Part shown: positions 1 through 64,000 of the stretch, in pieces | How the letters are laid out: each line of letters begins with the position of its first letter | Position numbering within the stretch: position 1 is the first letter of the stretch | Source: a virus | Strand: one strand, 5' to 3' | Length of the DNA: 64,000 nucleotides | Virus record (IMG/VR): IMGVR_UViG_3300037459_000226 | Location: 1-64,000 of that record | Notes under the pieces: model-generated | The model's database searches: none | The model's input: the letters and a program-made list of their open reading frames with translations, nothing else | Told to the model about the DNA's origin: nothing | Position numbers and translations under genes: made by a program

Positions 1-1572
1 GGCCCGCTTCATCTCGGTACACAAGTTGGGACATCGCTCAACCACGACCAGCAGGATTGGCAAACCATTTTCAGGTCGGATCTCAATCCAGCGACGAAGC
101 GCAAGTTCCCGACCCTTAATGTCGTCGCTGCCGTTCATAAACATCGAGCCGCGAACCTCGCATCGAAGTCCACGTTCGCTCAGCTCCACCTCGTACTGGC
201 GGCGAGGCAAGACCCCACTCGCCTGTTCGCGGAGGTTTGCACCGTGGGCGTCGATGATGAAATCCTGAAAGGCGTCGTCCCCGACGGCTGGGGCAACTGC
301 GTCCCCCCATTTACGCGCCGTGCAGTTGGGGATGTACAACTCTTTGTAGATCACGACGAAGTTGCCGAACGACGGTGGCGGCCTCGCGGCGAACAGTGTC
401 CCCGCCATCTTGGATCCGGGGTCAAACGCGAAGTAGCGGCACCAATCCGCAGGCGGCACGCCCTTCAATTCCGTGATCACCTTTTGCACGTTGTGACGCA
501 CCTTCATCCCGCGCGCCTCATCTTTGTCCTGCTGGCTCGTCAGGTTCACGATGGCCGAGTGCACATTCCTGTCGAAGTCCCCATACGCCCGAAAGCTGTC
601 GGTGGTGATCTGGCCCAACGCTCGCTTGCGGTAGACGTCTTCTCCGGCCGATCGCCAGATCCGCTCATTCTCCTCGATCGACTTCTGGGGCAGGTAAATG
701 TTGTCGTACATCGTTGCCGAGACCAAGACCGTGCGGGCCTGATACTCCGGATCGTCGGCCGCTTTCTGCATCTCGTCTTCGCCGCGCTCGATCATGTTGA
801 CGATGTCTTCCGTGCGGGAGTGCGGCATCGCGTTCCAGCGAATGAGACCCTCCCGCATCATCGTGCGCGCGACCGCCTCTTCGTACCAACCGCCTTTCGC
901 AACGTCTTCGTCGATCCCGTAAAGGTCTGCCTCGAACCCCTGGGCGTGGCCGGGATCACCCTCACTGTTGAGAGCGTACAGCACCCAGCCCGACTTCATC
1001 GTGACTCGCGAGAAAATGTCTTCGCCGCGCTTTTCATACGCCGGCTTGCCTGCCATTAAACGCTCCGGGATGATGGGACCGGCCGGCTTGGCCCTTTCCT
1101 TCCACCCCGGATACTTGTCGCCGTGGAGGCCCATCCTGACCTCGTCCGGCTCCCATGCGCGGAAAGTTCGCCAAGCATTCGTCTGTTGGTCACGGATGAT
1201 CTTGAAGGCGCCCGGCAGAAACAGATACCGGTAGATCACGCGACCAATGTGTTTCTGGCCGTAGCAAAGACACGCCGCGACGCCGTTACGACGGGGGTAC
1301 TTTCCGTAGGGATCTGTTCCGGTGAGGGCGCGGCCGAACTCGATGAACTCACTCAAGCTGCCACCGACCTGATTACCCTTCTGAAACATGCACTCTTTGG
1401 CGGTGCACGAGTGAAAGGTCTCCTGATACGGCAGAGGCTCGTACAGTCGGAGCGCGTCCATCTCCCGCTCGTCGCTCTCGCGGCACATCGCGAGGTACTC
1501 ATCAATCAGATGAGTGCTCAGCCACGAGTCCCGATCCAGTTCTTCGGGGAGGTCTTCAAGATGCTCGAACAT
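1..1572 (-). CDS. terL: Terminase large subunit (3' end runs off the window; absent from the ORF track)
   Basis: Hand translation from ATG 1572 is open to position 1. Motifs: Q motif YEPLPYQETFH, deviant Walker A KGNQVGGS, Walker B ADLYGIDED, coupling motif WNAMP, nuclease motif DWCRYFAFDPG, CPNL near the C-terminus. Confidence 0.92.
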   Translation of the reverse strand, partial: MFEHLEDLPEELDRDSWLSTHLIDEYLAMCRESDEREMDALRLYEPLPYQETFHSCTAKECMFQKGNQVGGSLSEFIEFGRALTGTDPYGKYPRRNGVAACLCYGQKHIGRVIYRYLFLPGAFKIIRDQQTNAWRTFRAWEPDEVRMGLHGDKYPGWKERAKPAGPIIPERLMAGKPAYEKRGEDIFSRVTMKSGWVLYALNSEGDPGHAQGFEADLYGIDEDVAKGGWYEEAVARTMMREGLIRWNAMPHSRTEDIVNMIERGEDEMQKAADDPEYQARTVLVSATMYDNIYLPQKSIEENERIWRSAGEDVYRKRALGQITTDSFRAYGDFDRNVHSAIVNLTSQQDKDEARGMKVRHNVQKVITELKGVPPADWCRYFAFDPGSKMAGTLFAARPPPSFGNFVVIYKELYIPNCTARKWGDAVAPAVGDDAFQDFIIDAHGANLREQASGVLPRRQYEVELSERGLRCEVRGSMFMNGSDDIKGRELALRRWIEIRPENGLPILLVVVERCPNLCTEMKRA

Positions 1573-2182
1573 TCTCGTGCGTGTCCGGCGGCTCCACGGT
1601 TCGAAAATCCGATCGATCCAGCTTGAGTACGTGGCGAATCACATCCTCTTTTTTGCTCTTTCGATCATTGAGTTCGTCATCTGTCAAATCAGACAGGGGA
1701 CGCGACGCGGCTCCGCTTTCTGTCGACTTTATGGCGAGACGGAATGCCAACTCGATATGCTTCGCGCGGATCTGACCGCCAGGCTTCGCTGCAATGTAAT
1801 TGCCCATCCACAACTGGGCGAATCCGGTAGGACCACCAACAATCGACAGGAGGGATTCCCAGAGATCGGCAACATGACTCACCGAACCGTCATGGCCACG
1901 GACGCCTGCATCCAACAGAGCATCGAGTGCCTGGATCGCCTGCTCGTCGAGTCGAGCGAGAACCTTCACGGCATGCTCTGGTAACTTTCCTCTCGCCGAT
2001 GAACAGGTCTTGCATTTTCTGTTGAGTCCTCCGCGCTTGGTCGAGTCGCGGTTGAAGAACTCGGGCGTCCAGGAAAACGTCTGCTTGCAACCGTTGCAGA
2101 ACATTTTCTCGACCGGCGGCTCAAGACCGTCATCGCGCGGAGCAACCGCTACGGCCACTTCAGGTTCGTGAGACACAGGCAT
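1556..2182 (-). CDS. Zn-finger protein directly upstream of terL; putative terminase small subunit
   Basis: CxxC...CxxC (CNGC, CKTC) followed by a helical domain; overlaps the terL start; TerS call is positional only. Confidence 0.5.
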   Translation of the reverse strand: MPVSHEPEVAVAVAPRDDGLEPPVEKMFCNGCKQTFSWTPEFFNRDSTKRGGLNRKCKTCSSARGKLPEHAVKVLARLDEQAIQALDALLDAGVRGHDGSVSHVADLWESLLSIVGGPTGFAQLWMGNYIAAKPGGQIRAKHIELAFRLAIKSTESGAASRPLSDLTDDELNDRKSKKEDVIRHVLKLDRSDFRTVEPPDTHENVRAS

Positions 2183-3704
2183 GTTTCTCCTGCTTGCGCG
2201 CGACCCAGAAGGCACCGTGCTGATCTTCCGCGTAGACCATGAAGTCTTTGCCAAACCAGTCTTCGACAGCTTCGGTGACGCTCCGCAAGCGTACGACGTG
2301 GTAGTCGTGGCCGATCATCACGCCGCCCTCGCGGAGAGCTGGCCACCACGCCTTGATGTCCGACTGAACGGCGGAAAACTCGTGGTCGGCGTCGATGAAG
2401 ACCACGTCGAATGTCGGAGACACGCGAGACATCAGAGGGCCAATATCCAGCGACGATCCTTCGTGCAGAGCCCATTTCGATTGAGGCGCACCCCCGACCA
2501 TGCGGTCGATAAACTGCTGGCGAATGTTTTCGCGTCCACCGGATTCAGTCACGAGAATGCTCGTCCAGTCTCCGGGGTTGCCCATGAAATGATCGACGCA
2601 GATGAGATGTTCGACCGCGGCAGAGTTGGCAATTTCCAATGAGGTCTCGCCGATCCAGACGCCGATCTCTGCGACTTTGATTGGGCGGTCGAGCCGCTCG
2701 GCTTCGCCATCAAGGAACTTCAGAAGGGCTGCGCGATGCTCCGGGTACATCTCGCATGTCGGCTTGTCGCCGTTGTCGTTCGGTTTGACGACTGGAGTCG
2801 CAGGTCGGTGAACCGGCAAGCCGGCGATCCCGAGCCGCTCCGCGTTGTCCGCAGGAAACTCGATCAGCCGCTCGTCGCTGTCCGGTCTCCGGATCGCGTC
2901 CTTGAGCTGGTCGCAAACCTGATCGGCGGACGTCATGTGGGGCTTGCCGACACACCAAACCTTGAGGTGTCCTGCCCAGCTCGACCACGCGATCTTGAGC
3001 GGGTTGTAGCCGAGCTGCGCAATGACCGCCTGACTCAGATTGCGAGTGTTCTGGACGTCTTCGGTCGAGCACTTGTCCGATTCAGTGTCGTCGGTCCACT
3101 CGTACCGGAAGTACGGAGGCTTGATGTAATCGAACACCCGCATGTCGTAGGCGATCAGTCCCGTCGCGGCTGCCGCAGCGTCATGCAGTCCGCCCAGGAC
3201 GGCTGCCTCTTCCCGCGTATACTGCTCAAGGCTGAACTTCGTCGGGTCGTTCATCTTGTTGCGCCACCGGAACGCGAAGATGTTCTCGTGCGGCGGGCAA
3301 CCCCCGTAGGGAGCGGCGATGACGAGCGGACCCTTGGCGTGATGCTCGTAGATCGCGTTGAAGGCCACGTCGAAGAAAGGCTGTGCGTCATCGACCTGCC
3401 CGGCGGCCGCTGCGGGGCCAAGATGACAATCGGGGGCCATGTCTGAATCGACCATCACGAGAATGTCGGCCCCGCTCTGCTGCGCCGCCTTGACGGCCCG
3501 GTTGCGCGTCATCGTGATCGGGGTATCGGCGAACGACTGCACGATAATGTCACCGTCGATGCGGTCGACGAATTCCGGCGCGGTCTTCAGGCGGAAAACC
3601 AGCGGGGTGAACCAGCGCGTGACGTCGTAGACCATCGACGTGCCGGTGCTGTTCCCCGTGTAGGGGAAGAAGGCAAACATCACGCTGAGTTTTGTCGGGG
3701 TCAC
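2160..3704 (-). CDS. Fused GT-A glycosyltransferase and class I SAM methyltransferase (Methyltransf_24-like)
   Basis: N-half: ITMTRNRAV..ILVMVDSDM (DxD), ATGL, STED. C-half: VAEIGVWIGETS, CVDHF, FDVVFIDADH, GGVMIGHDY. Confidence 0.85.
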   Translation of the reverse strand: MTPTKLSVMFAFFPYTGNSTGTSMVYDVTRWFTPLVFRLKTAPEFVDRIDGDIIVQSFADTPITMTRNRAVKAAQQSGADILVMVDSDMAPDCHLGPAAAAGQVDDAQPFFDVAFNAIYEHHAKGPLVIAAPYGGCPPHENIFAFRWRNKMNDPTKFSLEQYTREEAAVLGGLHDAAAAATGLIAYDMRVFDYIKPPYFRYEWTDDTESDKCSTEDVQNTRNLSQAVIAQLGYNPLKIAWSSWAGHLKVWCVGKPHMTSADQVCDQLKDAIRRPDSDERLIEFPADNAERLGIAGLPVHRPATPVVKPNDNGDKPTCEMYPEHRAALLKFLDGEAERLDRPIKVAEIGVWIGETSLEIANSAAVEHLICVDHFMGNPGDWTSILVTESGGRENIRQQFIDRMVGGAPQSKWALHEGSSLDIGPLMSRVSPTFDVVFIDADHEFSAVQSDIKAWWPALREGGVMIGHDYHVVRLRSVTEAVEDWFGKDFMVYAEDQHGAFWVARKQEKHACVSRT

Positions 3705-4093
3705 GAGTCGATCCTTGAAGTTCCACAGTGAAAGCAGAGTTGATTGACCATTGAAAAGTTATGAGAGCATGAGCCGTCTTCATTTTTGGGAATCATCAGT
3801 GACTCGACCACGCCAATCGTGTCGTGAGGCGCCGGAACGGGCTCCTTGTCTGGGGATCTGAGTCGCGTCAGATCCACTGTCGGACAGTTGGTCGCCGGCA
3901 GTTTCTCCAAACAAGGAACCTGAACGCGGCCATCGGCCTCCGTCTCGTCAACAAACTCAATCAGGGCGTCGCACCCTGCCCCGAACTTCCCGAGCGCAAC
4001 CTTCTTCGCATCCGGAACATCTCGCGCGTTGACGGACGCCCAGCCCGACATCGCACGCAACTCCGGTTTCGTCAATGTGCGGAACTGTGTCAT
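3701..4093 (-). CDS. Hypothetical protein
   Basis: Start/stop overlaps the downstream gene in the late operon. Confidence 0.55.
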   Translation of the reverse strand: MTQFRTLTKPELRAMSGWASVNARDVPDAKKVALGKFGAGCDALIEFVDETEADGRVQVPCLEKLPATNCPTVDLTRLRSPDKEPVPAPHDTIGVVESLMIPKNEDGSCSHNFSMVNQLCFHCGTSRIDS

Positions 4094-4097
4094 CGTT

Positions 4098-4328
4098 TCA
4101 ATATCGATTCAACAGTTTGCGACCGCTGCGTTTGCGACGTCCCATTTTCTTTTTGGGCTTGGAAGTCTTCTTTCGCCTCAGCCGATCGGCCAGGCTGTTG
4201 GCTGCGTTTCCCACTGGCATGTCTGGCAAGCTCATTGGGGCGGTTGGAAAGTGTGCGTGGACGAGTTCCGGGTCGTCGATCACGGGCTCGCCAAGGATTT
4301 CGATGATCCTACGCGGCTTGTGAGCCAT
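4098..4328 (-). CDS. Small basic hypothetical protein (K/R-rich tail)
   Basis: AGGAG RBS before ATG 4328; tail RRKKTSKPKKKMGRRKRS. Confidence 0.5.
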   Translation of the reverse strand: MAHKPRRIIEILGEPVIDDPELVHAHFPTAPMSLPDMPVGNAANSLADRLRRKKTSKPKKKMGRRKRSGRKLLNRY

Positions 4329-4776
4329 CTGACTCTCCTGTCGGCCATGGTGGAGATTCGTCCGAAGACTCAACGGGTTGCTCGTCTTCTTCATCCGGCA
4401 AGAACTGCGACAGATATCCGCCCATCCCGGCTAGTTGGTGCCTCATCTCGCGGTAACGCACGACTGCGCGTTCACGCGTTCTGGCCTCACGAGTCAGACG
4501 GAGACGCGACGCCTCTTTCTCCGGAAACGTCTTGCCCGTCACCAAAGACAGGTCGACTGACGATCGGCTGCGCTCGTATCGCTCCAGTGTCTGGGCACGC
4601 TCGCCACCCGCCGCGACAATCTCCGCGAGTTCTTCTCGCAAATACTGCGCATCTTGCTCTGCGGCTCGCTTTGCGGCTTCTGCGGCTCGCTTTGCGGCTT
4701 CTGCGGCTTCTGCTGGCGATAGCTCGTCGCCCAAATCCACCAACAACTCAGCGGTTTCTGCATCGTTCTCTGACAT
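4309..4776 (-). CDS. Hypothetical helical protein
   Basis: AGGAGG RBS; AEAAKRA repeats. Confidence 0.6.
   Translation of the reverse strand: MSENDAETAELLVDLGDELSPAEAAEAAKRAAEAAKRAAEQDAQYLREELAEIVAAGGERAQTLERYERSRSSVDLSLVTGKTFPEKEASRLRLTREARTRERAVVRYREMRHQLAGMGGYLSQFLPDEEDEQPVESSDESPPWPTGESDGSQAA
4660..4712. repeat. 21-bp tandem repeat encoding AEAAKRA
   Basis: gcggctcgctttgcggcttct x2 plus a partial copy. Confidence 0.8.
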
Positions 4777-4806
4777 GAATTCTGCCTCCTGATTGAAAAG
4801 GCTAAC

Positions 4807-4840
4807 AAAAAAGGCGGACGGGAAACAACCCCCATCCGCC
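4807..4840 (-). terminator. Rho-independent terminator after the capsid genes
   Basis: Minus strand GGCGGATGGG-loop-CCCGTCCGCC followed by TTTTTT. Confidence 0.8.
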
Positions 4841-4878
4841 CCCGTGCAAGACTGCGACACAACCGACAAACCCGCTGA

Positions 4879-5526
4879 TCAGATTCTGATCTGCAAATTA
4901 ACGAGCAAATCTGCGTTCGTCTCCCCCGTGGTCCGTGCCGACATCGCCACCGCGATGTGATTATTCACCATCGCGTACACCTCCGTGTTGTTGAGGGTGT
5001 CCTGAACGGTGAAGTTCCCGAGGCCGCCCGCGTTCGAGTTCTGGCTCGTCGAGTTGATGGTGGACGAGACAAGTTGAGCACCAACCGCGATGTCCAGGGC
5101 GAACGCGGCACCGGTGAAAGGCGTGCGCGCAATACAGACACCTTCAAAGAGTCCCCAGAACAGGTCGTCGATGGGGACGCCGTCCGTGGGGATCGTTCCG
5201 AACGGGTCGATCAGAATCAGGCCCTTTTGTGCCTGCACGATCGGGTAACCGTCCGCTCGCTCAACGACGCTCAATCCGGCGGTCAGTTCAAACTGCGCAA
5301 GCCGCTTACCGAAGAGAACGACTCCGCTGTCATTGCGCAGACAAACCGCCGAAATGAATCGCTCGGCATTTCGATCACGAACACCACTGACCGACGATAA
5401 GACCGGAGATTGATGTTGGTAGATCATCCCCATGAAGTCGTCGTTGATCTCGTTGCTGTCGTCGTCGAGACCGCGGTACGTGGTTCCGAGCGCAAACGGC
5501 GGATTGCCCGCTGCATAAGTTGGCAT
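4879..5526 (-). CDS. Probable capsid decoration/cement protein
   Basis: Immediately downstream of MCP and before the terminator; AGGAGG RBS; G/A/T-rich beta-type sequence. Confidence 0.6.
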   Translation of the reverse strand: MPTYAAGNPPFALGTTYRGLDDDSNEINDDFMGMIYQHQSPVLSSVSGVRDRNAERFISAVCLRNDSGVVLFGKRLAQFELTAGLSVVERADGYPIVQAQKGLILIDPFGTIPTDGVPIDDLFWGLFEGVCIARTPFTGAAFALDIAVGAQLVSSTINSTSQNSNAGGLGNFTVQDTLNNTEVYAMVNNHIAVAMSARTTGETNADLLVNLQIRI

Positions 5527-5675
5527 GTCTGCCTCCTGTGGAGAGTCTGTTGGTTGCTTGAATGGGCTGCGGTAACGGGTGCTTACCCCGCTCGACTGCA
5601 CATGTCATCGCCCGCCGCATTGCCGGGCAGCCGTCAAAGCTCGTTCTTCTGTCCGCCGAAACTCGCCGTCATCAA

Positions 5676-6803
5676 TTACGCAACGGTTTCGAACTTCAGC
5701 ATGTTGCGCGGCGTGCCGAACTTCAGGTTCGACAACGTGTAGACGACCGCGTTGTAGGCTTGGGTGAAGATGTCGTACACGGGGCCTTCAGGAGTCAGGA
5801 AATCACTCTCCCGGCAGCGCATCTCGACATCGTTGTAGTTCATCCCGTATCCGGTTCCCGTCGGGACACCGGCCTCCCAAGACACCTCGACGCCATCGAA
5901 GTTGATCACCTGGCGGAAGCCGAAGTTCGGCAACGAGTAGGCGCCCGCCCCGCGCCCGATGATGAGCCGCTCCTTGTCGTCGAGGACGTTGAGCAAGACT
6001 TCGTATTGGTCACGCGCGAGAAAGATGTTGGTGATCTGCGCATTCTGCGAGGCGTTCCGCTGACAGGTGATGATGCCGTAGCGCAGCGCTTCGTCGAGTG
6101 CGGATGCAAACGCCGTGTGGGCCAGATGGACGATAATCGGAGTCCAGAAGTCAAACTGGCTGTCAGCGATACCGTCCGGCCAGATGGCACCGCTGGCGTT
6201 CTCGCCGCCGTGAGCCGCGCCCAACTCGATGTTGAGACCGGCGTAGGTGCCCTCCGGGAAAGCCACCTTGTCGGCGGCGTTCACCGAGCGCGAAGTTCCA
6301 TCCGTGATGTTGACGGTGTTGCCGCTGTGCTGGAACACGGAATCGAACCCGTGCCAGAACTTGGAGTTCGCGCTCGTCTCGCCGTCGATGTAATACTGGC
6401 GCCCGAGTGCGTTCTGCATCGAACCGGTCAGCCGACCCGTGAACCCATTGAAGACGTTGATGATCGCTTCGGGTCCGCGGTTGGCCAACAATTCCGCTCG
6501 ATAGATCGCGTCGGTCGTCTGGTAGCCGCGGTACGGCAGGCTCGCGGTGTCCCAGATGTTCGTCTGGGCGAAGTTGCGAACCGTGCGGCCCGTATTTCCT
6601 TCGACATCGTGGTAACGAAACTGGACCGGCCAGTCGAAACCGTTGCCCCCGAGAGACTTGAGAATGCGTCCGGTGGCTTCGAGCAGCGCACCCATTTGGT
6701 AATTGCGAACCATCGACGGTTCGACCTGCCGGATGTGCTGGGCGAGCGTGGTGTGCAGCGGACGCTGCCAAGCAACCGGATCGTACCCCTTATAGGTCGT
6801 CAT
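5676..6803 (-). CDS. Major capsid protein (HK97 fold)
   Basis: 375 aa after a scaffold-like gene; spine-helix-like segment ending YYIDG; GF...INFDGVEV..E.GVP.G.GY; C-terminal SNL..G.PR. Confidence 0.85.
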   Translation of the reverse strand: MTTYKGYDPVAWQRPLHTTLAQHIRQVEPSMVRNYQMGALLEATGRILKSLGGNGFDWPVQFRYHDVEGNTGRTVRNFAQTNIWDTASLPYRGYQTTDAIYRAELLANRGPEAIINVFNGFTGRLTGSMQNALGRQYYIDGETSANSKFWHGFDSVFQHSGNTVNITDGTSRSVNAADKVAFPEGTYAGLNIELGAAHGGENASGAIWPDGIADSQFDFWTPIIVHLAHTAFASALDEALRYGIITCQRNASQNAQITNIFLARDQYEVLLNVLDDKERLIIGRGAGAYSLPNFGFRQVINFDGVEVSWEAGVPTGTGYGMNYNDVEMRCRESDFLTPEGPVYDIFTQAYNAVVYTLSNLKFGTPRNMLKFETVA

Positions 6804-6824
6804 GCTTTGGTCTTTCCTTCAAGG

Positions 6825-8417
6825 TCAGATTGGCAGGCCGGCCGCCTGCATGTTTTGAATCAGCAAATTGCCGGCGTCCAAATGCTGGTTTTGGGGAACC
6901 ATCGTCGGGTTTTCCGGAGCCGGGAAGCTGCCCCCTCGATCCGGTTGGTACGTTGCCAGGAACTCACGTTTGCGCGCATCGGCAGTCTGATCCAGTAAGG
7001 CCTGCGCTTGCGGATTCGGGTACGAGACCGGAGCGGGGTAGTTCGCAGGCGCTGGATATCCGGAGGCCGTCAACGGGCCCGTCGGCGGCGGGGGGGTCAG
7101 ATGTCTGAAATCAGTCGCCGGTAATGCTTGTGCCGGTGGCGCGGCTGGCGCGTGTCCGTTGCCGTTCGCCGGTGCTGGTGCGCCGGTTTCATTCGTGAAT
7201 TTCGCCATCGCGTAGTCCCAGGCATCCTGCGACCCGAGACCTTGCTTTTCGAGATAGTCGACATGCCCAAGGATCTGTCGACCGGCCGGGCTGACGACCC
7301 GCTCATTCGTCAGCGGGTCAATCGCGACCTGTCCCGTGCGAGGATCTTGTTGGAACAACAGCCCGCCGTGCTCGTCCGCGATACCTTTCTCGAACGCATC
7401 GAAGTCTCGATCGGCGAGAGCCTGCTTAACCATCTCGCTGACCATCGGCATCACGGTCTGCTTGATGATCGGCGGCAGAACTTCTTGAGGGCGCTGCACC
7501 AAGTTTTCCGCCCACGCATCGATGTAAGACTGTCTGGAGTCGAATGCGTGCTGGAGTTCAAGCGGCGTTCCGGTCTTCCACCCGAATGTTTTGCCATCGG
7601 GATCCATGACTCGTTGTCGGCTGACGGCGTGTTCGTCCAAGGCCGGCGGATTCCACCACGAATCCTGCGGAACTCCCGCTTGGGGCGCGGCAAACTGCTG
7701 TTGCGGCGCGACGGCCTGTACTCCGGGCTGCGCAACGCCTTGCGCGACCTGCGCCGCGCGCCATGCCTGAAATGCCGGGTCGCGTATCAGGCTGTGATGA
7801 TCGGCGGCGGTTTGTTCCATCGGTTGAAGACGCTGAACCTGATCGGTCAACTGCCGGTGTTGATCTTGTCCGGTTTCAAACGCCTCCAAAAGCCTTTGAA
7901 CGCCATCCGCGTCGTTCGTGATGTTCGTGAAACCAAGACCGGCGAGCCGATCCACAAACTGGGAGGCAGGGACCGGCCCACCGGTTGCCGGTAGCGACGG
8001 CGCGGGCGGCGGTGTCTGTCCGGGCGGAACTGGCGCAGGCGGCGCGGACGGAACTCCCTGTCCTGGAACCGGCTGATAGGTTGGCTGCCCGGCCACCGGC
8101 TGCGTCGGCTGCGCGGCGGGCTGGAGTGGCGGCTGAACTTGAGCGGGACCCAGCGGATTCGCCGCCGGATACCCTGGTTCCGGCGCCGTGGGAGCAGCGA
8201 TGCCTACGCCGAGAAACTGTTCAAGACCACCCTCTGCGGGCGGCGCCGGCGCAACGCCCGGCATCGGTCCGGACGGCATGCTCGGCTGAGTGAGGGACGG
8301 TACAACAGGCGACGGGGTGTACTGCGGGGCAGCGGGCGCAAGGGGAGCGGCGGGGGGCATGAGGGCAGGCTGCAGGGCCTGAACGGGCTGTGCAAAGACC
8401 GGCTGATTGGTTGGCAT
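6825..8417 (-). CDS. Probable capsid scaffolding protein (P/A/Q-rich)
   Basis: Low-complexity and helical; directly upstream of MCP; GGAGG RBS before ATG 8417. Confidence 0.7.
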   Translation of the reverse strand: MPTNQPVFAQPVQALQPALMPPAAPLAPAAPQYTPSPVVPSLTQPSMPSGPMPGVAPAPPAEGGLEQFLGVGIAAPTAPEPGYPAANPLGPAQVQPPLQPAAQPTQPVAGQPTYQPVPGQGVPSAPPAPVPPGQTPPPAPSLPATGGPVPASQFVDRLAGLGFTNITNDADGVQRLLEAFETGQDQHRQLTDQVQRLQPMEQTAADHHSLIRDPAFQAWRAAQVAQGVAQPGVQAVAPQQQFAAPQAGVPQDSWWNPPALDEHAVSRQRVMDPDGKTFGWKTGTPLELQHAFDSRQSYIDAWAENLVQRPQEVLPPIIKQTVMPMVSEMVKQALADRDFDAFEKGIADEHGGLLFQQDPRTGQVAIDPLTNERVVSPAGRQILGHVDYLEKQGLGSQDAWDYAMAKFTNETGAPAPANGNGHAPAAPPAQALPATDFRHLTPPPPTGPLTASGYPAPANYPAPVSYPNPQAQALLDQTADARKREFLATYQPDRGGSFPAPENPTMVPQNQHLDAGNLLIQNMQAAGLPI

Positions 8418-8531
8418 TGTTCTACCTCCGGTCAATGGGTAGACTGCCGCCTGTCAAAGAAAGGTGCGACTTCTTCCGATTTCTTCCGGTTTCGCATGAC
8501 TGCTGGAATCACAAATAATCACGTCGACCCA

Positions 8532-8744
8532 ATGGCTCTCCTCAACACGGAGACGGTTGTGACGATGGATCAGTTGGGTCGTCGAGTGAAGCGGAGCGTC
8601 AAAACAATCATGTTGTGGATGGTGGCTGGCCGGAAGCGCAAGCGTGACGGCAAGCTCTGTTCGCTCCAGTTCGTCGATGAAGGCGGACGGATTACTACGA
8701 GCATGCAGGCCTACGAGCGCTTCATCCGGGAGTTGAACGAGTGA
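8532..8744 (+). CDS. DUF1580-like small winged-HTH (excisionase-like) protein
   Basis: SVKTIMLWMVAG...L....EGGRITTSMQAYERFI matches the DUF1580 pattern typical of Planctomycetes. Confidence 0.7.
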   Translation: MALLNTETVVTMDQLGRRVKRSVKTIMLWMVAGRKRKRDGKLCSLQFVDEGGRITTSMQAYERFIRELNE

Positions 8745-9001
8745 GTGAACGACAACAGATCAGCGCCATCGAGCGCGACTGCGGTTACTGCCCGATCATG
8801 GTGACGTACAAGTATCGCTGTTCGTATTGCGACTGCGTGTTCGACAAAGAAGAACAGGAGGGTCGCAATTTTATCGGCTTCCTCAGTCCGGGGTACGCTC
8901 AGTCCATCGGTCATCTCCCGGTTGGGTGGAGTTGGTACGGGTCGAGCCTCGTCTGCCCGAAGCACGAGATTGTGGTTTACGATCGGGAGTTGAACGGATG
9001 A
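8741..9001 (+). CDS. Small Cys-rich hypothetical protein
   Basis: CxxC motifs; GTGA coupling to the upstream gene. Confidence 0.6.
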   Translation: MSERQQISAIERDCGYCPIMVTYKYRCSYCDCVFDKEEQEGRNFIGFLSPGYAQSIGHLPVGWSWYGSSLVCPKHEIVVYDRELNG

Positions 9002-9168
9002 GCGACGATGTCGAAGAGCGCGGCCGTCAGGTCAAGGCGCGTCAGGACTTCACCTTGTATGCCAGCACGGTGATGAACCCTGATTTGTCATGCGTGACGC
9101 TGCCAGAGGACGAACCACCTGGACCGTTTCGAGATCAGTTGATCCGTGACGGACTCATCCGGATCTGA
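8998..9168 (+). CDS. Small hypothetical protein
   Basis: ATGA overlap with the upstream stop. Confidence 0.55.
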   Translation: MSDDVEERGRQVKARQDFTLYASTVMNPDLSCVTLPEDEPPGPFRDQLIRDGLIRI

Positions 9169-9309
9169 CATCCGGGTTGACAACCCACTGCGGTCGTGAA
9201 AGGATGCGGTCCGCTTCGGATCAAAGCGAAACACCAAAGCGCGCCAGCGCAACGGTTTGAAAGGCCACACGTTGATCCGAGCGTGTGGCCTTTCTCTTTG
9301 GACTCAGCG

Positions 9310-9522
9310 ATGTCCGGCACATCGAAACAGCTTGTCTTCCCGCCGCGGCCCGACCGCGAGCTGACGGAAGAGGATGTCGAGTTGCTCCAGACGGTCGATC
9401 CGTATGGGATTCTCAATGCGGGGAAGATCCCTGATTTCGATCCCGAGACAGAGAAACTCGTCGTGACATACACTTTTTCCCTGAATCCGCGATCCTACGG
9501 AGTTTACAGACGTGCCGACTGA
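9310..9522 (+). CDS. Small protein resembling the MCP C-terminus (about aa 321-371)
   Basis: EDVEL..PDFDPETE..VVTYTFSLNPR vs MCP NDVEM..PVYDIFTQ..VVYTLS..TPR; start could be as far upstream as 9196. Confidence 0.55.
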   Translation: MSGTSKQLVFPPRPDRELTEEDVELLQTVDPYGILNAGKIPDFDPETEKLVVTYTFSLNPRSYGVYRRAD

Positions 9523-9808
9523 CAGACGGGGATTCCTGACGGCCCTTGTGGCCGCTCCACTGGCCGTTGCGGTCGGCGTCAAGCTACCGGTGGCACCGAT
9601 TGCCGACGGGTTGTACCCCGGCTTCTTTGGCCCGAAGCTCGCATACGACCCGGACCTCTGGCCGATGGGAGATTCGGACGTCTGGTATGACCCCTACGAC
9701 TTTAGCGAACCGATTCTGCTGGACGTCGAGCCGTGCAACGGGGAATGGCTCGCCACAATTGAGTCCAGCGGCGTCCTCAAGGAGCTGATGAATGCCGGCC
9801 TCACGTAG
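9512..9808 (+). CDS. Tat-signal protein carrying an MCP-like segment (aa 180-245)
   Basis: TDRRGFL plus hydrophobic stretch; DGLYPGF..LWPMG..D..YDFSEPILL vs MCP EGTYAGL..IWPDG..D..FDFWTPIIV. Confidence 0.7.
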   Translation: MPTDRRGFLTALVAAPLAVAVGVKLPVAPIADGLYPGFFGPKLAYDPDLWPMGDSDVWYDPYDFSEPILLDVEPCNGEWLATIESSGVLKELMNAGLT

Positions 9809-10055
9809 AGACTTCCTGAGAGCAACGGTCTTCGGGCCTATCGCCGCTGCGGTGGGGATCAAGCTGGCTCCGGCGGGCCGGGTGTTCCAGAAGGTATTGA
9901 AGTTGCAGGCCATGACGGCCTCAACCGCCGGCGTCGGGCGTCAGTCGGCACCGTTGACGGTGGCCGAAGTGGAGCGAGCGTTTTCCTTGAATCCCGGCGT
10001 CTTTCGCCTGAAGTATCACGGCGAATTCACGTTCCCCAAGCCGGATCGCATCTGA
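9792..10055 (+). CDS. Tat-signal small protein
   Basis: SRRDFLR plus h-region; AGGAG RBS; shares FSLNP with the 9310 product. Confidence 0.7.
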   Translation: MPASRRDFLRATVFGPIAAAVGIKLAPAGRVFQKVLKLQAMTASTAGVGRQSAPLTVAEVERAFSLNPGVFRLKYHGEFTFPKPDRI

Positions 10056-10294
10056 TGCCTGAAATCAGCCGACGCGGCCTGTTCCGAGCCTTGATCGCGG
10101 CCCCGATTGCGGTGGCTGTCGGGAAACCGCTGCTGGCGACTGGCGACTGGCCGGTCAAGTGGACCGTCGGGAAAGTGACCAGGGTCGCCAATCTGTCGAG
10201 AGAAGAAATCTGCGCGCTGTATGAACAGAAGATCGACAGAATCGTGGCGAGCATGCAGTCATGCTTCAATCAGGATTTCACCGATCAGTCTTGA
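10055..10294 (+). CDS. Tat-signal protein carrying MCP-like segments (aa 57-60 and 107-137)
   Basis: SRRGLFR plus h-region; DWPV; ANLSREEI..RIVASMQ vs MCP ANRGPEAI..RLTGSMQ. Confidence 0.7.
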   Translation: MPEISRRGLFRALIAAPIAVAVGKPLLATGDWPVKWTVGKVTRVANLSREEICALYEQKIDRIVASMQSCFNQDFTDQS

Positions 10295-10309
10295 CAGGAC
10301 GCCGCCCTG

Positions 10310-10513
10310 ATGACCGACCGTCGTTATGACTGTCCCAAGTCAATTCAACGCATGCTCGTCAGCCGCAGAGCCGAAGAAATCGTGAGGAGCCATCGGTTGC
10401 TCCATTTGCTCCAGGCGAAGGGGCGAATCCAATTCTCGACCTGTAGCGACTCAACGCTCCGCGGGTTTGCCGGCGAGAAAGGTCTTGACAGGAAGCCGGC
10501 GGCGTCGCAATGA
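10310..10513 (+). CDS. Small protein resembling the MCP N-terminus (aa 7-50)
   Basis: YDCPKSIQRML..IVRSHRLLHLLQAKGRIQFS vs MCP YDPVAWQRPL..MVRNYQMGALLEATGRILKS. Confidence 0.65.
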   Translation: MTDRRYDCPKSIQRMLVSRRAEEIVRSHRLLHLLQAKGRIQFSTCSDSTLRGFAGEKGLDRKPAASQ

Positions 10514-10520
10514 TGCTTGA

Positions 10521-10598
10521 CGTCCCGTCAGACAACACAATCTAGCCGCCCATTTGGGTGAAAAAGACCGCATTCTCTGACGGGACGCGGTCTTTTTT
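10521..10598 (+). promoter_or_regulatory. Terminator/anti-terminator-type leader upstream of the HNH genes
   Basis: CGTCCCGTCAGA (10521-32) is complementary to TCTGACGGGACG (10576-87), which lies in the loop of hairpin AAAAAGACCGC/GCGGTCTTTTTT; TTGACA at 10485. Confidence 0.6.
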
Positions 10599-10615
10599 CA
10601 TGCGCGGGGCACAAT

Positions 10616-11098
10616 GTGTCGGCCAAGGCGAAGAAACCGAAGCGGCGGTCAAAAACTGCTGCCCAACTATGGCGAGAGCGTCATCGTCGGGTAATCAACA
10701 ACCTCGGACCGACCGACATGGTCGAGCGCCGCAGAACACTCTCGGATCTCGGCTTCGACAACTACCGCCATTTCCTGATGAGTGCAGGCTGGAAGGCCGT
10801 TCGGGAAACCATGCTGAATCGCTGGAGTCGAACCTGCAAAGGCTGTCGTCAACCGGCAATCCAAGTGTTTCCCCAGGATTACAGCACCGCCACATTGAGT
10901 GGGCAGCAACCGAATAAACTCGTCGTCTGCTGCAATCGCTGCCATTCCTTCATCTTTGGAAAACGCACTCGTTACAAAGTGAAAATCGACCACGAGTGGG
11001 GAATCCAGTTCTGTCGGTGTGGTGCGCTCGCTCCGTTTAAGAAGATTTTGTGTTCCAAATGTCGTCGGGAGGCTCGGCGTGTCTCAGAACTTCGTTAG
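10616..11098 (+). CDS. Degenerate HNH-endonuclease-like protein with C-terminal Zn finger
   Basis: Y..FL.S..W...R....CKGC..A.QV(FP instead of HH)..Y....CNRCH. Confidence 0.65.
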   Translation: MSAKAKKPKRRSKTAAQLWRERHRRVINNLGPTDMVERRRTLSDLGFDNYRHFLMSAGWKAVRETMLNRWSRTCKGCRQPAIQVFPQDYSTATLSGQQPNKLVVCCNRCHSFIFGKRTRYKVKIDHEWGIQFCRCGALAPFKKILCSKCRREARRVSELR

Positions 11099-11594
11099 CG
11101 GTCTGCTGAGCTACGAAAAATTTTTCCGAAGTCTCCGGAAGTTTTTCAAGCAGGAGGGGGTTTCTGAATCTCACGTTGCCGCTGTGATAGAGTGTCTGCC
11201 GAAGATCAGGGAGCAGATCCAAGCGGCAACAAATCTCAGTCGAAACCGCGTCGCTCGGATCAAATCGGAGGAGCGTTCCGAAGCAAGGCGTCGCCGGAAC
11301 ATCAAGCCGATCGCTTCCCAAACATTTGTTCATGGCATGGTGCCGTACCAGAGACGAAACAAGTTGTTGAGCGAGATGCGGTTCGGTTCATACGCGGAAT
11401 ACCTCGAATCGGATCTCTGGAAAGAAATCAGGAATCGCGTATTGATCCGCGACGGACTGAGATGTAGAGTCTGCGCGTCGGAAGCAACTCAGGTTCACCA
11501 TAAATCGTATGATCGTTGCGTACTGGCGGGGGAATCAATTGATCAGTTGATTTCGATCTGTGAAACGTGCCACGAGGCAATCGAGTTTGGGTAG
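11019..11594 (+). CDS. HNH endonuclease, 5' part (truncated by the inserted element)
   Basis: YAEYLESDLWKEIR..RDGLRCRVC..ATQVHHKSY..ICETCH; stop codon supplied by the element TIR; start uncertain. Confidence 0.8.
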   Translation: MVRSLRLRRFCVPNVVGRLGVSQNFVSGLLSYEKFFRSLRKFFKQEGVSESHVAAVIECLPKIREQIQAATNLSRNRVARIKSEERSEARRRRNIKPIASQTFVHGMVPYQRRNKLLSEMRFGSYAEYLESDLWKEIRNRVLIRDGLRCRVCASEATQVHHKSYDRCVLAGESIDQLISICETCHEAIEFG

Positions 11595-11919
11595 TGGGTG
11601 CGTTCTGTGTTGATCCAAGCGTTGCCCTTTGACGCGGCGGCCCGCGTGACCGGCACGCCGATTGCTGTTGAGCCGCGAATTCGTGAACACCACCTGAACC
11701 GCTCGCGCGAGGCCGGTGTCTGATTTGAAGCGCCTGCTTGCCAGCCGAAGATTTTGACTTCCGGCTTGCAGGCCCACCGCTCATCTGGCCACAATGGTAA
11801 AACCGGCTGAGATTGACGATTGTCACGATTTTTCCGATAGTCCCGCCCCACTTGGCGTGAGAGTCCGGTGGATGGCGACAAAACCCCTGACTGACTGAAC
11901 ATCACGGACATCGCATCAA

Positions 11920-12351
11920 ATGCCCATAAGGAAGAAACGCCCGAAGGGGAGGATCGTGAAAAAGGTCGTCAAAAAAAAGCGATCGGCGGCCGGCAACGGG
12001 CAGCCGAAACAAGATCCCGATTCAACCAGGGTTCCTCTTGAGTACACATTCAGCGAGAACATTGTCCCCGTGTATTCAAATGGATTTGTTGTTCGGTACG
12101 ATGCGGGAATGTTTCACCTCTTCTTTTTCAATAGCCGTGGCCCGATCATCCTTGAAACCGATAGTCCGAAAAAGCGACAGGAACAGATTGCGAAAGTCGA
12201 TGTGGTCAAATCCAACTGTGTGGCTCATCTTGTGGTGACTTTGGATCAGGCCCGAAAGGTCATCTCCGCGCTGACGAGGAATTACGAGAAGTTCGTACAG
12301 ACGTTACCGGATGATGTGCGAGTGGCGTTGGAATCCGGTGGAGATGAATAG
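11920..12351 (+). CDS. DUF3467-like protein (element passenger)
   Basis: PVYSNGFVV....FHLFF....VAHLVVTLDQARKVISALTRN pattern. Confidence 0.65.
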   Translation: MPIRKKRPKGRIVKKVVKKKRSAAGNGQPKQDPDSTRVPLEYTFSENIVPVYSNGFVVRYDAGMFHLFFFNSRGPIILETDSPKKRQEQIAKVDVVKSNCVAHLVVTLDQARKVISALTRNYEKFVQTLPDDVRVALESGGDE

Positions 12352-12990
12352 GTGAGACAAATGGAAAATACCATCAACATCTCAGGCAGGACAGATTCCG
12401 CGGGGGGACCGAGGGATGTGAATACGATAGGGCAGGTCGCGTCAACTGGCAGTTCTGTGGTTCCGGCGGGGCAAACCTCTTCAACTGCTGGTGTGTCCGT
12501 CGTCAAAACCCAACCGCGCGGCATCAGGTTAATGCGCGACGTTACGGCAGAGATCGTTGCCGACAGAATTATCGATTTCTGCAACGAGCACGGCGACTGG
12601 GTCACGAACCTCAAGCTTCAGAAGCTGTTGTACTACACACAGGCATGGTATTTGGCGCTGTATGATGGGCCACTTTTTGACGAACCGATCATTGCGACAC
12701 CTAATGGACCAATCCAAAAAGAGGTGCTTGTCCGGTATCAGCGCTACGGTCACGGACCGATCGACCAGCCCAGCGGTGGCCAAAAAGTTCCCAAGAAGCT
12801 TGACAGTCACATCGTCGATGTGATGGAAGCATACGGCCACCTCAGCGCATTCGATTTGGAGAATTTGTCGCGTGACGAGGAGCCGTGGAAACTTGCGCAA
12901 AACCGCGATGACGGAGAAAAAGTGATTTCCCAGGAGGTGATGAAGGCGTTCTATCGGATGCGACTCGATGAAAAGAGGGCGAAGAGGTAA
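12352..12990 (+). CDS. Panacea/SocA (DUF4065) antitoxin with N-terminal extension
   Basis: VTNLKLQKLLYYTQAW.L....PLFDEPI.A...GP, YG.LSA.DL..LS...EPW. Confidence 0.9.
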   Translation: MRQMENTINISGRTDSAGGPRDVNTIGQVASTGSSVVPAGQTSSTAGVSVVKTQPRGIRLMRDVTAEIVADRIIDFCNEHGDWVTNLKLQKLLYYTQAWYLALYDGPLFDEPIIATPNGPIQKEVLVRYQRYGHGPIDQPSGGQKVPKKLDSHIVDVMEAYGHLSAFDLENLSRDEEPWKLAQNRDDGEKVISQEVMKAFYRMRLDEKRAKR

Positions 12991-13186
12991 AGTCCCACCC
13001 TATCAGGTGGAGGAACGCGGCAAGGTGCCGCGAGCACAGGCCCCTCCAACCGACGTGGTGTTTTCATTCCGGTTTTTGGATACCACCAGCAATCCGAAGT
13101 TCTCTCTCGGCGATTGCGAGGATGGCTATTTTGAGATCTTGTTGGAGCGGTTGTTGAAGGAATCGGCCCGCGCTACCGCAGCTTAA
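12968..13186 (+). pseudogene. Truncated putative toxin partner of the Panacea antitoxin
   Basis: FSFRFLD...KF......YF..LLERL resembles the N-half of proteins found downstream of DUF4065; ends 3 bp before the right TIR. Confidence 0.5.
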
Positions 13187-13220
13187 ACATCAACACAGAA
13201 CGCACCCACTACCCGAGTTT

Positions 13221-13427
13221 GCGAATGGGAAAAAGGTGAGCTTCCACGAGACGGCGGAACGCCTCGAAGCCCGCTTAAATCAAATGGTCCGGAGGAACGG
13301 CCAGCGGAACGGCCGGCGGCGGAAATGTTCGGAGTGCCGGGCTGTTCGCGTAAACCGCAGGATCACCCCAAACTTCCCCGTGTGCCCGATGTGCACGCGA
13401 CAAGGTCTTTCAAGGAAATCTGCCTGA
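13221..13427 (+). pseudogene. Detached 3' part of the HNH gene (C-terminal Zn finger)
   Basis: Removing the element and one TSD restores the frame ...HEAIEF-ANGKKVSFHETAERL...CSEC..CPMC. Confidence 0.85.
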
Positions 13428-13698
13428 AAAGAAGACTAGCTCTCACCGGCGAGCATCAATCGGCCGGCCAAGGGGACAGGTCGCCAAGTCCCGTAAGCGA
13501 AGAAAAGCACACCAGCACATTGGCGATGGCAAGATGGGGGTCCCAACAGTTGTCCCCCCGATCTACCTGTGGCGATGGCCCTCCGCGCCCCGCAGCAAAG
13601 TATGTGTGCCGTTTCAACAAACAAGACTTGTCCGTGAGGATTGGCGTGCGACGGACGTAAAGCTCAACAAAGCGGCAAGGAAGTGGAGTGCACCGCTT

Positions 13699-14244
13699 AT
13701 GCCAGACCCACAGCCACTCTCCGAACACCCCAAGGTGCAATTCTTCAAGATCTCACCCGAGGGCTTGGGAACGATCGTCGTCGACCCGAGATACCGGCCC
13801 AACGGCGCCGATGGCCTGCTCGTGACCTGCCCAATCGGTTCGATCGTCAAGCTCCAGTTGGCGCACACGATTCAGCCTGGCACGTCGTTAATCTGGCGAG
13901 GATATGGCATTTGCAGGCGAACGACGCCGCGACTTGTGACACAGCAGCAGTACGATGCCGGCCCTATTGCAAAACCAGAGTCTCCGCTGTACGACGTGAC
14001 GGCCTTGTTCTGGCCCTGTGACCGTCGGCATCACCTCCAGATGACCCTCAATCTGATCACGGGAGTCGAGGTCGTCACGCGGTACGTTCCGCCGGTCGCC
14101 TGCACGGCCTGCGACTGGAACGGTTCTCGGCACCAAGCGAACATCGACCCGTGCAAATCGCCAGCAGAGGACCGGTGTCCGCTCTGCGGCGAGAAAGTCG
14201 TCATCTTTCACCTGTTTCCACCAGGACCAGCGAATGCCGGATAA
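13699..14244 (+). CDS. Hypothetical protein with C-terminal Zn ribbon
   Basis: GGAG RBS; CTAC..CPLC. Confidence 0.6.
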   Translation: MPDPQPLSEHPKVQFFKISPEGLGTIVVDPRYRPNGADGLLVTCPIGSIVKLQLAHTIQPGTSLIWRGYGICRRTTPRLVTQQQYDAGPIAKPESPLYDVTALFWPCDRRHHLQMTLNLITGVEVVTRYVPPVACTACDWNGSRHQANIDPCKSPAEDRCPLCGEKVVIFHLFPPGPANAG

Positions 14245-14704
14245 CCCCCAGAATCTCATCAACGGCGGCATCACATCCCAGGCAGTCATTACCCTTACGG
14301 CGTACGGTGACGGCCAGCACATCATCATGCTGCACGGCGACGGAACAGCGCTGAGCTGCTGTTCGCAGTTAGCCCAGATGCTGCAATCGGCGATCGACCT
14401 CGCGGGGGCCAGGATTCAGTTGGCACAGCCCCCCCTGCGGTACGCCGATACGAGTCAACCGCCGTTCGCGCAGCCTCAGCAAACGCCCATCGTCGAGCAT
14501 CCTCCCGTCCAGATGACGGAACCATCGCCAGAACCGGTCCCGGTGCCGCCTGCGGAGCGGGATTCGAATCTCCCAAACCCACCGCGTGAGCGCAAACCGA
14601 ACCCGATGGACCCGCCGGCGCCGCAAGTGGACGGTCCGTTCCCGGATGCGGTGGGCGCCGTAAACCGAGCATTCAACCAAGAGCATCCCGGACGCAGGCA
14701 GTAG
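14234..14704 (+). CDS. Pro-rich hypothetical protein
   Basis: Overlaps the upstream gene; AGGA RBS. Confidence 0.6.
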   Translation: MPDNPQNLINGGITSQAVITLTAYGDGQHIIMLHGDGTALSCCSQLAQMLQSAIDLAGARIQLAQPPLRYADTSQPPFAQPQQTPIVEHPPVQMTEPSPEPVPVPPAERDSNLPNPPRERKPNPMDPPAPQVDGPFPDAVGAVNRAFNQEHPGRRQ

Positions 14705-14758
14705 CCCCGCTAGCCACGTGGCAGCGGAACCCCACCCCTCCCGAAAGGAGAATAGACC

Positions 14759-15487
14759 GTGCTTGACGACGATTACACCAATTTGACGAAGTGGCTGATC
14801 AGTAATCCGGATGACAACCGCAGAGTCTCATTCAGCTTTTTAACAATGCAGCGGGATGTCCGGATTCAGATGGAGTGCGAAACGTTCGCCGGCGGCCACA
14901 TAACGTTCTCCGAACTCTGGCCGGCGAACGAGACGTCGCTTCAGCAGGGCCTCAACGTTATGCTCCAGCGGATCGTGGCGCTCTCGCAACCTGTTGTACA
15001 GGATGTGGACGAAACCCTCTTGGATCAGGCAGAGATAGCGCTTGATCCGCACTCCTACATTGACGGAAAGCTAACGCCGATTGATGCCATCATTCCCCCA
15101 TCTGAAGACCAGTTGTTCACTGTTTCGATCGCCGGCCGGACCTACGAGGTGACTGAGGAAGCGATTCGTTCTGTCGGACGGGAAATCGGCCTTCCGGGTG
15201 GCGAGGATCACGCGGTCCCAGACCCGCCTTTGACCGCCGAAGATGTGACCTCGGGGTACAGCGAAAACCGGCGCTCTGACCCGGTCGAACTCGCTTCGCT
15301 GCTCGGCGTCGAGATGCCGGCCGCTCCGTACCAGCCGCCAGCCGAACAGGCACCGTACACCGCACCGGCGCCACCTCCAGCGTTCGATCCGATCTACCTG
15401 GGATCCGAAACGCTAGACAGCCCCCCAGTGCCGCTTCAGTCTCCCGAACAGCGGATGCCTCCCGCCCCGCCAAAGCAACTGATTTGA
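14759..15487 (+). CDS. Acidic, Pro-rich hypothetical protein
   Basis: AAGGAG RBS before GTG. Confidence 0.65.
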   Translation: MLDDDYTNLTKWLISNPDDNRRVSFSFLTMQRDVRIQMECETFAGGHITFSELWPANETSLQQGLNVMLQRIVALSQPVVQDVDETLLDQAEIALDPHSYIDGKLTPIDAIIPPSEDQLFTVSIAGRTYEVTEEAIRSVGREIGLPGGEDHAVPDPPLTAEDVTSGYSENRRSDPVELASLLGVEMPAAPYQPPAEQAPYTAPAPPPAFDPIYLGSETLDSPPVPLQSPEQRMPPAPPKQLI

Positions 15488-15577
15488 GAGGAAACCGACA
15501 AACGTCCGGAAGAATCATTCTCGGCCGGCCTATCAGTCAGTAGGCAAGGTCCCCAGCTCGCAAACGAGGAGAATGAA

Positions 15578-15796
15578 ATGCCTGTTCCCAGCCTGATGCA
15601 GTTCACCCTTCTGGAGTCTGGTCTACTTTACGCAGTCCAGGCCAGTCAAATCGAGTCCGTCACGGCCCTGACTCGCGGCAGTGACCTGAAAGAAAACTGC
15701 ACAATTCGCACGAAATCCGGAGACGTAAAAAATGTGTTCACCCCCGCGGCGAGTGCCGTTCAAGAGGTCATAGACGCTCTCATGCCCGGCGGGTGA
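15578..15796 (+). CDS. Small hypothetical protein (FlbD-like pattern possible)
   Basis: GAGGAG RBS; AVQASQIESV....CTIRTKSG. Confidence 0.6.
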   Translation: MPVPSLMQFTLLESGLLYAVQASQIESVTALTRGSDLKENCTIRTKSGDVKNVFTPAASAVQEVIDALMPGG

Positions 15797-16847
15797 AGCC
15801 GCCCGGGAAAGCGATCGAGCCAGTCCCAAGTAGTGCGTCAACTTCGGGTTAGGGGTTGGAACGCGAAAAACAGCACGGTTTGGTGCTGTTTTTGGTGCAC
15901 GGGTTTGCTCGCTCGCAGGCTGCACAACAGCGAGCGGGAACTTGGGGCCTCGACAGGCAGTTGGCTCCTCACGGGGCGGTAGGTGAAGCCGACTTTCTCC
16001 CCCAGGACGAACAGGCCCGGGGCGCGCTAAACCGTTCGAGGCAAACGAGATGATCAAATACATCGGTGAAATCCAGCGGCTGCTGCAAGAGCAGTTCCCG
16101 GACACGTTCCCCCACATCCCAGATGGCATCTATCCGCTGAAGGTCTGCGGTGGGGTTGATCCTGCGTGACGAACTGAAGCTGGGGGAATCTGTAGGATGT
16201 GGAAAAAAAGTGTGAGAGGTATGTGAGCTTAGGGTGCGCGACCCAAAGGGGACGGCCACCCCCGTTCAGTTTCTCACCGTAAACGCATACCATGCCACGT
16301 CTTACGATCCACTGCTGTTGTACTTAATACTGTACACTACGTAATCTGTGTACTTTATGATGCACATGGGGGCTTAGGTAACACCAATGCATCCCCTCTA
16401 ACAGCGTGCCAACAAACTCCAAACAGGGAGTGAGCAGCCCATGACATGGATGACAGACAACCCGGTGAGGGTCGACGCTTCGCATCCTCAGTGCTCGGCA
16501 TGCGGGAGCACAACGGTGCTGATCAAGGATGATGTGAGGCGTTGCTGGGAGTGCGGTGCTGTCGTGGAAGTCCCGCCGGGATTCGCAAAGCCGGTCGAGC
16601 CGACGGTTCCTTGACGGTTGTTTCGCCGTTGTTTCCCCCCTGTTGAGACGGCGTCTGCCGGCCGTACGTCGTCGGTGAGGCGTTTCTTCCCCGTTGGTCG
16701 AGTGATAGGGCATTCCCGCGGCTCGGTGGACGTTGAGAGCGGTCCGGCTGTTCGCGTCGTGCCGATACTTTCCGCTATTCTCCTGCCATTCCGGCCGTAA
16801 TCGTCACATTGTTGGTGTTCGGCACAACATTCTCACCCTAATAGGTT

Positions 16848-16865
16848 GTAGGCTGTTAAGCCTAC
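16848..16865. promoter_or_regulatory. Palindromic operator-like site at the head of the early gene block
   Basis: GTAGGCT-gtta-AGCCTAC, 35 bp upstream of ATG 16901. Confidence 0.45.
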
Positions 16866-16900
16866 GTTGAACTGTTCTTTTCCCTCTGGAGCAAAACGCG

Positions 16901-17245
16901 ATGAAAACACAATTCCACGTCAACGTCGAAACGAACAACGGCAGCCATACGTCATCCGGGTCTACCCGATCAACACTCGCGGAAGCGCTGGCGGAGGCCT
17001 TCCAGATGTCAACGTACTACATTCTCAACTGCGGTTATCCGCGGCCGACCGTCAAGATCAGCGAAGTGTGCGACGTCTGTTCGGGTTTCGGTAAGGCTGC
17101 GCGTTGGCGCGGCTCTAAGCTACGGCCTGGAACGAAGCGCTGCCCGGAATGCAAGGGCCGACCGTCGCCCGCTCCGATTGAATTCGCGACAGAACTACAC
17201 GAAAACGTGGAATCCCTCGTGGGTGCGTTGGCCTATTCCGTCTGA
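16901..17245 (+). CDS. Early protein with DnaJ-type CxxCxGxG Zn finger
   Basis: CDVCSGFG..CPECKG; GGAG RBS. Confidence 0.7.
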   Translation: MKTQFHVNVETNNGSHTSSGSTRSTLAEALAEAFQMSTYYILNCGYPRPTVKISEVCDVCSGFGKAARWRGSKLRPGTKRCPECKGRPSPAPIEFATELHENVESLVGALAYSV

Positions 17246-17327
17246 ATCCCCCCGCCCCCGGCCGGAACGCAACGGCGCCGACTGGACCCGTGCGGATTCC
17301 CACTTTCCCCGATTGGAGGCAATTGCG

Positions 17328-17807
17328 ATGTCACAACCCGTATGGAAAGAGATTGCGAATCTCGGAGACGTAGACCCGATTGACCACGACGGTTATTTCG
17401 TGTTCGTCGATGAAACCGGGGTCTATCCCGCTGAAGCCGAACGGCTGGAATCGCCGCCGGATGATGGCGATATGTGGGACGATGAAACCGGAGATTATTC
17501 CAATTCCGCGAGATGGATCGTCCACCGTTTCAGTCTGGACCGATGCACGTTCACGGATGGCGTCCTGTCGGACAACAGGTTCCATCCAGATCATCCGGCG
17601 TGGTTTGCCGATGATCTGGAAAGCGCTGCCAGTTGTATGGATTTCGGCGAACCTGATTTGCGGACGGCGTTTTGCTCCGACGATCCAATTCGCCGTGCCA
17701 ACGCCTACCGGGCTGTCGGCGACTACCACGGCTTCGATAATCTCGACAGCTACCCCCTCACGCTTTCGCGGGATGAGGTCAAGTCGCGGTATCCACAATA
17801 CGTGTAA
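17328..17807 (+). CDS. Acidic early hypothetical protein
   Basis: GGAGG RBS before ATG 17328. Confidence 0.7.
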   Translation: MSQPVWKEIANLGDVDPIDHDGYFVFVDETGVYPAEAERLESPPDDGDMWDDETGDYSNSARWIVHRFSLDRCTFTDGVLSDNRFHPDHPAWFADDLESAASCMDFGEPDLRTAFCSDDPIRRANAYRAVGDYHGFDNLDSYPLTLSRDEVKSRYPQYV

Positions 17808-17920
17808 CAGACTCCCCCCCAGCTCCGCGGACCTCCCGCGGGGCGACGGGCGCGCCTGTAGACCCCGCCACAACCAGCGCAACGGGTGCCGCCAGAGTTT
17901 CCCCAACGGAGAAAAGAGCG

Positions 17921-18082
17921 ATGACACCAATTCAAGTTGCGCGAATGACTCTTGAATGGAACCCGGTTGACTCGGTGGCGACCGTGAATCATTACGCAAA
18001 GGTCTATTGCTTCGACGCGGCAATGACCGCGGAATGTCTGGTGGAGATCGAGCGACTGAAGCCGGGGACAATCCCAGCATGA
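17921..18082 (+). CDS. 53-aa hypothetical protein (below ORF-track cutoff)
   Basis: GGAG RBS; MTPIQVARMTLEW...; ATGA overlap with the next gene. Confidence 0.6.
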   Translation: MTPIQVARMTLEWNPVDSVATVNHYAKVYCFDAAMTAECLVEIERLKPGTIPA

Positions 18083-18321
18083 TCACAACCCTGCAAAACC
18101 TCCGAGACGGCGCGCCTTTCAGTTGCGACGGTCGGCCCGGCAGATTGATACGCCTATCGGAAGCGGCTGCCCGCGTTGTGTGGGTGGATGAATGGATTCA
18201 GGAGGATTTCCCGACCGCAAAGGGCGAGCGGGTATGTTTTGCCAAACCACCGAAACCGATCGCAATCGCGCCCGGTGCGGTTGTGGAAGCTGACCCCGTT
18301 GACCTGTTGTGGAGGATTTGA
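18079..18321 (+). CDS. Hypothetical protein
   Basis: ATGA coupling. Confidence 0.55.
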   Translation: MITTLQNLRDGAPFSCDGRPGRLIRLSEAAARVVWVDEWIQEDFPTAKGERVCFAKPPKPIAIAPGAVVEADPVDLLWRI

Positions 18322-18324
18322 GCG

Positions 18325-18519
18325 ATGTTCAGTCTGCAAATCAATACAGACAATGCAGCGTTTCGGGATGGCGGACCAACGCGCGAAATAGCCCGCATTC
18401 TGAGATCCATCGCCGATGGTCTGGTGGAACTCGGACCGGACAACGCGCGGGTTTTTGACCAGATGCCACTGGTAGATATCAACGGGCACACGGTCGGGAA
18501 GATCACCGTTACCGATTGA
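18325..18519 (+). CDS. Conserved small phage protein
   Basis: F.L.I.TDNAAF..E.ARIL..IA...L.DINGHTVG pattern; GGAGG RBS. Confidence 0.75.
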   Translation: MFSLQINTDNAAFRDGGPTREIARILRSIADGLVELGPDNARVFDQMPLVDINGHTVGKITVTD

Positions 18520-18613
18520 CCCCGACCCGCCCCCAAGCGCCCGCGCGACCGGGCGCAGACGGGTCGGCCGTGCGGCTGCTGAGTAACTACGGAATCACAA
18601 GAGGAGTGAAGAC

Positions 18614-18832
18614 ATGGACAGGGCGGAACACTTGGAATGGTGCAAAGAGCGTGCTCGTGAATATCTTCCCAGTGAACCTGCGCAAGCGTTCGCGAGCATG
18701 ATTAGCGACCTGCGACAACATGACGAGTTGTCGTCTCACAGTGGGATTGGACTGGGGGCGATGTCGATGATGTTTCCCGGATGGATTGACAGCCCGCACG
18801 AAGTGGGCCAGTTCGTTGAAGGCTTCAATTAA
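18614..18832 (+). CDS. Conserved small phage protein
   Basis: RAEHLEWCKERAREY..AFASM.SDL..H..FVEGFN; GAGGAG RBS. Confidence 0.75.
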   Translation: MDRAEHLEWCKERAREYLPSEPAQAFASMISDLRQHDELSSHSGIGLGAMSMMFPGWIDSPHEVGQFVEGFN

Positions 18833-18884
18833 CTTTGTGGCGGCCGTGCGGCTGCCGTTTTTCCCCAAGCTGGAGGTAGAAGCG

Positions 18885-19223
18885 ATGAGCGAGCACACCC
18901 CTGGACCGTGGACAATCGAGTACTCCGAGACGTCAGTTCGATGGCCGACAGTCATCGCCATCAATGAACCGGGGCACGATGACGGCAGCCCCATAGAGGT
19001 GTGTGAGATCAGCGAGTCTTTCGCGATTGACGCACCGCCCGATGATCCCGATAGGATGGTTGCCGAAGCCAACGCAAGGCTGATCGCGGCAGCGCCGGAA
19101 CTGTTCTCCGCTCTTGACAAGCTAATCGACGTCCTTTCGACCGGTTGCCCCGATGACGTCACGTGGGCGGACTTCGCCGCCGCTTTAGCCGCCATCGCGA
19201 AAGTGAAAGGCGGCGCCGAATGA
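18885..19223 (+). CDS. Phage protein of the HTPGPW...[12 protein letters not shown] type
   Basis: Both hallmark motifs present; GGAGG RBS. Confidence 0.8.
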
Positions 19224-19867
19224 CCCCGCTATTCGAGCAGTACCGTCCCCGGGACTGGACCGAAGTGATCGGCCAACCCAAAGCCCTGAAACGTCTGGCA
19301 GTCCTGCGGAACCGCGGCGGACTCGCGGGCCGTGCCGTCTGGCTGAGCGGTAAGAGCGGGACCGGTAAGAGCACAATCGCTGAACTGATCGCGGCCGAAG
19401 TGGCCGACCCGATCTGTATCGAGCGCTACGTCGGCCGGGAACTGAGTGCCACCAGCGTGGACAGGATTGCGCGGTCGAGCGCCACACGGGGCTTTCCTCC
19501 GCTTGGCGGACGGGCCGTGATCGTGAATGAGGCACACGGGCTGTCCAAGCCGTCCATAGAGGTGCTCCTGAACGCCCTGGAGGCCATTCCCGGCCATGCG
19601 GTGTGGATCTTCACCACTACCATTGAGGGGCAGGCGAGTCTCTTCGAGGGGCAGCTAGACGCCTCTCCGTTGATGAGCCGTTGCGTCCAGATCCCGATGG
19701 CGCAGCGGGGTCTCGCGGAGGTGTTCGCTGAACGATGCCGCCAGATTGCGGTCGCGGAAGGGCTGGACGGTCAGCCGATCCGGGCCTACGTCGACCTGGC
19801 GAAGCGGCATCGCAACAACTTCCGCGCGATGCTGAATGCCGTTGAGAGCGGCGAAATGTTGGACTGA
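19220..19867 (+). CDS. Clamp-loader-clade AAA+ ATPase (DnaX/RFC-like, no collar domain)
   Basis: [35 protein letters not shown]. Confidence 0.85.
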
Positions 19868-19897
19868 GGCTTCACCACTTTTACTGGAGGAAAGAGA

Positions 19898-20173
19898 ATG
19901 AACCCCGAACAGATTATGGCCGCCGCTTCGCTGCTGGTCGTCGAAAAGTTCCCAAACGATGTCTTGAGCGCGGCGCACAACTCCGTCACCGGATTTCCGT
20001 CGATGAGCACAAAGTGCATGGCCTACCAGCCATTGCTTGACGCCTACCTCATTCGTGAAGGGGGCAGGGCGCATGATCGCCATTCGCTGGAGCGGGTCTT
20101 GGGGCACGAAATTACGCGGCGAATGAAGGCCGGGACGTTCCCCGGTCCGCGTGCCGCCAGTGGAGGAGAATAG
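19898..20173 (+). CDS. Hypothetical protein
   Basis: GGAGG RBS. Confidence 0.6.
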   Translation: MNPEQIMAAASLLVVEKFPNDVLSAAHNSVTGFPSMSTKCMAYQPLLDAYLIREGGRAHDRHSLERVLGHEITRRMKAGTFPGPRAASGGE

Positions 20174-20175
20174 CG

Positions 20176-20379
20176 ATGGACGACAAACAGCAAGCAGGTC
20201 AGAAACAGTTGGCCGCGTGCGAATCCCTGTCTGCTCAATCGCGATCATTTATGCGAGATAGACTTGATGACATCGAGCGAATCGCGCGGGATGGGCCTGA
20301 AAGTGAAGATGATTTCACATTGATGAAGGCTGTGCTGTTGTGGGCCTGTGCTGAGGTCATCACCTCGGAATACAGATAG
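20176..20379 (+). CDS. Hypothetical protein
   Basis: GGAGGAG RBS. Confidence 0.6.
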   Translation: MDDKQQAGQKQLAACESLSAQSRSFMRDRLDDIERIARDGPESEDDFTLMKAVLLWACAEVITSEYR

Positions 20380-20508
20380 GCGGAATAGCAACACCGTCCG
20401 GCACCGGCGGGGAAACCGGGTCAAGCATCGGGTGTCGGGTGTCATCGCACCCGCCTCCACCCTGGTGTGAGCCGGCCGGCTTTTCCCTAGAAAAAGGAGA
20501 AAGAGGTG

Positions 20509-20880
20509 ATGGCCAGAAAGACCAAGATTGTGAACACGGCGACCAGTGGTATCAATCATAGCTGGCTGGGTGGCGGTGACCCGGATGCGATTGTGGCGCA
20601 GGAAGGGGCCGGCCAGGACCAGCTTGTCGAGAGCATGTCCCTACCGACTGACGTCGAGGTGAAGTGCCGAGAGAGACTGGAGGGACTGGGGGTTGTTTTT
20701 GGCGATCAGGTGGAGGGCGACCCGCTGTTCCGCGAGGCCACCCTCCCCAAGGGATGGGAGAAGCAGGCTACGGACCACAATCTGTACACGAATCTTGTGG
20801 ATCAGGACGGGGTGGTTCAGGCGACAATCTTCTACAAGGCGGCGTTCTACGACCGTGCCGCGTTTATACGGGATGTCTAA
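20509..20880 (+). CDS. Conserved phage hypothetical protein
   Basis: LFREATLP.GW.K.ATDH...IFYKAAFYDR motif; GAGG RBS. Confidence 0.75.
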   Translation: MARKTKIVNTATSGINHSWLGGGDPDAIVAQEGAGQDQLVESMSLPTDVEVKCRERLEGLGVVFGDQVEGDPLFREATLPKGWEKQATDHNLYTNLVDQDGVVQATIFYKAAFYDRAAFIRDV

Positions 20881-20924
20881 GAGGCGGCTTCCACAACCTG
20901 AAACCGAGACGGGAGAAACGTGAT

Positions 20925-21497
20925 ATGAACCAGATTGAATCACTCAGGCTACGGCTCGATACAACATCGAACGCCACCGCACTCGAAGAACTCGCCGAAG
21001 AACTTCTTGGCCTACTCGAAAGGTCAATCGCGGAAACCAAGGACGCAGAGGAGCGGATTGAACGCGCCCAGGCCACGCAGGACTCGGGTGCGGGACAACA
21101 AGAATCAACGAGAATCGGTTGCCCAAACAGTTCCCTGCGACAGTCCGTGTGCGCGCTACGTGCCGGAGAACACATTGAAGCGAAGGCCCACGCGCGAGGC
21201 TTGCTGGAGTGGCTGAATGCGGGAGGCAGTGCTCCGGATATGCCAAGTAGCGGGCAAGGGGATCTGATAGACGGCCTGCTCGCCAGTCTGATCTTCGGCA
21301 TGTTCTGTCGGGGCGTGCTGGCCGACGATGTCAAGCCCGGTCGAACGTGGCAAGCCAGTGTTGACGTCTCGGAGTTTTATAACGACGTGCCGCAAGGCGT
21401 CGTGAAGCGGTTCCCAGTCAGGAGCCAGCACTTCCTGTCGATTGCCGAAGCTGAATTGTTCGCGCTGCGACTGTCTAAGATCATTCCCGAAAGATAA
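20925..21497 (+). CDS. Hypothetical protein
   Basis: GGGAG RBS before ATG 20925. Confidence 0.6.
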   Translation: MNQIESLRLRLDTTSNATALEELAEELLGLLERSIAETKDAEERIERAQATQDSGAGQQESTRIGCPNSSLRQSVCALRAGEHIEAKAHARGLLEWLNAGGSAPDMPSSGQGDLIDGLLASLIFGMFCRGVLADDVKPGRTWQASVDVSEFYNDVPQGVVKRFPVRSQHFLSIAEAELFALRLSKIIPER

Positions 21498-21663
21498 CGC
21501 GACTGACATCCACGCGGCGGAGCGGCCAGGAACGCGACCGAGATTGCCATTATGGAGATCGCCCTCCCAGGTCAAGCCTACCGTCTCCGCCGTTTCGATT
21601 TACCATTTTATGCTTTTGGGCGAAAGGCATACTTTCTCGTTTCCCCCTGTTGGAGAGAACAAA

Positions 21664-21951
21664 ATGCTCACAATCTGGAAGTTTCCGTTGGTGCTGACTG
21701 ATCACCAGGACGTGGAGATGCCGATCAGTGCTCGATTCCTGCACGTCGCCCTGCAAGAAGCCACGCTCTGTCTGTGGGCGGAGGTTGACCCAAATGCCAC
21801 GAAAGAACTTCGCACGATCCGAGTCATCGGCACGGGCCATCCTCTTGAGGACACACCGCGGAAGTTCATCGGCACTGTGGTGATGGGGCCGTTCATGTGG
21901 CACGTGTACGACGTCACGTCAGAATCACCCGCGGCATCGGAACCCGGCTGA
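21664..21951 (+). CDS. Conserved phage protein (TIWKFPL...GTGH...FIGTV..WHVY type)
   Basis: Recognisable motif pattern; GGAG RBS. Confidence 0.75.
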   Translation: MLTIWKFPLVLTDHQDVEMPISARFLHVALQEATLCLWAEVDPNATKELRTIRVIGTGHPLEDTPRKFIGTVVMGPFMWHVYDVTSESPAASEPG

Positions 21952-21994
21952 GAGCCGCTACTGGATGCTTTCACTTCAAACAGGGAGAATGATC

Positions 21995-22228
21995 ATGGCG
22001 CGAAAAGAGTACGAACTGACTGACGAGCAGTTGGAATCCATACTGAACCTGAACGCCTCTAAGCCGGTGCCGTATATGGTGTTCGGAGGTCGCGAGCCTC
22101 GGTCGCCCCAGGAAAATGCGAACGCCAGACGGGCTGCGCTCGGAACTGAAATGGGCTTCGACTTTCTTACCGTCCAGCCAGTGCAAGGCAAAGGCCAGAA
22201 GTTCTTCACGGCAGAGGAGTCCGGCTGA
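21995..22228 (+). CDS. Conserved small phage protein
   Basis: ASKPVPYM..G..PRSPQENAN....LG.EMGFD..TV.P. Confidence 0.7.
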   Translation: MARKEYELTDEQLESILNLNASKPVPYMVFGGREPRSPQENANARRAALGTEMGFDFLTVQPVQGKGQKFFTAEESG

Positions 22229-22323
22229 GAGCCGCCAGCCCGCGCGGTCCGTCAACCTGTCCCCAACCGGCGGGCGGACCGTGCCGCTGGATGCTTTTAC
22301 AATTTACTAATCGGAGGTGCGAG

Positions 22324-22662
22324 ATGATTCCACGAGTCGCGGCAATCGACACTCAGTTGGCGGATGTCGACGGCAGGCTGTCGTCGTTGGAGGATCTACA
22401 GCGATCACTCACGAGTGAGCGACGCAAGCTGCTTTCGCAGCAGTTCGTCGAGGTGACCAACGTCACTCTGGCCGACGTCGAGCTGTCCACAGGCGAAGAC
22501 CGGCCATACTTCACCACGTTCGGAGAATTCGGAAAGTGGCTTAAGAAAAACAACATCCAAAGGCGGTACGCCGAGTGGAACACCCTGCTCTATTACACGT
22601 CGGATGCGATGGCGGGACGGATGGGTGAATCGCTTGCGGAGCTGGAAGACGTCCCCGCTTAA
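22324..22662 (+). CDS. Hypothetical protein (paralog of 23081-23416)
   Basis: GGAGG RBS; shared NVT..DVE..WN..Y...D..AGRM...LE.VP. Confidence 0.7.
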   Translation: MIPRVAAIDTQLADVDGRLSSLEDLQRSLTSERRKLLSQQFVEVTNVTLADVELSTGEDRPYFTTFGEFGKWLKKNNIQRRYAEWNTLLYYTSDAMAGRMGESLAELEDVPA

Positions 22663-22712
22663 ACTTCAGCGATGCCGCTGGATGCTTTTACTCGAACGAT
22701 GGGAGAAAGACG

Positions 22713-23084
22713 ATGATGACCGCAGAAGAGAAGCAGTGTGCGTTCAAGGCAGCGTTCGGGAGGCTCGACGAGGAACATCTGGGCAACCTGCTGTTTCACG
22801 CCGAGCAGAAGACGCCGGTCTGCTGTGGAAAAGATGCGTGGCTCTACGCTGACGGTTCAGGCGGGATGTGACCGGCCGCGATGTCGTGCACCCGTGAGGT
22901 GTACATGGATCGCACAGTCGGCGGTCTTCGCACGTGCCCTGAGTGGGAAAGTGCATTTTCCACGCTGATGGGTGCAGCCGGCCACAGCACAATCGCCTAC
23001 TACGTCGCGTTGAAACAGTCCAACGCCGATGAGGTTCGGCAAGCCGTGCTGTCAGTCTGCGATCCAGGTGGAGAAACCAAATGA
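22713..23084 (+). CDS. Candidate selenoprotein: 123 aa read through the in-frame TGA at 22869-71 (alternatively a pseudogene)
   Basis: GGGAG RBS at 22713; frame ...GSGGM-TGA-PAAMSCTREV... continues to 23084; SECIS-like hairpin 22872-22921. Confidence 0.55.
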
Positions 23085-23416
23085 GAACACGGCAGTCAAT
23101 CCAGATTGAGATCACCCACCTGAACATGGAAATCTCACCGCTCATTCGCAAGAGGAGCGTGCTGAAGCGAGAGTTGAATGAGGTCGAGTCTCGCAACTGG
23201 ATCGCGGCGAACGGCGTGACGATTGATCAGGTGGAACCCGAACCCCCGTTTGGAACATGCGGAACCATCTTCGATGCACCGGCGAGGACGGGAAAGCGGT
23301 TCTTGACATGGAACGGTCGTGTGTACTTCACGGCGGACATTGCTGCCGGCAGGATGCCGAGAGAAAACGGTCTGCTGGAGCACGTCCCACAAACAACGGG
23401 AGCACGAGATGCCTAG
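23081..23416 (+). CDS. Hypothetical protein (paralog of 22324-22662)
   Basis: ATGA coupling; shared motifs. Confidence 0.7.
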   Translation: MRTRQSIQIEITHLNMEISPLIRKRSVLKRELNEVESRNWIAANGVTIDQVEPEPPFGTCGTIFDAPARTGKRFLTWNGRVYFTADIAAGRMPRENGLLEHVPQTTGARDA

Positions 23417-23699
23417 CCCGATTTGCATACCGTGCCGATGTGAGATGCGGTGCGAGAAGAACGACCAGTTTGTCAACGACGTGAAGTCCGATGTATTCCC
23501 GTCAACGTTCTGGTCGTCTGATCTGTGGCGTTGCCCGGTCTGCGGCAACATTATCGCGACTGGTTTCGGGAGGGGTCAGATTGCGAAACGCGTCACGCCA
23601 GGCGAGTCGCTCACGTTCGCCCACGACCCATCCCAACTTACCACGTTCGCCGATCAGTTTGAGGAACCAAGCGATGCCAAAGAAGAAAAAACCGAATAA
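23409..23699 (+). CDS. Zn-ribbon hypothetical protein
   Basis: CIPC..M...KN....WSSDLWRCPVCG..I.TGFG; GGGAG RBS. Confidence 0.7.
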   Translation: MPSPICIPCRCEMRCEKNDQFVNDVKSDVFPSTFWSSDLWRCPVCGNIIATGFGRGQIAKRVTPGESLTFAHDPSQLTTFADQFEEPSDAKEEKTE

Positions 23700-24384
23700 G
23701 GTCGTAACCGAACAGCAGCGGGAACAACTCATCGCTGATCGGGTCGCCTGCATCCGCGCGCTGCTCGGGACCGGGGGGACCGTCGCCCGCATCTGCCGCT
23801 GTCTCGGCACGTCGCCGGCAGCGTATCACCGGTTCGTGACACAGCACGCGCCGGACTGGGAGACGTGGAAGGGTGAAGCGACGGCGACGATGCTAAGGCC
23901 CTCTCAATGGCGTGATCTGGAAGCCGGTGACGACCCTCTCAATCCACCCTCGACTGAGCCGACGACGCTGGCCGAGACCACGATTCCCTCGGTCAACCGG
24001 CAACGCGAAGAGGAGTTTGAAGTAGTCGGTTGCCTGGATTGTCACAACTTTATCGGATACGCCGATGTGACAGGCGGGGAACGAGTTCCGACGTTCTACT
24101 GTTCCTCGTGCGGGGCCAAGCGGATCGAAAGCGGGGATGCCGTGTTAGCGCCGGACCACTCGCCGATGCCGCCAGCCGATGGGGGCGAGCCGGTTGTCTA
24201 CATCGATACCATCATTCCCGGAGTCGCTGTAGGGGAGCCGTACGTGGACGGCACGGTTCAGAATCCCCTCCACACCTTCGAAGACGCAAAGAAGCTCGCG
24301 GAGGATGTCGCAAAGCAACAGGCTGGCACATTCCCGCCCGTCGATCCGCCCGAAACAGACGACCGTTCCTCAATCCCATACTGA
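23674..24384 (+). CDS. Protein with N-terminal HTH and a Zn ribbon
   Basis: TVARICRCLGTSPAAYHRFV; CLDC..CSSC. Confidence 0.6.
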   Translation: MPKKKKPNKVVTEQQREQLIADRVACIRALLGTGGTVARICRCLGTSPAAYHRFVTQHAPDWETWKGEATATMLRPSQWRDLEAGDDPLNPPSTEPTTLAETTIPSVNRQREEEFEVVGCLDCHNFIGYADVTGGERVPTFYCSSCGAKRIESGDAVLAPDHSPMPPADGGEPVVYIDTIIPGVAVGEPYVDGTVQNPLHTFEDAKKLAEDVAKQQAGTFPPVDPPETDDRSSIPY

Positions 24385-24398
24385 CGGAGACTGACCGA

Positions 24399-24818
24399 AT
24401 GAATAATCGGCAACGATACGCACTCAGGAAACCGTGTTCGCGAGCACCTGACGTACTACGCGACCGCCGTTATTTTGCATGGCGGGGAAGCTGGTCAACG
24501 ATTCTGAGTGTTAATAAATGACTCAGCTTCTGTAGTGGTATGCCCGTGTGGCACGCCTCAGTCGCTCTCCAATCCCGAAATGGTCCAAGACCAGTCGAAG
24601 CACTCAAACGCCAGCAAATTCACAAGGGGATCAAAATAGCCAGCGCCTTGCTGGTAGGTGTCGGCGGAGATCGAATTGTTTTCACCACGGATCCACCTAG
24701 AGACGCAATCCACGTTCAAAAGCCGCTGACAGTGGAAGAAATTGAGGGTTTACCCGATGGATGGATGCAGATCGCAGCCATAGACGAACGTGGGACGTAC
24801 AGAATTTTAAGGGTGTGA
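24399..24818 (+). CDS. 139-aa ORF interrupted by an in-frame TGA at 24519-21 (readthrough or pseudogene)
   Basis: GGAGA RBS at 24399; ILSVNK-TGA-LSFCSGMPVWHASV is in frame; no RBS before ATG 24540. Confidence 0.45.
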
Positions 24819-25336
24819 TGAGTCGGGAGCCTGAAGCCTCCGAAGCGGGACAAACTATGACCGATACGATCCACAAACCCTGCGACAACTGCCCGTGGAG
24901 AGTCTGTAACCACGGCAAGCGGACCAAATGGGGATTCTACACCAAGTCCAACCTCAAGCGTCTCTGGGGACAAATCCGGAGAGCTGCTCGCGGAGGGATT
25001 GCCCAAAGCTGCCACCCCACCGACCCCAGTCATCCAGACCACAGGGAAGCCGGAGCTAAAACGGGCAGCACACCCGTAGAATGTGCCGGGAGCGTCATCC
25101 TCGTCTACAGGGAACTCCAAAAGCTCAAAGACGCCGCCCCTGGCGACATCGTCGATGGAACCCACATAGACGCCTACCTCGCCCAGAACAAACAGCACGG
25201 ACTCACCAAAAAGGGACTCCTGCACTGGCTCATAGGTCGCCACCAAATGGGCGGAACATTCTTCGGGACAGGCCCCAAGCTCCCAAACGTGGACATCGAC
25301 GAACCCGGCGTCGGAAGAATATGTGACGCACCGTGA
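24818..25336 (+). CDS. Cys/His-rich protein (DUF6283-like)
   Basis: KPCDNCPWR...SCH...ECAG. Confidence 0.65.
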   Translation: MSREPEASEAGQTMTDTIHKPCDNCPWRVCNHGKRTKWGFYTKSNLKRLWGQIRRAARGGIAQSCHPTDPSHPDHREAGAKTGSTPVECAGSVILVYRELQKLKDAAPGDIVDGTHIDAYLAQNKQHGLTKKGLLHWLIGRHQMGGTFFGTGPKLPNVDIDEPGVGRICDAP

Positions 25337-25337
25337 C

Positions 25338-25580
25338 TCAGACCGCGTCGGGCGCCCGCTTGCGACGTGAGTCCGCCACTGCGGGCGCTCGGGCGCGCAG
25401 GCTGTCGGCAACCGCAGGCGCTCGTGCCCGAAGAGAGTCCGCCACTGCCGGGGCGCGAAGAGGACGGTAGGGCACGGGAGGGGCCTCAGTCGCCTCGGTC
25501 TGGAGGCCGAACGTCAGGAACTCCGGAATCGCCCCAGGAGTCCCGATTCCCAAGGTGATGACTTGGTTGATGTCGGCCAT
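25338..25580 (-). CDS. Small virion-region protein with (RAPAVADSLRA)n repeat
   Basis: Coupled to the upstream stop; three degenerate 33-bp units. Confidence 0.65.
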   Translation of the reverse strand: MADINQVITLGIGTPGAIPEFLTFGLQTEATEAPPVPYRPLRAPAVADSLRARAPAVADSLRARAPAVADSRRKRAPDAV

Positions 25581-28500
25581 CACGAAGCCCTTGTGATGGA
25601 CGTCGGGGTCACGGCGTCATCCAGGGTGAACGTCATCAGGCTGGTCGAGCCGTCAACTTTCTTCACCGTTACGGTCGTGCTGCTGACGGCCCGTTCGAAC
25701 AGGAACTGGGTGATCATGTACATCGCCTGTCGCATAGTCGGGATTGATCCGTCGGCGACCACAGAGTCCGCCATCGTGGTGTCCAGCGCTCCGTCCACCT
25801 CGACGTTGATCTCAGCCTTCATTCCTGTGCTCATCCCGCCGAGATCGCTCAAACCGGCGCCATTGGCGCCGATGCGTGGGAAGCTGTCACCTGTCTGGGC
25901 CGTGTGACCGGTGAGTGTCGTGACCGTCGCGACCAACGTGACGTTCGCGACCGCGTCCGCCGCCGGATCAAAGTAATTTGCCGACACGATCGTGCGAGCA
26001 TTGAACTCCGCAACTGTCGGGATGTCAGCAATCGCAGCCGTGTGATCGGCCGTCTGGGCAGTGTGGCCGGTCAGTGTCGTGACCGTCGCGACCAGCGCCA
26101 CCGTGTCGGCTGCCGGATCGAAGTAAGCCGTCGCCAGTATCGTGCGGGCCACCATTTCGGCATTCGTTGGCCCATCGTAATCGCTGAGAGCCGTATCGGC
26201 TTCGGCATTCACCTCCGCCTTCATGCCGGTGCTCATACCGCCAAGATCGCTCAGGCCAGCGCCGGCAGTGCCGATTTCGGCCGTGTCTGTGAGGGTCGAA
26301 CTGACGTCGTTCTCGATGTCCGACTTGTTCTCGGTGACGTTCCCGCCGGCGTCCGTGTACTGGAACTCGCCGTCGTGGTCGATCGTGCCGCCCGTGCAGG
26401 TCGCAGTCGTGATCTGGCCGCGGCCCGTGATGAACGACACGTCTCCGGTGGCCATGTTGGTCGGGGCGATTTTACCGTCAAAGCTCAGTAGATTAACGGT
26501 CGTCGCGCCGAGTGCTCCGAAGTTCAGCGTGATAGAGCCAGCCACTTCAGTGAAGCATTGATGGAACGTAAAGTTCCCGGCCTGCCCCACGGTGAACGTG
26601 CCTTCCAGGCCACACCGTTCAAAGTGGCCGTCATTATCCAGCGTTACGGCCCCCAGGGCGCACTCCTCAAACTCATACTTGCCGGTGGCAGTCGCGATGC
26701 CACTGACGTCCGCACCGGAGATGAACGCCCCTGTGATATCTTGGCCGCCCAGTGCCAACGTCCAGTTGTTCCCGAAATACGATTCGTCGACGGTGGAAGC
26801 GACCAGCGTGATCGAGGACCCATTGACGATGTGGAAGTCGCTCAGGCCCAATGATGCGGCAAGCGTCTTCGCATCAGCGAGGGAATCTACCGGGTGATCG
26901 GCCACGCCGTTTTCGTGGTCTTGCGTCCCCGCCACACCGTTGACCGTGTCGATGTAGACGCGTCCGTTTTGGTAGCCCGCCGATACGGTGATGTCGAGGT
27001 TTATCGTCTGGCCTGTTCCACTGTCGGTCAGTTCCCACGCACCACGCCGATTGACCGTACCGCCGATGCAGTTCGAGCTCGTGACTAGCCTCCCATTGCC
27101 ATCCAGGTGCAGGATGTCCGTCCCGCTTTGCCCCATATTCTGGAGCTCGACGCCTCCCGCGTAGTGGTGTAGGTGCAGGGTCGTGTTCAGCACCGCTCCG
27201 CCAAAGTCAAAGATGGCCGGAGAAACTGCGTGGTGGTAGCACTGATCAGCGTGAAGTGTTCCAGCCGGCAGGGTGACTGTTCCGTTAATCCCGCAAAAGA
27301 GCATGTGGCAGTCGTCGCCCACCGTGACGGCACCGATTTCGCAACCGAGGAAAGTCGTCCCAGATCCCGTGCAGATACCCGAGACGGCAGCACCCGACAC
27401 AAGCGTCGCAGCCATGCTCACGCCGCCGAGCGCCAGCGTCCAATTGTCACCAAAGTATGAATGATTGTCAGAATTCGCCGTCAGGGTGATGCTTGACCCG
27501 TTGACCAGTTGAAAGTCTGTCACGCCAAGCGAGGCGGACAGCGTCAGTGCATCGGCAAGAGTCAGGACGGCGTTGTCCCCCGTACCGTTCACGTGCGGCT
27601 CGGTCCCTGCCGTTCCGTTGACCGTGTCGATCCAGATGCGGCCCAACGCATAGCCGATCGTCTGCCCGATATTCACGGCCTCCACATTCAGGAGTTTGAC
27701 AGACAGGTCAGAGGGGGTGGTGGATGCGGTGGCGAATCGAAGGTAGACGTTGCCGAGTTCCGACCCCGTGCCCGTGTGCTTTTGGAACAGGGCGGGCGTA
27801 CCCGAGATGGTCGCAGTGCCGCCGGTGCCTTCGAGGACCGCAACGGTCTCCCAATCAGCACCAACGTGGTCCCACGCCTGGAGGACCATCTCGTCGTTGT
27901 TGCCGTCGATGTTGACCTTGAAGACGCAGTTGACCGCTTGCCTCGCACCACCGACGACAAACCCGTAGACGTGGTCGATGACGTCCGTGGTGTCCGTGAA
28001 GTCATGGGACGACCCTGCGTCGTTCTCGACGTCAGCGAATGTACCGGAAACGGTCGCCCACACTTTTGTCGTGCTGCCGGGGTCGATCGCCCCGCTCGTG
28101 TTGTCACTCGACGGCGCGAACGAGAGGGCACCACCAGACGCTGCACCGATGTTGTCCACCTGTTGGCTCACGGCTGCAATGTCGGCGCTCACAGAAGCTG
28201 CCGCCGGAGCGCCCAATCTCGCGAAGTTGTCGCCTGTCTGGACGGTATGGCCGGTAAGGGTCGTGACAGTGTCGCAAAGTTGAATGTCGGTCCCGCTGAG
28301 ATCGTTCGCCGTCGCCTTATTCTCAATGTTGCCCCAGTCGATCCCGGCGGCCCCAGTTGCGGTGACGTCCAGCTTGCGGCCGGCAGTGGTCGACTGGAGT
28401 GGTCCGGCAGCGGAGGCCCCGAACATCGCGTCGTAGACGGCTTCCTCGACGACCTGATACTCGTGCCGCACCGGCAGGCTGACAGCGCTCCCCACAACCG

Positions 28501-28732
28501 TCAGGACGAGAGTCCCTACCGTGCCGGTGTCGGTCGCGTCCAACTCGCAGTTGTAGTAGCCGTCCGCATCGCTGACCGGCACCGTGACATCACTCTTGGC
28601 CCCGAGCGCCTGCCCGTTCTTCGACAGCTTGACCGCAGGACTGACGCCCGTTTCGGCAGTCCACCCGTCGTCGCTATCGACGAACGGTCCAATGAGCACG
28701 TCATCGGCTGTAGATTGCCGCAGGTAGTGCAT
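25580..28732 (-). CDS. Large T/G/A/D-rich virion protein (fibre/adhesin-like) with internal duplications
   Basis: 1050 aa; N-terminal LRQST..V.IGPFVD..DG.TAETG; duplicated IDTVNG..NWTLALGG blocks; beta-helix-like runs. Confidence 0.75.
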   Translation of the reverse strand: MHYLRQSTADDVLIGPFVDSDDGWTAETGVSPAVKLSKNGQALGAKSDVTVPVSDADGYYNCELDATDTGTVGTLVLTVVGSAVSLPVRHEYQVVEEAVYDAMFGASAAGPLQSTTAGRKLDVTATGAAGIDWGNIENKATANDLSGTDIQLCDTVTTLTGHTVQTGDNFARLGAPAAASVSADIAAVSQQVDNIGAASGGALSFAPSSDNTSGAIDPGSTTKVWATVSGTFADVENDAGSSHDFTDTTDVIDHVYGFVVGGARQAVNCVFKVNIDGNNDEMVLQAWDHVGADWETVAVLEGTGGTATISGTPALFQKHTGTGSELGNVYLRFATASTTPSDLSVKLLNVEAVNIGQTIGYALGRIWIDTVNGTAGTEPHVNGTGDNAVLTLADALTLSASLGVTDFQLVNGSSITLTANSDNHSYFGDNWTLALGGVSMAATLVSGAAVSGICTGSGTTFLGCEIGAVTVGDDCHMLFCGINGTVTLPAGTLHADQCYHHAVSPAIFDFGGAVLNTTLHLHHYAGGVELQNMGQSGTDILHLDGNGRLVTSSNCIGGTVNRRGAWELTDSGTGQTINLDITVSAGYQNGRVYIDTVNGVAGTQDHENGVADHPVDSLADAKTLAASLGLSDFHIVNGSSITLVASTVDESYFGNNWTLALGGQDITGAFISGADVSGIATATGKYEFEECALGAVTLDNDGHFERCGLEGTFTVGQAGNFTFHQCFTEVAGSITLNFGALGATTVNLLSFDGKIAPTNMATGDVSFITGRGQITTATCTGGTIDHDGEFQYTDAGGNVTENKSDIENDVSSTLTDTAEIGTAGAGLSDLGGMSTGMKAEVNAEADTALSDYDGPTNAEMVARTILATAYFDPAADTVALVATVTTLTGHTAQTADHTAAIADIPTVAEFNARTIVSANYFDPAADAVANVTLVATVTTLTGHTAQTGDSFPRIGANGAGLSDLGGMSTGMKAEINVEVDGALDTTMADSVVADGSIPTMRQAMYMITQFLFERAVSSTTVTVKKVDGSTSLMTFTLDDAVTPTSITRAS

Positions 28733-28735
28733 CTG

Positions 28736-29347
28736 TCATCCCGCCATGTTATGAAATCTGTGATGGTAACTCAGCGGCGGAACTCCTCCAGCGTCGGCGA
28801 CTAAAATATTGAAGTTGTCGAAGAAACCGGCAACTGTCTCCGAAATGACAAATACACGCATGCCGTGAATTGTCTTGGTGTTAAACAACGAGGACGTAAA
28901 ACTTAACGATGCTCCGGTGACGGTTTCTGAACTAACAATTGAGTCGCCATTTACCGTAGAAGTGAAAGCTACGGTGTCGCCTGGTGCCCACGACTGACTG
29001 GCGTCTGTGTCGCGGGTTGTGACTCCGGTGTCAATTTCCTGCAATATCATAAGGTCGGACGTGGTGTTCATGGTGGCCTGCCAGAAGTGGGACGAATCCT
29101 GCCAGCGAAGCACGTGTCCCATTCCCGCCTCTGTACCACTGTGAAGTGTGCCGTCGTTTGTTACAACCGCGTCGGCAAGGCCAGAGTCGATAAAGCAGCG
29201 CCCATCACCTTCACATACATCAGTCGATGCAATAACCGTGAACGAGCCAGACTGCACCGTCCAGCCGCCGCCAACGGTATCGACGTCGGGCGTGTGTGAC
29301 GCGAGCGCCGTATCTGACGCCTCTGTGAACGTGTCGGTGACGGACAT
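28736..29347 (-). CDS. Beta-rich virion-associated protein (lectin/ConA-like)
   Basis: DTFT..DT.L.SHTPD...GGW; FDNF near the C-terminus. Confidence 0.6.
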   Translation of the reverse strand: MSVTDTFTEASDTALASHTPDVDTVGGGWTVQSGSFTVIASTDVCEGDGRCFIDSGLADAVVTNDGTLHSGTEAGMGHVLRWQDSSHFWQATMNTTSDLMILQEIDTGVTTRDTDASQSWAPGDTVAFTSTVNGDSIVSSETVTGASLSFTSSLFNTKTIHGMRVFVISETVAGFFDNFNILVADAGGVPPLSYHHRFHNMAG

Positions 29348-29350
29348 GAT

Positions 29351-29857
29351 TCAATTATCGCTCCGCTGTCGCTCCGCAAACTTCCGCACGACTCGTTCAC
29401 CGAATTCCTTTTCAAACCTCCCGTCCGCATCACCGCCCAGGCTGTCCGCGTCGTCAACTGTCGCCCCGTGGCTGCGGAGGTATGACTTGAAATCACGGAC
29501 GCGCTGTGCGTTCATTGCCCGGTCGTCAGGCGGGCCGTCGATCCCGTGTGACCAGATCGTGAACGCCCGGCCGTCGGCCTCGACCAATTGTTCCATCGCC
29601 GCATCGCAGTGGAGCAAGCAGGAACAAACGGTGACGCGGTCGGCCGGATTCCCACGGACGTTGCGAACCCGGAACGGGCGGTTGCGCCTGTCGCCGTCGC
29701 GGTACTGGACAAGGATACCAAGTGCACCACTCTCGTTGACAAAACGGCTTTCCGGTGGCGTTCCCATCGTATCGAATAGTTCGATTTCCGAAGCGGACAA
29801 TTCGGTTCGCTTGGTCCAAGGAATCAGGATTAAGCATCGGCGGTTCATATTGATCAT
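29351..29857 (-). CDS. Hypothetical protein
   Basis: Fills the gap in a minus-strand operon. Confidence 0.55.
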   Translation of the reverse strand: MINMNRRCLILIPWTKRTELSASEIELFDTMGTPPESRFVNESGALGILVQYRDGDRRNRPFRVRNVRGNPADRVTVCSCLLHCDAAMEQLVEADGRAFTIWSHGIDGPPDDRAMNAQRVRDFKSYLRSHGATVDDADSLGGDADGRFEKEFGERVVRKFAERQRSDN

Positions 29858-29882
29858 CAGCCGTGGCTACTCGACTGTCTGG

Positions 29883-31196
29883 TTATTTGTCAGGCGTGGC
29901 CGTGTCATCGTCCTTGCGCCTGAGCCTGCTCGTCAGTGGCCCGCGCAGCATCCCGGCGACCAAAACCAACGCGCTGGCCGGTATACCAACCTTGGCCGCA
30001 ACCACGGCTAGTCCCGCTTCTGCGCCCTTCACTGCTACCGCCTTGCCGATGGACCGGATGGAAGGGTGGCTGTCGACCTCGTCGCTGACTTGGCCTGTTA
30101 CGAAATCCTCAAGGTGATCCCTCGTCTCTCTTCCAGCGGATTTGAGGCGAGCATCAACGGGACCGTCTGCCGCGAGAAAGTTCTTCCCGAACGTCACCAG
30201 TTCACCCACGATAAACGGCTTCGCCACCGCAACCACGCGGCCCGGCAGGCTGGCTTTCGATTCGGCAACATCCGCTTTTGTCTCTTCGGTGATCTGCCGG
30301 TAGCGCTCGAGTTGTTCCTCTGTCGCGTACTGGGCGAGGTCTTGCAGCTTGACGTAGCCGAGTGCCCGCATCTGTGAGTCCAAGCCAGCACCTGATACCG
30401 ACGCCATCTGCTGGGGTTGCTGTTGGGGATACCGTTGACGCGGCGCAACATTCAAGATTCCAAGCGTCAAGCCCTGCGCCTGTGTCTTTGGCGGGACGCG
30501 TTCGCACCACCCGTTCTGGCAGTTGAGCTGTGCTGCCTGTTCCCGCCAGCCAGATTCGGCTATGCGGATGCTCATTGCAAAACCGATGTTGGCCTGTGGT
30601 GCAGTGTCAATCGTTGTCCACGCCAGTAGGCCGCACGCTTCGTACCCTTCGCCGCGGTCCACAAGAATCGCCGATCCGCTACGGCCGTTGGCGGGGGCAG
30701 GCGTAAACGTCAACTCCCCATCTTTGCCCATGTTGATGATCCGCCCCTTAAACGCTGTCGGCGGCGGCTTCATATTGCGAAAGCCGACTGAAATCATGTC
30801 GACTCCCCTGCCGACTAAGGGAGACGTCAATCCAACGAACGGAATCACGGGAATCGACCGCGATGGCTTGCGGAACTCGACGACCGCAGCATCAAACGTA
30901 GGCGTCTCCCTCTTCCACAGCACCACACCCTCGACCCTCCGCTGTGGCTGTCCGCCGGGGAAGAACTGCAGGCTGACACGCGCATTTTTCTGGACGACGT
31001 GCCCGTTCGTGAGGACGCGGTAGTGCGTGTCGGTTTCCTCGAAGACGAACCCGGTGCCTCCGTGGCCGTGGGCGACGTCGGTCAACTGTTCGATGTAGCA
31101 GGTCGCGTCCCGGGCCTCCTCTAGAGTGACACCGGCATCGCACCAGCCGGACAGCAGCCCGACGACCATGATTGCAGCAGCGATTGTGTGTTTCAT
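29883..31196 (-). CDS. Secreted trypsin-like serine protease with helical/hydrophobic C-terminus
   Basis: Signal peptide; triad motifs LTNGHVV, FDAAVV, GRSGSA. Confidence 0.85.
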   Translation of the reverse strand: MKHTIAAAIMVVGLLSGWCDAGVTLEEARDATCYIEQLTDVAHGHGGTGFVFEETDTHYRVLTNGHVVQKNARVSLQFFPGGQPQRRVEGVVLWKRETPTFDAAVVEFRKPSRSIPVIPFVGLTSPLVGRGVDMISVGFRNMKPPPTAFKGRIINMGKDGELTFTPAPANGRSGSAILVDRGEGYEACGLLAWTTIDTAPQANIGFAMSIRIAESGWREQAAQLNCQNGWCERVPPKTQAQGLTLGILNVAPRQRYPQQQPQQMASVSGAGLDSQMRALGYVKLQDLAQYATEEQLERYRQITEETKADVAESKASLPGRVVAVAKPFIVGELVTFGKNFLAADGPVDARLKSAGRETRDHLEDFVTGQVSDEVDSHPSIRSIGKAVAVKGAEAGLAVVAAKVGIPASALVLVAGMLRGPLTSRLRRKDDDTATPDK

Positions 31197-31255
31197 TTCA
31201 GCGTCTCCGTTTCATGTTTCTTGTTCCATTTGGCCTATCGACATTTCTCGTCATC

Positions 31256-31855
31256 CTACGGGTTGACCATCGCGTATGCCACCTCAAGACACTTATCGTG
31301 CCATTCCGACTGGTTGTCCATCTCGCTGTGCTTGGCGTTCAATTTCACCGGCGTCTGCATGATGGTGAACCGCGACGTTCGCTTCAGTTTGTGGCCGCGT
31401 GGCATGTTCTTTGTCTGGTAAAACTTCCAGACCTCGTCGACGTTCGACGGTATCCAGATGGGCCTCCACGGCATGAACGCTCGCCACTTCATGAACCCGT
31501 GGTGAAGGACCGGGTCGCACAACACCGCCGACTTGACGTCGATCCCGAGCCGTTGCAGCGACTTCGCGAGTTGTACGAAACCGAAGCCGCAGCCCCAAGA
31601 GTATCCGAAGATCGCTACATTCGGCGGCGGTCCCTTGCGCCCAAGCCGATAGACGAACTCGGCAGTGTGGTCAGTGTTTCCCTTCCACGGTTCCAGCATA
31701 ACGAGAGTCTGTTGGCCGCTGAATTCGTATCTGAGTTTCGCGTAAAGACCCGTGCAACCGCTGCCGGCACTGCCCTTGTGCTGAGTGAAACCCGAGCGCA
31801 CGATCAGCACGTTTGTGACCTGGTGGTCTTTGTTGGTGTGGTCGAACCCAGACAT
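31256..31855 (-). CDS. Small alpha/beta-hydrolase-fold protein
   Basis: Nucleophile elbow IFGYSWG, LCDPV, C-terminal HSEMD. Confidence 0.7.
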   Translation of the reverse strand: MSGFDHTNKDHQVTNVLIVRSGFTQHKGSAGSGCTGLYAKLRYEFSGQQTLVMLEPWKGNTDHTAEFVYRLGRKGPPPNVAIFGYSWGCGFGFVQLAKSLQRLGIDVKSAVLCDPVLHHGFMKWRAFMPWRPIWIPSNVDEVWKFYQTKNMPRGHKLKRTSRFTIMQTPVKLNAKHSEMDNQSEWHDKCLEVAYAMVNP

Positions 31856-32091
31856 CAGTGCCCCTCTACAAAGTGGTTCACCAAGATCGGGGCGATCACG
31901 CTGACAGCCGCGATCGCTGCCATTCCCCACGCCAGCAGCCGCACGACCTTTTTGTCGAGCACGTGAATCTTGCCGTTGACCGCCTCGAACCTCGCGTCGT
32001 CTTCTCCAGCGCGCTCAAGGAGCCTGTCCATCTTGGCGGTCATCGCGCCGCGCCACACGTTCCAGTCGTCGCCGCTGGGTGGATCGCTCAT
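31855..32091 (-). CDS. Coiled-coil plus single-TM protein (holin/XhlA-like)
   Basis: 78 aa; C-terminal TM LLAWGMAAIAAVSVIAPILV. Confidence 0.55.
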   Translation of the reverse strand: MSDPPSGDDWNVWRGAMTAKMDRLLERAGEDDARFEAVNGKIHVLDKKVVRLLAWGMAAIAAVSVIAPILVNHFVEGH

Positions 32092-32132
32092 GTCAGACGA
32101 TTGTGGGGGATGCTGGGCGATCCGTCAACACG

Positions 32133-32642
32133 TCACACAAATCCCTCAATTCGATTGCGGGGAGGTGGCTCGCTGTCGCTCACCTCGGAGCGATCCAGTC
32201 GGTAGCACATCACGTAGGCGTCTTCGGCGGTATCGTCGTAGTGGTGGCGCAAGACGTGGACCGACATGAAGCCATGCTCGCGGAAGAAGAGCTGTGCCGT
32301 CAGGTTCGATTCCCGGACTTCGAGCACAATATCCTTGCGGCGTTGCTGCTGGAGCTTCGTAATCAGCCGGTCGATCATCTGCCGGCCGACGGTCGAGCGC
32401 CGGAACAGTACGCCGACTGCGAAGTTGAGGATCTGGAGCCTGGACTTGTGCAGCTCGTAGATCATGAAGCCGACAATTCGTCCGTCGTGCTCGGCGACCA
32501 TTCCGCTGCAGTTCCGCTGCTTGAGGCAGCAGAGGAAGTCGTCTTCGGTCCAGGAGAACTCGAAGCTTTCGCGTTCGATTTCGAGGACGTCCGGCATGTC
32601 GAGCAGGAGAATCCAGCGGATCTGGACTGTTATTGTGGTCAT
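32133..32642 (-). CDS. rimI: RimI-like GNAT N-acetyltransferase
   Basis: DMPDVLEIERESF..W, IVGFMIYEL, ILNFAV..RR..VG, LEVRESN..AQLFF...GF, EDAYVM. Confidence 0.9.
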   Translation of the reverse strand: MTTITVQIRWILLLDMPDVLEIERESFEFSWTEDDFLCCLKQRNCSGMVAEHDGRIVGFMIYELHKSRLQILNFAVGVLFRRSTVGRQMIDRLITKLQQQRRKDIVLEVRESNLTAQLFFREHGFMSVHVLRHHYDDTAEDAYVMCYRLDRSEVSDSEPPPRNRIEGFV

Positions 32643-32815
32643 TCCAGCTCCCTTTCCTTTTCCACCAATTCTTCCACATCCGACCGAATGTACCGGCGAA
32701 TGAGTTCGCTACTGCTGATCCTCTGCCGGATCGCCTCGTGTTGAATTGCCACGTACTCATGCTGCGGCATCGTGATTGACAACTGTTTCTTTTGTCCGAG
32801 TGGGCTTATGGGCAT
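32639..32815 (-). CDS. Ribbon-helix-helix DNA-binding protein (58 aa, not in ORF track)
   Basis: Hand translation MPISPLGQKKQLSITMPQHEYVAIQHEAIRQRISSSELIRRYI...; ATGA coupling to rimI. Confidence 0.65.
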   Translation of the reverse strand: MPISPLGQKKQLSITMPQHEYVAIQHEAIRQRISSSELIRRYIRSDVEELVEKERELE

Positions 32816-32997
32816 GGGGTGCTCAACCTCTCCACCTTTGGGAACTCCCTGATCTGCAACTTGGTCGGGAATTTGTCGAGGTCATGCTGCACCCGACCGT
32901 TGACGGTCACCTGTTTCACAAAACAGGCCACGCCGGCAGCGCGGCACTGATCCACGATGCTGACTGCCCACTCGTCTTCCATCGGGCCAGCAGGCAT
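32806..32997 (-). pseudogene. C-terminal remnant of a DUF5131 (Gp37/Gp68) protein
   Basis: PM..EWA.SI.DQC.AAGV..FVKQ...L.IREFP only; the N-terminal bulk is missing. Confidence 0.7.
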
Positions 32998-33000
32998 TGA

Positions 33001-33507
33001 TCAACCCTCCCTTGGCAGGGGATCAAATTGCCAAATTATAACTTCGACGCCTACCCTGTCCGAGTAGATTTTGTGTTGCCTCCCCGACACGATCTGTGCG
33101 TCGTCGTAGTAGATCACCTTTGTCAGCGCGTCCTCAACACCTCTCGCAAATTTCAGGGCATCAGGCGCCATCGTGGGGTAGTCTGGGGCCGCTTTTGTCA
33201 AGAGGTGCGAGGTCGACCGGCCGCTTCGGTAGTGAGACTTCGGACGAATTGCATGAAACACCATCTCGACCACCACCGCTCCGGTGACGAGGTCCTTTCC
33301 GCCCCACACCTTTCTCGCCACGGCTTTCACTTGTTTCTTCCACGCATCAACTTTCTTGTTCGCATCGACGACCGACACCCCGATCTTTCCCATGTTCCTA
33401 TCACAACTCGGGCAGCGATCGCCGTCCACCCGCAGATACCCAAAGCCGACCTTGCTGCCGGCGGGCTCCGGTTTGGCGTGCACGAAAAACCTTGCGATCT
33501 CTTTCAC
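33001..33507 (-). CDS. rusA: RusA-family Holliday junction resolvase
   Basis: P.PAGSK, RPKSHY, PD..K..R.VEDALT...Y.DDAQIV. Confidence 0.88.
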   Translation of the reverse strand: MKEIARFFVHAKPEPAGSKVGFGYLRVDGDRCPSCDRNMGKIGVSVVDANKKVDAWKKQVKAVARKVWGGKDLVTGAVVVEMVFHAIRPKSHYRSGRSTSHLLTKAAPDYPTMAPDALKFARGVEDALTKVIYYDDAQIVSGRQHKIYSDRVGVEVIIWQFDPLPREG

Positions 33508-33517
33508 GATGCGCTCC

Positions 33518-35296
33518 CTACAACTCTTCCGGAAACAGGAGTTTCTTGTCCGCGAGAACCAATCCGTGCGATGGGTATTCGACAAGACCGATCTTTTTCA
33601 GTAGTCGTATATTTCCGTCGAACGCGCTGGATGCAACGGAGACTTCGGCTGCATCAGCCAAATCCTGTCGCCCAATTTCTCGCGGGTATCTCGCGATCAA
33701 TACGTCGAGCAGCTTAACGTGGGCCGGCTTCAAGGCTGGGCACCGCCTCCATGCCTCATGAAGATCGTCGGTCGTCAACAAGCGATCGGTCGCCCTTGCA
33801 CGCTCGCGACCTGCATCCGTAATCGCAAGAACGCCAGCGTTGGGGTACGACAACAACTCCTCTGCCTTCAGGCATCTGACGTTTCCATCGAAAGCGCTGC
33901 TTTTCGGCGACACTCCAGCGACGGCCGCCACGACGGCTCGCTCTGGTGCCAACACACCCATCGCCTCCAGCGAAGCGAGTGAGTCGAGCAGCTTTTGGTA
34001 CTTCTTATGGAGAGGCTCTCCGTCGTAGGTCGCCTGTGTCGATTGAGTAGCTCGCTGGACGTCCTCCCGGCGGATGACCGACTTCGATCGAAGCGGCGGA
34101 TTCAACACAACCGGTGACGCTGGCGGCTCGGATATCTGAGGCACCGCTTCGCCGTTGGAGGCGCTCTCCTGATGGATCTTGGCGAGACTCGCAGCGAGAT
34201 TGTCGTGAGCCCGGTGCAACGTGGCGATTTGGCCCCTCCAGTGAAGGTTGCTTTTCGCCTCGGCCACGGTGACGGCTCGACTGATGGATTCTTTGTCGGC
34301 AACCGGCACCTGGCCATCACGCTGTTTTTCCAGCTTTGTGATATCCCGCTTCAACGCAGCAACGACTTTCTTGAGTTCCGCCGGGTCGTTGTCCTGATGA
34401 CGTTTAATCGTGTCGGCCATTGAGTCCCGCAGCGCGCCAAGATCCAGGTCGGACCGCTTGGTTGGTTGCCGGCGGCGCTGGCCGGGTTTTGGCGTGGCAG
34501 CAGAATCGAAAGTCGAGCGCCGGCGAATTTGGTAGCGGCCGAAGAGGTCCAGCCAAGCCGGAGACCACACCCATGCCTCACCGTCCTTTAGCTTCGCGAT
34601 GCTGCCGAGAAGCGCCGCCTTCTGTTCGTCAGTCCCGTGGGCGTCGGTCCAAAGTTTAACGGCCTTGATGTCCGTCGCGCCTGTGCAACGGTGGGCGATC
34701 AGCACCTCCAACTGCGTCGGGAGATCCTTGTTGACCTTGGCGGTCCGCTGAACGATCGCCGTGACTCCGAGACCGCTTGATCTGCCACGTAGCGCGATAT
34801 GGCTGATCGCCGCGACCATCTTCGCGTCTTCTGCGCGCACAGTTTGCGGTGCAAACAACTCAGCTTCTTCGAGTATCAGATGCAACGGGTCCTGGTTCTT
34901 GCGGTAGAGTTGCAATGCGAATTCTGTGACAAATCTCTTGATGCCGGACTGGCTGAGATGTTTCACGCTTAAGATCGCGGACATCCCTTCTTTCATCAGC
35001 AGATCCGCGATGAACTTTCCCGAAGTGTCTTCCAGCGGCACGTCGGCTTTATGGCCTCCGAAGATCACCACCTCCAGCCCGGCTTGTTTACCGTCGAACG
35101 ACGATACCGCCCCCCACCAGTTGTCCATCGGGTCGACCACGACCGCAGGCAAGCCCGCCCGTACCAACTCCTCAAACATCACCACGCCGGTGTTCGACTT
35201 CCCACTGCCCCGCTTTCCGAGAATGACGAACGTCTGCGTCACCGTCTCGTGGGGCAGAAACAGTTTCGGCGCCAGCTTTAACCTATTGGCCATCAA
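33518..35296 (-). CDS. HerA/DUF87-like P-loop ATPase with coiled coil and two tandem wHTH repeats
   Basis: GKRGSGKS, VVVDP, LILEEAELFAPQ, RGRSSGLG..QR; SSAFDGN repeated twice. Confidence 0.85.
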   Translation of the reverse strand: MMANRLKLAPKLFLPHETVTQTFVILGKRGSGKSNTGVVMFEELVRAGLPAVVVDPMDNWWGAVSSFDGKQAGLEVVIFGGHKADVPLEDTSGKFIADLLMKEGMSAILSVKHLSQSGIKRFVTEFALQLYRKNQDPLHLILEEAELFAPQTVRAEDAKMVAAISHIALRGRSSGLGVTAIVQRTAKVNKDLPTQLEVLIAHRCTGATDIKAVKLWTDAHGTDEQKAALLGSIAKLKDGEAWVWSPAWLDLFGRYQIRRRSTFDSAATPKPGQRRRQPTKRSDLDLGALRDSMADTIKRHQDNDPAELKKVVAALKRDITKLEKQRDGQVPVADKESISRAVTVAEAKSNLHWRGQIATLHRAHDNLAASLAKIHQESASNGEAVPQISEPPASPVVLNPPLRSKSVIRREDVQRATQSTQATYDGEPLHKKYQKLLDSLASLEAMGVLAPERAVVAAVAGVSPKSSAFDGNVRCLKAEELLSYPNAGVLAITDAGRERARATDRLLTTDDLHEAWRRCPALKPAHVKLLDVLIARYPREIGRQDLADAAEVSVASSAFDGNIRLLKKIGLVEYPSHGLVLADKKLLFPEEL

Positions 35297-35310
35297 TGCC
35301 TCCCAACTGA

Positions 35311-35673
35311 TTACAAGTCATCAATGCGTTGTTCGATGAGATCGGCGAGTTCCCGGAATGACACACCGTCGTCGTTTTGGTTTGCGAGACACTGTCGGTA
35401 TCCGGACCCAAAGTGCCCAAAGGTATCACGGAAGCCGAACCAATCCCTTACGGCCAACGACATATTCTCCTGATGACCCATAAACCGGTAGTACCCGTAG
35501 GGAGTCGCTTCCCATTTTTCGTAGGGATGTGATTTCTGATAGATATCGCACGCAACACCGAGGACGCAGAATGATGATCCTTCTCGAATATGAGATCCGT
35601 AGCACTGCGTGTACTTTCCGCCCCGCAGCGCTGCAACGAGTAATCTAACTGGCGCGGTCATGTTTGCCATCAC
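35311..35673 (-). CDS. Conserved phage hypothetical protein
   Basis: ALR.G.Y.Q....FCVLGVACD...NDDG.SF.E.ADLIE. Confidence 0.75.
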   Translation of the reverse strand: MMANMTAPVRLLVAALRGGKYTQCYGSHIREGSSFCVLGVACDIYQKSHPYEKWEATPYGYYRFMGHQENMSLAVRDWFGFRDTFGHFGSGYRQCLANQNDDGVSFRELADLIEQRIDDL

Positions 35674-35766
35674 ACTCTCCTCTTATGAAACGCCGGCCTC
35701 CCACCGGACTCGGGCTTGATGACGCGGCCTTGCGGTCGGCGCGGAACCGACAACTGCGAAGCTGAA

Positions 35767-36048
35767 TCACTCTTCTTCTTCCGTCGCCGCCGTGTCCTTC
35801 GGTTTTTCGTACTTCACCTTGTCCTCGTTGGTGAGAACCAGATTCTTTGTACCTTCTCTCACGGGGCAGCGCGCAACTTGGTGCTTTCGCATCAACTCCT
35901 TCAGATTGTCGTCTGCTGTGTTGAACCTCTTGGTTGCGGCCGATTTGGCGCGGTGCATCTTGTCGTAGACGTCCGCCGCATCTTTCACCGGTTTCGGCGG
36001 AGGCTTGTCCCGCCAGTCCGCCATCGAGCCTGTTTCCTGATCTGCCAT
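35767..36048 (-). CDS. Hypothetical protein
   Basis: GGGAGG RBS. Confidence 0.65.
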   Translation of the reverse strand: MADQETGSMADWRDKPPPKPVKDAADVYDKMHRAKSAATKRFNTADDNLKELMRKHQVARCPVREGTKNLVLTNEDKVKYEKPKDTAATEEEE

Positions 36049-36061
36049 CCGAGCCTCCCTT

Positions 36062-37420
36062 TCAAAAACCAAGGTCCTGTTGTGAGAAGTCGCTATGCGG
36101 ATCATCGAACCGCATTACGCTTCCCGAAAACTCAAGATTCACCGGGCCGGTTTGCCCATTTCTATGCTTTTTCACCCATAGCACCGCCCGCTTGTCATCA
36201 TCCTCGACTGGCTCGGCGGGATCTCTGCCCACCCACTTCGCCGGTCGCTGGATCATCCACACGAGATCCGCGTCCTGTTCGATGGCACCACTCTCTCGGA
36301 GATCCGACAGCCTGGGCTCACTGTTGGGACGCTTTTCAATTTCTCGGTTCAACTGAGCCAGCACAATGATGACCACGTTCAGCGAGCGGGCGAGGTGTTT
36401 GATGCCCTGACTGATCTCCGCAACCTGCACTTCTCGTGGGTCGCGCCTGGTGCGCGGGGCGATCAGTTGTATGTAATCTATGATGATGAGCTTGACCCCG
36501 TCCCGGCGCACTTTCAATCGAGCGTATCCGGCGATCTGCTGCATGTTTCTCGGAACGCGGTCGTCGACGAATATGTTGGCGTCCGAAAGCTCTGAGGATT
36601 TTTCCAGCAGTAACGTCCGGTCCTCTTCGCGTAGATTATTGGTCTTAATGTCGCGAAACGGGAGTTTCGACTTGATCGACAGCATCCTCTCGGCAATTTC
36701 CAGGGCCGATTGTTCAAGGCTGACAAACAGAACTCCCGTGCCGTTGTCGGCGCAATTGATTGCCATACTGAGGGCCAATGCCGTCTTCCCGACCGATACC
36801 CGAGCGGCGAGCACGATCACATTTCCGCCCTCCAGGCCAGCCGTAAGATCGTCGAGTGCCTTGTAGCCGGTGAACACGAGGTCCCTTCGCTCTCGGCTCC
36901 GCTCGTCGAAAACCTGGAAGAGTACCTCGGTCAGATCCACTGCGTCTGCCCCGATGTCCCTTTCGATCTGGCGGTGAATCGCTGACTCGGCTTCAGCGAC
37001 AATGTCCTTGTAGTCCTTCCCCTCGTCGAAGGCTTCCCGGATCATTTCGGACCCGGTGTCGATCAGTTGGCGGCGCTGCGAACGATCCTGCACGATCTCC
37101 GCGTAGTATTTCGCGTGCGATGGGTGTGCCACGGCTTCAAGAAGCTCCGCCAGATACTTCGCGCCGCCGACGTCCGAGAGTGCTTTCTTCTGTCCCAGTT
37201 CAGCAAACACCGTCACCGGATCGATCCCGTGGACGCCTTCCCCGTGCATCCGCAACATCGTCGCGTAGATCCGTTGGTTCGCGTCGTTGTAGAAGTCGGC
37301 GTCATCGAGAAGTTCAGCCACCACGTCGATCGCGTCCCGCGCCATCAGCATCGAACCCAGAACGGCCCGTTCCGCCTCCAAGGCGTGCGGCGGCACTTTC
37401 GTGAATGGATTATCCGTCAC
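36062..37420 (-). CDS. dnaB: Replicative DNA helicase
   Basis: PPHALEAERAVLG, AARVSVGKT, SLEQ, IIDYIQL, AQLNR, DLRESGAIEQDAD, KHRNG. Confidence 0.96.
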   Translation of the reverse strand: MTDNPFTKVPPHALEAERAVLGSMLMARDAIDVVAELLDDADFYNDANQRIYATMLRMHGEGVHGIDPVTVFAELGQKKALSDVGGAKYLAELLEAVAHPSHAKYYAEIVQDRSQRRQLIDTGSEMIREAFDEGKDYKDIVAEAESAIHRQIERDIGADAVDLTEVLFQVFDERSRERRDLVFTGYKALDDLTAGLEGGNVIVLAARVSVGKTALALSMAINCADNGTGVLFVSLEQSALEIAERMLSIKSKLPFRDIKTNNLREEDRTLLLEKSSELSDANIFVDDRVPRNMQQIAGYARLKVRRDGVKLIIIDYIQLIAPRTRRDPREVQVAEISQGIKHLARSLNVVIIVLAQLNREIEKRPNSEPRLSDLRESGAIEQDADLVWMIQRPAKWVGRDPAEPVEDDDKRAVLWVKKHRNGQTGPVNLEFSGSVMRFDDPHSDFSQQDLGF

Positions 37421-37700
37421 CTAACGCTCCTTTGGACGCTAACCAGAGATTCAAGTCCTCTGCCAACTCCGGTTTTTCTTGTTCGCACGAGAGGACGTAC
37501 GCTGCGATTGCTGCGACTGCGTGCCGGTCGTGCGTCAGGTCGAGCACGAAGTAATCGCAGCCGTGATGCTTCTTTCCCGGACGGGAACCCCCGTCTGTTC
37601 TCTGGACTACGAACTTCCCGTAGATTCCAGGGTTGGGTTTGCATGGCATTTCCGCGAAGAACGGTCCGCCGTGTGTGCTGTCGTCAATTCCACCGGGCAT
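37410..37700 (-). CDS. Conserved phage protein
   Basis: GIYGKF.V.RTDG......KH..C.YFVLDL.HD.HA. Confidence 0.75.
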   Translation of the reverse strand: MPGGIDDSTHGGPFFAEMPCKPNPGIYGKFVVQRTDGGSRPGKKHHGCDYFVLDLTHDRHAVAAIAAYVLSCEQEKPELAEDLNLWLASKGALGDG

Positions 37701-37838
37701 TTTATCGCTCCTTTGGCGCAACCTGGATTCGTCCGTTGTGAAGCAACTGCTTGACCGCCTTGTTGCGATCGCGTGTGGACCGATACCACTGAAGGTGGCG
37801 ACGGCGGCCGTGAGTGACTTGGTCGAGTCCGAACTGTT

Positions 37839-38138
37839 TCATTTTCCGTCTCCTGCAAGATCCGCGTCGATTTTTGGTTGGCTGACAGGCTCGTCCCGGC
37901 ATGCCTGTACGATATTGGTCACTAAGCCCTCCGGGGCTACTAAAATTCCAAGCCACGCGATGAACGCCCCCAGCATGGCGGCAAGGACAAGCACAACGGT
38001 GGCGAGAACGAAGACAGCCGACAACACGCCGAAGGCGATCACCGCCGGGAGGAGAAACGCGATGGCCGCAAAGATTATCAGGATGTGAGTGATCCATAAT
38101 CGAACAACGGCGAGTACACGAAACAGCAGACGTTTCAT
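37839..38138 (-). CDS. Membrane protein
   Basis: Long hydrophobic segment. Confidence 0.65.
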   Translation of the reverse strand: MKRLLFRVLAVVRLWITHILIIFAAIAFLLPAVIAFGVLSAVFVLATVVLVLAAMLGAFIAWLGILVAPEGLVTNIVQACRDEPVSQPKIDADLAGDGK

Positions 38139-38566
38139 TTTGACTTCTCCGCGACAAACTTCAGGATGGCCCCGCAGATTGCCAGCGGGCCTGTTTCATG
38201 GATGTCGGCGAGCTTGCCATGTTCAAGGATGTCGCAATTGTCATCGCCAACACGAGTCCGCCAGAGCGCCCAGTCGGGACCTACATCTAAGGTCCCAATA
38301 ACATGGTTCGTTGCGAGTTCAGGGCTGAGGATGAAGGCCGCCATCGCGTAATTCCAGTCCGTCGAGTAGGGCGGGATGCAGGGGCCGGGATCCGCGTCCC
38401 CTGCACTCTCGGAGAGATCGTATTCGCCGCAATGCTTGCAACGGTACAGGTTCACGTAGAAGCTGCATTCCCCCGTCGGATGCCAGCCGTGCTCCTCCCG
38501 CACCGTCCCCAGCGCTTCGGCGACCTTCCTGTCTGTTTCTGGACCGGCTTCGATTTCTTCTGTCAT
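38135..38566 (-). CDS. Phage ABA-sandwich (BC1872-like) protein
   Basis: AG.ETD..VAE...P.YSTD...A....PLAIC.AIL. Confidence 0.7.
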   Translation of the reverse strand: MTEEIEAGPETDRKVAEALGTVREEHGWHPTGECSFYVNLYRCKHCGEYDLSESAGDADPGPCIPPYSTDWNYAMAAFILSPELATNHVIGTLDVGPDWALWRTRVGDDNCDILEHGKLADIHETGPLAICGAILKFVAEKSK

Positions 38567-39117
38567 GTCAGAAATCCTTTCACGTTGCCGTCAACCTCGT
38601 CACCACACTGCGTCCAGCCCTTGCGGTGGAATCGGGCGAACATTTCGAGACGCGGCCCTGGGCTGCACGCTTCGATGATGTCGTACATCTCGTCCGGCTT
38701 CCGCGAATGCTCTCTCTTCCGCGTGGCCAACAGGTTGACCTGCCGACGTCCGGGGGCGAGTGTCCGCATCTTTCCGCGAACTCCGAACAACAGCAACTCG
38801 GTGACGTTCCGAAAGTAGAACCCGACGCCGCGGCCGTCCGGGCCTCCGTCCTTGCGGATCTTGTACCAGACGAGATTCGATACGTATCGGAAACCCCAGG
38901 CTTCCATCACGGCCAGTCCGTCGGGCAACATCGCGTTCGGAACCCACAGGTAGAGGTGGCTCTTGTCGGCGGCGTGTTCGGCGACGTTCAGGGCACAGAT
39001 ATCGTCGAGTTTCATCGTCTCGTACCGCTTCAACCGCCTGTGCTCGGGCGCAACTTTGCCGGTTCGGTTTCGGAACCGCCACGGTGGATCGGCGAGGATC
39101 GTTCTGAACTTCTTCAT
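38563..39117 (-). CDS. MT-A70 family adenine methyltransferase
   Basis: ILADPPW, HLYLWVPN, WGF.Y, HSRKP, LEMFAR. Confidence 0.93.
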   Translation of the reverse strand: MKKFRTILADPPWRFRNRTGKVAPEHRRLKRYETMKLDDICALNVAEHAADKSHLYLWVPNAMLPDGLAVMEAWGFRYVSNLVWYKIRKDGGPDGRGVGFYFRNVTELLLFGVRGKMRTLAPGRRQVNLLATRKREHSRKPDEMYDIIEACSPGPRLEMFARFHRKGWTQCGDEVDGNVKGFLT

Positions 39118-39410
39118 CGTGCCGTGCTCCACGCAATCGCGAACAGTGCCGTCGCCAGGGCCAAGAGGAACAACGTCAGGTAGTTGCTGGCGGGTCGGGC
39201 CTGCGAGTCACTCGGAGGAAGTAGGATGTACGGATGCTGATAAACAAGGCGTGGCTCGAATAGGGCGCGCATCTCAAACACCATTCTCCTGTTGATCTTC
39301 CAGTCCGGCTTGATGATTGGCACACCGTGCGTTGAGCGAACGCCGGGGATGACCTGACCGTACAGAATCTCGTTGATTCCGGTGACGTGACTCTCGTGTT
39401 GATCAGTCAT
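39114..39410 (-). CDS. Hypothetical protein with C-terminal TM
   Basis: Coupled on both sides. Confidence 0.55.
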   Translation of the reverse strand: MTDQHESHVTGINEILYGQVIPGVRSTHGVPIIKPDWKINRRMVFEMRALFEPRLVYQHPYILLPPSDSQARPASNYLTLFLLALATALFAIAWSTAR

Positions 39411-40213
39411 CAATTTCCCTTTGCCTCACAGGACCAGCACAGCGGTAATTCCATTTGCCGTGGGTCTGGTTTGTTCCGTGTTCCCGGTGGTCGCGTTCCC
39501 CATACGCAGTGCTTGCCGGCCGCTTTCACATTCACAGCAATCCGGTCAATCTCCTCAGCAGCGGCCGGGTAAAAACTTCGGATCATTTCCAGTTCTCCCG
39601 GCTGGGCAAACGCCCCACACAGACACTCGCCACTCATACAGAGCAACTCGACGACACGGTTGTGTGGAAGATCATTAGCGTCCATGTACCGTCGCTTGTC
39701 GTCTCCATCCCAGTCGATCAGTGGATTGGCCCACACGATTCGCGGCGACGGATTCTTCAACCCAGTCGTTATCGGGTTGATACCGATGTTGATCATTCGC
39801 CTGACACTTTCCTTTCGTCTCACGCCGGACACGAACGCAATCTTTCTCCGCCTGTCGGTCGGGTCGCGACACTCCCGCAACACATGCCGAAGGCAACGTT
39901 CCTTGAGTCGGTCATACATCTTCCAGTGCATTCCAGGACCGGGGAATCCTTGATCTATCACCAAGTCTTCGTAGGAGTCCATCGGGTGGTACACGTGCAG
40001 CGGCCAGCCGAACCGTTTACACGTGTCTTGGACGAACTCTCGTGTTTCCTTAATTCCGATCCCCGTCTTGATGTGGATGCAACCGTCAAACCGAGGGTGC
40101 TGACTCGCGACGTGGCAGGCGCACAACGAGTCGTGCCCACCGCTGAACAGCCCGAAGACATGCGACGGGTTGTACCGCTCGATTGCTTCAGAAATTATCT
40201 CACTGGCTTCCAT
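39410..40213 (-). CDS. PAPS-reductase/PP-loop family protein
   Basis: FSGGHDS, GFPGP..H, LKER, GVRRKES.RR, SGECLCG. Confidence 0.88.
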   Translation of the reverse strand: MEASEIISEAIERYNPSHVFGLFSGGHDSLCACHVASQHPRFDGCIHIKTGIGIKETREFVQDTCKRFGWPLHVYHPMDSYEDLVIDQGFPGPGMHWKMYDRLKERCLRHVLRECRDPTDRRRKIAFVSGVRRKESVRRMINIGINPITTGLKNPSPRIVWANPLIDWDGDDKRRYMDANDLPHNRVVELLCMSGECLCGAFAQPGELEMIRSFYPAAAEEIDRIAVNVKAAGKHCVWGTRPPGTRNKPDPRQMELPLCWSCEAKGN

Positions 40214-40268
40214 CAGTTCCTCACCAACAAAACCTCCGGACCGGGAGCGTTCGATTGCTTCCGGCCGG

Positions 40269-41201
40269 TCAATGATTCACCGCAGATAACAGGTCTCGCT
40301 GAATGTTCGTCGTCCGTCGCCGAGTCAACTCGCATTGTGAGAACCGAAGGTCTGCCGCGATGAAGTTCCGGCCGTGCACCTTGGCTACTTTCGCCGTCGT
40401 TCCGGAGCCGCTGAACGGGTCGAGCACCGTGCCGCCAGGTGGGCAGAGCGACAGAATGAACCACTCCGGCAGCTTCTCGGGGAATGGGGCTTCGTTTTCG
40501 TGGGCCATCCTGTCGCCGATTCTTCCGCCACCGGTGTTTGTGCGAATCAGGTTTCCGGGATTGGCGATAACAGGCGGCACGTACTCTTGGACCTCCATGT
40601 CTCCATTGGCCTTACCTTTCGTGTGCTGTCGTTTCTGCGCTGAGAACATTTTGCGGCGATTGCCGTTGGCCCGCCGACTGCCGCCGGACTCTGCTGACTC
40701 TCCGCGGCCCCAATAGTTCACCCTATCTCCGTCCGAAAGCCGATAGCTCATCTCACCGCCTGGTGCCCACTTTGGCGGATGCCCCATCACCGTGTTGTCG
40801 GCCCAGGGAAGTTTGCCGGGTCGCTTGAAACACAGGCAGTATTCCACGTCTGCCCTAAACCACTGGTCTCCCCCGCTTCCAGGAATCCCAGACCGATACC
40901 AATACACCGGCCGATAACTCGACCCTCCCCGCTTCCACCATTCCCACAGGAGACCCTCACAGGCCGGCCAGTACGTCCTGTCTCGCGTCACGCCGGCACA
41001 AACCCATATCACGGGGCCGCGGCAGACGCGGAGGGCCTCATTCGTCACCTCAAGCATCCACTCGACCCATTCCAGACAGCCGCGGGCGTGAGCGTCCTTG
41101 TCGCCGTACCAGCGGGCGTCGCAATACGGAGGACTCCCCACCACCAAGTCAACGACCTGATCGGCTAGCGGGAGTCGCGTTGCGTCAGCCTGCAAGATCA
41201 T
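40269..41201 (-). CDS. Beta-class N4-C/N6-A DNA methyltransferase
   Basis: GSPPY; APFPEKLP; VLDPFSGSGTT. Confidence 0.92.
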   Translation of the reverse strand: MILQADATRLPLADQVVDLVVGSPPYCDARWYGDKDAHARGCLEWVEWMLEVTNEALRVCRGPVIWVCAGVTRDRTYWPACEGLLWEWWKRGGSSYRPVYWYRSGIPGSGGDQWFRADVEYCLCFKRPGKLPWADNTVMGHPPKWAPGGEMSYRLSDGDRVNYWGRGESAESGGSRRANGNRRKMFSAQKRQHTKGKANGDMEVQEYVPPVIANPGNLIRTNTGGGRIGDRMAHENEAPFPEKLPEWFILSLCPPGGTVLDPFSGSGTTAKVAKVHGRNFIAADLRFSQCELTRRRTTNIQRDLLSAVNH

Positions 41202-41281
41202 GTCGCTTCTCCGACGTGCTTCGCGAGCATTCGATTACTCCCGTACCAGGCGGCCAGGGCGGTTATTTTCTTCCGCGTCAT
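41198..41281 (-). pseudogene. N-terminal remnant of a Dam/D12-class methylase
   Basis: 27 aa MTRKKITALAAWYGSNRMLAKHVGEAT resembles the W.G.K..LA start of Dam-family enzymes. Confidence 0.5.
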
Positions 41282-41469
41282 TTCAGAATCCACGCAACAA
41301 CAACAGCCGCGATTACCGCAATGATTCCGCACCCGCACTGGTAGGACCGTCGTCTGAAGTTCTCGACGCTCTTGTCATAGGGGACCCTCAATACCTCACA
41401 GCCGGTCATGAAGATGATGCAAACCGGGATTCCGATGAACGTCACCAAATTGGTGGATAGCTTAGGCAT
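41278..41469 (-). CDS. Small two-TM membrane protein
   Basis: Two hydrophobic segments; AGGAG RBS. Confidence 0.55.
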   Translation of the reverse strand: MPKLSTNLVTFIGIPVCIIFMTGCEVLRVPYDKSVENFRRRSYQCGCGIIAVIAAVVVAWILK

Positions 41470-41472
41470 GAC

Positions 41473-41724
41473 TCATCTCCTCAACCGCCGCCCGCACGAT
41501 CGCGATACGTCGTTTCCCAAGTTCTCAGGAAGCAGTTTCTGGCCGAGTGTCACGATCAGTTTTCCGATGACGGTGGTGAGGACCTCCGCCAACTGTTCAA
41601 CGACAGCGGCCTCACTTCCCATCCCGACCAGCCTCAGATCCCTCGCCAACACGATTAAATCACTTTGACCGTCCACCAGGTGTGTCTTGGCGACAGCTCG
41701 ATAGTGGTTGCAATTTGTGGGCAT
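41473..41724 (-). CDS. Hypothetical protein
   Basis: TAATG coupling. Confidence 0.5.
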   Translation of the reverse strand: MPTNCNHYRAVAKTHLVDGQSDLIVLARDLRLVGMGSEAAVVEQLAEVLTTVIGKLIVTLGQKLLPENLGNDVSRSCGRRLRR

Positions 41725-41954
41725 TAGAGATTCACCAGGCTTTCCAATTCTCTGATCCGGTCCATCAGTCCGATCATTTCCGTGTCCCGCGTGTTGGCCC
41801 GGAATTGCAGCAACGAGACCTGAGTCGCCAGTTCCGTCAACCGGTCCTCGACGCTGCGACGCTTCAGCCTCAACGGTTTCATGCCGCACTTCTCACAGAC
41901 GTCGTTGTGGTTGAAGACGTGGTCGCATTCATCTGGTTTTTCTGGTGGCATCAC
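41724..41954 (-). CDS. Small Zn-finger/coiled-coil protein
   Basis: CDH...CEKCG followed by heptads. Confidence 0.55.
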   Translation of the reverse strand: MMPPEKPDECDHVFNHNDVCEKCGMKPLRLKRRSVEDRLTELATQVSLLQFRANTRDTEMIGLMDRIRELESLVNL

Positions 41955-41957
41955 TTC

Positions 41958-42185
41958 TCACCGTGCAAGACACATGAACGCGAGTCCGGCAAGAAAGCCG
42001 AACATAATCCCCGCCGTCATCCCGATTGAGTAGCCAAATTGTTCGCCCGCGTGATAAGACCGGGGGCTTATCCGAACCACCTTCCCCCACGCCGGATGCT
42101 CTCCTGAATCCTCCGTGGTCTCTCGATCACGGCGATACAGAAACCCGCTACCCGAAACCCGAATTCTCAACCATTCTCTAATCAT
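41958..42185 (-). CDS. Small protein with C-terminal TM
   Basis: GGAG RBS. Confidence 0.5.
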   Translation of the reverse strand: MIREWLRIRVSGSGFLYRRDRETTEDSGEHPAWGKVVRISPRSYHAGEQFGYSIGMTAGIMFGFLAGLAFMCLAR

Positions 42186-42228
42186 GCTCGAATCTCCTCC
42201 ACGGCCGCCCGGATCTTCGGGTCAGCCT

Positions 42229-42519
42229 TCAGAGCCACCATTTTTTGAGTGATCTCCACAGTACGTCCCTGAATTCCGACTGGGTTATTGCGATGTCATC
42301 GCCGTTTTCCATCTTCCACCAGCGTCCGGCGATTCGAACCCGGTATCGGTTGCTCCCGTATCCCCAGTGTGCGTCCGGGCATGGCTCGCCTCGCGACGTG
42401 ACGAACCGCTTCTTTGGCCACAGACTGGCGTCGAACAGTTCTGTTTTGTACGACTTCCATCGACCTTTTGCCTTTCTTTTGAGCAAGAATACAAGGTGTG
42501 GTTCTCGTGATTCTGACAT
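42229..42519 (-). CDS. Hypothetical protein
   Basis: ELFDA..W....RYRVRI.GRW. Confidence 0.5.
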   Translation of the reverse strand: MSESREPHLVFLLKRKAKGRWKSYKTELFDASLWPKKRFVTSRGEPCPDAHWGYGSNRYRVRIAGRWWKMENGDDIAITQSEFRDVLWRSLKKWWL

Positions 42520-42732
42520 GCGTAGTTGAATTTAAGCCTGTAATGTTGGGCTCGCTTCTCTAAGTCGATCGACTCTCTCGGCTGGTCCGGTCCCGCTGCG
42601 GTCGAGAGGGCAAGCTGCTCTGACAGACTCCACTGCCGTGACAATAGCCGGATCAGCCCGCAGTTCGCCCACCGGCCGGCGCCAATCCCCAGCCTTACCC
42701 AGCCGTTCAGTCGCTATTGGCAGCATGATTTT

Positions 42733-43040
42733 AGTACTGATATACTTGGCTCATCAGAGCGACTGGCGTGCTCTTTCAATCGCGAATCGGAGCAACCGCC
42801 ACTCCCGTTCGGTTAGCCCTCCCCCTGCGACGATGAAGCTATCCAGTTTGGCGTCGACGAGATCGAGGATGTTCATCGGTGGCTTGTTCCCGAGGATGAC
42901 TGTGAGGCGGTCGTAGACGGCTCTGAGGGCGCCATCAATGTCGTCGGCGACTTCTCGTGTTCCGAACTCCGGGTCGTAGGAGTCTGAGACTGGTCCGGGC
43001 ATCACGCCCTCCTTTTTGATGAGTCAAGTATGTCAATGCC
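42733..43040. mobile_element. Single-gene cassette bounded by IS1595-like inverted repeats (cassette A)
   Basis: Left AGTACTGATATACTTGGCTCATCA, right TGATGAGTCAAGTATGTCAATGCC; encloses ORF 42754-43005; no clean TSD. Confidence 0.65.
42754..43005 (-). CDS. Passenger hypothetical protein of cassette A
   Basis: AGGAGG RBS just inside one IR; stop codon inside the other IR. Confidence 0.7.
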   Translation of the reverse strand: MMPGPVSDSYDPEFGTREVADDIDGALRAVYDRLTVILGNKPPMNILDLVDAKLDSFIVAGGGLTEREWRLLRFAIERARQSL

Positions 43041-43090
43041 AAAGGTTTTCTCTCCTTCAGGATTCGCATTGCAACTCCAAATCCGTTCGA

Positions 43091-44122
43091 TCATTTCGTC
43101 ACCCCAAATTCAGACCGTAAGGTTGCGATTGGCTCACGAAGCCCCATGCCGCTCAACTCCTCAGCGGGAAGCCTCCAGTCCGCCAGCGACATCAGGCACT
43201 CGGAGAACTCGCGGGCTGATTTGATAGACCTAAACTCCCTCGCTATCGGGATTGCCGTTTCGTACCCATCCTCAATCTTCCCAACCGCCCATCTTACGCC
43301 GCCTGTCGCGTCCACCGGATAGATCCTTAGACCATGCTGCTTGAACTCGGCTGCGGCGTCGAGGGCGTCACGCCTGACGCCTTCAGCGGCCACTACAGCG
43401 TCTCGGGACTCGTCGGTGGGCCAACCCTCGCCCGGAGGAACTTCAGGCCCGTAGGCGGCGAATCTCACCGAGACCAGATAGCCGGCGCCGACGTTCGGCC
43501 GCTTCGAGAATTCATCCAAGATCGCCCGGAATTGCCCGATCGTGAAGCCCCGCGAGTAGGCTGAACGCGCTAAGGTCTTGGAAGCGTTGATCTTGCGGAG
43601 CTTTGCTTCACTTTCCATCTCAGCCACCACCTCGTCCCGGTGCAGGTCTGGGGAATGGGTCTTTGTGGTGGTAGGTGGTGGGGAGGAAGAACTGTTCGGG
43701 TAAGGATGCGGGTCAATCTGATGCGCGCAGCCTTTCCGATCTGATGCGCGTAACGCCTCGCGCGTCGGCTGCGCGTCGGCTGCGCGTGGTTTGCCACGGC
43801 CCCCGGGAATTACCCAATATACGCCCGGCGCCTTCCGCCGTGAGTTGCTCCCAGACTCGTATTTCAGCAGCCCTGCCGACACGAGCAGCTTCCGGACTCG
43901 ACAGACCGTGGTCTTGGACATCCCGGTAGCTGAGACAAGCTGGGAAAGCCAGAACGTCGGGGCGGCTTCGTACCGCTTGGCGTCCTCCATCAGCACGACG
44001 GCAGCGAGCAGCGTCATGCCGTTCGGGCCGATCCGCCGGGCAGCCCCGGATGAGATCAGCCACCGCTGGAACGAGAGGGCGAAGAACTTAGGGCGAGAGG
44101 GGTATTGGGATGTGGCAATCAC
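43091..44122 (-). CDS. Replication-initiator-like protein (N-terminal wHTH)
   Basis: SQLVSATGMSKTTVCRVRKLLVSAGLL.Y; internal DNA repeats; AAGGAG RBS before GTG. Confidence 0.65.
   Translation of the reverse strand: MIATSQYPSRPKFFALSFQRWLISSGAARRIGPNGMTLLAAVVLMEDAKRYEAAPTFWLSQLVSATGMSKTTVCRVRKLLVSAGLLKYESGSNSRRKAPGVYWVIPGGRGKPRAADAQPTREALRASDRKGCAHQIDPHPYPNSSSSPPPTTTKTHSPDLHRDEVVAEMESEAKLRKINASKTLARSAYSRGFTIGQFRAILDEFSKRPNVGAGYLVSVRFAAYGPEVPPGEGWPTDESRDAVVAAEGVRRDALDAAAEFKQHGLRIYPVDATGGVRWAVGKIEDGYETAIPIAREFRSIKSAREFSECLMSLADWRLPAEELSGMGLREPIATLRSEFGVTK
43716..43790. repeat. Iteron-like repeats inside the initiator gene
   Basis: ATCTGATGCGCG x2 and (GCGCGTCGGCT)x2. Confidence 0.5.
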
Positions 44123-44144
44123 AGCGCTCTCCTTGCGCAAAGAA

Positions 44145-44224
44145 AACCCCAATTCGCGACCGGGTCTTTACGCCACGGAGACAGCGCTCCCAGTTTTTCA
44201 CCGGGCCGACCGCGAATTGAGGTT
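44145..44224 (-). promoter_or_regulatory. Structured leader upstream of the initiator gene
   Basis: AACCTCAATTCGCGGTCGG...CCGGTCGCGAATTGGGGTT stem followed by a T-rich run; the loop repeats GAGCGCTGT found at the start codon. Confidence 0.55.
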
Positions 44225-44276
44225 CTCTGATTATACGGGGCATCATGTCCCGTTCTCCGTTTACAAAGACACGCCG

Positions 44277-44310
44277 AGCCTACCGGGATCTCAGGAATTG
44301 TCAACGTCAG
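44277..44310 (-). promoter_or_regulatory. Repeated sigma70-like promoter, copy 1
   Basis: ctgacg TTGACA attcctgagatcccgg TAGGCT. Confidence 0.65.
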
Positions 44311-45485
44311 TCCAAGGCGTCGGTTGCAAACTCCCACACGCCATCCGGGTAGAATGCGTGCGCCCCCTCGTTTACCGACAGGATGCAGTCAGCCCTGTTG
44401 TGGTAGACGGCCCGCGTGATCGCGAACCCCTCCCGAATGGAATCAACCGGCGCGACATCCCTGTCGCCCACGATCACCATCAGTGAACGCGGCGCAATCA
44501 AGGCCGCGATGTCAGGAAGATCGAAGTGCTCCCGCAAGCCGTGCGGCAAACAGGCCGGGCACGAGTGGTAGTTGTGGTCGAGACAGGAGTCCGCCATTGG
44601 TGCGAAGAATCCCGACGTGATGACGCACCTGATCCGCTCGTCACACGCGCCCGCATAGAGTGCGACCGCACCTCCGAGAGACTGGCCGACGATTCCGATG
44701 CGGCTGCCGTCGAAATCCGGCATGGTGTCCAGCCAACTCACAACCGAGGACACGTCGTTCACCCACTGCCCGGCAAGCGGCTTCCCGACCGCCTCCCACT
44801 GGGCTGCCGTCTTGGTGCAGTCGAAGCTCATGCCAGAGGCGGCGCCCTTCCCCGCGATGCGCAGAGAACCCTGCCCCCGCATCTCGATAACCGCTACCGC
44901 GAATCCAGCGCGGAGTGCCTGAAGGCCGTAGTCGCGGTTCCCCTCTGCCCGAACCCCCAACGCGATCGGCTTGACTCGCCCAGGACCGTGTCCGGGAATG
45001 CAGATCATCACGGGCCAGCCGTCAGCAGGCTGCGTTCCGCCGGGGCTGCCGACGAACACAGGGACTCGGACCCCGTCCGGCATGCGGAACACGTAGTCTT
45101 GAAACCGGAATCCGTGGTGGTGGAACTCCGCGAAAATCTGGACGTCCGACGGGGCCGCTGGCTCGTCAACCCCCAGGATCTCGACCAGCTTTTCACGACC
45201 GTGCGTACTCCCGCGAAAGAGCGGCGGCCGCTCAGAGAGTTCGCGCAGACGATCCCGAAGGCTCTCCCCGCCATTCGCCTGAGACCTGTAGTTAGCGTAG
45301 CGAGACGCCCGGTGGGGAATACGATCCAAGAGACGCGACATTAGGCGATCATTCTCGCGATCATTCTCTTCATCGCTTAAAACAATTGTCTCGTTGCTGG
45401 TGCCGCGGCCGGTAGCCCACAGGAACGCGACATCCGACACGCAGCCGATCACGATCCCCGCAATCAACGCATAAAGAATCTTCAT
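44307..45485 (-). CDS. Membrane-anchored alpha/beta hydrolase (acetyl-xylan-esterase/dienelactone-hydrolase-like); moron
   Basis: N-terminal TM; PGHG; RIGIVGQSLGG; DLPDIAALIAPR; GAHAF. Confidence 0.85.
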   Translation of the reverse strand: MKILYALIAGIVIGCVSDVAFLWATGRGTSNETIVLSDEENDRENDRLMSRLLDRIPHRASRYANYRSQANGGESLRDRLRELSERPPLFRGSTHGREKLVEILGVDEPAAPSDVQIFAEFHHHGFRFQDYVFRMPDGVRVPVFVGSPGGTQPADGWPVMICIPGHGPGRVKPIALGVRAEGNRDYGLQALRAGFAVAVIEMRGQGSLRIAGKGAASGMSFDCTKTAAQWEAVGKPLAGQWVNDVSSVVSWLDTMPDFDGSRIGIVGQSLGGAVALYAGACDERIRCVITSGFFAPMADSCLDHNYHSCPACLPHGLREHFDLPDIAALIAPRSLMVIVGDRDVAPVDSIREGFAITRAVYHNRADCILSVNEGAHAFYPDGVWEFATDALD

Positions 45486-45494
45486 CGCACGCTC

Positions 45495-45525
45495 CCTACC
45501 GGGACTCAGGGGTTGTCAACGTCAG
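45495..45525 (-). promoter_or_regulatory. Repeated promoter motif, copy 2
   Basis: ctgacg TTGACA acccctgagtcccgg TAGG. Confidence 0.55.
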
Positions 45526-46158
45526 ACGAAATCCTTGAGTTTCAGCTTCGTGATTATTCTGTGACCGCCTCTGTCGAACAGCCCTTCTGTGGGGCGCGCT
45601 ACCAACCCTTCCGCGGGGAAGTCACCCCAGGCGGACGTGAACCCTTCTTGGACGATCCGCACCATGTCCTTCAGGGTTCCTGTTCCCACCAAAGGCACGC
45701 ATTCAAGACCGAGTGTTTCGGCCACCTGTTCGACATCCGCTCTCCGGAGCCACCAGTCCCCCACCTTGACGTCGAAGAGAACAAAATCTTGGTTGGCACG
45801 GTAGTTCCCGCCACTCTGGATGCCAGCGCCGTAGCCCTCCCCGTAAAGGCACGCGCCGTCTGGGAATTGCTCTTGCAGGGTGTCATCAAAGAAGACCTCG
45901 CACAGCCGCGACAGCAGCTTAGGGGGCAATTGGGCGTTGTCGGACTTCCCCCTGAACTCCACGCGGCAGATCGCGTCAGTGATGACCCGGATGTTGGTCC
46001 CGTCCACCTTCTCGGTGAATTCCCATTCACAGTCCTGCAAGAACTCAAAAGCAGGAAGCGAGTATTCGCCGAGCAAAAGGGTCTTGTGACGGTTGTCCGG
46101 GTCCCTCTTGAACACGGTCTGGATCTTGTGGTACGGCTCGCCGCTGCATTCAGCCATG
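45522..46158 (-). CDS. ATP-dependent RNA ligase (Rnl2-like adenylation domain)
   Basis: YHKI.T.FKR, motif I EKVDGTN, LYGEGYG, FVLFDV, EGLV, KLK; exact start uncertain. Confidence 0.88.
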
Positions 46159-46171
46159 TCGGTTCTCCATT

Positions 46172-46199
46172 CGCCTACTCGATGCTCAGGAATTGTCAA
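46172..46199 (-). promoter_or_regulatory. Repeated promoter motif, copy 3
   Basis: TTGACA attcctgagcatcgag TAGGCG. Confidence 0.6.
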
Positions 46200-46408
46200 G
46201 ACTCATCTTTCCAAGGACACGTGAGCCAGACCAGCACCGAGAACATCAGGAACTTCGACTGGTAGTACCCGATCTCTCCGCGAGCAATCTTCCTTTCAAC
46301 ACTGCCGGCGTCAAATCCTTTCAGTTCGGTGTGACCGCCAATCGAAAGCACGCCGTACATGAAGGCAAAAAAGCACGCTACCCCAAACAGAAATTTTCTC
46401 ATGAACAT
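46196..46408 (-). CDS. Small two-TM membrane protein
   Basis: Two hydrophobic segments. Confidence 0.55.
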   Translation of the reverse strand: MFMRKFLFGVACFFAFMYGVLSIGGHTELKGFDAGSVERKIARGEIGYYQSKFLMFSVLVWLTCPWKDES

Positions 46409-46662
46409 CCCACATCTCCTCTCACCGGACTCTGGACCAATCCGGGTGAACTTGCCGCAATGATGTCAAGACCAGCAGAAGTGCTTTCCAAGAGCGACTC
46501 CCATACAACGCGAACATTCGGCGGCTGCGTCAGATCGGCGAGTCGCGCGGTAGCGACAAGTCTCGCGGCAGAGAGCGCGGCTGCCTGATCGTAGTTACGG
46601 CTATCCGTGACCATACCTTCTTCATGGATCACCGGAGTTGACGGCTGCTGTGTCGCACCCAT
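46399..46662 (-). CDS. Hypothetical protein
   Basis: GAGGAG RBS. Confidence 0.5.
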   Translation of the reverse strand: MGATQQPSTPVIHEEGMVTDSRNYDQAAALSAARLVATARLADLTQPPNVRVVWESLLESTSAGLDIIAASSPGLVQSPVRGDVGCS

Positions 46663-46708
46663 TATTGATCTCCTCTAGTTCGCGGATCGTGTGTCGGGTA
46701 GGTGGCGA

Positions 46709-47248
46709 TCATGCGGTGACGTCTTCCACGCGAGCGTTCCACTGATCGGCGAGATCACAGATCGCCCCTGGAATTTGAACAATGACCCTTGTTCCGATAA
46801 TGCACTCAGGATTAGGGCCGTCGTGGTGAAGCCCCCAGTTGTCGAACACGACATTACTGCCGCAGAATGGGCAGGGGAGAAGCTCGGAGGGTGACTCAGC
46901 GTGAGACGCAGACTTGATCCCCGTGACCCCCATCTTGACCCAGTAGCAGCACAAGGCAGGATGGTCGGCGATGTCCATGCAGTCAAGTAAGTTATCTTTC
47001 ACCAAGCGATCGACCAACCGACAAAGCGCTTCCACGCCAATGCCGCCACACGACCTCGCCAAATGCGAGTCGAACATCGTGGGAGCCTTGCCCAGCCTGT
47101 CTTCCATGTGGGCGACCGTGACGAGCAGCGCGATGCCGTCCGGGCCAAGCAGGATGCGCCGATCGGATTCGAGCGACAGCAGCCAGCGGACGTATTCAGC
47201 GAGAAAGTCGTCGGGACGGTCAAGGGGAGTCGCAGAAGTGTCGGGCAT
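46709..47248 (-). CDS. wHTH domain paralogous to the initiator N-terminus, fused to a Lar-like Zn ribbon
   Basis: LGPDGIALL..V..MED...APT...S.L...CG; ELLPCPFCG...WNAR. Confidence 0.7.
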   Translation of the reverse strand: MPDTSATPLDRPDDFLAEYVRWLLSLESDRRILLGPDGIALLVTVAHMEDRLGKAPTMFDSHLARSCGGIGVEALCRLVDRLVKDNLLDCMDIADHPALCCYWVKMGVTGIKSASHAESPSELLPCPFCGSNVVFDNWGLHHDGPNPECIIGTRVIVQIPGAICDLADQWNARVEDVTA

Positions 47249-47382
47249 TACATTTCCTCCAAACAGTCGTCACAAGTTCTGGGGTGGCCCGGAGGCTCTG
47301 CCCCTTCAAGCACGTCGTCGAAGAAGACGCCGCACAACTGGCACGTGATGCCTTCGTAGATGTCGTCTGCGATTTCGCCCAT
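47248..47382 (-). CDS. 44-aa Zn-finger protein (not in ORF track)
   Basis: MGEIADDIYEGITCQLCG..PGHPRTCDDC; TAATG coupling. Confidence 0.65.
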   Translation of the reverse strand: MGEIADDIYEGITCQLCGVFFDDVLEGAEPPGHPRTCDDCLEEM

Positions 47383-47396
47383 CAGTTTCTCCCGCC

Positions 47397-48506
47397 TCAC
47401 TCTGCTTTTGGAAACAGGCCGTCTTTTGAATCAGGAGGCTCGGCAGGCCCCGCCCGCAAGTCGGTAATCTGTTTGAACAGCTCGTTCGCCTGGTCAGCGG
47501 TGATGTCGCCGCTTTCGACGCCGTCTGGAATCATCTCCTTCTCGTAGCGCTCGACTGTCTCCGGCGTTTGCCATTCCGTGAGCATCCGACTGAGGAACTC
47601 GAAGACTGGCTCGTCGTCGGGATCGGGCGCTCTCGCCGTTTTCGTCTGGGGCGCGTCCGCATACACCGGAGGCCCGCCAGCTTCAGTGTCGGTTCCGGGG
47701 TCCATAGGAGCGTTATTGGGCTGCTGATACTTTTTGATTGCCGCCTCCTGGGCAAGACGCTGTGACTTTGTACCACGGGAGTAGGCAAGCGGGTCTTCCT
47801 TCTGTGCCCGCTCGGTGGCCTCCAGTACGGCCTCCATCTGGACGAACTCATCCGGGGTCAGCGCACTGATGCTGGTGTAGAATCGGGCGGCGTGTCGGTA
47901 CGACGTGATCAGAAGCATGTGGTTTGGGAGTCCACCCGCCCCCGTCTTCCACTTCATCTGCCCACTGTTCCAATCCGACATATACGCCTTGAACGCTGAC
48001 GGGTGCGTGCGATGCTTATTGAAGATCGTGCACGTGATCGCGACAAGGCGCTCTTTTTCGTCTCGGTGTTCCTCGAATGTGTGACCGTCGTATCCTGGAA
48101 CCCGCTGACAGCACTTGATCCAGCCGTCCACACCAATGATTACGAACACCCGCCCGTCGTTCCCGCGGACGAGGTAGATTTCCTTGGTTACGGGGTCGAG
48201 GTTGTAGTTGGCAATCAGGACCATGCCGGCGAAGACTTCGGCGTTGGTGAATAGCGGGGCGTCAATCCTCCGAGGCTGGCCCTGTCCAGGAAAGTTCGGG
48301 TTGTCGATCTGACCCGGCTTGAAAATGCTCCGCCGCATGAACTCCACAACACTGTCCGGGCTGATCCCGTACTTATCGCCGCAACGCTTCTTAATCTCCG
48401 GAACATCCTCCGTCTGCTGGATGACCTGATCGAGTAGACCCGACTGCTCCTGCTGTTGTGGTTGGGCCGGAGCGGACTGCGACTGCTTTTGGGTTGCTGA
48501 TGGCAT
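47397..48506 (-). CDS. RecT/Redbeta-family single-strand annealing protein
   Basis: YNLDPVTKEIY..IGVDGW; W...P.HML....RHAAR; close to YqaJ. Confidence 0.82.
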   Translation of the reverse strand: MPSATQKQSQSAPAQPQQQEQSGLLDQVIQQTEDVPEIKKRCGDKYGISPDSVVEFMRRSIFKPGQIDNPNFPGQGQPRRIDAPLFTNAEVFAGMVLIANYNLDPVTKEIYLVRGNDGRVFVIIGVDGWIKCCQRVPGYDGHTFEEHRDEKERLVAITCTIFNKHRTHPSAFKAYMSDWNSGQMKWKTGAGGLPNHMLLITSYRHAARFYTSISALTPDEFVQMEAVLEATERAQKEDPLAYSRGTKSQRLAQEAAIKKYQQPNNAPMDPGTDTEAGGPPVYADAPQTKTARAPDPDDEPVFEFLSRMLTEWQTPETVERYEKEMIPDGVESGDITADQANELFKQITDLRAGPAEPPDSKDGLFPKAE

Positions 48507-48546
48507 CTGCGTTTCTCCTGTTGTGATTGAAAAAGGGGCCTGCATC

Positions 48547-48972
48547 TCAGCCCTGCGCCCGCCTCAATTGGGACATCAGGTTCGCTCCCATCTGCTGTCT
48601 ATCTAACTCCGGTATTGTGTCGATTGCGGCGTCGCCAACCGTCACCAAGCCCTCGCACGCGACAACCGTTGCTACGCACTCAGCGGATTCGTTGTGGTCG
48701 CCGACGTGCACCCGCACCGACAAGCTCGGACACATCCCCAAGATATCGAGCAGCACTTCGCGGACAGATTCTGCGTCGTAATTTCGCTCTGCCAGATTGC
48801 CGACCGCGCTGATTTGTTCTCCCGCCCAGTCCGGCAGACCACAGACTCCGGCCGTATACACGAGACAGTGGAAGTTCTCGTAATCATCTCCGGGGTCCAG
48901 CATCTCACGCAGCTTCGGGACATCGTGAGCACCGCAGGTTCCCTCGATTTTGACTCGTCTCCAATCGCCCAT
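48547..48972 (-). CDS. Hypothetical protein
   Basis: Clean ORF between the exonuclease and the annealase. Confidence 0.65.
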   Translation of the reverse strand: MGDWRRVKIEGTCGAHDVPKLREMLDPGDDYENFHCLVYTAGVCGLPDWAGEQISAVGNLAERNYDAESVREVLLDILGMCPSLSVRVHVGDHNESAECVATVVACEGLVTVGDAAIDTIPELDRQQMGANLMSQLRRAQG

Positions 48973-49218
48973 GTCACACCCTTTCTATTTCACTTGGTTT
49001 CACAGTTCGTTTGAAAAGGCCAGAACGCGGTTTTCGGCGCCCTCCTCTGGCCGCATGGAAGGAGTAAGTATTCCTGGGGAGGGGTATGCGTTATTGCCGT
49101 GGCACTCACGCCTCACCACTTCCCTCGGCTACCGGCGCCAAACAGAATCGACTGCTGTCAGACACTTTCGCCCTTAACCGCCGGGAACAGCGGAGTTCAA
49201 AGTCTCCTATAACTGTGA

Positions 49219-50166
49219 TCACTTGCCCTTGATCTCCCGCATGTCGACGTAGCTCGACGGCTTCACGGTGTACTCTTTCTTGTGGATCTCTTTGCGGCGC
49301 ACGATCCGACCATCCGGCAACTCGACTCCGAAGTTGTCGCCGATTTCTTCCTTGCACTTAGCTCGCGTGATGGCTCGCTCGGCCTTGAATCTTTTCTCTT
49401 CCTCGTACTGAGTCTTCTGCCATTCCCACATCGCGACGAACTCTTCACTCGCCGGAACGATCAGCCCGCTGTCTACATTGTCGTAGATGCGGTTCGTAAG
49501 TTCGACAGCCGAGCGGTGCTCGTAGTTGACCTCCGGAGGGTCGTTGTGCTCCACCCGCTCGATCATCTCTTTCGCCGACGCAATCAGGATGTCGTGGATG
49601 CCGGCGTCCGCCTCGACGTGAAACCGCTTCAGCTTCCGGCCGTCGATCAACACGGCCACGATCGCGACCTCCATGTTCATCACGAGCAACTGTTGCTGCG
49701 CCTGAACGAGCCAGTCGGTGGGACACTCGTCCGTCTCTTCGTCCCCCATCTGGCCAGACTCCATCAGGATCTTCACGTAGAACCCGCACGACGTCTTGAG
49801 TTCGCACGGACAGACCTGCATGACCCGCTCGGAGTAGACCAGCGCGTCGGGAGTTGCTGAGACGTAGGGGTGATCGGCCATGCGGTACATGCCGACCGGA
49901 TAACGCGGATCTCTGGCCGGCTCATACTTCAGCACGCGGTCCAGAACGACAGGCTCCAACAGCTTCCCCAACTCGACAGCGTCGTTGTCTGTGAAGTCTT
50001 CGGACTTGCCGCACTTCGACCAATACACGTCGGCCGGCTGACGGTAGCTGTCCTTCATGCCGGCGGCCGCCGCGGCCTCACTCGCGCCGACGCTCAGCAA
50101 TCGGGCGTCGTCCCACTCGGGAGTATTTTCGTCGGCTACGAAGATTGGTTCAGGCGGCGTCTTCAT
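49219..50166 (-). CDS. YqaJ/lambda-exonuclease family protein
   Basis: EW...R...VGASEAAA, G..LEP, SATPDA, ELKT, Q.QQQL. Confidence 0.9.
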   Translation of the reverse strand: MKTPPEPIFVADENTPEWDDARLLSVGASEAAAAAGMKDSYRQPADVYWSKCGKSEDFTDNDAVELGKLLEPVVLDRVLKYEPARDPRYPVGMYRMADHPYVSATPDALVYSERVMQVCPCELKTSCGFYVKILMESGQMGDEETDECPTDWLVQAQQQLLVMNMEVAIVAVLIDGRKLKRFHVEADAGIHDILIASAKEMIERVEHNDPPEVNYEHRSAVELTNRIYDNVDSGLIVPASEEFVAMWEWQKTQYEEEKRFKAERAITRAKCKEEIGDNFGVELPDGRIVRRKEIHKKEYTVKPSSYVDMREIKGK

Positions 50167-50347
50167 TGACCTGTCCTTTCTTGATCTGCTTTGCACGACC
50201 GTGAAGCACATCGTGTTCGGCTCCGCACCGGCAATGATGCACCAGGACGGTGTCCCAGTTCTTGCGGGTGTAGTTGGAGAACACGTTCTCCCTCCCGCAC
50301 GTCTTGCACGTGTAGCCCGTCGGCGGCGGTTTCTTGTTACGACCCAT
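50150..50347 (-). CDS. Small Zn-ribbon protein
   Basis: CKTCG..CRCG; GGGAG RBS. Confidence 0.65.
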   Translation of the reverse strand: MGRNKKPPPTGYTCKTCGRENVFSNYTRKNWDTVLVHHCRCGAEHDVLHGRAKQIKKGQVNEDAA

Positions 50348-50388
50348 TCAAAAGCTCCCAGAGATGTCCGCCATGCCGATCAACCTTT

Positions 50389-50741
50389 GGCAACGATATA
50401 CTTGACTCATCACTCTCCGGCCTCTTCGTCGATTACAAACCACTCTGCGCCGCCGGCACAACCAGTCGGCCGGATCAGCCCTCGCCGCAGCAGCATCCAG
50501 ACCACGAAATCAGATGGATCGTTGTTTTTAAGGTCTCCCCATCCGAAGTAGTTCAAGATCCCCAGCGACTTCCCGGACTCGTCATAGGCGTCAGTCCGCA
50601 GGATCATCAGCTTCTCGCCGGCAGCAATACGGCTAAGGATCGTTCGATCCTCACGATCCAGACGCCTCGTTTTTGTGCGGTCGAAAAACGGGTTTCTACC
50701 TCTCACTGTCGCCCCCTCCGTGAGTCAAGTATGTCGGTGCC
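50389..50741. mobile_element. Single-gene cassette bounded by IS1595-like inverted repeats (cassette B)
   Basis: Left GGCAACGATATACTTGACTCA, right TGAGTCAAGTATGTCGGTGCC; encloses ORF 50410-50706. Confidence 0.7.
50410..50706 (-). CDS. Passenger hypothetical protein of cassette B
   Basis: GGAGG RBS abutting one IR; stop codon abutting the other. Confidence 0.65.
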   Translation of the reverse strand: MRGRNPFFDRTKTRRLDREDRTILSRIAAGEKLMILRTDAYDESGKSLGILNYFGWGDLKNNDPSDFVVWMLLRRGLIRPTGCAGGAEWFVIDEEAGE

Positions 50742-50751
50742 TAAGCAAGTC

Positions 50752-52221
50752 TCAAACAATTTCGCTGTGCAGTTCGCGATTGACGTCGTGCGCGTCACGT
50801 GACCGCGCCGTGACGATCCAGGTGTTGTGCTCGCGGGCCATTGTCCGCATGTTGTCGATCGCCGCGTCGTCGAGACCCTCAAAGAAACCCTGTTCCACCG
50901 GGATCAATCCACCCGGCCCGACAGACCGTATCGCGATCTTCAATGCCAGTGTCGTCCGCTCGCCGTGGGAGAGTTCCGCGATGTAGGTCCGTCCGCGATC
51001 CGTGTCGACCACAATGCGAGTCTTGCCGCGCTCGTCCTCCTTGATCCCCATCTCGGGACACGCCTTTTCCACGGCCGATGTCAGGACGCCCGTGCAACCG
51101 TGTGCCGCCGTCCGCATTTCAGCCGCCACTTTCCCTAGCGCTTCGGCGTTCACATCGTACGCCTCGGCTTCTGTCTTTTTGAGACGCGCTTCGCGCACGA
51201 CCTTGCAGTTCTGCATCTGCTCGGAGATGGTGGCCTCCGATGCGACCAACTCTATGAGCTTCACTTTCGAGGGGCGTATCATTAACGAAAAACATTCGAT
51301 CGTCTTTTGACACAGGAAGTTTGCAGCGTCTATCCGCTCGGCGTTTTGTGCGTGTTCGTCGCACTCCAGAATCGCCTGCTCTGCCGCGGCGACCTGCCGG
51401 CGCAGGTCAACTAGGTCTTCATTTAGGGCCCTTCTCCGGTGAACGACGTCGGACACCTTGTTCTTTGGCTGATCCACGATCTGTCTGCGGGCTGTATCCG
51501 CCGCGACTTCTGAGTTCGCGTACTGTTCGATCTGCCGGCGCAACTCTGCCTCTTCGCCAACAACCTTTCGGTACTCAGCCGCAATCACGGTGTCGTCGAA
51601 CGGCTGATCAAGATCGACACCCTTAATCATCTCAAGGGCCGCGTCCCGTTTCTGCTCGAAGTTCTTCTGCGCGTCTTCCCGCTTACGGGCGACCGCCTCA
51701 ATGTCACGCTTCACCGCAGCCGCCATCGCGACAAGGTCTTTGCCCGCGAGAGCCGACGGAGACACAATTGCCAGTAGGCGAGTCTCGCCACCAACCAGAT
51801 CGTAGAACTTCCTGGCATCAGCCTCGACGCCAGTGATGCCGAGAATGGCCTTGATCCTGGCGGAATCGGCAGCGCCGGGATCGTTGAATCCGGGGTCAAC
51901 CAGTTGGGCGATCGAAAATTTCCCCTCGTCAAGCGAAACCGCCTCTAGCTCCCCGGAGCGACGAGTAGAATTGCGAAACGTGACCGTGGCACCAAGACCA
52001 CTCACGGAGGCCACGTCCGCACCATCTCGTTTGTTGAGCTTCCCCTCGCCCGTTACCCAGGTCCTCACCCCCTTGAGCAGTTCCGTCTTCCCGCTCCCGT
52101 TCGGACCTACGAAAGCGACGATTCCGCCGCCCTCCGGAAGCGGAATGGAAATCAGGGGGACCGGCCCGATCTCCTTAAACTCCAGCGTCTTCGTGCTACT
52201 GCTGCTGTTGCTTTCGCTCAC
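50752..52221 (-). CDS. SMC/Rad50-like ATPase with coiled coil
   Basis: GPNGSGKT; coiled coil; signature LSHGE; degenerate Walker B (LIPVEQ). Confidence 0.8.
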   Translation of the reverse strand: MSESNSSSSTKTLEFKEIGPVPLISIPLPEGGGIVAFVGPNGSGKTELLKGVRTWVTGEGKLNKRDGADVASVSGLGATVTFRNSTRRSGELEAVSLDEGKFSIAQLVDPGFNDPGAADSARIKAILGITGVEADARKFYDLVGGETRLLAIVSPSALAGKDLVAMAAAVKRDIEAVARKREDAQKNFEQKRDAALEMIKGVDLDQPFDDTVIAAEYRKVVGEEAELRRQIEQYANSEVAADTARRQIVDQPKNKVSDVVHRRRALNEDLVDLRRQVAAAEQAILECDEHAQNAERIDAANFLCQKTIECFSLMIRPSKVKLIELVASEATISEQMQNCKVVREARLKKTEAEAYDVNAEALGKVAAEMRTAAHGCTGVLTSAVEKACPEMGIKEDERGKTRIVVDTDRGRTYIAELSHGERTTLALKIAIRSVGPGGLIPVEQGFFEGLDDAAIDNMRTMAREHNTWIVTARSRDAHDVNRELHSEIV

Positions 52222-52378
52222 GAGCTATGGCCTCCGCTACTTCGGACCGATGGACTGGGATCTCACGTGGCGCCTGGATACCCAAACGTACCTTGTCGCC
52301 GCGAATCTCGACAACAATGACTTCGATGTTCCCGTCGATGATGATCTTTTCGTCTTTTTTTCGTGAAAGTACCAACAT
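52196..52378 (-). CDS. csrA: Carbon storage regulator CsrA/RsmA
   Basis: MLVLSRK..EKIII..NIEV.VVEIRGDKVRLGIQAPREIPVHRSEV. Confidence 0.97.
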   Translation of the reverse strand: MLVLSRKKDEKIIIDGNIEVIVVEIRGDKVRLGIQAPREIPVHRSEVAEAIARERKQQQQ

Positions 52379-52408
52379 GCCTTCCCCCTTCCGTGGTGAG
52401 TGTTTCCG

Positions 52409-52621
52409 TTACGTTCCAATGTCCTCGTTTTGAATCCTCGCAAAGCGAGCATCCCACCCTGCCGCGTCTCTGATCTCTCGCGTGAGCCGCCCCGGCGTCG
52501 GATAGAGGCGCTCGTGAATCGCCCACAAGGCGACGGCGTCCATTGTGAACGGACCAGGGTTACGCCGATGGTATTCGTCGACGACCTCCTGAAGTCTCTT
52601 CGTCTTCGTCTTACGTGGCAT
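52409..52621 (-). CDS. Hypothetical protein (possibly truncated)
   Basis: LQ.VV.EY......F.M..VA.WAI. Confidence 0.5.
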   Translation of the reverse strand: MPRKTKTKRLQEVVDEYHRRNPGPFTMDAVALWAIHERLYPTPGRLTREIRDAAGWDARFARIQNEDIGT

Positions 52622-52641
52622 CACTCTTCGTCTCCGAGGTG

Positions 52642-53019
52642 TCAGAGATAACAGCGGCAACCGGAGTCCACCAACTCGAACTTAGCAGTCGCGATGAACG
52701 TTTCAGGTTTATCCGTGCCCACCTCTTTGAACTCCGTGCACACCAGTTGTCCGGCATCCTCCGGCACAAAGTCGGACAACCTCACTGCGTCGCCGACTCG
52801 GTACGGAAGGTCCATGCTTAAACCGCTGACTGTGACTCTCGTCGGCCTAGTGCCAGCAATTCTGATTCCGACCGACTCTGGAGTCCCATATCGGCGACCG
52901 CCCGTGCGCATAAACTCTCGTATCGGCCCGCCGGGATAGTGCCGAACAGTCAACGTGCTGAGGTCCGCTTTCGGCTGGAACTCGACTCCACACTTTCGGC
53001 ACTTCACGTTGGTAATCAT
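52642..53019 (-). CDS. Hypothetical protein
   Basis: ATGA coupling. Confidence 0.5.
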   Translation of the reverse strand: MITNVKCRKCGVEFQPKADLSTLTVRHYPGGPIREFMRTGGRRYGTPESVGIRIAGTRPTRVTVSGLSMDLPYRVGDAVRLSDFVPEDAGQLVCTEFKEVGTDKPETFIATAKFELVDSGCRCYL

Positions 53020-53261
53020 TCGCCGGCCTCATCGTCATCCAAAAACATCCACGGCTCGCCGAACTTGATCGCCGGCAACAAGACCGGCCACGGATCGCCT
53101 GATTTGAGATTTACCGCACGGAATTTCGAGTACCGATCCGAACCCAACCACCACACAAGGATATCGGTATCGTCCAGCCACGTGTCGACAGCGAGATACA
53201 CTCCGGGACGGTCGGGTAGAACGAGCGGTGGCGGTTTGACGAACTTTGTTGGGTGAGGCAC
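53016..53261 (-). CDS. Hypothetical protein
   Basis: GGAGG RBS; LPDRPGVY. Confidence 0.55.
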   Translation of the reverse strand: MPHPTKFVKPPPLVLPDRPGVYLAVDTWLDDTDILVWWLGSDRYSKFRAVNLKSGDPWPVLLPAIKFGEPWMFLDDDEAGE

Positions 53262-53262
53262 A

Positions 53263-53703
53263 TTATTCCTCCGCGTTCAGTGCGAGGTAAGCACAGTGGC
53301 ATCCCGCGGGGGAGAATTCGCCGGACACATCGGCAACCGTTTTTGCCGGCATTCCACGAAGTATGCTGACGTGCCAAATATCGCCGCCGGCAAAGCTGTC
53401 GAGCGACATGTGGAAGCCCTTGCCAGTCATCGCCGCGAACACCTGCACCGTGGCGGCGGGGTTGGTGGTGTAGCGAGGAACGATGTGTTCATAGACGAAT
53501 TCCCCGTCGTCGCGCCACGCCGAGAACCCCATCGCGAAGTGACGGCAATGCGGTTGCTTTTTCCAGACTCGCTCCGCTTCGATGAGCATTTCCGCTTTGG
53601 ATGGAAGCTGCTCTCCAAAAACGTTCTCGTGAATCCAGGCATCACGCCGCCACGCCGCCACGCCGTCCCAATCGAACACCGGGCTGGTTGCTGTGTCAGG
53701 CAT
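53263..53703 (-). CDS. Second ABA-sandwich (BC1872-like) protein
   Basis: DAWIHE.VFG...VPRYTT..AA..V. Confidence 0.6.
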   Translation of the reverse strand: MPDTATSPVFDWDGVAAWRRDAWIHENVFGEQLPSKAEMLIEAERVWKKQPHCRHFAMGFSAWRDDGEFVYEHIVPRYTTNPAATVQVFAAMTGKGFHMSLDSFAGGDIWHVSILRGMPAKTVADVSGEFSPAGCHCAYLALNAEE

Positions 53704-54250
53704 CGTCGGCCTCCCGCCTGTGCTTCAGCAACGCTATTTTCTCGTCTCTCAAAACAGCCACCAACGACTCCAACTCCGTCGCCCGCTTCCGCAGCTTGGC
53801 GTTGTCGGATACTGCCAGTTCCAGAGCACCACAAATCTTGTCGATTGTCTTTACGTTCCTTTCCGCTTCCTGAGCCTGGGCATCCATTGCGATGGACTGC
53901 TTTCGCAAATTGCAGGCTATCAAGTCTCTTTTGGACTGGATCAACTTCTGCCGGAGCTTGGCGTTGTCGACTCGCAGGGCTTCGTGGCGGCGTATCCACA
54001 ACTGGCAGTCTTCGCCGTCCATGCGAATCGGGTATCGGTCGCAGAGATCGTAATACACCACAGCGTCGGCGCTCATGTCGACGGGTGTTGGTGGGGGAAT
54101 TTCGGGGGCGTCGTCCGTTTTGAAAAACGTTGTCGTCCACAGCCCCCGGCAATCGTCACAACGGAAGCACGGAACGCCCATGCCGTCGAATTGCAAGACC
54201 TTTCCGCATTTCGGACAGTCGGGTGCCTGCTCCGCAATTGTTGTAGCCAT
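53696..54250 (-). CDS. Zn ribbon plus coiled-coil protein
   Basis: CPKCG..CDDC; DNAKLR repeated twice. Confidence 0.65.
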   Translation of the reverse strand: MATTIAEQAPDCPKCGKVLQFDGMGVPCFRCDDCRGLWTTTFFKTDDAPEIPPPTPVDMSADAVVYYDLCDRYPIRMDGEDCQLWIRRHEALRVDNAKLRQKLIQSKRDLIACNLRKQSIAMDAQAQEAERNVKTIDKICGALELAVSDNAKLRKRATELESLVAVLRDEKIALLKHRREADDA

Positions 54251-54277
54251 TCTGACATCCCCCTCTCGTGGTGAGGG

Positions 54278-54306
54278 ATGTTAGTGATGTGGCCTACACT
54301 CGTCAA
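54278..54306 (-). promoter_or_regulatory. Sigma70-like promoter for the recombination/replication operon
   Basis: TTGACG-17 bp-TAACAT. Confidence 0.65.
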
Positions 54307-54578
54307 GCCCGCTTTCGGCCGTTTTTCAGAATTGTAGGAAGTTTCTTTCCGGTCAGATCGGAAATCGAAATCCCCAACTCGTCACAGATTCGACCGACAA
54401 CTTTGATCGTCGGGGTGATGTGACCCTTCACAATCCGGTTCAGCACACTGAGATCCACTGCGGAACTGGTGGCGAAAGAACGCTGGCTTGGAGTGTCGGC
54501 TCGCGCAAAATAGAGGCTGAGTCGAGTCCGGATTCTTTCGCAGGCTACTTCGGATTGGGGTTCGGTATCTGTTGGCAT
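54303..54578 (-). CDS. XRE/Cro-family HTH regulator
   Basis: SQRSFA....VDLSVLNRIVKG...PT...V.RIC..LGISISDL. Confidence 0.85.
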   Translation of the reverse strand: MPTDTEPQSEVACERIRTRLSLYFARADTPSQRSFATSSAVDLSVLNRIVKGHITPTIKVVGRICDELGISISDLTGKKLPTILKNGRKRA

Positions 54579-54592
54579 GATGACCAACGTCT

Positions 54593-57500
54593 TTAACGCC
54601 TCCGGGCTGCCGCGTCAAGGGGATTGCTGTCCTTGCGCAGCTTCGCGTTGTTCCGCAATTGCTTCACGACGGCCTCCAGGCCCTCGGCGATTTGCAGCTT
54701 GTCCGGGGTCATTGCGGCCTTTTCGTCGTCCGAGAAGTAGACCTTCTCGAAGACGTTGGCGCCGTACTCGCGCATCAACATCTGGGCGGTCTCGCGAATC
54801 ACCGCGTCCTGGGCGGCCGGACTGAGCGTCGTGAGCCGCACGCCCGTGAACAGGTTCATCACCTTTTCGATCGCGTTCTTACGAGTGTCTGTCGCGGTCC
54901 GCAGGCTGGTGGTGATCCGGGCGGTCGGGAGGTTGGAGACCAACTGCTCAAAGCCAGTGCTGATGAACGGCCTCGCTCGGCCGCGTTCCGCCTTCTCTCC
55001 GCTGATGATCTGTTTGGCGTTCGAGATGATCCTGCCGATCGTGGGGTCGAGATCCTCTAACCGACGGCCTCCCATCGGGCCACGCTGGAAGAACGTCTGG
55101 CCGGTTGCGAATTCCAGCGGACCCTTGATCAGCGGGTTTGCGCGGCTGAGCAGTTCAAGTCCAACCGTCTTCGGCGTGCCGGCAAAGGCGATCGGGTCTT
55201 CGTGCATGAATCCGAAGCCGCTCAGAAATCTCTGGTCGCCTTGCGGTGTGGTGCCGAGCGGAATCGCCGCCTGCTGCGAGATGTACTCTGGGAGGATCTG
55301 GTTGTCTTCGCCGCGGAGATGGCGTGTCGCGCGGAGCGTCTGGGCCATCAGGCCGCCGGGACGCTCGAACAGTAGCTTCAGCGTCGGAGGCAAAACGTTT
55401 TTTGAAAACTTCCAGAAGGGAAACAGCCGCTGAGCCTTCTCGCGTTCGAACTGCGTGTACTTTCGGGCCGAATAGTCGATCTGGACGGCCTTGACGCGAT
55501 CAGCCGCCTCACCCGGCCGAACTCCTCTCTTGAGCTGCTGAATGAACGGTGCCAGACGGTTCATTCCCTCGACGTAGACTCCGATTTCATCGCCGGCTGC
55601 GCCGAGTGTGAAACGGCTCTCGGGCCGTCCTCCGAAGCCGCGCATTTCAAGTGGATTGAATGTCGTTCCTGGCTCAAGTCCCGTGGCTTTCCGGAGAATC
55701 CGCATCCCGCCGATCGGATGGGCGCCGCCGAGACCGCCCGGCATCTTCTGAGCCATCTCTTGCAGGCCGGTAGCTCCCTGCTCGACGGCTTGGCCGGCCA
55801 CGCTGGCAACCTCACCCTGGCCGTGCACCAACTCGTGTTCGAAGGCCATGCGCCGGATCATGTCGGCCGCGTTGCCTGGAGTCAGCGCGCGCGACTCTTT
55901 CATCAGTCGCCAGCGGACTGCGGGGATTGCTTCGAGTCCTGCGAACGATCTGCCGCGCAAAATCGCGTGTGCCGCCCGGACGGAGTTCGCCGAAAACATC
56001 CCGTGCATCGCGTTGGCGACCTGGCCACTGAAGAGGTTGCGCGTGTGGAATGCCGGCGCGATACCGGTGACGTATCCCTTCCAAAGATTCGTCACGCTGT
56101 CGACGACCTGAAGGACTTCGTTCACGCCGTCCGGGGACTGGTAGAACTTCATCATCCGGCCGATGTCGTCGGCGATGTCCGCGTTCACGCTACGACTGAG
56201 GAAGTCGTCTGCCGACATACCGAGACGTTTAGCGGCATCCTGAACCCCCTGTGAGCCGTGGGCCATGTTGGCGTTTTGGAGAATGTTCCCGATCGTCTTG
56301 GTGTTTGCGTTGCGGCTCGTGTAGCCGAGAACGTCCGTGTCAGTCAGCATCTCCAGGATGGCCTTCCCGGAACGCGCCGCCCCGCCACTCATCTCCAGCT
56401 TGGCGAGAAGATCGACCAGTGGGTGATTACCGAACACGCCACTCTCGCGAACGTTCTCGCTCAGACCGTGTGCCCACTTGGAGAAATCCTCTTCGAGATG
56501 AGCCGGAAGCGAACCACGAAAGCGCGGCGACTGGATGACGGTTTGTACGTCCTGCCAACGCGCCGCCGCTGCGACTTGCGGATCCTGAAGGATCTGTTTG
56601 ATGCGAACCGTGCCGCCCTCGACGTTCTTGAGGAATGGTTGCCGACCCATCTCCGTCGGATCGAACGTCTGGAATCCCTTCTTCCCCTTCCCGCTCACAG
56701 CCCGCCGCAAACCGTACATCATCTCGGTCATAAATCGCGGGAAGTACCGGACCATGTCGTCGTCGAGAATTCCCGAGCGCAGGCCGGCGTAGTCGAGTTC
56801 CTGACGAACGCCCTCCAGCCGGCCCCACACATCGTTGACCATCTGACCCATCTCGGGCGGAGCGGCCTCCAGCCCCTCGAAGATGTTCCGAAGCTGGTCG
56901 GCGTCCTTGGACCCAACCCGTCCCTGTTCGACCAAATCGGCGATCGCCCGGCCCACCAGCGCTCTGTTCTGCACGCGAGTTCCGGCAATCTCACCGGTGA
57001 GTTTCGAGGCAGCGCGCTGAATCGGGAGCGTCGACATATCGCGGACCGACGACGCAAACAGTCTCGCTCCCTGGCGAACGGGCCAAGTTGCCCGCATCGT
57101 TTCGCCGGCCCAATCCATCCCGCGGGCGAGTAGCTGCGCACCACTGCCACGTGCAACCGCGACGTTACGGCCGAACGGAACGTGAAGTCCTGCCAGACCG
57201 CCGATCGGATCGTCCAGCATTGCGCGACGCCCGGCCTTTGTTGCCCCCTCCGGTCCAAGCTGCCTTGCCGCACGACTGAAATGTTTGAGTTCGCTTGGGG
57301 TCTGAATGACCTGCCGTGGCGTGAGCATCACGCGGCCCATCGCCTTGCCGTACCCCATGCCGCGGCCGGTCGCGGTAACGGCTCGCATCAGGCCCGCGTT
57401 CTTCATCGCAGTGCCGGCTAACTTCGTGACAGCAGACCCGCCGAGCGTCGCGTATGTTGCGGGATCGAAAAACACTTCCGCACCGAACCCAGCAACGTCA

Positions 57501-57823
57501 CCCCAGTCAAATCCGGGCCTGTTCCTCCCGAGGGCCCCAAAACGCTCCAACATCTCGCGGCCCCCGACTCTGTTTTCAGCAGAGAACGGGGTGAGGAACT
57601 GGTCGAATGGGTTTTCTCCGGACACGATGTCGCGAACAGATGACGCCCCGGTTGCCAGATCAAGGAAGTTGCCAACGCCCGCCAGTCCCGAGAGACCCTG
57701 GCGCATAATCAGATTGCCAACCGACTCTTGATCAGCGGTATCGCCCTGCCTCTGAGCACGAGTTGCTGGCTGCTGTCTCCCCGCGCGCGTAAGCAATCGC
57801 GCTGCTGCCGGAGAAAGCGCCAT
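54593..57823 (-). CDS. Large internal virion (DNA ejection)-type protein
   Basis: 1076 aa, G/A/R-rich; DPATY, PAFHTRN, FPFWKF, NPLIK..LE..TG..F patterns typical of podovirus ejection proteins. Confidence 0.7.
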   Translation of the reverse strand: MALSPAAARLLTRAGRQQPATRAQRQGDTADQESVGNLIMRQGLSGLAGVGNFLDLATGASSVRDIVSGENPFDQFLTPFSAENRVGGREMLERFGALGRNRPGFDWGDVAGFGAEVFFDPATYATLGGSAVTKLAGTAMKNAGLMRAVTATGRGMGYGKAMGRVMLTPRQVIQTPSELKHFSRAARQLGPEGATKAGRRAMLDDPIGGLAGLHVPFGRNVAVARGSGAQLLARGMDWAGETMRATWPVRQGARLFASSVRDMSTLPIQRAASKLTGEIAGTRVQNRALVGRAIADLVEQGRVGSKDADQLRNIFEGLEAAPPEMGQMVNDVWGRLEGVRQELDYAGLRSGILDDDMVRYFPRFMTEMMYGLRRAVSGKGKKGFQTFDPTEMGRQPFLKNVEGGTVRIKQILQDPQVAAAARWQDVQTVIQSPRFRGSLPAHLEEDFSKWAHGLSENVRESGVFGNHPLVDLLAKLEMSGGAARSGKAILEMLTDTDVLGYTSRNANTKTIGNILQNANMAHGSQGVQDAAKRLGMSADDFLSRSVNADIADDIGRMMKFYQSPDGVNEVLQVVDSVTNLWKGYVTGIAPAFHTRNLFSGQVANAMHGMFSANSVRAAHAILRGRSFAGLEAIPAVRWRLMKESRALTPGNAADMIRRMAFEHELVHGQGEVASVAGQAVEQGATGLQEMAQKMPGGLGGAHPIGGMRILRKATGLEPGTTFNPLEMRGFGGRPESRFTLGAAGDEIGVYVEGMNRLAPFIQQLKRGVRPGEAADRVKAVQIDYSARKYTQFEREKAQRLFPFWKFSKNVLPPTLKLLFERPGGLMAQTLRATRHLRGEDNQILPEYISQQAAIPLGTTPQGDQRFLSGFGFMHEDPIAFAGTPKTVGLELLSRANPLIKGPLEFATGQTFFQRGPMGGRRLEDLDPTIGRIISNAKQIISGEKAERGRARPFISTGFEQLVSNLPTARITTSLRTATDTRKNAIEKVMNLFTGVRLTTLSPAAQDAVIRETAQMLMREYGANVFEKVYFSDDEKAAMTPDKLQIAEGLEAVVKQLRNNAKLRKDSNPLDAAARRR

Positions 57824-59247
57824 CAGAATCCTCCGAACGGTATGTCATACGAAGGGATGTTGCGGGTCTGCTGTCGGCGTTGCTCTTGACGTGCCGGGAG
57901 CGAGCGTTCCATTGCGATGGCCCGAAGTTCATCAATGCTCTTGCCCTGAGCGATCCCCTGAAGCAACCGGATGGTTCCCGGTTCACCGAATGCGCCGAAC
58001 CGGCTTCGCTCGGTATTGAAGAACTCCGGATCGGATCCACCCCTCGCGGAAATCCACGGCTCCAGCAACTCCAGCGACTTCTCATCAATTTCCTGCCCAC
58101 TCACGAACATGTCTTGCAGTTTTTCCTCCAGAGCCAACTCATCAAACCATAGGCCGCCGCTTTCACCCGTGCGGTGTTCCACGCCAAGGAACCCAAGAAA
58201 CTGATCGACTGAGCCACCTTCCCGATACGAATTTAGAATCTCCCTTGATTCCGTCAGTGTCGGCGTTGAACCCCCGCGCTGGCTCACACCGCCGTCTGTC
58301 TGCGCGGTTTGTGATGTCGGAGGAGTGAAGGGTGCCGCCCCACCATCACCAGCGAAGTATCGGCGACGCGATTCCTGCCGGCGCGCCATCTCGTTCGCGC
58401 GTGACTGCTGGAACTGCGTGGCGTTCTCCGGAACTTCTCCTCTTCGCATAAGGCGGTTCGCGAGAGACCGTTGAACCTGTTCCTCATACCGACTCGCCAT
58501 CGGCCCTCCCGGTCCCGATTCAGGGCCAAGGAGCGAGCCAAGGCTACGTGCCTCTCGCTTGGCTTCCAGGTTCGCCGTCGCTTCCTCCAAGCGCTGCTCG
58601 TGCGTCATCCCCGTCCGGTCGACAGCACGTTGATCAGGCGTTCTGTTGCGCTCGGCAGCTTCAAATTCTTCCTCTGGCGTCAGACCTGGATACTGCCTTC
58701 CAAAAGTATCGCCCTGCATCCCCCAAGACGGAGCACGACCTCCTTGTCGCTGCCGCCGCCGAAGCTCTTGAGCCGACACGCTGCCACTGAGAACGCTGTC
58801 GACGTTCTCGCCTTGGGTTTGCTCAAAATCACTCTCGGCTCCGAATCCGGCGTACACGTCTGCGTTGCGGGCCGCGAGGCTCTCCCTGGCTGCCCTCTTC
58901 AGATTGAAGTAACTCTCCATGCCGGCGACTTCGGGAGGAGCGTGCTCAGGTTGGCCTTGAAACGGAGAGTCCTCGCCAGTCAGCCGCTGACGGAGGCGAG
59001 CGTTCAAGTTCAGGGCCGCTGCGGGTTCACCGCCTGAAGACTGGCCAAAGTAGCCCTGTGATTGAAATCCTGTGGAGTCGAGCGTGCTCGGTCCGTGCTC
59101 TGCGCCGGGAACGTAGGCGTCCGGCGCAGGAGCAACCGATGCGAGTGCCTGGCCCGCCAATGACTGCGCAAGGCCCCGCCTGCGAGTTCGACCGCCGCGC
59201 CCGCGAGCCATTCCGCCGCGTCGCTTGCGATTCCCGATGTGTGGCAT
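57823..59247 (-). CDS. Probable internal virion protein
   Basis: G/R/Q/E-rich; TGATG coupling to the 1076-aa gene. Confidence 0.55.
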   Translation of the reverse strand: MPHIGNRKRRGGMARGRGGRTRRRGLAQSLAGQALASVAPAPDAYVPGAEHGPSTLDSTGFQSQGYFGQSSGGEPAAALNLNARLRQRLTGEDSPFQGQPEHAPPEVAGMESYFNLKRAARESLAARNADVYAGFGAESDFEQTQGENVDSVLSGSVSAQELRRRQRQGGRAPSWGMQGDTFGRQYPGLTPEEEFEAAERNRTPDQRAVDRTGMTHEQRLEEATANLEAKREARSLGSLLGPESGPGGPMASRYEEQVQRSLANRLMRRGEVPENATQFQQSRANEMARRQESRRRYFAGDGGAAPFTPPTSQTAQTDGGVSQRGGSTPTLTESREILNSYREGGSVDQFLGFLGVEHRTGESGGLWFDELALEEKLQDMFVSGQEIDEKSLELLEPWISARGGSDPEFFNTERSRFGAFGEPGTIRLLQGIAQGKSIDELRAIAMERSLPARQEQRRQQTRNIPSYDIPFGGF

Positions 59248-59268
59248 GATCTGCCCCTGTTAAGTAAA

Positions 59269-59514
59269 TGAGTCGGGCCGGATTCAAACCGGCTTGGGGC
59301 ATCAGTAGTAGGCACAGCCCCACCGTCAAACCGTGCTGTTCCCAGTGGATTCGCTTACGCCACGGCTCCTGCTATCCGTACACGGCAGCCCTTGTCACTT
59401 GTCGGTTCCGCCGCTGCTGGTCCGTGCGAGTGGACTGTCGAGGTCCTGCCACTCTCCCAGCAGACTCCACTGCCGACCCTACACTTCCGGGCGTTTCCCA
59501 CACGCCGCCGACTC
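59269..59514 (-). ncRNA. tRNA-like RNA with an enlarged structured domain in place of the anticodon arm
   Basis: Acceptor GAGTCGG/CCGACTC-A; D arm GCGT-GTGGGAA-ACGC; T arm GCCGG-TTTGAAT-CCGGC; about 195-nt insert with nested helices. Confidence 0.7.
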
Positions 59515-59519
59515 GTATT

Positions 59520-59879
59520 TCATTTCACATCGATGCGGATTCGTTCAACGTACCAATCGGGACGTGGGCACGCCGCCATCGGGTGCTTGCCGACGGTGTA
59601 CCACGACTCGTCACCGTCAGCGTGCACCACCTTGCACCACCACTTTTGCACATCCGGATCGGGGTGATTGACCACACTAACAGATTCGCACTGCCCCGGT
59701 ATGACCGTCGGGCCCTCAACCATCGTACTCTGCCGCCCGTCAATCTCAGCCAGCAACTCTTTAATAGTGGGCCTGTCGTCCTCCGCAGCCTTCGCCTTGA
59801 ATCCGAACCACGCCAGCGGACCAGCCGCCAATGCTGCACAGAATGTGGATAGCCAGCTACGTCTTGTCAGGTTACGCAT
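59520..59879 (-). CDS. Tat-signal small protein
   Basis: LTRRSWL plus h-region and AKA cleavage motif. Confidence 0.65.
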   Translation of the reverse strand: MRNLTRRSWLSTFCAALAAGPLAWFGFKAKAAEDDRPTIKELLAEIDGRQSTMVEGPTVIPGQCESVSVVNHPDPDVQKWWCKVVHADGDESWYTVGKHPMAACPRPDWYVERIRIDVK

Positions 59880-59947
59880 GTTCTGTTTGCCTTTCTCCCC
59901 GAAGATTACGACGGTCATGGTACACGCGAGGGGGCAGTCGCGAAAGA

Positions 59948-60469
59948 TTAACCGGTGTCCGACATGTTGAACAGGTAAATAATCCTCGCGCGTTTCGCCC
60001 CAATGACTTCCGTCGAGACCGGCTTGAACCCAAGAGTCCAATCCCTAATGCGATTCCGAGTGATGCCGTGGTGCGATGGATTGTCAGGGCTGTTCCACAT
60101 CAAGGGGAAGCTGAGCAGTGCGAAGCGGCGGGTGATTCGCATGACCTCCGCGAAGGCCTCAGTCTGCCGACCCTCCAGATGCTCCCAGACCTGCAAGGCG
60201 ATGAACAGGTCGTAAGACGAGTCCTCGATCGGCCACGGGGTGGTCGTTGCGTCATGCTGGACCGTCGGGCCAATGCCAGCATTCAGATCCATCGTGTCCC
60301 CGCCGGACACCAGCGGCAGACGATGCGGTCCAAGTTCAAGCGAGGATCCGAAGTCGAGGCCTCTCAGCGTCGCGACCGCTGCCGAGTAATAATCCCACCG
60401 GCTGGCGTGATAATACGGGTCGTGTCGTGCAGCAGCGTCAAACTGCGGCTTTGTCACGTAGCTTGGCAT
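59948..60469 (-). CDS. Class I SAM methyltransferase-like protein
   Basis: SLELGP, HDATTTPWP..D.SYDLFIALQVWEHL, AFAEVMR. Confidence 0.8.
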   Translation of the reverse strand: MPSYVTKPQFDAAARHDPYYHASRWDYYSAAVATLRGLDFGSSLELGPHRLPLVSGGDTMDLNAGIGPTVQHDATTTPWPIEDSSYDLFIALQVWEHLEGRQTEAFAEVMRITRRFALLSFPLMWNSPDNPSHHGITRNRIRDWTLGFKPVSTEVIGAKRARIIYLFNMSDTG

Positions 60470-61511
60470 CGACAAATCCCGAATGGAAAACGTCAGTTGC
60501 AAGGGCATCCTCGCCAATGAACGTTCGACTGACACGACGGGAGTTGTCTCCGCTCTGACCGTGCCCCAGCGAGGACTGCGATTTCTCCGGCGCAATATGT
60601 TGCGCGAGGCTCGGCAGAACGAAGTAGCAACGCAGACCCCGTGATTTCATCCAATGGCCGACAAAGACGTCGATCGCCGCCTTTCGAATGTCAGGAAGCA
60701 CTTCGCCGAGAACCGTAGTCCCAGGCCACGTCTTGGACTCGCGGCTGTTCACGATCTCCTCAGCGATCTTGCGTGGAAACGCCAAGGCGCAGGCCCCGAC
60801 CATGAACTTGGCGCTCACACGGTTCATGCCGACGACTGACCGTCTCCCCTCGTATTGTGTCGGGGAGTAGAGCGAGATTGCTACGGCGCCATCTGGAAAC
60901 TGGCCGTTGAGTAGTGGTCGGATACCGCGAGAGAACACGACGTCGTCTTGAACGATCAGAATCGTGTGGGCATCCGGGTAGAGCGCGATTAGATCGTGAA
61001 TGCTCTGTCTCCAATTCTTCCACGCGCCGAGTACCCGTTTGTGCTGGATCGTTCGGTGATTGCCTTTAGGAACGATTGCACCCTTCTCGGCAAAGACGGT
61101 CACGTCCACGAACCCCGCCCGTTGCAAGGATGCCAGTGTCTCTGGCAGGAAGCTGACTGACCGGTAGGCGGTCGTGACACCTACCGCAACCAGTTGGCCA
61201 GACTTCTTCGGGAAAAGCTGATTCAAAGCATCCTGGCGCTTCTGGCACTTCCCGCAATTCTCGGACTTCTCCTCGACGGATCTCCGCAGGAATCCTGGAA
61301 GAAACTTCGCAGCCCACTTGATCCAGTTGTGGATGCGATCGCCGAGACCCCGCGACGGATTGACGTGGCCCTTCTTCTGACCCGGACCGCGGCCCTCTTC
61401 CCACATCTGGAAGTACCCTTCATCTGTCTGGCAGAGCAGATGTCGGTGCTCGCTTTTCCGGATGCCGTGGCGAGGGCAGTCGCCCGGCTCGCTGCATTCA
61501 CAATTCGTCAT
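60438..61511 (-). CDS. GT-A glycosyltransferase with Cys-rich N-terminal domain
   Basis: GVTTA.R, LG..KNW, ILIVQDD, GACAL, PSLAQH; N-terminal CECSEPGDC, GLGD, CQKRQDALN. Confidence 0.8.
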   Translation of the reverse strand: MTNCECSEPGDCPRHGIRKSEHRHLLCQTDEGYFQMWEEGRGPGQKKGHVNPSRGLGDRIHNWIKWAAKFLPGFLRRSVEEKSENCGKCQKRQDALNQLFPKKSGQLVAVGVTTAYRSVSFLPETLASLQRAGFVDVTVFAEKGAIVPKGNHRTIQHKRVLGAWKNWRQSIHDLIALYPDAHTILIVQDDVVFSRGIRPLLNGQFPDGAVAISLYSPTQYEGRRSVVGMNRVSAKFMVGACALAFPRKIAEEIVNSRESKTWPGTTVLGEVLPDIRKAAIDVFVGHWMKSRGLRCYFVLPSLAQHIAPEKSQSSLGHGQSGDNSRRVSRTFIGEDALATDVFHSGFVDAKLRDKAAV

Positions 61512-63403
61512 GCGGTGATTTCGACTATGAGCTCGCCCTGGTTTCCGTTGCAGCAAGGCAGTTGGTCAATCTCGTCGTTGCCCCCGAATGTTAAGAGAAG
61601 CGGATCGCAGACGTCATCGCCATTTGACGCCACACTGCCGTCGTAGCAGAATCCAAGGTCTATGACTATGAACAGCTCCCAAAACCCGCCGATGCACTCA
61701 AGGGTGAGTTCGGCAGTTTGGTCGCAGAATGCTCCGCTCCCGGTCCACTTATCGCCTCCATCCCCGGTCAGTGTGATTTCAACCCCATCACCGCACGGGC
61801 AGCCTCCATTATTAACCTGCATGAACGTTGCGGTGAGTGTCTGGTTTATCCCGGGATCGGGGCAGCAGTCCGTGATCTGTTTCGGAACGCCACCCGATCC
61901 AGACGCCAGAGAATCACAGTCACAGTCGCACAGATCGACGGAATGTAAAGCCGTCTCCGGCAACGAGGTCGTCTGATCTATGATCTCCCCGGCAGCGTTT
62001 CGCGTCGTCGTGACGATGGTCTTTTCTTCAGTCAGATGCAGCACGCACTCAATCAGGTCGAGATCAACACTGGTAACGTTATCAGTGGTGGTCGTGTTGC
62101 CCGGAACAGGTACGAGGTCAGCCTTCAGGCCGCATTCACCCGATGTCGAGAGTCCCGCTCCGGCGAGTTGCGTGTTGTCAACGCTCGGCGAGTTTCCCTT
62201 GAATTTCAGGCCGCAAGAACTGCTGAGGTCGATCTCCAGCGCACAACTATCCTCGCCCGCAGCAACCTTGAGGCCCCCACCGGCCAGCGCGGAAGGGTTG
62301 ACTTCAAGTCGGCCGGTTTCAGGGTTTTTTTTCAGCCCACAGCCTGGCTTCGCACCAGCGGAATCAACGGAGTGCAAGTACCATTTGTACTGATGCCAAA
62401 AAGCAACACCGTTATCTCCGTCCTCAATTGACCCCAATGGAGATACGGAGATACGAAATATCCTGGCATCCCACGCTCCAGTGCCGTCGCCTTCCTTCAA
62501 GCGAACGAGGACGTCTTCCTCAAGGGTGATATCATCGTCACCGCGAAAATCGGAGGTGACGACTCCGTCAATCATCTCGACTCGCAGTATTTCATGCTCT
62601 GTTCCTAAGCCATACCAGCGCCCATTGAGCCTGATTCCTTCAACAATATCTCCAATGTGTTCATTTTGGAGATCAAGAAAAGAAGCTCGTGTTGGCACTC
62701 GCTCCGGAAATTCAGCACTTTCAATATCCGGCATCCCAAATGCCACGCCTTTGAAAAACGGTCCGGGATGCAGTACCTCGAATTCGCTCCCCGTATCTGG
62801 AAAGATGCGAGTAACGACTCCGTTTTTGTCGACGTGCACCTTATACGCCAGAACGCTTTTACCATGTTCCTGCAAAGTTCGCTTGATGCCGATATTGGGA
62901 CCGTCCCGGTCAAACTCGCTGCTGTTTTCAATCAGCACCTCAAACTTCGCAAGCTCGACACCGCCTTTTGGCACAACAAGAAAGATTGGGACGTCATGGT
63001 CCGGGTACGGCTCAGAAACAGCAATGAATCCCTCCCCGCCCCAATCCTTGGCAGGCCGCATCTTTCCTTTCTGCGGTCCCCACTCTTCACCGATCTTCGG
63101 TGCTGGAATGTCGGGATCATCGTCGTATCTCACCCAAGTAGGTCCAATAATCGGCGTGCAGATTCCACTTTTGTCGGCATCAACCTTGGCATACCCCAGG
63201 GCGTAGTAAACCGGAGGGGTGATATTTTGGGCCTGCTGATTGTCCGCCCTAGTCATCGTCAGGAGGACGGGACTGTCATCCTCAACTTCAATCCCTTTAG
63301 TGGTTCCTGACGCCACTCTTTCGTGTTCAACAATTGAATGGCCCGAAAGATCGACTCCGTGATTTTTGAACCTGATCCATCTCCGGAATTCCGGTGTGCT
63401 CAT
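61508..63403 (-). CDS. Virion/tail-associated protein with Cys-rich C-terminus
   Basis: ATGA coupling on both sides; GCGLK/LAG.GL repeats. Confidence 0.6.
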   Translation of the reverse strand: MSTPEFRRWIRFKNHGVDLSGHSIVEHERVASGTTKGIEVEDDSPVLLTMTRADNQQAQNITPPVYYALGYAKVDADKSGICTPIIGPTWVRYDDDPDIPAPKIGEEWGPQKGKMRPAKDWGGEGFIAVSEPYPDHDVPIFLVVPKGGVELAKFEVLIENSSEFDRDGPNIGIKRTLQEHGKSVLAYKVHVDKNGVVTRIFPDTGSEFEVLHPGPFFKGVAFGMPDIESAEFPERVPTRASFLDLQNEHIGDIVEGIRLNGRWYGLGTEHEILRVEMIDGVVTSDFRGDDDITLEEDVLVRLKEGDGTGAWDARIFRISVSPLGSIEDGDNGVAFWHQYKWYLHSVDSAGAKPGCGLKKNPETGRLEVNPSALAGGGLKVAAGEDSCALEIDLSSSCGLKFKGNSPSVDNTQLAGAGLSTSGECGLKADLVPVPGNTTTTDNVTSVDLDLIECVLHLTEEKTIVTTTRNAAGEIIDQTTSLPETALHSVDLCDCDCDSLASGSGGVPKQITDCCPDPGINQTLTATFMQVNNGGCPCGDGVEITLTGDGGDKWTGSGAFCDQTAELTLECIGGFWELFIVIDLGFCYDGSVASNGDDVCDPLLLTFGGNDEIDQLPCCNGNQGELIVEITA

Positions 63404-63999
63404 TTGAGGAGTGCCCTCACTTTCTCGCGGTAGCGAGGCGCCCCAATTTCCGCCTCCATGTTGCGATAGACCCACGTCTGGCAGCCAGTTTCGATGCTGA
63501 CTTCCCACGTCACCTGGCGTTGAAGCCCGTCCGGGTCGATCGCTTGCAGGCCACGGTACACGACGTTCTGTGCGACTTCGGTTGTGGAAAATTCCTTTTG
63601 GGCGGCGTCGAGATGCAGACCCAACTCTGTTTCGGTATCGCCAGTGGTATCTTCGATGGAGTCAGGGACCAACGTGGCGCCTTGCGCGGCGCCAACATCT
63701 TCGATCCCGTATCGGCCCACCTTTGTGGCGAAAATGTCGAATCGCTTGCTGACAAGCGGCTCAGTGTTGTTGTTGCTGATCTGCCGTTGCAGCGTCACTC
63801 TTTCCAGCAGCCCCGTGTCGAAGTCGCTGACCTGAAAACTGGTGGTCAACCACAACAACGCTTCCTCAATCCCATCCGCATCTTCTGTCCACCTGAATGC
63901 CGGACGACTCAGCAGGACGAGACCCGAATCGCCGATCGTCTGGAACGATCCCTGCCAGATGGTTCCGCGAACGGTGTTTGTGAACGTTTCGGGATCCCC
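63400..63999 (-). CDS. Virion/tail protein, 3' part (5' end outside the window)
   Basis: Frame is open from the window edge to TGA 63400; DG..RQVTW motif. Confidence 0.6.
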   Translation of the reverse strand, partial: GDPETFTNTVRGTIWQGSFQTIGDSGLVLLSRPAFRWTEDADGIEEALLWLTTSFQVSDFDTGLLERVTLQRQISNNNTEPLVSKRFDIFATKVGRYGIEDVGAAQGATLVPDSIEDTTGDTETELGLHLDAAQKEFSTTEVAQNVVYRGLQAIDPDGLQRQVTWEVSIETGCQTWVYRNMEAEIGAPRYREKVRALLK

Positions 64000-64000
64000 G

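What the first reader, a model, noticed from the sequence alone, without database searches (positions are those of the whole stretch)
9310..10513. Operon of small proteins that each resemble a different piece of the phage's own major capsid protein
Seen (manual alignment to MCP 5676-6803): ORF 10310 matches MCP aa 7-50 (YDCPKSIQRML vs YDPVAWQRPL; IVRSHRLLHLLQAKGRIQFS vs MVRNYQMGALLEATGRILKS, 9/20 identical). ORF 10055 has DWPV (aa 57-60) joined to a gapless match with aa 107-137 (8/31 identical, including AN, E.I, R, SMQ), the probable spine helix. ORF 9512 matches aa 180-245 (G.Y.G, WP.G..D, [YF]DF..PI, L.E....G). ORF 9310 matches aa 321-371 (DVE, P.[FY]D..T, YT.S, PR). The four pieces are non-overlapping, lie in reverse N-to-C order, sit in an operon divergent from scaffold-MCP, and are intact, closely packed ORFs. 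This does not look like a single decaying second MCP gene. Established: several anti-phage systems are triggered by MCP (CapRel-SJ46, Lit), and satellites use capsid-binding proteins to interfere with assembly. Inference: a capsid-fragment array acting as decoys for capsid-sensing immunity, or as dominant-negative poisons of capsid assembly in co-infecting relatives. I know of no described system like this.
Basis: partly seen in the sequence, partly recalled or inferred. Interest (0 to 1): 0.93.

Follow-up and report, generated by a model that had tools for sequence, protein, structure and literature searches.

The report
Export-tagged mini-proteins with capsid-like pieces
An uncultured marine-sediment phage carries a five-gene operon of tiny orphan proteins: three share a twin-arginine (Tat) export-type leader, and three resemble conserved pieces of the phage's capsid protein weakly but more than chance predicts, a combination I found in no paper and whose purpose is untested.

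Summary
The ORFs are real. Four of five have good coding statistics, and two are present in an RNA library. The claimed capsid (MCP) likeness is only partly confirmed.

Scored against an MCP-family profile, o10055, o10310 and o9512 are the three best of the window's 53 small genes. They beat shuffles, column-shuffled profiles and about 2900 real protein pieces. Three other conserved family profiles show no such clustering. Plain pairwise similarity is no better than window-wide background, hhalign probabilities are low (13%, 2.4%, 0.5%), and the core motif of o10310 is promiscuous.

This note missed the strongest feature. o9512, o9792 and o10055 are paralogous only in a 25-residue Tat-type leader (BLASTP E 4e-7 to 3e-5; TIGR01409 scores at or near its cut-off), so their cargo probably goes to the cell envelope. 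That does not fit a simple cytoplasmic decoy.

All five genes are orphans and related phages lack them. The scan has noted the same pairing (Tat leader plus a piece of the phage's own capsid) in at least nine other phage genomes. Those are AI leads and were not tested here.

Verdict: a real operon with a probably real (about 50%) but very diverged capsid-piece likeness; its function is unknown.

The parts
5676..6803 (-). Major capsid protein (375 aa), the reference for all comparisons
   Evidence: phrog_9953 major head protein E 9.6e-10. NF033394 capsid_maj_Podo E 4.6e-22. 379 homologues, the closest 58% identical.
6825..8435 (-). Putative scaffolding protein (536 aa, with a Pro/Ala/Gln-rich N-terminal third), immediately upstream of the MCP gene
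   Evidence: Its position, and tblastn matches to the gene upstream of MCP in related loci. No family hit. The role is inferred.
9259..9303 (+). Perfect 13-bp hairpin followed by a T-rich tract, 7 nt before the start of o9310. Terminator- or attenuator-like left boundary of the operon.
   Evidence: Inverted repeat I5. Fold energy -33.3 kcal/mol, z -4.4.
9310..9522 (+). o9310, 70 aa, acidic, no leader. Orphan with no MCP likeness.
   Evidence: Coding log-odds +12.5. SW p 0.70, no profile hit, hhalign P 0.26. An RNA-library contig is identical to 9312-9462.
9512..9808 (+). o9512, 98 aa. Tat-type leader at aa 1-27 (DRRGFL followed by 17 uncharged residues, then AVA). The acidic cargo carries WPMGDSD (aa 50-56, nt 9659-9679) and YDFSEPILLDVE (aa 62-73, nt 9695-9730), which resemble the MCP motif WPxGxxD..YDFxxP (profile positions 205-225).
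   Evidence: TIGR01409 scores 17.9 bits in the six-frame search (over the 16.7 cut-off) and 16.4 bits as a protein. Profile hit 2.6 bits, shuffle p 0.0005. Chain score 20.0 bits. Coding log-odds +28. RNA contig at 9631-9781.
9792..10055 (+). o9792, 87 aa. Tat-type leader (SRRDFLR followed by 13 uncharged residues) and a basic cargo with no MCP likeness.
   Evidence: TIGR01409 16.6 bits against a 16.7 cut-off. Leader BLASTP E 4e-7 to o9512. SW p 0.97, no profile hit. A strong AAGGAG ribosome-binding site lies 7 nt upstream.
10055..10294 (+). o10055, 79 aa. Tat-type leader at aa 1-30 (SRRGLFR followed by 12 uncharged residues). The cargo is two collinear MCP-like segments: aa 31-42 DWPVKWTVGKVT (nt 10145-10180) resembles profile 56-67, and aa 45-75 (nt 10187-10279) resembles profile 106-136, the predicted spine helix. 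Profile positions 68-105 are absent.
   Evidence: Traceback: 17.0 + 19.4 bits. Chain score 27.4 bits; 0 of 2924 control pieces and 0 of 400 shuffles reach it. BLASTP gives two collinear HSPs. MCP helix 113-134 appears only in a low-confidence model.
10310..10513 (+). o10310, 67 aa, basic, no leader. aa 17-44 (nt 10358-10441) resemble the MCP N-terminal helix (profile 23-50). Coding status is uncertain.
   Evidence: Profile hit 6.6 bits, E 2e-4 at Z=1, 0 of 2000 shuffles. hhalign probability 13%. Coding log-odds -1.5. The motif also matches MCP consensus 273-286 and an SDR motif.
10288..10304 (+). First copy of a 17-nt direct repeat, GTCTTGACAGGAnGCCG. The second copy is at 10482-10498. The two copies bracket o10310.
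   Evidence: Family D1, 16/17 identical. The exact 16-mer pattern occurs only at these two places in the window.
10521..10597 (+). 15-bp-arm hairpin followed by a run of six T. Terminator-like right boundary of the operon.
   Evidence: Inverted repeat I4. Fold energy -37.5 kcal/mol, z -3.6.

Best explanation
Shown: the stretch 9310-10513 is an accessory transcription unit of five tightly coupled small orphan genes. It lies divergent from the scaffold and capsid genes, and hairpins bound it on both sides.

Shown: three of its products (o9512, o9792, o10055) share only a 25-30 residue N-terminal leader. That leader has the twin-arginine (Tat) signal features: S/D-R-R-x-F-L, a 12-17 residue uncharged stretch with a proline, and AxA/AxG sites.

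Inferred: their unrelated 50-70 residue cargo domains are exported by the host Tat pathway or anchored in the membrane facing outward.

Shown statistically but weakly: two of these cargos carry short, very diverged copies of the most conserved segments of this phage lineage's major capsid protein. So does the leaderless o10310.
- o10055 has the DWPV strand at the base of the E-loop plus the spine helix.
- o9512 has the WPxG..YDFxxP motif.
- o10310 has the N-terminal helix.

Inferred and untested: these are capsid-surface mimics. They would fold in the cytoplasm, bind something that normally recognises those capsid segments, and sequester or remove it at the Tat translocon or membrane. Candidates for that partner are a host capsid sensor, the scaffolding protein, or capsid protein of a co-infecting relative.

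o9310 and o9792 are companions of unknown role.
For: Genes are real:
- Codon log-odds are positive for 4 of 5 ORFs and negative for the overlapping antisense ORFs.
- Stop and start codons overlap and ribosome-binding sites are present.
- Two contigs from an RNA library of a different study are 100% identical to parts of o9310 and o9512.

Leader:
- BLASTP E values between the three leaders are 4e-7, 4e-7 and 3e-5.
- TIGR01409 scores are 17.9, 16.4 and 16.6 bits against a 16.7 cut-off.
- The ESM Atlas neighbours of o9512 include TAT_signal, Rieske-TAT and hydrogenase small-subunit clusters.
- A regex for the leader finds these three ORFs and nothing convincing in the rest of the window or in 1.35 Mb of related loci.

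MCP likeness:
- Family-profile hits have E 2e-4, 3e-3 and 5e-3 at Z=1, and they persist when the phage's own MCP is left out of the profile.
- Shuffle p <= 0.0015 for each.
- 2 of 2924 real control pieces reach 2.0 bits.
- Combined Fisher statistic 39.5, against a maximum of 21.8 in 150 column-shuffled profiles.
- In a six-frame scan of the whole window the two best non-MCP hits are o10310 and o9512.
- By chained profile score, o10055, o10310 and o9512 are the top 3 of 53 small genes, and o10055 exceeds all 2924 controls.
- The operon is not enriched for three other conserved family profiles.
- The DWPV stretch lies within GFDWPVQ, one of the two stretches that the locus-finding tool chose as most conserved in the MCP alignment.

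Prior: earlier notes of this scan describe the same pairing in at least nine other phage genomes. These are AI leads, not evidence.
Against: - hhalign gives low probabilities: 13%, 2.4% and 0.5%.
- Pairwise similarity to the phage's own MCP is no better than the window-wide background. Best-of-200 MCPs for shuffled o9512 reaches the observed score in 1 of 60 trials.
- The core motif of o10310 is promiscuous and its coding status is doubtful.
- Two of five ORFs show no likeness at all.
- All five are orphans among 5.8 and 1.8 billion proteins. No conservation, dN/dS or profile-profile test is therefore possible.
- Related phages have no such genes.
- There is no DNA similarity to the MCP gene.
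- The finding was selected post hoc. After the harshest correction (about 49 clusters times about 40 reference proteins) my estimate of p is only about 1e-3 to 1e-1, depending on the score used.
- Export is not shown: o10055 fails TIGR01409, and o9792 and o9512 sit at the cut-off.
- The structure models were uninformative.
Confidence: 0.45

Rival explanations
1. The anatomy is the same (an accessory operon with three Tat-leader paralogues), but the capsid likeness is a chance result found by post-hoc search. The proteins are ordinary fast-evolving phage accessory factors that act in the cell envelope, for example in superinfection exclusion, receptor masking or lysis timing, like T4 Spackle or RI.
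For: - Pairwise similarity is at background level and hhalign probabilities are at most 13%.
- The o10310 motif is promiscuous.
- o9310 and o9792 show no likeness.
- All five are orphans.
- The operon lies in a plastic island next to HNH genes and a lower-GC segment.
- Relatives have other, unrelated small divergent ORFs at the same position.
Against: - The top 3 of 53 small genes against the MCP profile all fall in this one operon, and no such clustering appears for three other family profiles.
- 0 of 150 column-shuffled profiles and 0 of 2924 control pieces reach the observed scores.
- Earlier notes of this scan describe the same combination elsewhere (AI leads only).
Confidence: 0.38
2. One reading: a cytoplasmic array of four capsid fragments. 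They would act as decoys for capsid-sensing immunity (CapRel, Lit) or as dominant-negative poisons of capsid assembly in co-infecting relatives.
For: Three ORFs resemble non-overlapping MCP segments. o10310 has no leader and could stay in the cytoplasm. That capsid proteins trigger several defence systems is established knowledge and was not tested here.
Against: - Two of the three MCP-like ORFs carry an export-type leader.
- The fourth fragment (o9310) is not supported.
- The likeness is to family-conserved positions, not specifically to the phage's own MCP, which ranks 51-154 of 200.
- No binding or defence test was possible.
Confidence: 0.08
3. A precursor-peptide cassette (RiPP- or bacteriocin-like): a conserved leader with hypervariable cores, processed by a modifying enzyme or transporter.
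For: The leaders are conserved, the C-terminal parts are unrelated, and the genes are tandem. There is a faint class III lanthipeptide hit on o9792, E 0.029, below its cut-off.
Against: - No modifying enzyme, protease or ABC exporter lies nearby.
- The cores are 50-70 aa with 0-2 Cys and are not Ser/Thr/Cys-rich.
- The leader fits the Tat consensus far better.
Confidence: 0.03
4. Remnants of a decayed or rearranged second capsid gene.
For: Several MCP-like segments lie within 1.2 kb.
Against: - The ORFs are intact, coupled and have good coding statistics.
- The pieces run in reverse N-to-C order on the coding strand.
- Unrelated sequence and three copies of a leader lie between the pieces.
- There is no DNA similarity.
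- The six-frame profile scan shows no further MCP-like segments on either strand.
Confidence: 0.01

Closest known systems
Twin-arginine (Tat) signal peptides and substrates (TIGR01409, PF10518), including uncleaved Tat signal anchors (Rieske proteins) and 'hitchhiker' export of leaderless partners (for example the hydrogenase small and large subunits)
   Same: An N-terminal S/D-R-R-x-F-L motif, a 12-17 residue uncharged stretch and small residues at -3/-1. HMM scores are at the curated cut-off. The language-model neighbours are Tat-signal families.
   Different: The genes are phage-encoded, and the cargos are tiny (50-70 aa), cofactor-less orphans. Three tandem genes share the leader but not the cargo. 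I found no phage-encoded Tat substrates in a 2026 Tat review or in full-text searches. Export was not tested.
Gol peptide of T4 gp23 and the Lit protease; CapRel(SJ46) sensing of the major capsid protein (established knowledge, recalled, not read here)
   Same: A short segment of a major capsid protein is enough to be recognised by a host factor. This makes stand-alone capsid pieces plausible ligands or decoys.
   Different: In those systems the fragment is part of the full capsid protein or is made artificially, and sensing is cytoplasmic. Here the pieces are separate natural genes, and two of them carry an export-type leader. No sensor is known for this phage or its host.
Capsid-assembly mimics of satellites: SaPI1 CpmB mimicking the C-terminus of the 80alpha scaffolding protein, and P4 Sid (established knowledge, recalled)
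   Same: A small protein copies a short interaction segment of a head-assembly protein and so competes for a binding site.
   Different: Those mimic scaffold or form an external cage, act in the cytoplasm, and belong to satellites that parasitise a helper phage. Here the phage itself encodes look-alikes of its own capsid protein, with export leaders.
Periplasmic small phage proteins with signal peptides: T4 antiholin RI (PMC8385771, abstract seen) and T4 Spackle (recalled)
   Same: Small (<100 aa) non-structural phage proteins sent to the periplasm early in infection. This is the default functional analogy if the capsid likeness is chance.
   Different: Those are not described as Tat substrates. 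RI has a cleavable signal peptide (title and abstract). They are single genes rather than a leader-sharing tandem family, and they have no capsid likeness or sequence similarity to these ORFs.

Membership tests
Tat signal peptide (TIGR01409 / PF10518) | Twin-arginine motif close to S/T-R-R-x-F-L-K near the N-terminus | tested here: met
   The motifs are DRRGFLT, SRRDFLR and SRRGLFR, at residues 4-11 of the three proteins.
Tat signal peptide (TIGR01409 / PF10518) | An uncharged hydrophobic stretch of about 12 or more residues after the RR motif, then small residues at -3/-1 | tested here: met
   There are 17, 13 and 12 uncharged residues, followed by AVA/AAA and AxG sites, read from the sequences. 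The regex finds only these three ORFs.
Tat signal peptide (TIGR01409 / PF10518) | HMM score at or above the curated cut-off | tested here: inconclusive
   TIGR01409 cut-off is 16.7 bits. o9512 scores 17.9 bits in the six-frame search but 16.4 as a protein. o9792 scores 16.6 and 14.5. o10055 gives no hit. PF10518 scores 12.8 bits against a 22.7 cut-off for o9512 only.
Tat signal peptide (TIGR01409 / PF10518) | Tat-dependent export or membrane insertion in a host that has TatABC | not testable with these tools
   The host is unknown (marine sediment metagenome) and no experiment was possible.
HK97-fold major capsid protein family of this phage lineage | Full-length similarity or fold | tested here: not met
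   Only 12-31 residue segments align. There are no hits to any capsid family in PHROGs, Pfam or NCBIfam. These ORFs are not capsid proteins; at most they are look-alikes of pieces.
HK97-fold major capsid protein family of this phage lineage | Segment similarity to the family profile above controls | tested here: inconclusive
   Met nominally for o10055, o10310 and o9512. Not met for o9310 and o9792. hhalign probabilities are at most 13% and the pairwise level is at background.
The scan's 'Tat leader + own-capsid-piece' phage mini-protein family (earlier AI notes; not in any paper I found) | Sequence relatives among such proteins in other phages | tested here: not met
   There are no homologues in 5.8 or 1.8 billion proteins, in IMG/VR or in metagenome contigs. 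No look-alike stretch appears in the scan's index. Only the architecture is shared.
RiPP / bacteriocin precursor cassette | A modifying enzyme, leader protease or dedicated exporter in the neighbourhood | tested here: not met
   The neighbours are small orphans, HNH endonucleases and the scaffold and MCP genes.

The most novel reading that the evidence does not exclude
The Tat-leader capsid-piece proteins are a counter-defence or exclusion device that works by eviction. Each mimic would fold in the cytoplasm and capture a protein that recognises that capsid surface, either a host capsid sensor or the capsid or scaffold subunits of a rival phage. The Tat leader would then drag the complex to or through the translocon ('hitchhiker' export in reverse use), or pin it to the membrane. 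This operon would be one instance of a widespread, undescribed phage gene class that the scan has noted in several unrelated phages.
Probability: 0.15. Interest if true: 0.9.

Novelty: new variant of a known kind. Interest (0 to 1): 0.6.

Why it matters
If the capsid likeness is real, phages encode stand-alone, export-tagged copies of the most conserved surfaces of their own capsid protein. That would be a new kind of molecular mimic. It bears directly on how capsid-sensing immunity is evaded, or on how rival phages are excluded. It would also give the Tat pathway a role in phage-host conflict that I could not find described.

Even if the likeness is chance, a tandem family that shares only a Tat-type leader is a rare, clean example of phage accessory proteins aimed at the cell envelope. 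It is easy to test with leader-reporter fusions.

The case also shows how weak by-eye similarities behave under proper controls: one of the four claimed pieces disappears, and three survive.

Tried and rejected
I could not fetch the 56-66 kb contigs of the closest MCP relatives by protein, and I could not test binding of any mini-protein to MCP or scaffold.
- Close relatives: none in IMG/VR or GTDB genomes with the single MCP, none among cultured phages by protein or DNA, and none in metagenome contigs with o9792. The only variant seen is a 1-residue difference in o9792 on a 12-kb contig, so dN/dS could not be computed.
- Homologue searches for o9512, for o10310 and for the three-leader profile found only the query proteins themselves (and the 1-residue o9792 variant above). 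The o10310 hits were a repeat-derived junk ORF and a dehydrogenase motif.
- AlphaFold2 models were too poor to use or to search with: o9512 alone had pLDDT 43, and MCP with 20 sequences had pLDDT 36.
- PDB sequence searches gave only signal-region noise.
- The ESM Atlas search for o9310 was uninformative.
- Rfam and tRNA scans of the window were empty.
- The DNA comparison of o10310 with the MCP 5' end gave p 0.77.
- RNA run X2 covers only two 151-nt pieces as contigs. The absence of cover elsewhere says nothing, and DNA carry-over in that library cannot be excluded.
- A decayed second MCP gene and a RiPP cassette were both considered and rejected on anatomy.
- The o9792 match to the N-terminus of the 514-aa protein at 2160-3704 (SW p 0.002) is within the window-wide background.
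Full report
**What is there**

The window is 64 kb of a 75.5-kb virus record with direct terminal repeats, from a marine sediment metagenome. The 375-aa ORF at 5676-6803 (-) is a major capsid protein (MCP). It hits phrog_9953 with E 1e-9 and NF033394 capsid_maj_Podo with E 5e-22. It has 379 homologues, the closest only 58% identical, mostly from marine metagenomes, and none among cultured phages. A 536-aa putative scaffold gene lies just upstream of it.

Small genes run divergently from these two, on the + strand. The finding's stretch holds five of them:

| ORF | Coordinates | Length |
|---|---|---|
| o9310 | 9310-9522 | 70 aa |
| o9512 | 9512-9808 | 98 aa |
| o9792 | 9792-10055 | 87 aa |
| o10055 | 10055-10294 | 79 aa |
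| o10310 | 10310-10513 | 67 aa |

The stop and start codons of the first four overlap, and o9792 has a strong AAGGAG ribosome-binding site. A perfect 13-bp hairpin with a T tract ends 7 nt before o9310. A 15-bp-arm hairpin with a run of six T follows o10310.

A codon log-odds model trained on eight long genes favours o9310, o9512, o9792 and o10055 (+12 to +28) over the overlapping antisense ORFs. o10310 is ambiguous at -1.5. An RNA library from a different study holds two 151-nt contigs identical to 9312-9462 and 9631-9781. This is a weak hint of expression.

**The strongest feature, missed in this note**

o9512, o9792 and o10055 share an N-terminal leader of about 25 residues of the form MPxxRRxFLxAxxxxPxAxAVG. 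BLASTP E values between them are 4e-7, 4e-7 and 3e-5. Their C-terminal parts are unrelated to each other, with p > 0.1.

The leader has the features of a twin-arginine signal. TIGR01409 scores are 17.9, 16.4 and 16.6 bits against a cut-off of 16.7; o10055 gives no hit. The ESM Atlas neighbours of o9512 include TAT_signal, Rieske-TAT and periplasmic hydrogenase small-subunit clusters. A regex for such leaders finds exactly these three ORFs and nothing convincing in the rest of the window or in 1.35 Mb of related loci. The cargos are therefore probably exported or anchored facing the periplasm. This is inferred, not shown.

**Is the capsid likeness more than chance?**

The quoted identities are real. 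Against the phage's own MCP they are unremarkable:
- Shuffle p values are 0.002, 0.05, 0.05, 0.70 and 0.97.
- In an all-against-all control of 53 small and 40 large genes of this window, the operon-MCP combination is not in the top 15 of 1960, and the o10310-MCP pair ranks 8th of 2120.
- hhalign against a 20-sequence MCP alignment gives probabilities of 13%, 2.4%, 0.5%, 0.2% and 0.2%.

On this evidence alone I would have called it chance.

Family-profile tests tell a different story. I built an HMM from 200 MCP homologues.
- o10310, o9512 and o10055 score 6.6, 2.6 and 2.0 bits, with E at Z=1 of 2e-4, 3e-3 and 5e-3. They hit profile positions 25-50, 203-224 and 106-136. o9310 and o9792 score nothing.
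- The hits persist when the phage's own MCP is left out of the profile. The likeness is to family-conserved positions, not to the phage's own sequence, which ranks 51-154 of 200.
- Each hit beats its own shuffles at p <= 0.0015.
- Only 2 of 2924 real 80-aa pieces from long ORFs reach 2.0 bits, and 0.25% of 17,614 six-frame segments of related loci do.
- The combined Fisher statistic is 39.5, against a maximum of 21.8 for 150 column-shuffled profiles.
- In an unbiased six-frame scan of the whole window, the two best non-MCP hits are o10310 and o9512.

A chained profile score, which allows one long jump, gave these results:

| ORF | Chain score | Matched segments | Controls |
|---|---|---|---|
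| o10055 | 27.4 bits | aa 31-42 DWPVKWTVGKVT to profile 56-67, plus aa 45-75 to profile 106-136 | No control piece or shuffle reaches it |
| o10310 | 22.6 bits | aa 17-44 to profile 23-50 | 16 of 2924 pieces reach it at jump cost 9 bits, 0 at 12 bits |
| o9512 | 20.0 bits | WPMGDSD and YDFSEPILLDVE to profile 205-225 | 70 of 2924 pieces reach it at 9 bits; 28 reach its 19.2-bit score at 12 bits |

These three are the top 3 of the window's 53 small genes. With profiles of three other conserved families of this lineage, the top hits are scattered and the operon is not enriched. The signal is therefore specific to the MCP.

Several caveats remain:
- The finding was chosen post hoc. With the harshest correction (about 49 clusters times about 40 reference proteins) my estimate of p lies between about 1e-3 and 1e-1, depending on the score used.
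- The core motif of o10310, LLHLLQAKGRIQFS, also matches MCP-consensus positions 273-286 (9 of 14 identical), a dehydrogenase motif and a junk repeat ORF. Its 'N-arm' assignment is therefore not unique.
- Best-of-200 MCPs for shuffled o9512 reaches the observed score in 1 of 60 trials.

**Relatives and context**

All five genes are orphans. In 80 related viral loci there is no homologue of any of them and no small ORF with capsid likeness near the head genes. Five near-complete relatives have no small Tat-leader ORF. Several relatives do have unrelated small divergent ORFs upstream of the scaffold gene, so this is a plastic accessory position.

HNH endonuclease genes and a lower-GC segment lie downstream. 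There is no DNA similarity between o10310 and the 5' end of the MCP gene. The pieces run in reverse N-to-C order on the coding strand, so a decayed second capsid gene is excluded.

**Earlier notes of this scan**

After I had formed the 'probably chance' reading, a look-up showed that the scan has noted the same pairing in at least nine other phage genomes: a Tat-type leader joined to a short piece of the phage's own capsid protein. Follow-up agents called this an undescribed family. None of those stretches resembles my ORFs in sequence.

These are AI leads, not evidence. They raised my prior and prompted the chained-profile and specificity tests described above, and those tests came out in favour of a real signal. 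Full-text searches found no paper that describes phage Tat-leader proteins with capsid pieces.

**Mechanism**

Shown:
- The operon and the leader paralogy.
- The statistical likeness of three cargos to distinct conserved MCP segments.

Inferred:
- The leader directs Tat export or membrane anchoring.
- After a cut at the A-T-G site, mature o10055 would begin exactly at the DWPV strand. It would consist of that strand plus a spine-helix look-alike, with the E-loop part missing.

Speculative:
- The cargos mimic capsid surfaces. They would bind a partner that recognises those surfaces and take it to the translocon or membrane.

If the likeness is chance, the default reading is envelope-directed accessory proteins of the kind exemplified by T4 RI or Spackle.

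**Verdict**

I put about 0.45 on real capsid-piece mini-proteins with export leaders, 0.38 on chance likeness in envelope-targeted accessory proteins, and the rest on the minor rivals. Two tools that could have helped, the look-up of encoding contigs and complex prediction, were closed.

Noticed in passing
window 10288-10304 and 10482-10498: A 17-nt direct repeat, GTCTTGACAGGAnGCCG (16/17 identical), brackets o10310. The first copy ends 5 nt before its ATG and the second lies inside its 3' end. It may be a promoter element (it contains TTGACA) or the scar of an insertion that brought o10310 in.
   Followed up: partly
window 10485-10597: A promoter-like site (TTGACA, 18 nt, AATGAT; 10 of 12 matches) is followed within 10 nt by a long hairpin (10521-10587) and a run of six T. 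This could be a short transcript or an attenuator between the operon and the HNH genes.
   Followed up: partly
window 9463-9522 and 9972-10040: o9310 and o9792 share a C-terminal FSLNP motif followed by aromatic residues (SW p 0.013). This is the only similarity between any two cargo or leaderless parts of the operon.
   Followed up: partly
window 9897-10052 versus 3558-3695 (-): o9792 aa 36-87 aligns with aa 4-49 of the 514-aa methyltransferase-containing protein at 2160-3704 (shared VFRLK, EF and DRI; SW 48, p 0.002). This is within the window-wide background of 2120 pairs.
   Followed up: partly
window 10616-11594: Two overlapping HNH-endonuclease-like ORFs, 10616-11098 and 11019-11594 (phrog_119, E 2e-3 and 1e-8). 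They lie in a segment of lower GC (0.55) and poor codon fit, so the DNA is probably foreign or mobile.
   Followed up: partly
window 7980-8435 (-): The N-terminal ~150 residues of the putative scaffolding protein are an extreme Pro/Ala/Gln-rich low-complexity region. Scaffold genes of relatives are about 395-420 aa.
   Followed up: no
loci L001 4280-5217, L027 6540-7558, L037 5521-7139: Related phages also have clusters of 3-5 small ORFs on the opposite strand, within a few kb upstream of the head genes (in L001 and L027 directly before the scaffold gene). They have no sequence similarity to this operon, no Tat-type leaders and no capsid likeness, so this region is a recurrent slot for variable accessory genes.
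   Followed up: partly
window 8496-9168: A separate upstream unit of three small orphan genes (82, 86 and 56 aa). The second has CxxC...CxxC zinc-finger-like cysteines. A 22-nt direct repeat spans two of the gene junctions (8727-8748 and 8984-9005).
   Followed up: no

Follow-up and report, generated by a model that had tools for sequence, protein, structure and literature searches.

This locus raises the question of whether three consecutive small genes of a phage carry twin-arginine (Tat) signal peptides, whether these are fused to fragments of that phage's capsid protein, and what such products might do. The window, that is, the whole stretch of DNA that was analysed, covers 64,000 nucleotides of an uncultured phage from a marine sediment metagenome, the genome of which is 75.5 kb with terminal repeats. 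The initial annotation had described three ORFs in a row on the + strand (98, 87 and 79 aa), and this description was borne out with the coordinates exact. They are called o1, o2 and o3 here, and are given below with the features around them.

5676..6803, - strand: major capsid protein, 375 aa, the reference for capsid comparisons
8491..8519, + strand: promoter-like site TTCGCA-17-AATAAT, from a consensus scan alone and not evidence of function
9310..9522, + strand: small gene preceding o1 in its operon, 70 aa (ATG 9310) or 108 aa (GTG 9196)
9512..9808, + strand: o1, 98-aa mini-protein with a GTG start; leader approximately residues 1-31, cargo about 67 aa
9792..10055, + strand: o2, 87-aa mini-protein; leader residues 1-28 (ASRRDFLR ... 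KLAPA/G, the slash marking the leader end), cargo 59 aa
10055..10294, + strand: o3, 79-aa mini-protein; leader residues 1-28 (ISRRGLFR ... KPLLA/T), cargo 51 aa
10310..10513, + strand: dn67, 67-aa gene with no leader, directly downstream of o3

The promoter-like site stands at the head of a rightward small-gene operon, in the divergent gap adjoining the head genes, and the capsid gene is transcribed divergently from that operon. The stop of the upstream gene overlaps the start of o1; this gene has neither a leader nor similarity to the capsid protein. The pentapeptide FSLNP is common to it and o2.

The N-termini of o1, o2 and o3 are MPTDRRGFLTALVAAPLAVAVG, MPASRRDFLRATVFGPIAAAVG and MPEISRRGLFRALIAAPIAVAVG, respectively. 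In each case the listed start is the earliest ATG, GTG or TTG after the preceding in-frame stop, and it is for this reason that the twin arginines fall at residues 5-7. The sequence GGAG is found 9 nt upstream of the o1 start and AGGAG 8 nt upstream of the o2 start, and the start of o3 is coupled to the stop of o2 through TGATG. The GC3 of the three ORFs, 0.72-0.77, is similar to that of the large phage genes. Given their ribosome-binding sites or coupled starts and their gene-like GC3, o1-o3 are real genes. The public gene call shortened o2 to 67 aa, with the loss of its leader, and genes of this kind are therefore easily missed in annotation. In a look-up of sequencing runs there was no RNA run among those listed with the locus, and one DNA run, probably from the source sample, contains the stretch.

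Tat-type features of the leaders

The similarity of o1-o3 to one another is restricted to their first 25 residues (E 7e-5 for o1-o2, 1e-3 for o1-o3). Within residues 3-12 lie the twin-arginine segments TDRRGFLT, ASRRDFLR and ISRRGLFR of o1, o2 and o3, respectively, which follow the S/T-R-R-x-F-L-K/R consensus. They are preceded by an unusually short n-region of 4-5 residues (MPxx) and followed by an uncharged core (17, 13 and 12 residues long, respectively) in which Ala, Val, Gly and Pro abound; residue 24 is Lys in each leader. In o2 and o3, where 12-13 residues separate the flanking charges, the core has a central Pro and is directly followed by the Lys. Possible cleavage sites are APA/G in o2 and LLA/T in o3, and the site is less clear in o1.

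The default pattern of TatP, RR.[FGAVML][LITMVF], which covers 97% of the TatP training set (PMC1182353), fits all three leaders. Among some 19,000 NCBIfam models, TIGR01409 was the best for both o1 (16.4 bits) and o2 (16.6 bits), just 0.1-0.3 bit below its curated cut-off of 16.7, and gave no reported match to o3. The Pfam TAT_signal model PF10518 scored o1 at 12.8 bits against a cut-off of 22.7 and did not match o2 or o3. In the ESM-Atlas the neighbours of o1 and o3 are clusters of the Fe-hydrogenase small subunit, TAT_signal and Rieske Tat-signal types, and both proteins also adjoin a 66-member, virus-only cluster of 98-aa proteins. Taken with the consensus, these results lend support in silico to the proposal, made when the ORFs were first described, that their N-termini are Tat signal peptides. 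When the whole 75.5-kb genome was read in six frames, o1-o3 were the only ORFs to begin with RR and a hydrophobic core. A looser filter that omits the hydrophobicity test also picks an R-rich ORF of 474 aa, and in shuffled genomes this looser filter averages 1.3 hits each.

Across the 24 leader codons that were compared between the paralogues, pS is 0.67-0.84, ie saturated, and pN is 0.30-0.38. The arginine pair is encoded by AGA CGG, CGT AGA and CGA CGC in the three genes. Its conservation had been proposed as a check on the Tat assignment, and RR is kept in three of three paralogues with entirely different codons; conservation was judged across these three alone because the cargoes have no homologues. 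That RR has been kept while the codons have fully diverged points to selection on the protein sequence of the leader.

The leaders could instead direct export by Sec, in which case they would be short Sec signals whose arginines serve by accident as a basic n-region. Very short n-regions such as these, cores rich in Ala, Leu and Val and scores under the curated Tat cut-offs would all suit such signals. Furthermore, many proteins with the RR pattern are Sec-dependent, including 13 in B. subtilis, and a match to the pattern alone often denotes a Sec substrate (PMC1182353). What is kept in o1-o3, however, is the entire S/T-R-R-x-F-L-K/R consensus and not charge alone, and RR survives complete turnover of its codons. 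The Lys after the core corresponds to the basic c-region typical of Tat signals (PMC1182353), and the closest neighbours in ESM-Atlas feature space are Tat substrates. On this evidence we consider export by Sec unlikely.

Three other readings of the N-termini were rejected. As lipoproteins, o1-o3 would need a lipobox Cys, and there is none near the leader; a membrane anchor does not suit the cores of o2 and o3, which at 12-13 residues could not span the membrane as a helix; and a RiPP precursor is represented only by one weak lanthipeptide match (E 0.03), with no maturation enzymes nearby. Neither tatA nor tatC was found in the phage genome. A search of genomes with the phage DnaB gave a single match, to a Victivallis MAG at 34% identity, which is too weak to name the host.

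The cargoes and their likeness to the capsid protein

Beyond the leaders, the three cargoes (51-67 residues) are unrelated to one another. That of o1 is very acidic (pI 4.1, charge -11), that of o2 is basic (pI 10.5), and that of o3 contains two Cys. No relative outside the same phage came from word-indexed searches, in which o1, o3 and an alignment of all three proteins served as queries. An exhaustive phmmer search with o1 also gave no true relative, its four other hits being summed-score artefacts on tandem-repeat proteins, and scans of viral contigs with the capsid protein and with the leader-gene alignment returned the same phage alone. Only two other copies of o2 were found, namely the identical protein in another assembly of this phage (75,444 bp) and a variant with one residue changed on a 12-kb contig. 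In the searches run, all three cargoes are thus orphans. The single-sequence AF2 model of o1 had a pLDDT of 42, too low to be of use, and the Atlas model of o3 was also poor, with a pLDDT of 0.54.

The capsid protein used for comparison matches the major head protein family phrog_9953 over residues 12-159 (E 9.6e-10) and, more weakly, phrog_14242 (E 0.006). It has no relatives in the PDB or the phage database, and its single-sequence AF2 model, with a pLDDT of 31, is likewise unusable. The initial annotation regarded two of the three cargoes as clearly like this protein and that of o2 as weakly so. The alignment of the o3 cargo to capsid residues 36-137 is collinear apart from deleted loops; it gives p 0.002-0.03 and rank 1-5 of 65 proteins under four gap settings, which were picked after the data were seen. 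For o1 the likeness is marginal, with p 0.04-0.18 and a rank of 1 of 65 with standard gaps that falls to 11 with chained gaps. A likeness for o3 therefore stands at a moderate level, and the word 'clear' does not hold for either cargo; o2 shows no similarity at all (p 0.96), contrary to the earlier description. The best alignment came from dn67, the gene with no leader. Its residues 2-41 align with residues 2-47 at the N-terminus of the capsid protein, 17 of 46 positions being identical, with a Smith-Waterman (SW) score of 44, p 0.00085 from 20,000 shuffles and a Gumbel p of 0.001. Of the 65 proteins compared with dn67, the capsid protein scores highest with either gap scheme (z 5.3-5.7). Judged by these alignments, o3 and the untagged dn67 have a moderately supported likeness to the N-terminal third of the capsid protein.

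It may be that this likeness has arisen by chance, and that o1-o3 are no more than common morons, small orphan genes for secreted or membrane proteins, which share a duplicated signal peptide and have nothing to do with virion proteins. BLASTP against all ORFs of the genome gave capsid matches at E 3-7 only, and non-coding frames reach equal scores. The PHROG and Pfam capsid profiles matched neither o1-o3 nor dn67, and those of PHROG matched no small ORF at all. No likeness is seen in o2 or the upstream gene, and that of o1 drops in rank with chained gaps, as described above. Similar values of z are also obtained for pairs with no evident link, namely o2 with the N-terminus of the GT/MT protein (5.2) and o2 with 11920-12351 (5.7). 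On the other side are the ranks of the capsid protein, which is top of 65 for dn67 whichever gap scheme is used and among the best five for o3 in all four settings, and the fact that the dn67 alignment begins at residue 2 in both proteins. In addition, three other proteins of the same leader class, described below, carry unmistakable copies of the ends of their own tail fibres. This account of o1-o3 is a serious one, but on balance somewhat unlikely. A decayed copy of the capsid gene was rejected as a source of the pieces, which are in the wrong order: o3 (capsid 36-137) lies upstream of dn67 (capsid 2-47).

The distribution of the likeness also bears on the mechanism originally put forward, in which the leader would dock at the Tat receptor and the capsid-like cargo would carry a bound immune sensor or capsid subunit out as a hitchhiker, or would block the translocon. 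It is known that Tat can co-export bound partners (Rodrigue et al. 1999, as cited in PMC13673990), and o3 and dn67 do show some likeness to the capsid N-terminus. Credible likeness is, however, missing in two of the three cargoes, the best look-alike has no leader with which to dock, and the clear copies in other phages are of tail-fibre tips, parts that act outside the cytoplasm. We consider hitchhiking or jamming highly improbable, the least probable of the explanations discussed here.

The same leader class in other phages

Scans of viral contigs yielded approximately 16 other small ORFs in which RR occurs 1-5 codons after the start and the cargoes are unrelated. The class was defined by a start 1-5 codons before a leader of the type RR-x-F-L-x-A-L-x-A-A-P, a length of about 60-230 aa (most 60-150) and an unrelated cargo. 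The leader of o1 matches RRGFLTALVAAP exactly, and those of o2 and o3 are variants of it. In the other phages the n-region is often just MK or MN. By these features o1-o3 are members of a class of accessory mini-proteins with a Tat-type leader that recurs among phages.

In the first set, of five contigs, each leader ORF lies about 0-3 kb from the TerL or portal genes, and four leader ORFs found later flank tail fibre or tape measure genes. In three of the other leader proteins the cargo is a clear copy of the last 30-34 residues of the central tail fibre encoded by the same phage (z 13, 10.2 and 6.3), and the genes of all three adjoin tail genes. No copy of a virion protein was detected in the other 11 members of the class that were tested likewise, where one protein, L055, is intermediate (z 4.3 against its own tape measure protein). 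Capsid likeness was absent in two members whose contigs include a recognised or candidate capsid gene, G002 (z 0.8) and G004 (z 0.8-0.9, against a candidate capsid protein). The verified virion copies in other phages are thus of tail-fibre C-termini and not of capsid.

The positions of these genes might suggest that the leader is not an export signal at all, and acts inside the cell as a hydrophobic tag, for example for targeting to the assembling head or for membrane-tethered assembly. Nine other leader genes with identified neighbours, together with the three described here, lie at the edges of head, packaging or tail modules, and some of the cargoes copy virion proteins. Set against this, the leaders have a textbook n-h-c signal with RR-x-F-L, for which the positive-inside rule would place the cargo outside, and no match to known capsid-targeting or scaffold families was found. 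The operon of o1-o3 also runs rightward, opposite to the head genes. An intracellular tag is accordingly very unlikely.

A possible role in the envelope and comparison with known systems

The explanation preferred here, which we hold tentatively and at somewhat less than an even chance, is that o1-o3 are exported envelope proteins, each a Tat-type leader joined to an unrelated cargo, and that they are possibly mimics of virion pieces that act on related phages. The three genes would belong to a single operon with coupled translation, which begins next to the head genes where transcription diverges. Each product would consist of a leader of 28-31 residues (RR-x-F-L, an Ala/Val/Pro core, then Lys) and a cargo of 51-67 residues. 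The host Tat system, or failing that Sec, would export it across the cytoplasmic membrane, after which the mini-protein would be released or anchored in the envelope. A mimic of a virion part located there might interfere with or sense incoming related phages, ie it might serve in superinfection exclusion, as HK97 gp15 does. Export, its route, any mimicry and any exclusion function are inferred, by analogy and from the features of the leaders.

Several observations run counter to the preferred explanation. No leader score reaches a curated Tat cut-off, a 4-residue n-region with starts of the MKRR- or MPxxRR- type fits Sec signals too, the phage has no Tat genes of its own, the signal between o3 and the capsid protein is modest, and G002 and G004 show no capsid likeness. 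To our knowledge, no capsid protein enters the periplasm during infection, and an envelope role for a capsid mimic therefore has no obvious logic.

A broader and rather doubtful proposal is that phages of many lineages have in common an undescribed device in which a minimal Tat-type leader places copied pieces of the phage's own virion (tail-fibre tips, the capsid N-arm) in the envelope, where they would exclude, detect or act as decoys for related phages or host sensors. This locus would then be a four-gene cassette, o1-o3 and dn67, made up partly of capsid pieces. Phage-encoded Tat substrates are barely present in the searchable literature. Our searches found no paper on such substrates, on Tat-tagged capsid fragments or on the leader class, and substrates encoded by phages go unmentioned in a comprehensive Tat review of 2026 (PMC13673990). 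If the leaders do send virion-derived pieces to the envelope, they would represent a class of accessory function in phages that is both new and widespread, with possible roles in superinfection exclusion, masking of receptors or entry factors and the decoying of host sensors. They would also embody a simple design rule that can be tested, namely an export leader joined to a copied part of the virion of the same phage. Taken by itself, the present locus shows the leader class in a clean tandem arrangement; its cargoes are orphans, and their derivation from the capsid protein is at most moderately supported.

The leaders resemble known Tat signals (TIGR01409, PF10518) in RR-x-F-L(K/R), a moderately hydrophobic core, the basic residue that follows and small residues at the possible -3 and -1 cleavage positions. 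They differ in that the n-region is 4-5 residues and the whole signal only about 28-31, compared with a mean length of 37 for the Tat signals of TatP (PMC1182353). They differ also in HMM scores just below the cut-offs, in being encoded by a phage, and in having tiny orphan cargoes that lack a cofactor motif.

Envelope proteins for superinfection exclusion are known from several phages and include Imm and Sp of T4, SieA of P22 and Llp of T5. The closest parallel is with gp15 of HK97, a small moron protein of the inner membrane whose gene adjoins the tape measure gene and which blocks DNA entry in a tail-dependent manner (PMC3594210). Like gp15, o1-o3 are small phage accessory proteins that are predicted to be aimed at the envelope, and in other phages, too, several leader genes lie next to those for the tape measure or the tail fibre. 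However, gp15 has no sequence relationship to o1-o3; it is a YebO-like membrane protein with no Tat-type leader and is not a copy of a virion part. Moreover, o1-o3 adjoin head genes and not tail genes. A parallel of another kind is offered by Tab, of the Pseudomonas prophage JBD26, and the Tai systems, which are described as blocking tail assembly of an invading phage (PMC10884400). Tab and Tai are small phage or prophage proteins that act on the structural proteins of competitors (PMC10884400, PMC11364771), and in this they resemble the role suggested here for o1-o3.

The three leader genes and their surroundings

The IMG/VR record is 75,541 bp long with direct terminal repeats, and its first 64 kb make up the window. 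A marine sediment metagenome was the sole sequencing run found to contain the stretch. Among cellular sequences the phage DnaB comes closest to that of a Victivallis MAG, which was rejected as a host lead because the identity (34%) is too weak. The genes and sites around the three leader-bearing ORFs (o1, o2 and o3) are as follows.

5676-6803, -, major capsid protein (MCP; phrog_9953, E 9.6e-10)
6825-8435, -, 536-aa Pro/Gln-rich protein, preceding MCP
8139-8744, +, ORF of the rightward small-gene operon
8491-8519, promoter-like site in the divergent gap from which that operon starts
8741-9001, +, 86-aa Cys-rich protein of the operon
9310-9522, +, upstream small gene of the same operon, 70-108 aa, ending at 9522
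9512-9808, +, o1, 98 aa, GTG start
9792-10055, +, o2, 87 aa
10055-10294, +, o3, 79 aa
10310-10513, +, dn67, 67 aa, without leader, right after o3

On the - strand the order within 1-8435 is the Pro/Gln-rich protein, MCP, a number of small genes, a fusion of glycosyltransferase- and methyltransferase-like parts (GT/MT), and a large ORF (1-1572) which extends past the start of the record and has no Pfam match. If that ORF were a terminase, the capsid genes preceding it would be in an unusual order.

The initial annotation had described three consecutive ORFs, and its coordinates are exact. Each start is the first start codon past the preceding stop in its frame, which places the twin arginine at residues 5-7. 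Ribosome-binding motifs lie 8-9 nt 5' of the starts of o1 (GGAG) and o2 (AGGAG), the start of o3 overlaps the stop of o2 (TGATG), and GC3 is 0.72-0.77, comparable to that of the large phage genes. These are three real, coupled genes. In the public annotation of the 75.5-kb record, o2 has been given an internal GTG as its start, which leaves 67 aa and cuts off the twin-arginine leader; genes of this type may thus escape notice when starts are assigned automatically.

Similarity among the three proteins is confined to the first 25 residues (BLASTP E 7e-5 for o1-o2, 1e-3 for o1-o3), and the cargoes, ie the parts after the leader, contrast in charge, with pI values of 4.1 (o1), 10.5 (o2) and 5.0 (o3). 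No other ORF start combining RR with a hydrophobic core was found in the six frames of the whole genome.

The leader as a probable Tat signal

All three leaders match the consensus S/T-R-R-x-F-L-K/R as well as RR.[FGAVML][LITMVF], the default pattern of TatP; this pattern covers 97% of the TatP training set (PMC1182353). TIGR01409 (cut-off 16.7 bits) was the best NCBIfam match of o1 (16.4 bits) and o2 (16.6 bits) and reported no match for o3; Pfam TAT_signal gave 12.8 bits for o1, below its cut-off of 22.7. No curated Tat threshold is formally reached by o1-o3.

The uncharged cores are 17 (o1), 13 (o2) and 12 (o3) residues long and abundant in Ala, Val, Gly and Pro; being bracketed by Arg and Lys, those of o2 and o3 are too short for stable membrane anchors. 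After each core comes a Lys, which corresponds to the basic c-region described for Tat signals (PMC1182353). Plausible cleavage sites, marked by small residues, lie at about residues 28-31. ESM-Atlas neighbours of o1 and o3 include periplasmic Fe-hydrogenase small subunit, TAT_signal and Rieske Tat-signal clusters, and both lists are topped by the same two unnamed clusters, one of which holds 66 members, all viral, of 98 aa. As o1 and o3 have only the leader in common, these neighbours reflect the leader.

Over 24 aligned leader codons pS is 0.67-0.84, ie synonymous sites are saturated, while pN is only 0.30-0.38, and the RR codons differ between the copies (AGA CGG, CGT AGA and CGA CGC), which argues that the leader is kept by selection on the protein. 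Judged by its sequence, the leader of o1-o3 is Tat-type and under selection.

Export of o1-o3 to the cell envelope is predicted, probably by the Tat pathway; neither TatC nor TatA is encoded by the phage. The very short n-region would also suit export by Sec, and matches to the RR pattern alone are often Sec-dependent (PMC1182353); we consider this route rather unlikely, and the absence of any export more unlikely still.

Likeness of the cargoes to the capsid protein

Word-indexed searches matched only this phage, and an exhaustive phmmer search with o1 against 1.84 billion representatives returned only this phage and repeat artefacts. Cluster look-up for o2 brought up a 75,444-bp assembly of this same phage, together with a 12-kb contig on which one residue of o2 is changed. 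Within these searches the cargoes are orphans.

When each cargo was compared by BLASTP with all 493 genome ORFs, MCP gave E values of 3-7, with non-coding frames equally good, and no small ORF matched the PHROG or Pfam capsid profiles. Permutation tests were carried out against MCP with standard gaps and with long cheap gaps, settings which were picked post hoc with the data already seen.

Permutation tests of small ORFs against MCP (ranks among 65 proteins)
ORF; standard gaps; long cheap gaps; MCP residues
dn67; SW 44, p 0.00085 (20,000 shuffles), z 5.3, rank 1; z 5.7, rank 1; 2-47
o3; p 0.035, z 2.1, rank 5; p 0.0005, z 4.2, rank 1; 36-137
o1; p 0.036, z 2.6, rank 1; p 0.18, rank 11; 206-225
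o2; p 0.96; rank 63; none
9310 gene; p 0.69; rank 51; none

Residues 2-41 of dn67 align to MCP residues 2-47 with an identity of 17/46, and dn67 has the appearance of a copy, now diverged, of the MCP N-terminal arm. With long cheap gaps o3 aligns in four collinear blocks (LLATG/LLEATG, DWPVKW/DWPVQF, the short TVGKVTR/NTGRTVR and a 32-residue block); when four gap settings were combined with two cut points for the leader, p was 0.002-0.03 and the rank 1-5. Capsid likeness thus appears moderately supported for o3 and for the leaderless dn67, and marginal for o1, which ranked 1 or 11. Where the initial annotation had seen two clear MCP-like cargoes, only o3 reaches moderate strength, and the weak likeness which it had noted for o2 appears to be absent. 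A decayed copy of the capsid gene was rejected, as the o3 and dn67 pieces stand in the wrong order. AF2 single-sequence models were unusable (pLDDT 42 for o1, 31 for MCP).

Values of z above 5 were also obtained for o2 against the 143-aa protein at 11920-12351 (+) and against the N-terminus of the GT/MT-like protein (2160-3758, -). In the latter case the alignment takes in the last 51 residues of the o2 cargo at 39% identity (pairwise E 6e-4, z 5.2); chance is the probable explanation, yet the match equals some of the capsid matches in strength. An FSLNP pentapeptide occurs near the C-termini of the upstream gene (9310-9522) and o2 (VVTYTFSLNPRSYGVY vs VERAFSLNPGVFRLKY), and the 143-aa protein has YTFSEN in a context resembling it (z 3.8-5.7).

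The leader class in other phages and its possible role

IMG/VR was scanned with three degenerate DNA patterns (MPxSRRxFL, RRGFLxALxAAP and RRxFLxALxAAP), yielding about 16 further small ORFs of 62-225 aa which start 1-5 codons before RR and have a hydrophobic core and unrelated cargoes. The first charged residue past the core is Lys or Arg in 12/19 leaders, o1-o3 included, and two of the other ORFs score above the TIGR01409 cut-off (17.3 and 21.3 bits). In the first set of five contigs every leader gene is about 0-3 kb away from a terminase or portal gene; among later members, two immediately precede a tail fibre gene and two are neighbours of a tape measure gene. Two related contigs encode homologous 96-99-aa Tat-type-signal proteins (L022, 10135-10434, +; L011, 1414-1704, -; TIGR01409 17.3 and 15.5 bits), that of L022 among lysogeny genes, between putative anti-repressor and integrase ORFs.

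Three cargoes match a tail protein of their own phage. The genes concerned are:

L079, 5105-5341, +, mini-protein; 5630-8452, +, tail fibre
L082, about 10730-10978, -, mini-protein; 7023-10580, -, central tail fibre J
L032, 6465-6707, -, mini-protein; L039, 621-5066, -, tail protein

The L079 cargo copies the last 34 residues of the 940-aa tail fibre (phrog_5616, z 13), the G002/L032 cargo the last 30 of a 1481-aa tail protein (phrog_2589, z 10.2), and the L082 cargo 34 residues of the 1185-aa protein classed as central tail fibre J (phrog_31, z 6.3). In each alignment the cargo unmistakably reproduces the very C-terminal end of the central tail fibre of its own phage. The contigs are mutually unrelated, and in two of the three the mini-protein gene immediately precedes that of the fibre. 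An intermediate result came from L055, where z was 4.3 against the tape measure protein of the next gene downstream and the alignment reached partly into the leader. Ten other members compared likewise, most on incomplete contigs, gave no clear match, and the HK97-type capsid protein of G002 showed no likeness to the cargo (z 0.8). On these comparisons o1-o3 belong to a recurrent phage leader class, some of whose cargoes copy parts of their own virion.

No tandem leader array was seen at the other loci examined. The sole one with more than one leader ORF, L031 on contig G001, has two about 4.4 kb apart, with starts at locus positions 4728 (-) and 279 (-) (MARRGFLKAL... and MLSRRQFFIAL...). What is unusual in this window is the tandem triple together with the apparent leaderless copy of the capsid N-terminus. 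Tat signals are already known, as are envelope-directed accessory proteins of phages. A literature search found no paper on phage mini-proteins in which fragments of the phage's own virion proteins follow a Tat-type leader, and phage substrates are unmentioned in a 2026 Tat review (PMC13673990).

The mechanism put forward in the initial annotation, in which a capsid-like cargo hitchhikes a partner through Tat or jams it, is supported by nothing found here, and dn67, the gene product most like the capsid protein, lacks a leader. The copies of tail-fibre tips and HK97 gp15 suggest, as analogies, that the mini-proteins, if exported, may act in the envelope on incoming related phages. HK97 gp15 is a small inner-membrane moron protein, encoded beside the tape measure gene, which exerts a tail-dependent block of DNA entry (PMC3594210). 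The weakness of this proposal is that no capsid protein is known to reach the periplasm in the course of infection, so a capsid mimic in the envelope would be without obvious logic.

Follow-up and report, generated by a model that had tools for sequence, protein, structure and literature searches.

Only a minority of bacteria use selenocysteine (Sec). In the E. coli gene fdhF, the loop of the SECIS hairpin begins 17 nt downstream of the UGA, and SelB is contacted by the G-U of this loop. A conserved G in the apical loop is a feature of bacterial SECIS elements (PMC1976440). Under published working criteria, a new bacterial selenoprotein family should have two or more Cys homologues, a majority (>50%) of TGA/Cys pairs, two or more different TGA sequences and a downstream hairpin with a G in the apical loop (PMC1976440). 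Among viruses, two poxviruses carry selenoproteins, a GPx1-like protein in molluscum contagiosum virus and a GPx4-like protein in fowlpox virus, and these are the only viral selenoprotein cases given in a review of recoding (PMC8310308). The BSepDB paper (2026), which covers 111 bacterial selenoprotein families, does not mention phages or viruses, nor does the deep-Sep paper. A full-text literature search, with incomplete coverage, returned no report of a published phage selenoprotein.

We analysed a phage gene with an in-frame UGA, for which a first-pass annotation, made from the sequence alone, had suggested Sec insertion using the host machinery. The window is the whole stretch of DNA that was studied, i.e., the first 64 kb (64,000 nucleotides) of the 75,541-bp IMG/VR record IMGVR_UViG_3300037459_000226, which has direct terminal repeats of 127 bp and a G+C content of about 59%. 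Judged from the sequences compared below, UGA-53 of 22713-23084 is most probably decoded as Sec, so that the region would be one gene with the second UGA as its normal end. The relevant features of the locus, all on the plus strand, are as follows.

22674 to 22691, plus strand: 18-nt motif GCCGCTGGATGCTTTTAC, described in the first-pass annotation as an early-gene leader; 2 matches within 3 mismatches versus 0.01 expected; putative function
22283 to 22300, plus strand, and near 21955 to 21975, plus strand, the latter with a 3-nt insertion: further copies of GCCGCTGGATGCTTTTAC
22701 to 22705, plus strand: Shine-Dalgarno-like GGGAG, 7 nt upstream of ATG 22713
22713 to 23084, plus strand: read-through gene of 123 codons, UGA-53 among them, and the terminal TGA
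22869 to 22871, plus strand: in-frame UGA, codon 53, the proposed selenocysteine codon; the next base is C (UGA-C)
22872 to 22921, plus strand: extended SECIS-like hairpin within the reading frame; its lower stems in the window are CCGGC/GTCGG and GCGAT/ATCGC
22886 to 22904, plus strand: apical mini-helix GUGCACC [CGUGA] GGUGUAC; loop at 22893-97, starting 21 nt downstream of the UGA, its second and third bases being G-U
23081 to 23416, plus strand: next gene; its ATG overlaps the terminal TGA of 22713-23084, and it is a paralogue of 22324-22662

The layout that had been described at the outset is all found in the sequence: both the GGGAG site and the GCCGCTGGATGCTTTTAC motif precede ATG 22713, the TGA follows 52 codons in the context DGSGGM-U-PAA, and the frame stays open for 70 more codons up to the TGA at 23082-84, which overlaps the ATG at 23081 (ATGA). 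Codon-usage scoring indicates that both halves of 22713-23084 code in one frame. GGAGG-type sites precede the starts of most family members. Motifs of the GCCGCTGGATGCTTTTAC type are located 20-30 nt upstream of the start codons of three consecutive small plus-strand genes, and could represent a promoter, an operator or a processing site of an early operon.

The gene is surrounded by small genes of an early or replication module, and in related contigs the nearby genes are of the replication/recombination type (PD-(D/E)XK nuclease, AAA_24, AAA ATPase and Thg1). In one phage-like groundwater contig (L014), the gene at 809-1528 (plus strand), about 1.5 kb upstream of the family gene, encodes a Thg1-like tRNA-His guanylyltransferase (Pfam E 1e-28). 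The flanking genes 22324-22662 and 23081-23416 are paralogues of each other (27% identity over 105 aa, E 3e-10). A C-terminal Y-x-T-x-D-x-x-A-G-R-M ... L-E-x-V-P pattern is common to both, and neither belongs to a known family.

An exhaustive phmmer search of the read-through translation against 1.84 billion representative proteins yielded about 17 full-length homologues (105-165 aa), aligned over both halves, and 8 proteins of 48-54 aa that stop exactly one residue ahead of the UGA column. Later searches added four Cys forms and one further short form ending at this column. A word-index protein search with the family alignment contributed few extra sequences, and single-protein searches for related loci and for word-index protein relatives gave no matches. 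P0003, P0005 and P0026 were rejected as homologues, being Ig or cadherin repeat proteins with repeat-inflated scores. Database entries split the gene itself into a 52-aa piece (P0035) and a 59-aa piece (P0002).

The state of the UGA column is DNA-verified TGA in 10 loci, and in 9 database proteins the gene call ends exactly there, the stop codon in these being inferred from the protein ends only. Of the 20 full-length homologues that lack the TGA, 15 have Cys, the column lying there within a conserved D-G-x-G-G-x-C-P-A-x-L-A; the remainder are two Trp, one Ser, one Ala and one Leu/gap. Thus the homologues that were to be looked for, with Cys or TGA at this position and similarity on both sides, exist, and the pattern that would point to a simple nonsense mutation, i.e., Trp, Arg or Gly in the column, is limited to the two Trp cases. 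The five homologues with Trp, Ser, Ala or Leu at the column suggest that the residue is not strictly essential. Both Trp forms are P0020 and P0030; the tail of P0020 is long, Trp-rich and hydrophobic, as if a TGA stop had been read under code 4. The family pattern can be written as H29 ... T-P-I/V-C-C-G ... D-G-x-G-G-x-U/C-P-A-x-L/M-A ... V-R-x-A-I. His29, Thr34, Cys38, Gly39, Pro54, Leu100 and Arg109 are invariant or nearly so, and Cys37 and the U/C column are present in most members.

The codon in this column was determined using a degenerate DNA pattern with T-P-I/V-C-C-G and G-x-G-G/A-x-TGN-P as anchors, in which any TGN was permitted. All family members found in IMG/VR have TGA (five pattern matches representing four distinct sequences, plus L030, which has another spacing). 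In metagenome contigs, the same TGN pattern returned TGA in 9 of 12 cases and TGT in 3 of 12. After de-duplication, there are ten distinct TGA loci (the window, WIN; L003, L004, L005, L006, L010, L012, L014, L016 and L030) and two distinct Cys loci. The TGA loci are ~30-50% identical to one another and, as judged by contig names, derive from marine, soil or rhizosphere, and groundwater samples. As a control, a looser pattern was applied; its chance matches in G+C-rich DNA were a mixture of TGG, TGA, TGC and TGT, and otherwise it recovered known members only. The degenerate DNA pattern found the family in none of 185,579 representative prokaryote genomes (GTDB representatives), and the family was likewise not found in cultured-phage records.

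In a maximum-likelihood tree, TGA forms do not separate from Cys forms: they are intermixed, at least two changes are forced by well-supported branches, and the terminal branches have ~1 substitution per site. The intermixed forms together with the long terminal branches indicate that the TGA has been retained for a long time and repeatedly swapped with Cys. In this repeated exchange, the family resembles known selenoprotein families.

The first-pass annotation had described a hairpin with three stems and the loop CGTGA, starting 21 nt after the UGA with G at loop position 2. The minimum free energy fold of 22866-22930 confirms it: CCGGC/GTCGG, GCGAT/ATCGC and GTGCACC/GGTGTAC are paired around the loop CGUGA (-25.6 kcal/mol). 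The energy of the window hairpin is unexceptional at 59% G+C (z = -0.92, with 42 of 200 shuffles folding as well), so the hairpin of this single sequence is no more than expected by chance, and what goes beyond chance is its conservation in relatives. Hairpin energy in the window counts against the selenoprotein reading, and the support for this reading is comparative.

A stem of 4 bp or longer with a 3-5-nt loop, a G in the first two loop bases and a loop start 17-21 nt past the UGA is present in each of the ten TGA loci, which agrees with the initial suggestion of a match to the general bacterial SECIS geometry. The background for such a hairpin is about 0.2 per position in the same contigs, under loose criteria chosen post hoc. 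Empirical p values for a stem of at least the observed length are 0.02 (WIN), 0.025 (L006), 0.025 (L010), 0.056 (L012) and 0.10 (L014), and range from 0.17 to 0.29 in the other five TGA loci, the short stem of which is the WIN core sequence. The statistical weight of the hairpin geometry on its own is modest.

The core CACC-CGUGA-GGUG (22889-22901 in the window) is common to six TGA loci and shows no synonymous variation. In these six loci, the peptide T-R-E/A-V is encoded as ACC CGU GAG/GCG GUG at every synonymous site. Identical codon pairs make up 55 of 55 in the core versus 111 of 246 outside it (Fisher p = 5e-17, the pairs being non-independent). Outside the core, the equally conserved Thr34, Pro, Gly, Ala and Leu have varied codons. 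The codon before the core always has C in the third position in the six loci, though the amino acid is C, F, Y or S, and the constrained bases add up to exactly the CACC[CGUGA]GGUG stem-loop.

The other loci have different hairpins at the same place after the UGA: GCGGCC[UGUAA]GGUCGU in L006, GCUGUC[CGGCG]GACAGC in L010, UCUGC[CGGGC]GCAGA in L014, and a bulged 10-bp stem with the loop GACC in L012. The stem across the TGA loci is thus either invariant or swapped for a different hairpin in a shifted register. No column-wise consensus structure over the 10 loci was returned by RNAalifold on an ungapped 48-nt alignment, and there is no countable compensatory covariation, because the hairpin registers differ between loci. 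No Rfam match was found in 22000-25500. As for the Cys type, L019 (TGT) has at 13704-13760 (plus strand) a hairpin of 10 bp, whose GGUC loop is located 18 nt past the Cys codon, and the second Cys-type locus has no hairpin at the corresponding place. The L019 hairpin indicates that the structure is not exclusive to TGA forms; since L019 is placed amid TGA forms in the tree, its hairpin may be a relic SECIS of a recent Sec-to-Cys change.

AlphaFold2, using the family alignment, predicted for the read-through protein a single compact and mainly helical domain that extends over both halves (pLDDT 90.8, pTM 0.84). The UGA residue is located in the model directly before the N-terminal end of helix 54-59 (U-P-A-x-L/M-A). 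The family has no match in Pfam or PHROGs and no sequence match in the PDB, and Foldseek found no fold relative in the PDB or BFVD at E <= 0.001; the best Z in VIA-align (wide) was 3.8, and the ESM Atlas neighbours were unnamed and uninformative. It is tempting to speculate that the strongly conserved His29 and Cys37-Cys38, together with Sec-53, might form a redox-active or metal/chalcogen-binding centre.

The main rival to Sec decoding is leaky or programmed read-through, in which a near-cognate tRNA (Trp, Cys or Arg) would read UGA-C independently of SelB, the output would be a 52-aa protein with a minor full-length product, and the hairpin would only slow termination. UGA-C is the leakiest termination context; this weak terminator, the Trp found at the column in two homologues and the unexceptional hairpin energy are all compatible with such a mechanism. 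We consider it unlikely, given that the predominant residue in the column is Cys, the specific partner of Sec, and that the single modelled domain needs both halves, so that a mostly 52-aa output would be waste. In addition, the loop sequence (G-U) and its distance from the UGA are kept at synonymous sites, which fits a protein-recognised element better than a roadblock.

Sec decoding also requires that the region past the UGA is translated in the same frame as the region before it. In all 10 TGA loci, the frame is open for 60-95 codons beyond the TGA, and this part is homologous to the C-terminal half of the Cys proteins, with a conserved P-A-x-L/M-A-x-x-R-x-V-P followed by the C-terminal V-R-x-A-I. 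The post-TGA dN/dS is about 0.24 for the pair L003/L005, which is the one unsaturated pair, the remaining pairs being saturated or badly aligned. The two codons directly 3' of the TGA always encode Pro and Ala/Thr, and differ mainly at third positions.

These data bear on a two-gene arrangement, in which a 52-aa protein would be followed, through termination and re-initiation, by a 67-aa protein from ATG 22881, the Cys homologues then being fusions. This arrangement is suggested by the ATG 9 nt past the TGA in the window, by an ATG at the same codon in L010 and L014, and by the two pieces reported by gene callers (P0002 and P0035). The ATG at 22881 is, in fact, the L/M position of the conserved C-P-A-x-L/M-A motif. 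This codon is CTC, CTT or CTG in 6 of the 10 TGA loci, where a start codon is lacking for many codons, and these six loci rule out a general two-gene arrangement. Moreover, ahead of the L/M position, the Pro and Ala codons that follow the TGA are kept as amino acids, there is no ribosome-binding site upstream of 22881, as had been noted initially, and the structure is modelled as a single domain. Altogether, two separate genes are a very improbable explanation, most TGA loci having no start codon near the TGA.

A gene broken by a nonsense mutation in one phage, or an error of sequencing or assembly, could be suspected because a single public sequencing run (DNA, marine-sediment metagenome, probably the source) matches the sequence, and its probability is negligible since the TGA occupies the same codon in ten divergent loci from marine, soil and groundwater samples, the frame past it is intact and under purifying selection, and a separate assembly of the same run agrees. 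It should be noted that the latter, a Logan contig (depth about 14.6) identical to the locus sequence, is built from the same data and gives no independent support; the search of public runs listed no RNA run containing the sequence.

Equally negligible is genome-wide use of TGA as a sense codon (as in codes 4 and 25): other phages do reassign stop codons (PMC9523058), but this is refuted here by the use of TGA as the usual stop of long ORFs, including 22713-23084 itself and the DnaB helicase gene, the product of which aligns with the family profile to within four residues of the stop, and by a genome that has no suppressor tRNA and no tRNA gene at all (ARAGORN with introns produced junk only). 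The genome-wide list of same-frame ORF pairs split by TGA consists mostly of ordinary adjacent genes.

An unusual tRNA-like gene immediately precedes the family gene in one phage lineage (L005, 8938-9008, minus strand; also L007 and L009). In L005, it is labelled tRNA-Leu(UAA) by ARAGORN, has a shortened D-arm and scores 33 bits against the Rfam tRNA model. The tRNA-like matches in G002 and G004 were rejected as suppressor candidates, being an odd tRNA-Leu(UAA) instead.

With Sec decoding as the preferred reading, the source of the machinery has to be considered. Genes for tRNA-Sec, SelA, SelB and SelD are absent from the five phage records searched (the window phage and four related ones); hence, the machinery would be that of the host, and the phage must infect a Sec-using bacterium. 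Relatives of the terminase include one uncultured sequence with 35% identity, and the sole match of the DnaB helicase (34% identical) is in a Victivallis MAG. Cultured-phage records and GTDB representatives contained no cultured relative or prophage copy pointing to the host.

A second gene with an in-frame TGA was found in the same genome.

24399 to 24818, plus strand: second gene with an in-frame TGA, at 24519-24521; hairpin at 24541-24553, UGCC [CGUGU] GGCA, with the loop starting 23 nt past the UGA

Five IMG/VR relatives of this gene (L031-L035), four of which are distinct, all keep the TGA, which is followed by a conserved GMPVWHAS, and have a perfect hairpin past the TGA, one of them with an fdhF-like GGUCU loop. 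There are seven CCCGTGNGG sites genome-wide, and only two are located about 20 nt past a TGA, namely those in 22713-23084 and 24399-24818. Two unrelated genes having nearly the same apical loop (CC-CGUGN-GG) is the expected picture for a single host SelB acting on both. None of the other records searched contains both TGA gene families.

Representing these observations as a mechanism, a ribosome nearing UGA-53 would have available the downstream in-frame hairpin, with the apical CACC[CGUGA]GGUG 21 nt past the UGA. Host SelB with GTP and Sec-tRNA(Sec) would bind this hairpin, following the established bacterial pathway for which E. coli fdhF is the prototype, and would bring in selenocysteine at the UGA, competing with release factor 2. 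We infer the SelB dependence, the actual insertion of selenium and the protein function. The suggestion of Sec insertion through the host machinery is supported by the conserved TGA, its pairing with Cys, the coding through the UGA, the constrained nucleotides of the hairpin and the fact that TGA otherwise ends genes in this genome. The family of 22713-23084 displays every feature named in the working criteria for a new bacterial selenoprotein family (PMC1976440).

In a broader sense, it appears probable, if somewhat less so than the decoding of UGA-53 itself, that phages encode selenoproteins of their own: two unrelated early genes in this genome would be expressed through host SelB, the family of 22713-23084 would be phage-restricted, with a new fold and a His/Cys-Cys/Sec centre, and the early programme would be tied to the Sec trait and the selenium supply of the host. 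If this is true, gene callers systematically split or shorten such phage genes, phages can depend on the host Sec trait, which would be a new host-range marker for uncultured phages, and infection could be influenced by selenium availability. The family is small (123 aa) and confidently modelled; with its natural Sec and Cys variants, it would be convenient for studying why Sec is kept over Cys, and the conserved 13-nt apical element is a compact natural candidate SECIS for testing.

Compared to known systems, the gene is like bacterial genes with a SECIS inside the ORF, such as E. coli fdhF, in that the in-frame UGA is followed by C and by a hairpin directly downstream within the coding sequence. 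Like bacterial selenoprotein genes in general, it has a G-U or G loop 17-21 nt past the UGA, Cys homologues and a second UGA as the stop; unlike them, it is carried by a phage without Sec machinery, SelB binding is putative here, and the protein falls outside the known selenoprotein families. The poxviruses provide another parallel, because a viral selenoprotein there is fully reliant on the host Sec machinery, and the fowlpox SECIS is also in the coding region (PMC8310308). However, poxviruses infect eukaryotes, and their selenoprotein genes are glutathione peroxidase genes captured from cells, with a SECIS of the eukaryotic type, whereas the signal described here is of the bacterial type, and no cellular counterpart of the family was found in Pfam/PHROGs or in the 185,579 representative prokaryote genomes.

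Hypothetical selenoprotein families predicted in metagenomic data, such as OS_HP1 and OS_HP3 in the symbionts of Olavius, were supported by the same TGA/Cys pairing evidence under the same acceptance criteria (PMC1976440). Their genes are located on bacterial chromosomes, in organisms whose selABCD genes are known, whereas the family of 22713-23084 is found only on phage or phage-like contigs. Recoded crAss-like and Lak phages (TAG to Gln, TGA to Trp; PMC9523058) are similar in giving an amino-acid meaning to a stop codon. That recoding is genome-wide or affects late genes and employs suppressor tRNAs (PMC9523058), whereas here it would be site-specific, in a genome in which TGA is the main stop and no tRNA is encoded. 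The mechanism seems to be that of an ordinary fdhF-type bacterial selenoprotein gene, and what seems new is the bacteriophage carrier and a family that is restricted to phages.
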